Shown one piece after another: positions 1-14,787 of a stretch of DNA of 14,787 bases. The notes below the pieces were generated by a model. That model was not told the origin of the DNA, searched no databases, and worked only from the letters and a program-made list of their open reading frames with translations. The stretch is from Bdellovibrionia bacterium (GTDB lineage: Bacteria > Bdellovibrionota > UBA1018), in assembly GCA_045805065.1 (NCBI GenBank), contig JBJMMA010000202.1, forward strand, positions 1 through 14,787. The letters are read 5' to 3'. A program made the translations under genes and the position numbers. Each line of letters opens with the position of its first letter. Position 1 is the first letter of the stretch.

Positions 1-749
1 ACCGTTTCCGCAATCAGACCCACCAGGTCAAACTCCTCGGTTTGCAGATGGAGCTTTTTTAGATTCAGCCGCGAGACATCGAGCATATCCTCGACAAGAT
101 GAACCAATCGCTCCACTTGTCTACCGGTTGATGCCACAAGTTTACGGGTAGTGGCAGGCTCGTAGATCTGAGCGTCACCTAAGTCAATCTTTCTCTGACT
201 GAGCTGCGTTTGAAGCCTGAGAGATGTGAGCGGAGTCTTGAGCTCATGGGATGCGATCGAGATGAACTCATCACGCATTCGGGTTGCCGCCACTTGCTTA
301 TCAAGCAGCTCTCTCACCAGATGCTGCTTCCTTCTTGCTCGCAATGCCACTTGAACCGCGCTCCGAAGCGTGATTCGGCGAAAAGGTCGTTCAAGAAGGC
401 TGATGTTTCCCGAAGGGCTGAAAGCTTCTGTGATCCGCATAATGGCCACCGTGGTGTTGCCCTTCGAGGTCATCAGAATGATCGGGATGTCAGACCAAGG
501 CGCCTGCTCTTCCAAGGCTTGGTTGAGTTGCTGGATCGCAGCAGAACTTAAAGCTTCATCTGCAATTAATAGAGTCGCGACTCGATCCGATGCGATTTCC
601 TGGCTCACTGCCTCGACGCTGGCCACGATACGGGTAGCTACCTTTTCTTCAGCCAGCGCGACAGCCATCAGAGTCGCGTCCTGCCCGGTTGGGGCCAGGA
701 TGACGATTCTCTCGTCACTACTAGGCCATGCATCAGTCAAGTTCGGCAT
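1..749 (-). CDS. Sensor histidine kinase with N-terminal degenerate (pseudo-)receiver domain and HisKA; 3' end runs off the window
   Basis: Not in the ORF track; translated by hand. ATG at 749 with GGGAG upstream. Reads MPNLTDAWPSSDERIVILAPTGQDA...WSDIPIILMTS...NISLLERPFRRITLRSAVQVALRARRKQ...RDEFISIASHELKTPLTSL...LVEDMLDVSRL and stays open to the left edge. H-box SHELKTPLT. Overlaps the end of the kaiC-like gene by 17 nt. Confidence 0.92.
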   Translation of the reverse strand, partial: MPNLTDAWPSSDERIVILAPTGQDATLMAVALAEEKVATRIVASVEAVSQEIASDRVATLLIADEALSSAAIQQLNQALEEQAPWSDIPIILMTSKGNTTVAIMRITEAFSPSGNISLLERPFRRITLRSAVQVALRARRKQHLVRELLDKQVAATRMRDEFISIASHELKTPLTSLRLQTQLSQRKIDLGDAQIYEPATTRKLVASTGRQVERLVHLVEDMLDVSRLNLKKLHLQTEEFDLVGLIAET

Positions 750-2244
750 TCACAGGACTCCCTTTAAGGTCCTGGCCGACCAATGCCGGTACCCCGGTGA
801 GGACGCCTTGGAAGTTTGTCAGAGGTTCGCCTACCGTGATTCCGCCTTTTTGGATTTTCAGCTCGCGAATCGTCGTCTCATGCATTCCGCCTCTTTTCTT
901 AATGACGGAAACAGCTTTTCTCACGCTGCCTACCGCTTCAAAAAAGCGGGTCACAATCACAGTGTCTGCGAGATAGGTCAGGTCAACCGGAGTCTGCATC
1001 AGGCCCATCATGCCTTGCTGTGCAAGCACAAGCAGCGTTACGACCCCTTGATTCCCCAAGAAAGCCAAGAGTTCGTGAAGCTGAAGGGTCAAGAACTCTT
1101 CCTGCGGCATAGCATGAAGATAACCATTCAAGCTATCGATCGAAACGACTTTAAGGTTTTCTTGAAGGACGCGAGTACGAATCAAATCCGCAAATTCTCC
1201 AGGCGAAAGTTCAGCAGGATCTATTTTCTGAATATGAAGCATGCCCGACTTGATATGCTTTTGAAGATCCATGCCCAGAGCTTCGGTGCGAGCCAACATC
1301 GTTTGAAGACTTTCCTCAAAAGCGTAGATGGCAGCCTTCTCGCCACGTTCAGCGGCAGCGTATGCAAACTGAATAGCCAGAGTCGACTTACCCGTGCCGG
1401 CAGGACCCATGAACAGACTGCTAGTGCCTGGATCAAGCCCACCCCCCAGCAAAGCATCGAGGTGAGGAATGCCGCTCGATGCCGGAGTTTCCCGAGTGTA
1501 GTCCCCCATATGGTCCGATGCGATCATTCGCGGGAACACCTTGAGTCCTCCCTTTCGAATCACATAATCGTGGTTGCCCCCGGTAAATTGGACGCCACGT
1601 AATTTTACGATGGAAATGCGACGCCTTTCGTCTCCGAACTCAGGGTGCAGTTTTTGAAGCTGGATCACGCCATGCACAATGCTTTGCACCTGAAGGTCGC
1701 GTGGAGCAGCAGTCAGATCATCCAAGAACAAGACAGTGCATGCTCTTTTGGAAAAGATCTGCTTGAGCGCCAAAATCTGGCGGCGGTAATTGAAAGCTGT
1801 CTCGGCCAGCATCCGCAATTCGGTCACCGAATCAAAAACTACGCGGCGAGGCTGCACGCGATCAATTTCATCGAGAACCAGACGCACGGTCTGATTCATC
1901 TCGACTTCGGAGGAATGGAAAACTGTATTTTGGGATTCAGGCTGAAGCTGATGCTCAATGGTCGAGAGATCAAAGAATTCGAGAGAACTGATGTCCCAGC
2001 CATGCGAATCGGAGACCGAACGCAGCTCGGTCTGAGTTTCAGAAAAGGTGATGTACAAACACTTTTCTCCAGACCTTGCGCCTTCGAGCAAGAACTGAAG
2101 AGCCAGAGTCGTCTTGCCCGTTCCCGGTTCACCTTGAACCAGATAGAGCCGGTCGCTCGGAAATCCCCCACCTAGAATCGTATCCAGACCGCCAATACCT
2201 GTTGCACTCAGCCCAGCTGGGCCTGACATCGTTTTCTTGCTCAT
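733..2244 (-). CDS. kaiC: KaiC-like double-domain RecA-superfamily ATPase
   Basis: Two RecA-type domains with Walker A GEPGTGKT and GPAGTGKS, catalytic-region motifs ITFSET and AFEES, Walker B VVFDS and VSIDS, and Arg-finger motifs IVKLRG and VIKKRG. Start placed at ATG 2244 because GAGGT lies 6 nt upstream; the ORF track uses GTG 2250. Confidence 0.93.
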   Translation of the reverse strand: MSKKTMSGPAGLSATGIGGLDTILGGGFPSDRLYLVQGEPGTGKTTLALQFLLEGARSGEKCLYITFSETQTELRSVSDSHGWDISSLEFFDLSTIEHQLQPESQNTVFHSSEVEMNQTVRLVLDEIDRVQPRRVVFDSVTELRMLAETAFNYRRQILALKQIFSKRACTVLFLDDLTAAPRDLQVQSIVHGVIQLQKLHPEFGDERRRISIVKLRGVQFTGGNHDYVIRKGGLKVFPRMIASDHMGDYTRETPASSGIPHLDALLGGGLDPGTSSLFMGPAGTGKSTLAIQFAYAAAERGEKAAIYAFEESLQTMLARTEALGMDLQKHIKSGMLHIQKIDPAELSPGEFADLIRTRVLQENLKVVSIDSLNGYLHAMPQEEFLTLQLHELLAFLGNQGVVTLLVLAQQGMMGLMQTPVDLTYLADTVIVTRFFEAVGSVRKAVSVIKKRGGMHETTIRELKIQKGGITVGEPLTNFQGVLTGVPALVGQDLKGSPVNAELD

Positions 2245-2419
2245 TCCCACACCTCAGAATGCCTCGATGTATCACAAAAACCCCGGCTACACTATGTGAT
2301 CTGTAGCCGCTTAAAGATAAAAACCAATCGTTTCCACGGTCCCTAATCCGGGCCAAAGCTTGCTCATGGTAGGTTTGAACATGCTCTTGCTCTTCAGGGC
2401 GCACTCACTTCTAAAACGA

Positions 2420-2881
2420 CTATAGGCTGACAGGAATCCCGTCTGAAGAGTCGGCTCGGTCAGCCGTAGCGCGAGACAACGCAAAGTTTGCCATCTCATC
2501 GTCTCCCTGACCGCAGTACTGCTGCACGACTTCCATCAGTGCATCCAGGCTCACTGGTTTCTTGATGTACCCCACGGCTTTTTCAACTGCTTTTGTATCG
2601 GCAAGCGCGGTCTTCGCAGGAAGGGCAGAAATCACAACAACTGGAAGCGAGGCAAACACTGTGTCAGCCTTTTGCTTTTCAAGGAACTCCCAGCCAGTCA
2701 ACGTAGGCATCATGAGATCCAGTAGGATCAGGCAAGGGCCAGGTATCTTTTCAAGAAGCAAAACTGCTTCGGCGCCATTGGCGGCGCTCGACACCGGATA
2801 ACCCTCGACTTCGAGAACTTGAACGATTGCTTCGCGGATGTCTCGATCGTCTTCGACTACCAAAATGCTTTTACAACGCAT
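2420..2881 (-). CDS. Single-domain CheY-like response regulator with a ~30-aa C-terminal tail
   Basis: ILVVEDD acidic pocket, ILLDLMMP phosphoacceptor Asp, VVVISA, YIKKPV. GAGG ribosome-binding site upstream of ATG 2881. Confidence 0.93.
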   Translation of the reverse strand: MRCKSILVVEDDRDIREAIVQVLEVEGYPVSSAANGAEAVLLLEKIPGPCLILLDLMMPTLTGWEFLEKQKADTVFASLPVVVISALPAKTALADTKAVEKAVGYIKKPVSLDALMEVVQQYCGQGDDEMANFALSRATADRADSSDGIPVSL

Positions 2882-3016
2882 GAAGAAAGTCCTCTGGTGA
2901 AAAGAAAATAAAAGCAGATGAAACCGAACTGCACGCTAGGCGAACTGGGATGAGCGGTCAACAACGAAAACACTGACGCAGTATCTCTAGGCTAAGAAAA
3001 AAACAGCGTGAGATTC

Positions 3017-3040
3017 TTTCGTTTGCAAATTGCAACGAAA
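3017..3040. promoter_or_regulatory. Near-perfect dyad, candidate operator upstream of the receiver/kaiC-like/kinase module
   Basis: TTTCGTTTGCAA-A-TTGCAACGAAA. The arms are reverse complements apart from one extra T, and the site is intergenic. Confidence 0.4.
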
Positions 3041-3085
3041 CAAGATTTTCCGACAGGTCGCAAACTGGCTGAAACCGTAGGCCTC

Positions 3086-4822
3086 TCACAACTCCTCGGA
3101 AAAGACCTTTTCAGTAATCTTCCAAAACTTATCCTGCTTACGCGCAATCACAAACGCAGGTAACCGAAAAAGATGCTGAGACTTGATCACGTCCTGAGGC
3201 GTCTTGATTTCGAAAGCAAGCTCAGGGCGCTTCAGATGAGAGCGAAGAAAGTTGATATTGAACTTCTTGACGGACGATGGATTGCTGAAAAAATGGGCCT
3301 CACTCACGTACTGAGCGTCGTAGTCATAATAGCGAATTTCAAGATAAGGCTTCGAATTCTTATCCAGGCGCTCATCAAAGGTGATTCGGTCTGGAGTCAG
3401 GACATGGGAGTTTTTTGAGAGCTTGGCTTGCTTTAACTTTGCGTCAGCATCAATCAACGTCGCATCGCATTTTTCGCAAGCCTTTGCCGTGATGTCGTTT
3501 TCAGCGCCACAGCTATGACAAAGCTTCAGGCGAAACCGATAACCACAAGGCGTAATTTCATAGGTCTGTGGATCCTGAAAAGCCCCCCGGCACTTTCTTC
3601 CGAAGTGCTCAATGACTTCTCCGTCATCATCGGCATATCCCCAAAAGATATTGTCAAACCCGCATTGAGGACAGGGCACGTTCACTTGCACAGTATCTTT
3701 TGCAGGGCGCTTGTCGCTGATTTCTGGGGCGTAGATATCGTGCCCCATCCCCGTGTAATCGAGGATATAGCAATCCTTCTTCTCGTCTGAAAGACGCAGA
3801 CCCCGGCCGACAATCTGCTGATAAAGGCTATTGGACTCCGTCGGACGCAAAATCGCGATTACATCCACATGAGGCGCATCAAATCCGGTCGTCAGGACTG
3901 AGACATTGACCAGATATTTGAATTTCTTCTTTTTGAAATCCTGAACGGTCTGATCGCGCGCGGACATCTCGGTGTCACCTAAGACCAGGCGCGCCTGCCC
4001 CTCCGGGAGATACGACATGATTTCTTCGGCGTGCCGGACGGAGCTGCTGAAGATCATCACACCCTGTCGGTGAAAGCGCTCGGTGATATCGATGATGTTT
4101 TTAATGATCAGCGGAGTCAGGCGCTTTTGGCTTTTGAGAATCTCCTCAACCTCTGCCACCGTATACATCCGCCCACTCTCGCTCAGCTCTGAGAAGTCAT
4201 AACTTGTAACCGGGATATCCACCTTTACGGGCACGGTGAGATAGCGGTTTTTGATCATATACGAGAGTGGAAGCTCATAGACGCATTGTTTGAAAAAACG
4301 GGGCTGATCCGTTTTGATCTCGCCCGTCTGCGAAAACTCATAAATCCAACCCAAGCCCAGCCGATAAGGAGTCGCTGTAAGCCCTAGGATGCAAAGACCG
4401 GGGTTGCGGGCCTGAAGCTTTTTGATGACTTCCTGATATTGAGTCGACCCCTCATCCGCCACACGGTGGCACTCATCAATGATCAGAAGGGAGAAGTCTT
4501 CAAAAAACTCATCTGAAGCACGCGCAATGGACTGAACGTTTCCAAAAATGGCTTTCTGATCTCGATCTTTTTTGCCAAGGCTTGCTGAAAAGATTCCGGC
4601 CGAAAGTCCGTAACTGACGTACTTTTCGTAGTTCTGCTCGACAAGCTCTTTCACATGAGCCAGCACCAGAACACGACCCTTGGCGATACGGGCAAGCTCA
4701 GCAATCACCAAGCTTTTTCCTGCACCAGTTGGCAGAACCACTACCGCTGGAGCGCGCTTTTTCTTGAAGTATTTGACGACCTGATCGACAGCCGTCTGTT
4801 GATAGTCTCGCAGCTTGTACAT
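3086..4822 (-). CDS. radD: RadD/YejH-family SF2 DNA repair helicase with C-terminal zinc-finger region
   Basis: LRDYQ Q-motif, [45 protein letters not shown] and Cys motifs CPQC, CHSC, CEKC. At 578 aa it closely resembles E. coli RadD as I recall it. Confidence 0.92.
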
Positions 4823-4860
4823 TGAATCTAGGCTAAGGTACTACATCCTGATTCAATGTA
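4818..4860 (-). promoter_or_regulatory. Perfect 11-bp inverted repeat overlapping the radD start codon
   Basis: TACATTGAATC (4818-4828) and GATTCAATGTA (4850-4860) with a 21-nt spacer. One arm contains the radD ATG at 4822-4820. Confidence 0.5.
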
Positions 4861-4911
4861 AAAACTCTTTGTAGCGCCCAGTAGCGCTCGATCGCACTCT
4901 GGGGCGGCCGT

Positions 4912-5307
4912 CTAATGGCGCCTAGAGAAAAGAGGCCGAATCACATTCCGGTAAGGTGCCGCAAAGAACGCCAGGTAGATCTCAAGCGCTCCAAGAACGA
5001 TCACGAGAGGCAATCCGCTCGGAATCATGAAGGCGTTGACCAGAAAAATGTTCAAGAGGATTGGTGCCAGTACCACGAGCGCCAGAGGGACATACATTCC
5101 GGTCAGTAAAAGAAGACCACAAACCGTTTCCGCGCTCTTCAAGAACGGAAAGAAGTAACCGGAAGCCGACATTCCGGCAATGAAGGTCTTCATGCTTTCT
5201 GGAAGATCGGGAGGAGCCTGCATCCCTTTGATCAGTCCAAAGAGGCCTGCGCCAAAAAAAACAAATCCCAATATCATCCGAGCGATCAAAGGCAGCTTCT
5301 TGCGCAT
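4912..5307 (-). CDS. DoxX-like small membrane protein (131 aa)
   Basis: ATG 5307 preceded by AAGGAG. ARMILGFVFFGAGL...SGYFFPFLKSAETVCGLLLLTGMYVPLALVVLAPILLNIFL, about 4 hydrophobic segments, matching the DoxX pattern. Confidence 0.82.
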   Translation of the reverse strand: MRKKLPLIARMILGFVFFGAGLFGLIKGMQAPPDLPESMKTFIAGMSASGYFFPFLKSAETVCGLLLLTGMYVPLALVVLAPILLNIFLVNAFMIPSGLPLVIVLGALEIYLAFFAAPYRNVIRPLFSRRH

Positions 5308-5390
5308 TTTATGTCTCCTTGAGAACAGATTGTGAGCAGATTGTCTCTCAGCGGTCGGCAATCACAAAACAGAAAAATCAGCTGCGCCAA

Positions 5391-6581
5391 TTATGAAGCT
5401 CTGACCACCTCAGGCTCAAGCTTCCTAAGCTCCGTGGAAGAAAAGAGCGCCAAGCCAAGGAATGGCACTCCCAACGCCAGAACAACAAGCCCCGAGCCAG
5501 TGCCGTAAGCAATCATTGGAATCGCAAGTGTCCCGCCAATAATCCGGCCGGTCATTTGAACCATCATGGAAAAACCATAAACCGATCCCTGAGCGCGCGT
5601 TTTTGGAAGAGTCTGAAGAATAACCACCTGAGAGAGCGAGCCGAAAACAATCTCGCCCAAAGTGGTGAGAAACATTCCTCCGTAGATCATCGCGCGGGTG
5701 GCGAATCCAGATTCACTGCCTGCGGCCTCAAGCGCGACCGCAGCCCCGAGCATCTGCAGGAACAATCCCAGCGGCAGAACTCGGGCTGGATTTTTGAACA
5801 TTCTGGCCGCATGGACCGAAAAGAGCGCGCAAAGCACCGTATTGATCACCATGCTCAGGGAAAATATCCTCACGCCTTCAGGGCCAAAAGCAATTCGGTA
5901 CTTGGCAGCCGCGCCTGTCAGGAAGAACTCGTAAACGAGACTGAAGCCAGCAACGATCAAGGTACAACGAGCAAAAGTTCCCCAGGGCGCCCCCTCTTGC
6001 TCTTCCGGATTTACTCCCAGCGCGACAACTGCAGGCTTATGCTCGGGAAGCCATTTCATCCCACAGACCACGGCCAGGAGTGAGGTTATTGCGTCAAAAT
6101 AAATGAGCAAGGCAGTCCCCAAGGACGCGAATACGCTTCCAATGGAAAAGCTGACGATCTGACCCGCGTTATTTCCCGTGCGCAGCCACGCAATCGCTTC
6201 TTTAACCTGGTTTTTTTCCACCATCTCTGTGAGCAAAAGGCGCGCAGGCGAATGAAAGAGATTGTTTCCAAGCTGCGCCAGCATGGCAAAGGCAGCAAGT
6301 AGCAGCACGGATTTAACGGAGGCCATCCCAAAAAGACCCACAGCTGAAAACCCAAACGATACCAGAAGAACTTTCTTCATCCCCAGGCGATCAGAAGCCA
6401 CTCCCCCAAGAAACGCCGCAACAAGCGCCATTGCCTTGGTTAAACCCATAATGAGCGATGCCTCACCGATTGCGACCTGACGCTCAACAAGCAGTACGGG
6501 CAGAAGACTGAGCCCGATAGTACCCACTTTATTGACAAACGAAGTTGCAGTCAGAGGCAGGCTGGCACGGAATGCTTTCAT
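5391..6581 (-). CDS. Major facilitator superfamily transporter
   Basis: 396 aa with about 12 hydrophobic segments, MFS motif A (GVASDRLGMKK) after TM2, and a central hydrophilic loop. Confidence 0.9.
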   Translation of the reverse strand: MKAFRASLPLTATSFVNKVGTIGLSLLPVLLVERQVAIGEASLIMGLTKAMALVAAFLGGVASDRLGMKKVLLVSFGFSAVGLFGMASVKSVLLLAAFAMLAQLGNNLFHSPARLLLTEMVEKNQVKEAIAWLRTGNNAGQIVSFSIGSVFASLGTALLIYFDAITSLLAVVCGMKWLPEHKPAVVALGVNPEEQEGAPWGTFARCTLIVAGFSLVYEFFLTGAAAKYRIAFGPEGVRIFSLSMVINTVLCALFSVHAARMFKNPARVLPLGLFLQMLGAAVALEAAGSESGFATRAMIYGGMFLTTLGEIVFGSLSQVVILQTLPKTRAQGSVYGFSMMVQMTGRIIGGTLAIPMIAYGTGSGLVVLALGVPFLGLALFSSTELRKLEPEVVRAS

Positions 6582-6768
6582 CGTTATTCCAGTTTACTCA
6601 CCGTGCATCAGAAGCCAACTTCCAAACAAAAAACTCTCATTGCACAGCGGCATTTCAATCAAAAACTTTGCGATTTCCTTAAAACGATGTTTTGTTCACG
6701 GAACACTCGTGGATTTCCACGACTACGTCCAATCAGGGACATCCGACAACAGGAGATACAAAGATTGT

Positions 6769-7740
6769 ATGAAACTTTTTAAGAGCAGTCTCATTCTCAG
6801 TATTGCCCTTACTCTTGGCTTATCTAACGCTATGGCTACGCAACATCACCGCAAAGTGAGAGCTGCATTGCCACCCAACAACTTGCACCTCATGGATAAC
6901 CCAAGCCGCGTTCAAAACATCGATGAAAAGACGTTCAACGCCATCATCGATCAGGCTCAGGCCTACTTCACGCCAGTCTTCGCAAAACATAATGCCAAGC
7001 TGACGGTCGTCAGACGCTGGAACGACAGCACAGTCAATGCTTACGCTGAACAACAAGGCAGCAACTGGCTTGTCACGATGTTCGGTGGACTTGCCCGCCG
7101 CCCTGAAATCTCCGCAGACGGATTCGCTCTCGTGATCTGCCATGAAATCGGCCATCACCTCGGTGGTTACGCTTTCATCGACGATGATTGGGCGTCGACC
7201 GAAGGAAACTCTGATTACTTCTCTACCCAAGCTTGCGCTCGCGCTCTCTGGGGCAGACCAAGCCTGGCCAACCACTACGCAATCCGCTACGCCACTCGCC
7301 TGGAGCAGCAAGCTTGCGATGCGGTCTGGAAAGACCAGAACTCCCGCGAAGTTTGCTATCGCTCGATCAATGCCGGTCAATCGCTTGCAAATCTTCTTGC
7401 TGCGATCGGTGGCGAGAAACAGCCTCACATCGAGACTCCGGATCAAACCCAGGTTTCCTCGACCTACACCGAGCACCCTGCTGCTCAGTGCCGTCTGGAC
7501 ACCTACGTTCAAGGTGCTTTGTGCGCAAAGCCATTTGACCTCAACGTGATCCCAGGCCGCGGAAACTCCGCTGGCCAAGACAGCGCTGCTGCTGAGACCG
7601 AATCCATGAAGTATACCTGCTATACTTCCCAAGGATTCCAACTGGGCTTCCGCCCACGTTGCTGGTTCAAGCCTAAGATCGAGAATCCTTTCCACAGACA
7701 GGACTCGACCGAAATGACCCCAGTTCTTTCTCAGAACTAA
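6769..7740 (+). CDS. Secreted Cys-rich HExxH zinc metalloprotease (M48/gluzincin-like), 323 aa
   Basis: ATG 6769 with AGGAGA upstream. Signal peptide MKLFKSSLILSIALTLGLSNAMA, then VNAYA, CHEIGHH (HExxH at 7141-7155), a candidate third ligand in EGNSDY, a late HP motif, and multiple Cys. Confidence 0.85.
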   Translation: MKLFKSSLILSIALTLGLSNAMATQHHRKVRAALPPNNLHLMDNPSRVQNIDEKTFNAIIDQAQAYFTPVFAKHNAKLTVVRRWNDSTVNAYAEQQGSNWLVTMFGGLARRPEISADGFALVICHEIGHHLGGYAFIDDDWASTEGNSDYFSTQACARALWGRPSLANHYAIRYATRLEQQACDAVWKDQNSREVCYRSINAGQSLANLLAAIGGEKQPHIETPDQTQVSSTYTEHPAAQCRLDTYVQGALCAKPFDLNVIPGRGNSAGQDSAAAETESMKYTCYTSQGFQLGFRPRCWFKPKIENPFHRQDSTEMTPVLSQN

Positions 7741-7753
7741 GCTGTATCGAATC

Positions 7754-7792
7754 GGCCTGGGATCTGTCTGATGACGGATCTCAGGCCTTTTT
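7754..7792 (+). terminator. Rho-independent terminator
   Basis: GGCCTGGGATCTGTC-TGAT-GACGGATCTCAGGCC forms a 15-bp stem with two G-U pairs, followed by TTTTT. It begins 13 nt after the protease stop codon. Confidence 0.9.
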
Positions 7793-7820
7793 GCATCTTA
7801 ACTTCAAGAGGATCCCATCC

Positions 7821-8201
7821 ATGCGCGCAACGTTCTCTCAAATCTTCGTTTTGCTCTTCTCCCTACTCGCTTTGTCGCCACTGCACTCATATGCAGACGA
7901 ACCCGTAAAGCTTGCGATTGAAGTCGATATCCGGGGTGGCTTCGTAGGGTTTGATACTCCTGCGTTTGCTACGGTGCGCGCGGTCATGGCAAGCCTCATT
8001 ATGGACGGAACGCTTGCGCACTGGATCACCACTTCTCGCGGCATGGAAGGTGGCGGAACCTATTGCATGCAGTTTCATCCGGAATTCATCTCTCGCAAGT
8101 CTCGCGTGCTCGCGCAGTTCCAGAACATCCATGTGAACGAAGTTTCGACTGCTTACTCAGTTCGCGAACTTGAGCGATGTGAGATTCCCGCGCTGAAATA
8201 A
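7821..8201 (+). CDS. Small exported hypothetical protein (126 aa)
   Basis: ATG 7821 with GAGG upstream. Signal peptide MRATFSQIFVLLFSLLALSPLHSYA|D. Two Cys (GMEGGGTYC and ELERC) could form a disulfide. Confidence 0.75.
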   Translation: MRATFSQIFVLLFSLLALSPLHSYADEPVKLAIEVDIRGGFVGFDTPAFATVRAVMASLIMDGTLAHWITTSRGMEGGGTYCMQFHPEFISRKSRVLAQFQNIHVNEVSTAYSVRELERCEIPALK

Positions 8202-8225
8202 CGAGCTTTTCGCCTGCGCGAGTTT

Positions 8226-10511
8226 TCATTGAGTATGCAGTCTTGTTCGAAGGAAATCGACATGACACGAGACTGCTTGGATGGTCTTTGAACTTATCCC
8301 GCGCAATAAGAGCTTATTCAGGAATTCTCGATCCCGATAAAGCGAAGCTACAACCGATCTCTCATGAGCAGACAGTTCTTTGAGACTTTTCCGCTCGGCA
8401 TGGATCGCTCCCACTTTCTTGAGCCTGTCAAAAATCTGATCTGCCGCCACTTTCTGGATCATCACGGTTCTCTGCTCAAGCGGAAGGTCAGTCAGGACAA
8501 AATGAGAGTCTCCAGCAAGTTTTGCAATATCATCCAGAAGCAGCCTAACATCCTTGATTCGATCCAGACTTCCTATCAAAAGCATCGGATCCTTTTCGAT
8601 CACTTGGACTCCGATGCCCCAGTGATTCTTGAACTCAGCCAATTTGGGATCAAGATTCTCTTCAATGGATAAGCCGAGAATTACGGGAAAGGCGCTGATC
8701 ACTTTACCCCTGTCAGTAAAGTGTTTCCGAACCCAATCGGCCTTAGGGTCAAGCTTATTGGGGATCGAGTAGCTCAACACTTGCGGGAAGGAGCCAATCA
8801 CCTTTCCCGGGTTTTCGACACCGTGCTTGGCTAGCCATGAAAAAGTGTCATCGTTGTTTTCAATGGAATAACCGAGAAGCGCCGGGAAGGAATCGATCAG
8901 TTTTCCGACGTTTTGAATTCCTTGTTTTCTGAACCATTCAGCCCGGGGCTCAAGAGTATCTTTGACAGAATGAGTGATCACACGCGGATTGGTACTAAGC
9001 AATTTTCCAATGTCCTCAACTCCCTGCTTCTTCAGCCAGGCAACTGTTGGCTTGAGATTTTCTTCGACCGACAGGCCCAAGATGGATGGCTGCGAGCTCA
9101 GTGTTTTCGTGAGATCCTGAACTCCTTGCCGCTCAAGCCACTCAGCCGTAGGTTTGAGATTTTCCTCAAGGGAAAGACGTAGCACCGGAGGCCAGGCGTT
9201 GACCAGCTTTCCGACGTCCTTAACTCCTTTGCTCTTGAGCCAGTCCGCTTTGTCTTGGAGATCCTTCAGGGTATGACTTAGAAACTCCGGGTGATCCCCG
9301 ATGAATTCACCGATACTACTGACCTTCAGATCCTTCAGCCATTTTACCTTGGGATCAAGACTTTCCTCAGTGGAACGCCGGGCAACGACAAGTAAGGCCC
9401 GGGTAAGCCTTTCTGAAGTTGTGACTCCCTGTTTCTTGAGCCATTCAATATGATCTTTGAGCTCTTTTGTAGAGGTCCTGCCATCGACCACATCCAGGAT
9501 CTCTTCACGCTCAATGTATGCAAAACCTTCGTCTTTGAGGACCTTGATGAGTTCGTCCGTCTTAACGCTCGAGACGGTAGGGGTTAATTTTTCTCGCAAG
9601 GCGCCGACATAGATCGCGATTTCACGAGGCTTGTTTGGAATTTTCCCTTGGGCCTCGGCAATGTGAGAAAGCAGTTCGTGGATCTTATGATTGCGGTAGA
9701 GATCTGCGATCATCTTTCGTTCGAAAGGATGCAATCTGGCAAACTCTTCCCTCTTGAGTCCGATCGACTTCACATCTTTGAGACTTCTGATCAACTGACT
9801 CGCCGACCCGGTTCGGATCAGGTCCTTGCGTAGGTCAGGAGCCAGCGTTTCGAGATCAAAGTGCGGCTCCTCGGCGGTTTTCGCAATTTTGTCGAGAAGC
9901 AGCCTGAGCCTTAGAACCCTCAGAAGATCTGTTCCAAGAAGCTGCGGAGACTTTTCAATGTCGAGTATTCCAAGTCTCCAATGCTCCTTCAACTCCACGA
10001 GTGTGGGATCAAGATCGCCTTTAATGGAAAGAGCAAGTAGGTCCGGGTAGGCGCTGATCAGCTTTTTAGTACTTTTGAATCCCTGTTGATTTAACCATTG
10101 CACCTTATCTTCCAGGCTGCCGATGGAATCCGCGAAAAGGTCCGGATGGGAGCTCACAAGCTTTCCAGTATCGGTAACTCCCTGTTTTTCAAGCCACGCC
10201 ATTCGTTTGTCGAGATCGCCCTGGATAGGATGAGGGAGAGCGACTGGCAACACTTTGGCAAGCTTTTCAAAGTCGGTCACCCCGTGACTCTGAAGCCACT
10301 TAACATGGTGTTCAACGTATTCGTCGGAGTAAGTCCGATCTACCCTGCTGACAATCCGCTGAACCTGATTGACGGAGAACCCCAGCGATTTGAGGGCCAC
10401 GCGTATGGATAAAACCTCGCGCCCAAAGGAAATCTGAGTGCTCCCTATACCCACGAGAAGGGCAAGAATCAGGATTCGACAGAGTTTTGGCGGGCATCGC
10501 TTCAGAGACAT
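8226..10511 (-). CDS. mTERF-like tandem-repeat protein with predicted signal peptide (~761 aa)
   Basis: Eleven Trp-anchored 33-34-aa repeats with consensus WLxxxGVxDxGKLIxxxPxLLxxSIEENLxPxxx, resembling mTERF repeats. N-terminus MSLKRCPPKLCRILILALLVGIGSTQISFG|R. Start is ATG 10511 or TTG 10526. The CDS itself is secure; the family call is by eye. Confidence 0.8.
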   Translation of the reverse strand: MSLKRCPPKLCRILILALLVGIGSTQISFGREVLSIRVALKSLGFSVNQVQRIVSRVDRTYSDEYVEHHVKWLQSHGVTDFEKLAKVLPVALPHPIQGDLDKRMAWLEKQGVTDTGKLVSSHPDLFADSIGSLEDKVQWLNQQGFKSTKKLISAYPDLLALSIKGDLDPTLVELKEHWRLGILDIEKSPQLLGTDLLRVLRLRLLLDKIAKTAEEPHFDLETLAPDLRKDLIRTGSASQLIRSLKDVKSIGLKREEFARLHPFERKMIADLYRNHKIHELLSHIAEAQGKIPNKPREIAIYVGALREKLTPTVSSVKTDELIKVLKDEGFAYIEREEILDVVDGRTSTKELKDHIEWLKKQGVTTSERLTRALLVVARRSTEESLDPKVKWLKDLKVSSIGEFIGDHPEFLSHTLKDLQDKADWLKSKGVKDVGKLVNAWPPVLRLSLEENLKPTAEWLERQGVQDLTKTLSSQPSILGLSVEENLKPTVAWLKKQGVEDIGKLLSTNPRVITHSVKDTLEPRAEWFRKQGIQNVGKLIDSFPALLGYSIENNDDTFSWLAKHGVENPGKVIGSFPQVLSYSIPNKLDPKADWVRKHFTDRGKVISAFPVILGLSIEENLDPKLAEFKNHWGIGVQVIEKDPMLLIGSLDRIKDVRLLLDDIAKLAGDSHFVLTDLPLEQRTVMIQKVAADQIFDRLKKVGAIHAERKSLKELSAHERSVVASLYRDREFLNKLLLRGISSKTIQAVSCHVDFLRTRLHTQ
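8637..9461 (-). repeat. Protein-level tandem repeat array 2 (8 units)
   Basis: Anchor Trp at residues 362, 396, 429, 463, 497, 531, 564 and 598 (spacing 34,33,34,34,34,33,34). Confidence 0.88.
9996..10316 (-). repeat. Protein-level tandem repeat array 1 (3 units)
   Basis: Anchor Trp at residues 77, 111 and 144 of the 766-aa ORF-track translation (spacing 34, 33). Confidence 0.8.
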
Positions 10512-10604
10512 AAGTTCTCGTCTCAATATCGGCAGTTTAAGCGCAATGATTGAACGTAGTTCTCAGAATTTATGCCAGACCGCATTAAACGGCCCCCCAG
10601 GGAT

Positions 10605-11495
10605 TCAGGGGGATATCTTTCCTTCGATCAGAGTCACTGCTTCGCCCGATAGACGGATCGCCTGGATATTGTCAGCGCTTCCTACTCTTTCAAGTTCCCC
10701 AACTCCGGGCCTTCCCATCCAATGGCCTTGCTCCGCAATCAACCGATCTTCCTGAACAAAGCCGTATTTCCAGAGATAAGCGGCCATGCAGCCTGTCGCG
10801 GACCCGGTATAGGGATCTTCAAGCGTTGCAGGGGGCGTTGGAAGACTCCGGGCAAAAGTACGTCCCTTGGGTGTGGCGCCCTCAAGACAGAAATGATGAG
10901 CAAATAAGAAGTCGCCTTCTGATTTCAGTTTCAAATACTTCTCGGGATCCACGTACCTTGCGCGTCTCAGCGCATCGAGGCTTGCCAAAGGAACCATGAG
11001 GATAGGTGTGCCCGTGCTCACGGTCTGGATACGCGCACCTGGTAAGAGATCACTTGGATTTAATCCAAAAATCTCAAGAAGCTCCGTGGACTCATAGGTT
11101 CGCAAAAACCTTGGAGCAAGCTGCGACATGGTAATCCGAGTCCGGTCCGCCTTCACTTCGTATTCAACGGGAATAATGCCAGCAGGCACTTCAAGCGACA
11201 CGCTCCCTTTTGCAGAAGGACTATTAATACGACCGGTGTGAATCAAACTATGGATTGTCGCTATCGTCGGATGTCCCGCAAAAGGCAACTCTTCCTCAGG
11301 AGTAAAGTATCGAGCCCCGAAATCGGCTTTTGTCGAGCTGCGCACAAAAGCCGTTTCAGATAGATTGATCTCTTTTGCAATTCTCTGCATTTGCTCTGCA
11401 GAAAGATGATCCGTGTCGAGAACGACGGCGCACGGATTTCCGCCGAACTTTGTACTGGTAAACGCATCGATCCAAAGAAAAGAGAGTTGAGTCAC
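10605..11495 (-). CDS. PhzF-family isomerase/epimerase-like protein
   Basis: IDAFT..GGNP, NLSETAF, FTPEEELPFAGHPT, EDPYTGSA and EQGHWMGRP motifs. GTG start. Confidence 0.93.
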   Translation of the reverse strand: MTQLSFLWIDAFTSTKFGGNPCAVVLDTDHLSAEQMQRIAKEINLSETAFVRSSTKADFGARYFTPEEELPFAGHPTIATIHSLIHTGRINSPSAKGSVSLEVPAGIIPVEYEVKADRTRITMSQLAPRFLRTYESTELLEIFGLNPSDLLPGARIQTVSTGTPILMVPLASLDALRRARYVDPEKYLKLKSEGDFLFAHHFCLEGATPKGRTFARSLPTPPATLEDPYTGSATGCMAAYLWKYGFVQEDRLIAEQGHWMGRPGVGELERVGSADNIQAIRLSGEAVTLIEGKISP

Positions 11496-11557
11496 CGGAC
11501 TACTGTAACATATTCAGACGCGCCGTCCATGCCGCGATCTTGCATCACTCTGACGTT

Positions 11558-12361
11558 GTGAATCGGAAAGACTTTTACAAACTGCTTTTCGTTCCAATAG
11601 GCCTGCTCCTCCTCAAGAACCGGGTAATCGGTCCGGCTCATTTATATAGCCAAACGCCGACCGCGCCTCAAAAGACGCTGGAGATCATGGTCGAAAATTC
11701 GGCGGAACCGTGGTCAAATCCAGATGGAACGGGATATGCCAATGACATCGTTGTCGCAGCATTTAAAGAAATGGGAGTCGACGTCCGCTTAAAGGTCGTG
11801 CCCTATTCACGGTGTAAAGCCGAGGCAATGGAGGGTAATACCACCGCTTGCGTCAGTATGAGCTGGCTGCCCGAGTTCAAAGGCCGTATCCAACTTGCCT
11901 CAAAAACGCTCATCGTCCTGGATGCGGATGTCTTTGAGAATGTCCACTCCCCTTTGCCAAGCACACCCAACCACAAATGCAAATTACCTGTCGGAACAAG
12001 AGTAGGTACGGTGATCGGCTATGAGTACCCAAAACAAGTCATGGATCTTCAAAGACAAGGCGTCATCTTTGAAAGTGTGAATTCAGACGGTCAAAACATC
12101 AATAAACTTGCGCGAAACCGAATCGACGCCGCAGTAGTCATTACCAACCACCACGAACCCAAGAACAAGAAGGTTCTTAAAGAGCACCAAGAGGCTAATG
12201 TGCGACTCGCTTTCAACTGCGGCACGGAGACTGGTACGATTGGATTCAGCCTGAAGAACCCGGATGGAGCTTGGGCGCGAAAGATTTTTGAATCCGGCTA
12301 TAACAAAATAGTCCAGAAAGATCTGCTAGCAGAGTTTGAGAAGAAATGGTTCGGTCACTAA
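11558..12361 (+). CDS. Extracytoplasmic solute-binding protein (family 3-like)
   Basis: EPWSNPDGTGYANDIVVAAF, VPYSRC, VGTVIGYEY and KLARNRIDAAV are typical of family-3 binding proteins. Likely start is GTG 11558 (MNRKDFYKLLFVPIGLLLL); the ORF track uses TTG 11540. Confidence 0.85.
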   Translation: MNRKDFYKLLFVPIGLLLLKNRVIGPAHLYSQTPTAPQKTLEIMVENSAEPWSNPDGTGYANDIVVAAFKEMGVDVRLKVVPYSRCKAEAMEGNTTACVSMSWLPEFKGRIQLASKTLIVLDADVFENVHSPLPSTPNHKCKLPVGTRVGTVIGYEYPKQVMDLQRQGVIFESVNSDGQNINKLARNRIDAAVVITNHHEPKNKKVLKEHQEANVRLAFNCGTETGTIGFSLKNPDGAWARKIFESGYNKIVQKDLLAEFEKKWFGH

Positions 12362-12747
12362 TGTAAAACGTGACACTTGACTGCGCTCAGCAAACCTTCG
12401 ATCGAAAAAGGTTTACTGACCCATCCCTCAGCCTGAATGTCTTTAGCTCTCTGTTCTGCGTTCGATGCCGCCGTCATTACCAACACAGGAATGCGATGTC
12501 CGTATTGCGAATGCAGATGGTTCGCAAATGTCCATCCATCCATCACTGGCATCGTCATATCGAGAAGGATCAAACTCGGGGACGGATGCGTTTGAAGATA
12601 CGTCAGCGCTTCCTGCCCGTTATTAGCCGAGATGACATGGTACCCTTCGGTTTGAAGCAAGAGTTCGACAGTAAATCGGATGTTCTCGTCGTCCTCAACA
12701 ATGAGTATATTAGCTGGGTCAATCTTAGCTGGCTCATTCAGTGTCAT
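12358..12747 (-). CDS. Single-domain CheY-like response regulator
   Basis: ILIVEDD, ILLDMTMPVMDG, LVMTA, WVSKPF. Overlaps the upstream kinase stop by ATGA, suggesting translational coupling. Confidence 0.95.
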   Translation of the reverse strand: MTLNEPAKIDPANILIVEDDENIRFTVELLLQTEGYHVISANNGQEALTYLQTHPSPSLILLDMTMPVMDGWTFANHLHSQYGHRIPVLVMTAASNAEQRAKDIQAEGWVSKPFSIEGLLSAVKCHVLH

Positions 12748-14525
12748 AGAGTTCCCCTCTTGACCGGAAACTCGATTTCGAAAGTGGCTCCCGCGCCTAC
12801 TTCACTCGCCACCCTGATGGCTCCACCATGCAGCTCAAGAATCAGGCGACAGATATAGAGTCCCAGACCTAACCCAGAGTGCCGCGCTGTCGCATCCGAC
12901 TTGACCCTGAAAAATCGGCTGAAAATCGCTTCCTGGACTTTCTTGGGAATGCCCGGCCCTTTGTCACTGATAGACATGCGAACCCGCTGATCTGATACCG
13001 GCCAAAGAACCACATCGATCGGGCTACTCTCTGGAGTATATTTAATGGCATTCTCGATGATATTGCTGACGACCTGAGTGATTCGTACCGGATCCACTTC
13101 TGCCTGAATGGCTCTATCCGGCATTCTCAATCTGATTTCTCGTTTAACTGCCTGATCACGAAAATTTTGCAAAATTTCACTGACTAGCTCGGTTATATTA
13201 ACGGTCTTAAAATGAAGAGTAAAACTTCCACGCTCAAGACGGCCCACATCCAAAAGGTCGTTAACCAACACCTTGAGTTGCTCGACTTGATTTTCAACTC
13301 TTCTCCAGATTTCCTCTGAGATTCCTTTTCCTGACTTGATCTGACGCTCGGCAAGCTGGAGCAACACAATGAGCGGTGTCAGAGGTGTCTTCAACTCATG
13401 AGCGGCAATATCCAAAAACTCAGACTTCATTCGATCAGCGGTTTCAGCTCTTTCTTTCGCGAACTGAAGCGACTCATGAGCCTTAACGCGATCCGTGACA
13501 TCGCGACTGGAAAGAATCGCCATCAGGCGCGAACCCGTATCGTACGCTCGTGCTGAAAGATCGGCAGGAAAGATGGTCTGATCCTTCCTGATGTGACGTC
13601 TCTCTCTGATTTCGATCTGTTCTCCTGCCTTCAGACTGCTTAACGCGGCCTGTGTTGACGCTTTATCGTCAGAAAGGTCTAATGCATTTAGCTGAAGCAG
13701 TTCTTCGCGTAGATATCCGTACATTCGGCTGGCAGCATCGTTTGCATCGATAATCTGGAGCGAATTGCGCTCGATGATCAGCAATGCGTCGGGATCAACC
13801 GAGAATAGTGTCCGATAGCGATCTTCGGATTGCTGAATATCGACTAAACGTCCCTGCAATTGCAAAACCATCTTCTCAATGGACGCACGCAGTGTTTCAA
13901 GCTCGCCCTGAAATGACTCGGTATCGATCTGAAAAGGACCGCCCCCCGAACTGACGCTCACCGCGTAACGCTCAACTTTGCGTAAAGGATTGAGGACGGA
14001 TCGCCAAAGAAAAAAATACAAGCTTACAACTAGAATAATATCGAGAAGCGAAATCAGAAGCGCAAAAACGATCGCATCATGCTTCAGGGAAGCGCGGACA
14101 AACCGCGGTGTGACATACAAATCAACCTTTCCGATCGTTTCATTTGAAATGGAAACCGGCAGACTTTCTTTCAATAACTCCCCGCTCGGAGAAAAGTCAT
14201 TCGATCGAACATTCTCCCAATTGGAGCCGCGCGATCGCGCTCGAACCTCACCGTTCGCTTCAACACGAATGCCAGCGACATAGGTGTCCTGCATTGCCCC
14301 ATCCAAGATCTTGTCAATCTGCGCATTGTCGAAGTTCCAAAGCGGCCAAGCAAGACTTGTGGCTATTTGTTTTGCGTCCGTACTGAGCTCGTAGCGAAGC
14401 CCTGACCACTTCGCTTCTTTCTCGTTAATATGCCGTACAACTCCGAACGCACCGAGGAATACCGTAGTCACGGCGACGATATAGACTCCCGCGGCCACTG
14501 AAATCGAAGTGTTCCGTGCATGCAT
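12744..14525 (-). CDS. Membrane sensor histidine kinase (TM-periplasmic domain-TM-HAMP-PAS-HisKA-HATPase), 593 aa
   Basis: ATG 14525 with GGAG upstream. Two TM segments, a HAMP-like region (NPL...GELETL), PAS (DANDAASRMYGY...RKDQTIFP...SRDVT), H-box AAHELKTPLT, N-box NIIENAIKY, G1 DKGPGI and G2 GLGLGL. Confidence 0.95.
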   Translation of the reverse strand: MHARNTSISVAAGVYIVAVTTVFLGAFGVVRHINEKEAKWSGLRYELSTDAKQIATSLAWPLWNFDNAQIDKILDGAMQDTYVAGIRVEANGEVRARSRGSNWENVRSNDFSPSGELLKESLPVSISNETIGKVDLYVTPRFVRASLKHDAIVFALLISLLDIILVVSLYFFLWRSVLNPLRKVERYAVSVSSGGGPFQIDTESFQGELETLRASIEKMVLQLQGRLVDIQQSEDRYRTLFSVDPDALLIIERNSLQIIDANDAASRMYGYLREELLQLNALDLSDDKASTQAALSSLKAGEQIEIRERRHIRKDQTIFPADLSARAYDTGSRLMAILSSRDVTDRVKAHESLQFAKERAETADRMKSEFLDIAAHELKTPLTPLIVLLQLAERQIKSGKGISEEIWRRVENQVEQLKVLVNDLLDVGRLERGSFTLHFKTVNITELVSEILQNFRDQAVKREIRLRMPDRAIQAEVDPVRITQVVSNIIENAIKYTPESSPIDVVLWPVSDQRVRMSISDKGPGIPKKVQEAIFSRFFRVKSDATARHSGLGLGLYICRLILELHGGAIRVASEVGAGATFEIEFPVKRGTL

Positions 14526-14589
14526 CGGTGTTCTCCGCGCCGAGTGTAGCGTAGCGGACGCAATGACGTAAAGGCTCAACGCGTTTTGA

Positions 14590-14787
14590 TCAGAACAAGT
14601 GGGTCTGCGCGTAAATAAATCCAAATACGGCGATGCCTGTCACCGGGGATCCATTGTCGCTGGAGACGCCAATTCCGCCGATGACATTCTTCACAAACGC
14701 GTAATTTCCCATTAAAGCGGTTTCTCCAACTTCACTCACTCCACCAAAGTAATCCAATGCAAAGCCGAAACGATTTAACAATGGAGA
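14590..14787 (-). CDS. 3' end of a probable outer-membrane beta-barrel protein (5' end outside the window)
   Basis: Frame is open from the right edge (SPLLNRFGFALDYFGG...) to TGA at 14592-14590. Alternating Gly/aromatic strands and a terminal ...FGFIYAQTHLF ending in Phe resemble a beta-signal. Confidence 0.55.
   Translation of the reverse strand, partial: SPLLNRFGFALDYFGGVSEVGETALMGNYAFVKNVIGGIGVSSDNGSPVTGIAVFGFIYAQTHLF

What the first reader, a model, noticed from the sequence alone, without database searches (positions are those of the whole stretch)
8226..10511. Bacterial mTERF-like repeat protein
Seen: eleven 33-34-aa repeats, for example WLERQGVQDLTKTLSSQPSILGLSVEENLKPTVA, WFRKQGIQNVGKLIDSFPALLGYSIENNDDTFS and WLAKHGVENPGKVIGSFPQVLSYSIPNKLDPKAD. 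Established: the P-x-(I/L)-L-x-x-S-(V/I)-E-x-x-L-x-P...L-x-x-x-G pattern is characteristic of mTERF repeats (Pfam PF02536). These are helical-solenoid nucleic-acid binders of mitochondria and plastids, generally described as eukaryotic. Inference: this is a bacterial member or close analogue among ordinary bacterial genes, relevant either to the origin of mTERFs or to eukaryote-to-bacterium transfer.
Basis: partly seen in the sequence, partly recalled or inferred. Interest (0 to 1): 0.9.

Follow-up and report, generated by a model that had tools for sequence, protein, structure and literature searches.

The report
Exported bacterial mTERF repeat protein
A soil Bdellovibrio-like bacterium really does encode a protein of the "mitochondrial" mTERF nucleic-acid-binding repeat family, but with a bacterial export signal, so it probably acts outside the cell's own cytoplasm; bacterial mTERF-like proteins were first published in 2024, so this is a distinct new branch, not a first.

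Summary
Window 8226-10511 (-) encodes a 761-aa protein with eleven 33-34-aa repeats. It matches Pfam mTERF at 143 bits against a 23.1 cut-off. A confident model (pLDDT 91.6) has human MTERF3, MTERF1 and MTERF4 as its best solved-structure matches.

The gene is bacterial, not a chimera. Both junctions are bridged by contigs from separate runs, its composition is ordinary, and relatives sit between housekeeping genes in other Bdellovibrionota.

- a cleavable-looking signal peptide;
- two tandem modules, each a cap, repeats and a roughly 140-aa tail that is itself degenerate mTERF;
- a near-universal lone C-terminal cysteine.

The family is rare: 4 of 401 genomes of the phylum and 1 of 127 of the class. 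By bit score it is much closer to plant and algal mTERFs than to animal ones, which favours transfer from eukaryotes. The tree does not settle this.

DNA-binding prokaryotic "pTERF" proteins are in print (PMC11417379). This scan had already noted bacterial mTERF-like proteins in at least 23 other genomes, one of them exported in a Bdellovibrio relative. The function, probably nucleic-acid or polyanion binding outside the cytoplasm, is inferred.

The parts
8226..10511 (-). Whole gene: a 761-aa exported two-module mTERF-repeat protein (P0002). The stop codon is at 8226-8228.
   Evidence: ORF list and translation. The identical 761-aa protein is on record. Pfam PF02536 scores 143 bits.
10422..10511 (-). 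Residues 1-30: Sec-type signal peptide. It has a basic n-region (K4, R5, K9, R12), a 13-residue hydrophobic core and an S-F-G cleavage-like site before R31.
   Evidence: Read from the sequence. A hydrophobic-segment heuristic is positive. No SignalP-type program was available.
10299..10421 (-). Residues 31-71: N-terminal capping helices of module 1.
   Evidence: Aligns with the caps of family members. P0023 aligns to residues 1-289.
9993..10298 (-). Residues 72-173: three canonical mTERF repeats of module 1.
   Evidence: Repeat HMM. PF02536 match at 9918-10346 in the six-frame search.
9561..9992 (-). Residues 174-317: tail of module 1. The family-specific tail domain is matched at residues 169-275, followed by a linker helix.
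   Evidence: Tail HMM, i-E 5.5e-32.
9444..9560 (-). Residues 318-356: capping helices of module 2.
   Evidence: Aligns with the N-terminal cap of P0016. Helices in the model.
8634..9443 (-). Residues 357-626: eight canonical mTERF repeats of module 2.
   Evidence: Repeat HMM. PF02536 match at 8634-9446. In the model each unit has three helices.
8229..8633 (-). Residues 627-761: tail of module 2, made of degenerate mTERF-like repeats plus a long C-terminal helix.
   Evidence: Tail HMM, i-E 1.1e-36. The tail folded alone gives pLDDT 91.6. Its best structural matches are again mTERFs, at Z 5.9-6.7.
8265..8267 (-). Cys749: the only cysteine of the mature protein. Its position is conserved in the family.
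   Evidence: A Cys lies within the last 32 residues in 30 of 31 family members. It is the only Cys beyond residue 35 in 17 of 31.

Best explanation
The gene encodes a true member of the mTERF helical-repeat superfamily that belongs to a distinct, bacterial, exported clade.

Shown:
- The protein has an N-terminal signal-peptide-like segment followed by two tandem copies of a module.
- Each module is a cap, then 3 or 8 canonical 33-34-residue mTERF motifs (three helices each), then a roughly 140-residue tail that is itself a degenerate continuation of the mTERF solenoid.
- The final tail carries a lone conserved cysteine.
- The same module, in 1 to 8 copies, makes up a family of metagenomic proteins. 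Family members were found in three other Bdellovibrionota genomes, where they lie between housekeeping genes.

Inferred:
- The family arose from a plant- or algal-type eukaryotic mTERF by horizontal transfer and then spread patchily among bacteria. It was found in only 1 of 127 genomes of its own class.
- The protein is exported by the Sec pathway. It acts outside the producer's cytoplasm as a basic solenoid that binds nucleic acid, or another polyanion, along a surface lined by three to four basic positions per repeat.
- In a Bdellovibrio-like organism the most likely place of action is the periplasm or the invaded prey cell.

My odds: mTERF-family identity 0.95; genuine bacterial gene 0.95; exported 0.8; eukaryote-to-bacterium direction 0.6; nucleic-acid binding 0.45-0.5.
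For: Family and fold:
- PF02536 at E 1.3e-41, 143 bits against a 23.1 cut-off, in 3 stretches.
- AF2 model of residues 330-761: pLDDT 91.6, pTM 0.78, three helices per unit.
- Foldseek against the PDB: ranks 1-17 are all mTERF entries, for example MTERF3 3m66 (E 2.7e-6, TMt 0.67) and MTERF1 3n6s (TMt 0.61).
- The family profile A1 hits MTERF3, MTERF1 and MTERF4 by sequence.

Bacterial context:
- The neighbours are KaiC, histidine kinases, response regulators, a helicase, MFS, DoxX and PhzF.
- The helicase gene is 82% identical in DNA to a same-genus genome.
- Gene GC is 0.493 and GC3 0.541, like the neighbours. 17% of random 2.3-kb genome chunks are at least as far from the genome's tetranucleotide mean. 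The contig ranks 110 of 151.
- Contigs of single runs bridge the 3' junction (8082-8266 and 8113-8304) and the 5' junction (10410-10729), with 0 differences.

Family:
- 1513 HMMER hits. The closest are P0016 (48% identity), P0017, P0018 and P0023.
- The tail domain is present in 29 of 171 fetched proteins under a strict filter.
- 23 of these 29 pass one or other of my two signal-peptide heuristics (20 of 29 on the first; 21 of 29 on the second).
- Relatives lie in G152 beside an ABC ATPase gene, in G106 beside genes I read as tyrS and zapA, and in G091 beside genes I read as glcD and serA. These gene names are my own reading of the translations; no family scan was run on them.

Rarity:
- PF02536 in 1 of 61 relatives.
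- Profile A1 in 4 of 401 genomes of the phylum and 1 of 127 of the class.

Closeness to plant and algal types:
- A1 scores 131-143 bits on plant MTERF5/9 and 297 bits on the tail-less protein P0007, whose own sequence I did not inspect.
- A1 scores 48.7, 40 and 25 bits on human MTERF3, MTERF1 and MTERF4.

Charge:
- The mature protein has pI 8.96. The family median is 9.36, and 26 of 29 members are above 8.
- Repeat positions 3, 8, 12 and 32 are K or R in 46-72% of 120 repeats.

Precedent: the prokaryotic pTERF1 and pTERF2 bind specific dsDNA at nanomolar Kd (PMC11417379).
Against: - No experiment or binding data exists for this clade.
- Export was judged by eye and by a crude heuristic, not by a trained predictor. 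A nucleic-acid binder outside the cytoplasm has no obvious substrate unless the organism is a predator, and I did not show that for this genome.
- The module-1 repeats are acidic (pI 5.5).
- The tree on repeat columns is poorly resolved (36 of 66 inner branches open) and unrooted, so the direction of transfer is not shown.
- Most of the proteins I treat as eukaryotic relatives carry no taxon label. I judged six of them dinoflagellate-like from their sequence features. Only six proteins in all carry organism names.
- 42 of 142 tail-less relatives also have a signal-peptide-like N-terminus, so that feature is not unique to the bacterial clade.
- No comparison with an empty site in relatives was possible.
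Confidence: 0.55

Rival explanations
1. It is an exported helical-repeat scaffold that binds protein, cell-wall or polysaccharide ligands. The mTERF fold would be reused as a generic solenoid, as TPR and Sel1 repeats are in the periplasm, with no nucleic-acid role.
For: A signal peptide is present across the family. The extracytoplasmic location lacks an obvious nucleic-acid substrate. The module-1 repeats are acidic. A lone conserved Cys suits a periplasmic disulfide-linked assembly.
Against: All characterised mTERF-fold proteins that I saw, the PDB entries and pTERF, bind DNA or RNA. The family is basic overall, with 3-4 conserved basic positions per repeat.
Confidence: 0.27
2. It is a host-directed mimic. 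The bacterium lives on or in a eukaryote such as an alga or protist and delivers the protein to interfere with mitochondrial or plastid gene expression, copying the host's own mTERFs.
For: It is closest in sequence to plant and algal mTERFs. It is export-competent. Its patchy distribution is typical of acquired eukaryote-like effectors.
Against: There is no evidence that this soil lineage associates with eukaryotes. A Sec signal alone does not deliver a protein into a host organelle. The bacterial clade has its own tail and cysteine and is not a close copy of any labelled eukaryotic sequence, with 34-44% identity at best over parts.
Confidence: 0.08
3. It is a cytoplasmic sequence-specific DNA-binding regulator like pTERF. 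The N-terminal hydrophobic stretch would be a mis-called start or a membrane anchor that keeps the solenoid inside.
For: pTERF1 and pTERF2 are DNA binders in bacteria. ESM Atlas clusters labelled Bacteria that carry PF02536 are the nearest by features, at scores 0.82-0.87, which are leads only.
Against: In the sequences printed the hydrophobic core is short (about 10-17 residues), is preceded by basic residues and is followed by small residues at -3 and -1 (for example A-x-A). That is the pattern of a cleaved signal, not an anchor. This is my reading by eye. It recurs in 23 of 29 family members. The positive-inside rule would put the solenoid outside.
Confidence: 0.07
4. It is an assembly chimera or eukaryotic contamination in the bin.
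For: The gene is unique in its class. The window is a short 14.8-kb contig of a 262-contig MAG.
Against: Both gene junctions are bridged by contigs from single runs with 0 differences. These runs may be the assembly's own source data. Composition is indistinguishable from the genome's. There are no introns. Homologues lie in three other Bdellovibrionota genomes between core genes, one on a contig over 150 kb.
Confidence: 0.03

Closest known systems
Eukaryotic organellar mTERF family (Pfam PF02536), especially plant MTERF5/MTERF9-type and algal mTERFs
   Same: The repeat motif is the same: a conserved Pro (10 of 11 repeats here; 92% of 120 family repeats), hydrophobic spacing, and N-L-x-P-K at the unit boundary. 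Each unit has three helices. The overall pI is basic. Profile scores are 131-143 bits to plant MTERF5/9, and identity reaches 40-44% over 120-240 residues to tail-less, apparently algal proteins.
   Different: It is encoded in a bacterial chromosome and has a Sec-type signal peptide instead of a transit peptide. It has a family-specific tail with a lone C-terminal Cys. The whole module is tandemly duplicated (2 copies here, up to 8 in P0020). The repeats are strictly head-to-tail.
Human MTERF1, MTERF3 and MTERF4 (PDB 3n6s/3mva, 3m66, 4fp9)
   Same: The solenoid fold is the same: Foldseek E 2.7e-6 to 6e-3, TM by target 0.54-0.67. The tail alone also aligns best to mTERFs, at Z 5.9-6.7.
   Different: Sequence similarity is only remote. 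phmmer with the single protein finds nothing at E<0.01, and the family profile reaches 25-49 bits. The base-flipping and arginine contacts of MTERF1, which I recall and did not test, could not be mapped.
pTERF, prokaryotic mTERF-like tandem-repeat DNA binders (Nucleic Acids Res 2024;52:10464, PMC11417379)
   Same: Both are bacterial, come from MAGs, have head-to-tail mTERF-like repeats (3-11 units) and a predicted three-helix unit. pTERF gives the only experimental precedent, nanomolar and sequence-specific dsDNA binding (section 53).
   Different: As described in the paper, pTERF1 is from gut Bacillota, shares only 9-18% identity with eukaryotic mTERFs and lacks their conserved Pro and Leu pattern. 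This clade is from soil Bdellovibrionota, scores 143 bits on the eukaryote-based Pfam model and keeps the Pro and Leu pattern. It also carries a signal peptide and tail, which section 53 does not mention. No direct sequence comparison was possible because the supplement with the pTERF list could not be read.

Membership tests
mTERF (Pfam PF02536) | Profile match above the curated gathering score | tested here: met
   143 bits against a 23.1 cut-off, E 1.3e-41, 3 stretches; the best is residues 361-631 on profile positions 2-290 of 314. The six-frame genome search gives 97 and 28.1 bits, both over the cut-off.
mTERF (Pfam PF02536) | Repeated motifs of about 30-35 residues, each of three helices | tested here: met
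   11 units of 33-34 aa. DSSP on the model shows three helices per unit.
mTERF (Pfam PF02536) | Conserved proline and regularly spaced hydrophobic (Leu) positions within the motif, as summarised in PMC11417379 section 53 citing Roberti 2009 | tested here: met
   Pro at repeat position 18 in 10 of 11 units of this protein (sequence) and in 92% of 120 family repeats. Leu/Ile/Phe at positions 21, 29 and 2 in 82-87%. The spacing is shifted by one residue relative to the published 30-residue motif because the unit here is 34 residues long.
mTERF (Pfam PF02536) | Superhelical solenoid fold like solved MTERF1/MTERF3 | tested here: met
   Foldseek PDB ranks 1-17 are all mTERF entries, with TM by target 0.46-0.67 for most.
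mTERF (Pfam PF02536) | Binds DNA or RNA | not testable with these tools
   Only indirect evidence: basic pI and conserved basic repeat positions.
mTERF (Pfam PF02536) | Nuclear-encoded and targeted to mitochondria or plastids (the usual description, not a structural criterion) | tested here: not met
   It is a bacterial chromosomal gene with a Sec-type signal peptide.
pTERF (PMC11417379) | Sequence relatedness to pTERF1 or pTERF2 | not testable with these tools
   The pTERF sequences and Table S11 could not be read. ESM Atlas clusters labelled Bacillota that carry PF02536 are the nearest by features, at 0.82-0.87, which is a lead only.
pTERF (PMC11417379) | Very low identity to eukaryotic mTERFs (9-18%) and absence of their conserved Pro and Leu pattern, as the paper describes for pTERF1 | tested here: not met
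   This protein keeps the pattern and scores 143 bits on PF02536. It therefore looks like a separate bacterial lineage.

The most novel reading that the evidence does not exclude
A Bdellovibrio-like lineage captured a plastid-type mTERF from an alga with a secondary plastid. In such algae the protein already begins with an ER-type signal peptide, so the captured gene would have been exported from the start. It was then remodelled, with an added tail, a lone cysteine and multiplication of the module, into a secreted nucleic-acid-binding weapon that acts on the DNA or RNA of invaded prey. That would make it an mTERF-based analogue of TAL effectors, directed at bacteria.
Probability: 0.12. Interest if true: 0.8.

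Novelty: new variant of a known kind. Interest (0 to 1): 0.5.

Why it matters
Reviews and recent papers still describe mTERFs as eukaryote-specific organelle factors. Together with pTERF (2024), this clade shows that the fold occurs in at least two different bacterial settings.

This clade is the one with clear sequence kinship to plant and algal mTERFs. It is therefore the better handle on the direction and timing of transfer between eukaryotes and bacteria.

Its export signal raises a concrete, testable question: what does a nucleic-acid-binding solenoid do outside the cytoplasm of a Bdellovibrio-like bacterium? The compact modules, a cap with 1-8 repeats and a tail, could also serve as small natural scaffolds for studying or engineering mTERF-nucleic acid recognition.

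Tried and rejected
Searches that gave nothing or could not run:
With A3 on genome contigs it returned only L020, which is the same DNA as G152's locus L013.
- Both metagenome-contig scans found no relative. The contexts of most family members are therefore unseen.
- The word-indexed homologue searches were insensitive, with 14 and 12 hits.
- tblastn against the phage and plasmid collections found no match.
- No tRNA lies in the window, and the gene has no flanking direct repeats.
- The promoter and terminator scan was at chance level.

Synteny: only the helicase is shared with G001, G003, G004 and G018. The G001 contigs end inside the helicase and PhzF genes, so no empty-site comparison was possible.

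Tail domain alone: Foldseek against the PDB gave no hit at E<=0.001. The VIA wide search gave mTERFs on top, but at Z<8, a range the tool warns can be generic for helical proteins.

Homodimer of the tail, to test a Cys-linked dimer: complex prediction gave no verdict, with score 0.00 against a mark of 0.42. This is not evidence either way.

Expression: no RNA holder was listed among the four runs.

ESM Atlas: hits scored 0.82-0.87 and are leads only.

The supplement of PMC11417379 could not be read.

Paper searches found no paper on an exported or Bdellovibrio mTERF:
- mTERF + Bdellovibrio: 0 papers.
- mTERF + eukaryotic-like + effector: 0 papers.
- mTERF + Legionella: 2 papers, irrelevant by title.
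- mTERF + bacterial homolog: of 40 papers holding the terms, the 10 listed do not describe a bacterial mTERF, judged by title and abstract.
Full report
**1. Observation**

The minus-strand ORF at 8226-10526 (TTG) or 8226-10511 (ATG) is the longest in this part of the window. The 761-aa ATG form is the protein on record (P0002).

A repeat HMM built from landmarks in the protein finds 11 units of 33-34 residues. Three are at residues 72-173 and eight at residues 357-626, each with i-Evalue 4e-17 to 4e-20. Because the HMM was built from those units, that agreement is circular. The control is that it finds none at i-E<0.01 in any of 50 shuffled versions.

At DNA level the units recur every 102 nt at only 65-85% identity. 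This is an old, diverged array, not a recent expansion.

**2. Family and fold**

Pfam PF02536 (mTERF) matches at E 1.3e-41, 143 bits against a gathering score of 23.1. Nothing else passes its cut-off. NCBIfam has no model for it.

An AlphaFold2 model of residues 330-761, built with a 26-row alignment, has mean pLDDT 91.6 and pTM 0.78 and shows three helices per unit.

Foldseek against the PDB puts only mTERF entries in ranks 1-17:
- MTERF3 3m66: E 2.7e-6, TM by target 0.67.
- MTERF1 3n6s and 3mva.
- MTERF4 4fp9.
- The Tetrahymena mitoribosomal mTERF 6z1p_BY.

The single sequence finds no PDB chain by phmmer at E<0.01. The family profile finds MTERF3 (48.7 bits), MTERF1 (about 40) and MTERF4 (about 25). 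Membership in the mTERF superfamily is therefore met on profile, motif and fold.

**3. Is it really bacterial?**

The window is a whole contig (C202) of a 4.22-Mb, 262-contig genome that is 94% complete and 1.5% contaminated.

- **Neighbours.** They are plainly bacterial: a KaiC-type ATPase, two histidine kinases, two response regulators, a ResIII/DEAD helicase, DoxX, an MFS transporter and PhzF.
- **Kinship of the contig.** The helicase gene is 82% identical in DNA to a genome of the same genus. Its protein is 83-88% identical to homologues in the four genomes of the family that I compared.
- **Composition.** The mTERF gene has GC 0.493 and GC3 0.541, inside the range of its neighbours. Its tetranucleotide distance from the genome mean is matched or exceeded by 17% of random 2.3-kb chunks. 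The contig ranks 110 of 151 contigs of at least 10 kb.
- **Junctions.** Short contigs assembled from single public runs bridge both ends of the gene with no differences. The runs are four soil-metagenome runs of one study and may be the assembly's own source. Pieces 8082-8266 and 8113-8304 cross the 3' end. Piece 10410-10729 crosses the 5' end into PhzF.
- **Phylum.** A locus of genome G152, which shares the phylum, is 100% identical to a record titled Bdellovibrionota bacterium. Two earlier notes of this scan on this genome also call it Bdellovibrio-like.

A chimera or eukaryotic contaminant is very unlikely.

**4.

*(a) Signal peptide.* Residues 1-30 look like a cleavable Sec signal: basic residues, a 13-residue hydrophobic core, and small residues at -3 and -1.

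An HMM of the tail finds it twice here, at residues 169-275 and 622-728. It finds four copies in P0017, eight in the 2097-aa P0020 and three in P0092. Under a strict filter, 29 of the 171 proteins fetched carry it.

Folded alone, the tail gives pLDDT 91.6 and pTM 0.84. It has no Foldseek match at E<=0.001. The exhaustive aligner puts three mTERFs on top: 6z1p_BY (Z 6.7, 100 residues), 3n6s (Z 6.5, 116 residues) and 3m66 (Z 5.9).

These Z values are modest for helical proteins. Taken with the weak matches of the tail's first 40 positions to tail-less mTERFs, I read the tail as degenerate terminal mTERF repeats plus a long C-terminal helix.

*(c) Lone cysteine.* A cysteine lies within the last 32 residues in 30 of 31 family members. 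The exception, P0023, may be truncated at its C-terminus. It is the only cysteine beyond residue 35 in 17 of 31 members, this protein included (Cys749). The internal tail has Tyr at that place. I have no tested explanation. A periplasmic intermolecular disulfide is a guess, and the dimer prediction gave no verdict.

**5. The family and its distribution**

HMMER against 1.84 billion representatives gives 1513 hits at E<=0.001, of which 60 are at E<=1e-30. The closest are:
- P0016: 449 aa, 48% identity, covering residues 418-761.
- P0017: 894 aa.
- P0018: 501 aa.
- P0023: 301 aa, 43% identity over residues 1-289, a single-module look-alike of module 1.

Of the 29 tail-bearing proteins, 20 pass my first signal-peptide heuristic and 21 pass the second, 23 by either. 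The other six start inside repeats or lack a Met and may be truncated.

Counts in whole genomes:

| Search | Genomes with a match |
|---|---|
| PF02536, the window's genome plus 60 relatives | 1 of 61 (the window's own) |
| Family profile A1, sample of the phylum | 4 of 401 |
| Family profile A1, the window's own class | 1 of 127 |
| Family profile A1, family of G152 | 1 of 20 |
| Family profile A1, family of G106 | 2 of 14 |

The other three carriers hold shorter versions of 373, 276 and 201 aa. I read signal peptides on all three from the printed translations, by eye. The 373-aa one (P0027) also passes both heuristics and carries the tail by my HMM. For the two shorter ones the tail is likewise my reading by eye.

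They lie between ordinary genes: an ABC-transporter ATPase gene; genes I read from the translations as tyrS, a YmdB-like phosphoesterase, a 5-formyl-THF cyclo-ligase and zapA; and glcD-like and serA genes. No family scan was run on these neighbours.

There is no conserved gene neighbourhood and no phage or plasmid relative. The window has no tRNA, and the gene has no flanking repeats.

**6. Relation to eukaryotic mTERFs**

The best tail-less hits share 40-44% identity over 120-240 residues. The six I inspected (P0003, P0004, P0008, P0021, P0022 and P0024) have a conserved N-terminal domain followed by near-identical consensus repeats. I judged them dinoflagellate-like from these features. They carry no labels. 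Labelled hits are a cryptophyte, a dinoflagellate and flowering plants.

The family profile scores 131-143 bits on plant MTERF5/9 but only 25-49 bits on human MTERF1, MTERF3 and MTERF4. The clade is thus far closer to plant and algal mTERFs than to the animal mTERFs.

I built a tree on repeat-only columns. It used 69 rows, namely the 66 of 173 proteins whose match covered at least 80% of the anchor model, with P0017 contributing three module rows. Module 1 of this protein fell out for that reason. The tree kept 134 columns and used the quick IQ-TREE search with LG+G4.

- The tail-bearing label needs 5 changes on the tree, against 21.7 in shuffles (0 of 500 shuffles as low).
- A 29-row clade that I read as dinoflagellate-like has support 98.
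- A clade of P0019, P0025 and flax MTERF5 (P0165), which I read as plant-type, has support 99.
- 36 of 66 inner branches are unresolved, and the tree is unrooted.

Holding the 27 tail-bearing rows together gives a likelihood 48 units higher than the free search found, with p-AU 0.96. A single bacterial clade is therefore compatible with the data.

I take this, with the rarity in bacteria, to favour one eukaryote-to-bacterium transfer followed by spread among bacteria (about 0.6). The opposite direction is not excluded.

An odd point: 42 of 142 tail-less relatives also begin with a signal-peptide-like segment. From my own knowledge, this is expected for proteins sent to secondary plastids. It is the basis of the bolder reading given in the section on the most novel reading.

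**7. How it probably works**

Shown: an exported-looking, basic solenoid.
- The mature protein has pI 8.96.
- The family median pI is 9.36, and 26 of 29 members are above 8.
- Across 120 repeats of 29 proteins, positions 3, 8, 12 and 32 are Lys or Arg in 64%, 46%, 72% and 60%.
- Positions 4, 15, 16 and 19 are the most variable. Position 1 (Trp) is 100% partly because the seed was chosen on it.

Inferred: the basic stripe binds a polyanion, most likely DNA or RNA. This is what solved mTERFs do and what the published prokaryotic pTERF1 and pTERF2 do, at nanomolar Kd on specific dsDNA motifs (PMC11417379, section 53 read whole).

Because the protein leaves the cytoplasm, the substrate would be periplasmic, extracellular or prey nucleic acid. 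Earlier unverified notes of this scan describe other normally cytoplasmic proteins with export signals in Bdellovibrio-like genomes and suggest action inside prey. I use that only as a lead.

The module-1 repeats are acidic (pI 5.5), which does not fit simple charge-driven binding.

**8. Comparison with what is known, and novelty**

Two mTERF papers state that the family is absent from bacteria or is eukaryote-specific (passages only: PMC12977773; PMC7826268). The 2024 NAR paper reports pTERF as the first prokaryotic mTERF-like class. Its members come from gut MAGs, mostly Bacillota, and it describes 9-18% identity to eukaryotic mTERFs and loss of their Pro and Leu pattern. Its supplementary list of homologues could not be read, so I cannot exclude that a Bdellovibrionota member is in it.

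This scan has also noted bacterial mTERF-like proteins in at least 23 other genomes. One note describes exported 35-residue-repeat proteins in a small-genome Bdellovibrio relative. A word-based look-up with P0016 found no look-alike among earlier windows.

I found no paper on an exported or Bdellovibrio mTERF.

This is therefore a new variant of a known kind. It is a second bacterial mTERF lineage that stays close in sequence to plant and algal mTERFs, is exported, has its own tail and cysteine, and multiplies as whole modules.

**9. Verdict**

Interest is moderate (0.5). The finding is real and raises a clear, testable question, but the headline "bacterial mTERF" is no longer new.

Noticed in passing
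window 3-2881 (-): A double-domain KaiC-type ATPase (733-2250; PF06745, 262 bits) overlaps by 17 nt a histidine-kinase gene that runs off the contig (3-749). A stand-alone response regulator lies upstream of it (2420-2881). This is a KaiC-kinase-regulator cluster in a non-cyanobacterium.
   Followed up: no
window 3086-4822 (-): A 578-aa ResIII/DEAD helicase with a Cys-rich C-terminal part is 83-88% identical in protein to homologues in four genomes of the family. None of its neighbours is syntenic there.
   Followed up: partly
window 6532-7740 (+) and 7791-8201 (+): Two genes converge on the mTERF gene. Both encode proteins with signal-peptide-like N-termini and have no Pfam match at E<=1e-5. 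The larger one carries an H-E-x-x-H (HEIGHH) zinc-protease-like motif.
   Followed up: no
window 7754-7787 (+): A strong 15-pair hairpin followed by a T-run lies between those two genes. It may be a terminator, or a copy of the palindromic gene-end repeats that earlier notes describe in this genome.
   Followed up: no
proteins P0020 (2097 aa), P0017 (894 aa), P0092 (741 aa): These metagenomic relatives string 8, 4 and 3 whole cap-repeat-tail modules together. The module, not the single repeat, is the unit of duplication.
   Followed up: partly
proteins P0003, P0004, P0008, P0021, P0022, P0024 and similar: These tail-less relatives share a conserved N-terminal domain of about 200 aa after a hydrophobic start. 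It holds a P-P-x-W-W-Q-G-G-W-R-R stretch and an F-V-E-Y-D-G-Y-W-R-H stretch. The domain is fused to near-identical mTERF repeats. They are probably dinoflagellate proteins, and the domain was not identified. In one search the precomputed family PF26683 is listed for several of them, but it is not in the Pfam copy I could scan.
   Followed up: no
window 11540-12361 (+): A 273-aa ORF between PhzF and the response regulator has no Pfam match at E<=1e-5. By eye it resembles a periplasmic solute-binding protein.
   Followed up: no

What the first reader, a model, noticed from the sequence alone, without database searches (positions are those of the whole stretch)
10420..10511. The mTERF-like protein appears to be exported, a candidate nucleic-acid-targeting effector
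Seen: a basic n-region (MSLKRCPPKLCR), hydrophobic core (ILILALLVGIG) and plausible cleavage site (SFG|R). A nucleic-acid-binding solenoid has no obvious target in its own periplasm. Inference: it may act on the DNA, RNA or ribosomes of a prey bacterium or a eukaryotic host organelle, analogous to TAL effectors, or it may be a solenoid repurposed for protein binding.
Basis: partly seen in the sequence, partly recalled or inferred. Interest (0 to 1): 0.75.

Follow-up and report, generated by a model that had tools for sequence, protein, structure and literature searches.

The report
Exported mTERF-repeat protein of a predatory-type bacterium
A soil bacterium of the Bdellovibrio phylum encodes a protein built from the helical repeats that eukaryotes use to bind organelle DNA and RNA, but here it carries a bacterial export signal, as do nearly all of its bacterial relatives, so it very probably works outside the cytoplasm on a target that is still unknown.

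Summary
Window 8226-10511 (minus strand) encodes a 761-residue protein. Its first 30 residues (10422-10511) are a textbook Sec/signal-peptidase-I signal: four basic residues, an 11-residue hydrophobic core, and S-F-G before the cut.

The rest is a true mTERF protein: Pfam PF02536 at E 3.6e-41, a confident model, and best fold matches to human MTERF3 and MTERF1.

It belongs to a previously undescribed family, mostly from metagenomes. All six named members lie in two Bdellovibrionota genomes. The family has 1 to about 8 modules, each made of mTERF repeats plus a family-specific helical cap, and a lone conserved cysteine near the C-terminus.

21 of 26 members examined have the hydrophobic N-terminal segment. 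The other five are fragments or have doubtful starts. A 42%-identical homologue aligns from residue 1. The family is cysteine-poor, and the genome holds a complete type II secretion operon.

So export is well supported (about 0.85). The "nucleic-acid-targeting effector" reading remains inference (about 0.4 for nucleic acid as ligand, 0.15-0.2 for prey as target). A eukaryotic-organelle target is unlikely.

The only bacterial mTERF-like proteins in print (pTERF, Bacillota, NAR 2024) are much more divergent, and that paper mentions no signal peptide.

The scan had not noted this family before.

The parts
8226..10511 (-). Whole gene: 761 codons plus stop; an exported two-module mTERF-repeat protein
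   Evidence: ORF list and translation. Pfam PF02536 E 3.6e-41, 141.5 bits against a cut-off of 23.1. It is the only mTERF locus in the genome.
10422..10511 (-). Signal peptide, residues 1-30: n-region 10476-10511, h-region 10443-10475, c-region 10422-10442, with the likely cut after S-F-G
   Evidence: Sequence. Heuristic scores. Conserved from residue 1 in P0024. N-terminal hydrophobic core present in 21 of 26 family members.
10524..10526 (-). Alternative in-frame TTG start five codons upstream; it would only lengthen the n-region
   Evidence: P0024 begins M-S-L like the ATG form.
10512..10604 (-). 93-nt spacer to the upstream PhzF-family gene on the same strand. It holds a weak GAG/GAGA Shine-Dalgarno-like stretch 6-13 nt before the ATG. 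No terminator or sigma-70-like promoter was found in it.
9987..10421 (-). Module A repeats, residues 31-175: about 4-5 mTERF motifs with conserved prolines at 123 and 156 (the next, at 189, lies in the cap)
9582..9986 (-). Module A cap, residues 176-310: a terminal mTERF motif plus the family-specific helical extension. It has Ile where the last cap has Cys.
   Evidence: phmmer of cap against cap, E 1.1e-16; alignments A4 and A6
8631..9581 (-). Module B repeats, residues 311-627: about 9 mTERF motifs with prolines every 33-34 residues from 408 to 609 (the next, at 642, lies in the cap). It begins exactly where the mature chain of the single-module homologue P0017 begins.
   Evidence: AF2 model with pLDDT 87.2. 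Foldseek matches to MTERF3 and MTERF1.
8229..8630 (-). Module B cap, residues 628-761: a terminal mTERF motif plus about 95 residues of family-specific helices with no clear structural relative
   Evidence: AF2 pLDDT 89.5. Best VIA Z 5.4 and no Foldseek match at E <= 1e-3. Its first motif aligns with the end of MTERF3.
8265..8267 (-). Cys749, the only cysteine of the mature protein. A cysteine sits 5-32 residues from the C-terminus in 24 of 25 family members.

Best explanation
The gene encodes a soluble alpha-solenoid of the mTERF fold. The Sec translocon takes it across the inner membrane, and signal peptidase I cuts it near residue 30.

The mature protein has two modules, about 5 and about 9 mTERF motifs long. 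Each module is closed by a family-specific helical cap, and the chain ends with a lone cysteine.

It belongs to a patchy, fast-diverging and locally expanded family of exported mTERF proteins in Bdellovibrionota.

I think it most likely binds an extended nucleic acid in its groove outside the predator's cytoplasm. The target would be prey-derived or environmental DNA or RNA, met either in the periplasm or after release through the type II secretion system.

Shown here: the mTERF identity and fold, the export signal and its conservation, the taxonomic setting, and the T2SS. Inferred: cleavage, release from the cell, the ligand and the target organism.
For: mTERF identity:
- Pfam E 3.6e-41.
- The family profile hits human MTERF3 at E 3.7e-18.
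- The model (pLDDT 87.2) best matches MTERF3 3m66 (TM 0.66 on the target) and DNA-bound MTERF1 3n6s/3mva.

Export:
- The signal is tripartite.
- It is conserved from residue 1 in P0024.
- 21 of 26 relatives have the hydrophobic N-terminal core. These include the three found in other genomes of the phylum.
- P0017's mature N-terminus aligns with the start of module B, so modules behave as independently exported units.
- Mature-chain cysteine is 0.30% in the family, against 1.03% in the genome's long ORFs and 1.66% in the eukaryote-type hits.
- The genome has a complete GspC-M operon.

Ligand:
- Every characterised mTERF binds DNA or RNA (established knowledge; PDB titles).
- Bacterial pTERFs bind dsDNA at nanomolar Kd (PMC11417379, section 53 read).
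- Three to four basic positions per repeat are kept at equivalent places in the bacterial and the eukaryote-type units.
- 19 of 21 mature family members have pI above 8.2.

Setting:
- The six named homologues lie in two MAGs, labelled Pseudobdellovibrionaceae and Bdellovibrionota.
- The G152 protein is identical to the one labelled Bdellovibrionota.
- The neighbouring PhzF gene's first named hits are Pseudobdellovibrionaceae.
Against: - No predictor such as SignalP was run, and no experiment bears on cleavage or release.
- The residue after the proposed cut is Arg, which is not ideal for Sec export.
- The query's repeat regions are nearly neutral (pI 6.7-7.2), and the net positive charge sits in the caps.
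- Two family members are neutral overall.
- No nuclease, competence or secretion gene is linked to the gene, here or in the three related loci.
- Helical repeat proteins outside the cytoplasm usually bind proteins or glycans (general knowledge).
- How a T2SS substrate would reach prey cytoplasmic nucleic acid is unknown.
- Three relatives (P0106, P0061, P0093) lack the signal, and I could not show that they are truncated.
- The family is rare: 4 of 401 sampled genomes of the phylum, and 0 of 60 closest relatives.
Confidence: 0.4

Rival explanations
1. The protein is exported, but the solenoid has been repurposed. It would be a periplasmic, surface or secreted scaffold that binds a protein, peptidoglycan or polysaccharide of the envelope or of prey, not nucleic acid.
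For: - The repeat regions of the query are near neutral (pI 6.7-7.2).
- The family added a cap of unknown fold that eukaryotic mTERFs lack.
- Paralogue expansion and variable module number resemble surface or adhesin-like families.
- Neighbouring genes encode an exported HExxH protease-like protein and a small exported protein.
- MTERF4 also uses its fold to hold a protein partner, NSUN4 (PDB titles).
Against: - No mTERF is known whose main ligand is not nucleic acid.
- The basic repeat positions are conserved between the bacterial and the eukaryote-type units.
- Most mature members are basic.
Confidence: 0.3
2. The protein is not released. The N-terminal segment stays uncleaved as a signal anchor, tethering the solenoid to the inner membrane with the repeats facing the periplasm.
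For: - The uncharged run is 18 residues long (13-30).
- Arg at +1 could hinder cleavage.
- No cleavage predictor was available.
Against: - The strictly hydrophobic core is only 11 residues and is followed by helix-breaking G-I-G and a polar c-region.
- Relatives show clean A-x-A-type sites, for example SQA|RE, AYA|HT, SWA|TD and AHA|VV.
Confidence: 0.1
3. The protein is a cytoplasmic DNA-binding regulator like the Bacillota pTERFs, and the hydrophobic N-terminus is a start-codon artefact.
For: - pTERF1 and pTERF2 are DNA-binding bacterial mTERF-like proteins.
- An in-frame GTG (Val39, read) lies downstream of the hydrophobic segment.
- Three relatives show no signal.
Against: - The N-terminus is conserved at the protein level from residue 1 in P0024.
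- The signal recurs in 21 of 26 members with unrelated sequences.
- The family is cysteine-poor.
- The GAGG before that GTG lies 15-18 nt away, too far for a ribosome-binding site.
Confidence: 0.07
4. The protein is an effector aimed at a eukaryotic host. It would enter mitochondria or plastids and interfere with organelle transcription, mimicking host mTERFs.
For: - The closest non-bacterial relatives are eukaryotic: Symbiodiniaceae, a cryptophyte and plants, at 33-44% identity over the repeats.
- The family is patchy in bacteria, as expected for a gene acquired from eukaryotes.
Against: - All six named carriers are in two Bdellovibrionota MAGs, and the runs holding fragments are labelled soil metagenome.
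- A Sec signal is atypical for injected effectors.
- TssC and VirB4 were not found.
- The gene's GC (0.493) equals that of its flanks.
Confidence: 0.05

Closest known systems
Eukaryotic mTERF family (Pfam PF02536; human MTERF3 PDB 3M66, MTERF1-DNA 3MVA/3N6S, MTERF4-NSUN4 4FP9)
   Same: - Same Pfam family, well above threshold.
- Same three-helix motif with a conserved proline, and the same superhelical fold.
- The terminal motif aligns with the end of MTERF3.
   Different: - Encoded on a bacterial contig.
- Carries a Sec signal in place of an organelle presequence.
- Regular 33-34-residue tandem repeats.
- Two modules, each with an extra cap of about 95 residues that has no known relative.
- A lone C-terminal cysteine.
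Expanded mTERF proteins of dinoflagellates (records labelled Symbiodinium, Durusdinium, Cladocopium)
   Same: - They are the nearest non-bacterial sequences: 33-44% identity, with the same S-I-E-E-N-L-K-P..W-L consensus.
- Basic positions are shared.
   Different: - Their unit is two residues longer.
- They carry an unrelated N-terminal domain.
- They lack the cap.
- They are cysteine-rich: 1.66% against 0.30%.
pTERF, prokaryotic mTERF-like DNA-binding tandem repeat proteins (PMC11417379, NAR 2024; section 53 read)
   Same: - Bacterial proteins with tandem mTERF-like repeats.
- They show that such a solenoid can bind DNA in a bacterial protein.
   Different: - pTERFs come from Bacillota (rumen MAGs).
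- They are only 9-18% identical to eukaryotic mTERFs and lack the canonical proline/leucine pattern, according to the paper.
- No signal peptide is mentioned (0 occurrences of the term in the main text).
- I held no pTERF sequence, so direct homology was not tested.
- The paper's supplementary tables were not opened.
TAL effectors (AvrBs3, dHax3)
   Different: - No fold-level match: TALE chains score E about 0.9-3 with probability 0.14 or less.
- No repeat-variable diresidue was seen.
- It has a Sec signal instead of a type III signal.
- No nuclear localisation or activation domain was seen.
Sec-dependent type II secretion substrates of Gram-negative bacteria
   Same: A cleavable-looking Sec signal on a soluble protein, in a genome with a complete Gsp operon.
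   Different: T2SS substrates have no recognisable linear signal, so dependence on the T2SS cannot be read from sequence. Known substrates are mostly hydrolases and toxins, not nucleic-acid-type solenoids (general knowledge).

Membership tests
mTERF (Pfam PF02536) | Match to the family HMM above the curated cut-off | tested here: met
   141.5 bits against a cut-off of 23.1, E 3.6e-41. Nine relatives scanned also pass, at 25.1-188.7 bits.
mTERF (Pfam PF02536) | Repeated ~30-35-residue motifs of helices with a conserved proline | tested here: met
   Prolines lie every 33-34 residues at 408-642 and at 123/156/189. Each model unit is a long helix, a short helix and a short turn-helix.
mTERF (Pfam PF02536) | Superhelical fold like MTERF1/MTERF3 | tested here: met
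   Foldseek: 3m66 at E 2.8e-5 with TM 0.66 on the target; 3n6s and 3mva at TM 0.56-0.58; all top 17 rows are mTERF chains.
mTERF (Pfam PF02536) | Binds DNA or RNA | not testable with these tools
   Only indirect evidence: conserved basic repeat positions and pI 8.96 for the mature chain.
mTERF (Pfam PF02536) | Nucleus-encoded and organelle-targeted (the family as described in the literature) | tested here: not met
   The contig carries bacterial genes and the protein has a Sec-type signal. Passages read in PMC12977773 state that mTERFs are absent from bacteria.
Sec / signal peptidase I signal peptide | Basic n-region, 7-15-residue hydrophobic h-region, polar c-region with small residues at -3 and -1 | tested here: met
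   Four K/R in residues 1-12; ILILALLVGIG; S-F-G or G-I-G sites.
Sec / signal peptidase I signal peptide | Not a lipoprotein signal (lipobox) and not a Tat signal (twin arginine) | tested here: met
   Cys6 and Cys11 are preceded by K-R and K-L, and there is no R-R motif (read).
Sec / signal peptidase I signal peptide | Score from a trained predictor (SignalP, DeepTMHMM) and demonstrated cleavage | not testable with these tools
   No such predictor is offered; only my own heuristic was run.
pTERF (PMC11417379) | Sequence homology to pTERF1/pTERF2 | not tested
The Atlas look-up lists Bacillota mTERF clusters at score 0.86, which is a lead only.
TAL effectors | TALE repeat fold and a type III secretion signal | tested here: not met
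   TALE chains match at E about 0.9-3 with probability 0.14 or less. The N-terminus is a Sec signal.
Type II secretion substrate | Sec or Tat signal, plus a T2SS in the same genome | tested here: met
   Signal. Operon on contig C34 with a GspC-like gene, D, E, F, G, pseudopilins, K, L and M.
Type II secretion substrate | Release into the medium depends on the T2SS | not testable with these tools
   Needs secretome work in a cultured carrier or a surrogate.

The most novel reading that the evidence does not exclude
Predatory Bdellovibrionota secrete a family of modular mTERF solenoids, acquired from eukaryotes and then expanded. After Sec and T2SS export, these proteins would bind prey DNA or RNA in a sequence-reading manner, blocking or organising prey nucleic acid during attack. 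The variable repeat arrays would track prey range, and a C-terminal cysteine would couple two chains. That would be a secreted, potentially programmable nucleic-acid-binding effector class outside the TALE paradigm.
Probability: 0.15. Interest if true: 0.85.

Novelty: new variant of a known kind. Interest (0 to 1): 0.6.

Why it matters
Two papers bear on the field's view. Passages read in PMC12977773 (2026) treat mTERF proteins as eukaryote-only. Section 53 of PMC11417379 (2024) presents very divergent Bacillota proteins as the first prokaryotic homologues.

Here a canonical mTERF protein, recognised by Pfam and sharing the MTERF1/MTERF3 fold, sits in a bacterial genome. With its relatives it forms a family whose hallmark is an export signal.

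If these proteins bind nucleic acid outside the cell, they would be a new kind of secreted factor in bacterial predation, and a source of regular 33-residue DNA- or RNA-binding repeats. If they bind something else, they show the mTERF fold recruited to a new task.

Either way the family bears on the origin and horizontal movement of mTERF genes. It also gives simple first experiments: an export assay, and an EMSA with the mature protein.

Tried and rejected
- **Related loci in public collections.** Two scans of genome contigs found no confirmed relative. Two scans of metagenome contigs and one of viral contigs found none either. As a result I could not see the DNA context of the closest homologues P0017 and P0024. 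I also could not survey phyla other than Bdellovibrionota.
- **Mobile elements.** tblastn of module B against plasmids and phages gave no match.
- **Sequencing runs.** Four runs of one study, labelled soil metagenome, hold short identical fragments. The best holds 0.21 of the sampled words. No RNA holder was listed, and laying the contigs showed no variants. This gives no evidence on expression and may come from the source sample itself.
- **Cap homodimer.** The complex-prediction job on two copies of the cap gave no verdict.
- **Fold of the cap.** VIA-align wide reached at most Z 5.4, within the range of common helical arrangements. Foldseek found nothing at E <= 1e-3.
- **ESM Atlas.** All feature scores were 0.86 or lower, so they are leads only.
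- **Synteny in the same-genus genome G001.** The PhzF orthologue is cut by a contig end, and the protease homologue sits on a 2.2-kb contig. The absence of the gene there says nothing about insertion.
- **CaaX-type prenylation box.** Rejected, because the conserved cysteine lies 5-32 residues from the end rather than 4.
- **Lipoprotein and Tat signals.** Rejected from the sequence.
- **Tree of bacterial against eukaryotic mTERFs.** Not attempted, because repeat arrays cannot be aligned position for position. The direction of transfer stays open.
- **Earlier notes of this scan.** A word search found none on mTERF.
Full report
**1. The observation**

The finding lies on the minus strand. The ORF list shows one long frame, 8226-10526 (766 codons from a TTG). 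Its translation has an ATG five codons further in, at 10511, which gives 761 residues.

From that ATG the protein begins MSLKRCPPKLCR-ILILALLVGIG-STQISFG-RE. It is encoded by 10422-10511.

- The n-region has four basic and no acidic residues.
- The best 8-residue hydrophobic window scores 3.77 on the Kyte-Doolittle scale. In a crude proxy proteome (1868 ORFs of 300 or more codons, from the first Met) only 11.6% reach 3.0 within the first 42 residues.
- Small residues stand at -3/-1 in S-F-G|R and in G-I-G|S.
- Neither cysteine is preceded by a lipobox, and there is no twin arginine.
- Starting at the upstream TTG would only lengthen the n-region.
- The next in-frame start candidates that would remove the segment are a GTG at Val39 and the Met at 109. 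That GTG has only a GAGG 15-18 nt upstream (read).

**2. What the protein is**

Pfam assigns it to mTERF (PF02536) at E 3.6e-41, 141.5 bits against a cut-off of 23.1. The two matches in the whole 4.2-Mb assembly both lie in this ORF.

The chain is an internal duplication. Module A is residues 31-310 and module B is 311-761. Each module consists of mTERF motifs with a conserved proline every 33-34 residues: 123/156/189 in module A, and 408 to 642 in module B. Each module is then closed by a conserved "cap". The two caps match each other at E 1e-16.

An AlphaFold2 model of residues 331-761, built on a 14-row alignment, has mean pLDDT 87.2 and pTM 0.75 and is all-helical.

- Foldseek against the PDB ranks human MTERF3 (3m66, E 2.8e-5, TM 0.66 on the target) first.
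- DNA-bound MTERF1 (3n6s, 3mva and mutants) and MTERF4 follow. All top 17 rows are mTERF chains.
- TAL-effector chains appear only at E about 1, with probability 0.14 or less.
- A profile of the family hits MTERF3 by sequence at E 3.7e-18. That alignment shows the first part of the cap is the ordinary terminal mTERF motif.
- The remaining ~95 residues of the cap, modelled alone at pLDDT 89.5, have no convincing structural relative. The best VIA Z is 5.4, and Foldseek finds nothing at E <= 1e-3.

**3. Relatives**

A word-indexed search of 5.8 billion proteins found only 14 others. All look eukaryotic, and one is named as a cryptophyte protein.

The exhaustive HMMER search of 1.84 billion cluster representatives found 1513 proteins at E <= 1e-3 and 60 at E <= 1e-30. 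Most of the top hits are of a type that a later search names as Symbiodinium, Durusdinium and Cladocopium mTERFs. One is a plant protein.

At the very top, however, is a different group that shares the cap:
- P0017: 449 aa, 43% identical over query residues 311-761.
- P0018: 894 aa, four modules.
- P0019.
- P0024: aligns to query 1-289.
- About a dozen more.

Architectures vary. Some have one module. P0018 has four, and a 2097-residue protein has about eight. One has a 650-residue unknown domain in front. Nine members scanned all pass the Pfam mTERF cut-off.

**4. Who carries them**

The sources give names for six members.
- Five belong to one MAG labelled Pseudobdellovibrionaceae bacterium. 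Two of them have adjacent locus tags.
- One belongs to a MAG labelled Bdellovibrionota bacterium.

The latter protein is letter-for-letter the ORF found in genome G152. The genome search classes G152 in the same phylum as the window's genome. The first named hits of the neighbouring PhzF gene are also Pseudobdellovibrionaceae, at 57-60% identity. NCBI places that family, which includes Bdellovibrio, in Bdellovibrionota. This agrees with earlier notes of the scan on other contigs of this genome.

The family is rare and patchy.
- PF02536 was found in 0 of 60 nearest relatives.
- The family profile was found in 4 of 401 sampled genomes of the phylum, the window's own included. The carriers fall in three different families.
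- The gene's GC (0.493) matches the window (0.505) and the genome (0.517).
- No copy was found on plasmids, phages or viral contigs.
- In the same-genus genome the region is broken by contig ends, so synteny is uninformative.

**5. Is the family exported?**

I examined 26 members: the query, 22 database proteins with the cap, one further related fragment (P0089), and the two extra ORFs from genomes G106 and G091.

- 21 have an N-terminal hydrophobic core. 18 pass all four of my criteria (core, net positive n-region, position, and a -3/-1 site).
- The three partial failures still show a core followed by A-x-A-like sites.
- The five without a core are P0044 (starts at a contig edge beside its paralogue P0184), P0089 (starts mid-repeat on a 1.2-kb contig), and P0106, P0061 and P0093. 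I could not settle the true starts of those last three.
- About 29-40% of long ORFs in this genome pass the core criterion alone. So 21 of 21 apparently complete N-termini is far beyond chance, although the members are kin.

Three further observations point the same way.
- P0024 aligns with the query from residue 1 without a gap, with 11 of the first 30 residues identical. The signal is therefore translated and conserved. P0024 sits on a 1076-nt contig and is probably cut at its C-end.
- The mature N-terminus of single-module P0017, just after its SQA|RE site, aligns with query residue 311, the start of module B. Modules thus exist as separately exported proteins, and the query looks like a fusion in which the second signal was lost.
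- The family is cysteine-poor. Mature chains hold 0.30% Cys, against a mean of 1.03% in the genome's long ORFs and 1.66% in 14 eukaryote-type hits. The query has a single Cys in 731 mature residues.

**6. Possible routes out of the cell**

The genome has four secretins. On contig C34 it has a complete type II secretion operon: a GspC-like protein, GspD with an N0 domain, E, F, G, three further pseudopilins, K, L and M.

TssC (T6SS) and VirB4 (T4SS) were not found in this 94%-complete assembly. An injectisome was not searched for.

The route Sec, then periplasm, then T2SS is therefore available, but its use is not shown.

**7. What it might bind**

All characterised mTERFs act on DNA or RNA (established knowledge; see the titles). 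The only published bacterial mTERF-like proteins, pTERF1 and pTERF2 from Bacillota MAGs, bind specific dsDNA with nanomolar affinity (PMC11417379, section 53 read).

In the bacterial family, unit positions +3, +8 and +17 (counted from the L of L-x-P) are K/R in 66-77% of 35 units, and +13 in 34%. The 127 eukaryote-type units have basic residues at equivalent places, allowing for their two extra residues. Mature members are mostly basic: 19 of 21 have pI above 8.2, and the query has 8.96.

Against this, the query's repeat regions alone are near neutral (pI 6.7-7.2), with the charge in the caps. There is no conserved gene neighbourhood in the four loci seen. Extracytoplasmic helical repeat proteins commonly bind proteins or glycans (general knowledge).

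I therefore put nucleic acid as the ligand at about 0.4, and a non-nucleic-acid ligand at about 0.3.

**8. Comparison with what is known, and novelty**

The protein is a member of the mTERF family by sequence, motif and fold. It fails only the literature's descriptive feature of being a nucleus-encoded organelle protein.

- A 2026 survey states that mTERFs are absent from bacterial genomes (PMC12977773, passages read).
- The 2024 pTERF paper says no prokaryotic homologue was known before it. It describes proteins only 9-18% identical to eukaryotic mTERFs, and does not use the term signal peptide. I did not open its supplements.
- Full-text searches for mTERF with Bdellovibrio, and for the spelled-out name with "predatory bacteria", returned no paper. 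Other searches found nothing on exported bacterial mTERFs.

I therefore class this as a new variant of a known kind: a canonical mTERF family in Bdellovibrionota, defined by an export signal, a novel cap and modular concatenation.

The nearest non-bacterial sequences are eukaryotic, and the bacterial distribution is patchy. This fits acquisition from a eukaryote, but I did not test the direction.

**9. Verdict**

- Export is well supported, at about 0.85.
- The effector and nucleic-acid reading is plausible but untested.
- The eukaryotic-organelle version is unlikely.
- The TALE analogy holds only at the level of "secreted repeat solenoid".

Noticed in passing
window 8265-8267 (Cys749) and the C-termini of P0017, P0018, P0019, P0027, P0028 and others: A cysteine lies 5-32 residues from the C-terminus in 24 of 25 family members. 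In 14 of the 25 it is the only cysteine of the mature chain. Internal caps of multi-module proteins lack it, so it marks the end of the whole protein rather than each module. It could form an intermolecular disulfide or another covalent link outside the cytoplasm.
   Followed up: partly
window 6769-7740 (+): A cysteine-rich protein with its own signal peptide (MKLFKSSLILSIALTLGLSNAMA) and an HEIGHH zinc-protease motif. It has only a weak Peptidase_M48 hit (E 0.003, below cut-off). It converges on the mTERF gene. A 43%-identical homologue exists in the same-genus genome.
   Followed up: partly
window 7821-8201 (+): A small ORF of about 126 residues with a clear signal peptide (MRATFSQIFVLLFSLLALSPLHSYA) and no Pfam family. 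It ends 24 nt before the stop codon of the mTERF gene on the other strand.
   Followed up: no
L013 (own genome, contig C34, 22000-39000): A complete type II secretion operon on the minus strand: a GspC-like protein with PDZ, GspD, E, F, G, three pseudopilins, K, L and M.
   Followed up: yes
P0027, P0277, P0404, P0098, P0407 (one NCBI MAG); P0184 and P0044 (one JGI contig): The family is locally expanded. At least five paralogues lie in one MAG labelled Pseudobdellovibrionaceae, two of them with adjacent locus tags. Two paralogues share a single 9.6-kb metagenome contig, and three clusters share a 21-kb contig length.
   Followed up: partly
P0009, P0013, P0023, P0030, P0032 and similar eukaryote-type hits: Many dinoflagellate-type mTERFs also begin with a hydrophobic, signal-like segment, followed by a conserved P-P-x-W-W...A-E-x-E-L-L-S domain. 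This may be the ER-type leader of a plastid-targeting presequence.
   Followed up: no
window 3-2881 and 12358-14624: The contig ends carry signalling genes. At one end are a KaiC-like double ATPase with a HisKA kinase and a response regulator. At the other are a HAMP-PAS histidine kinase with a response regulator.
   Followed up: no
P0125 (874 aa, JGI): One family member carries a ~650-residue N-terminal domain with no Pfam match between its signal peptide and a short mTERF-plus-cap module. This fusion might hint at the family's function.
   Followed up: no
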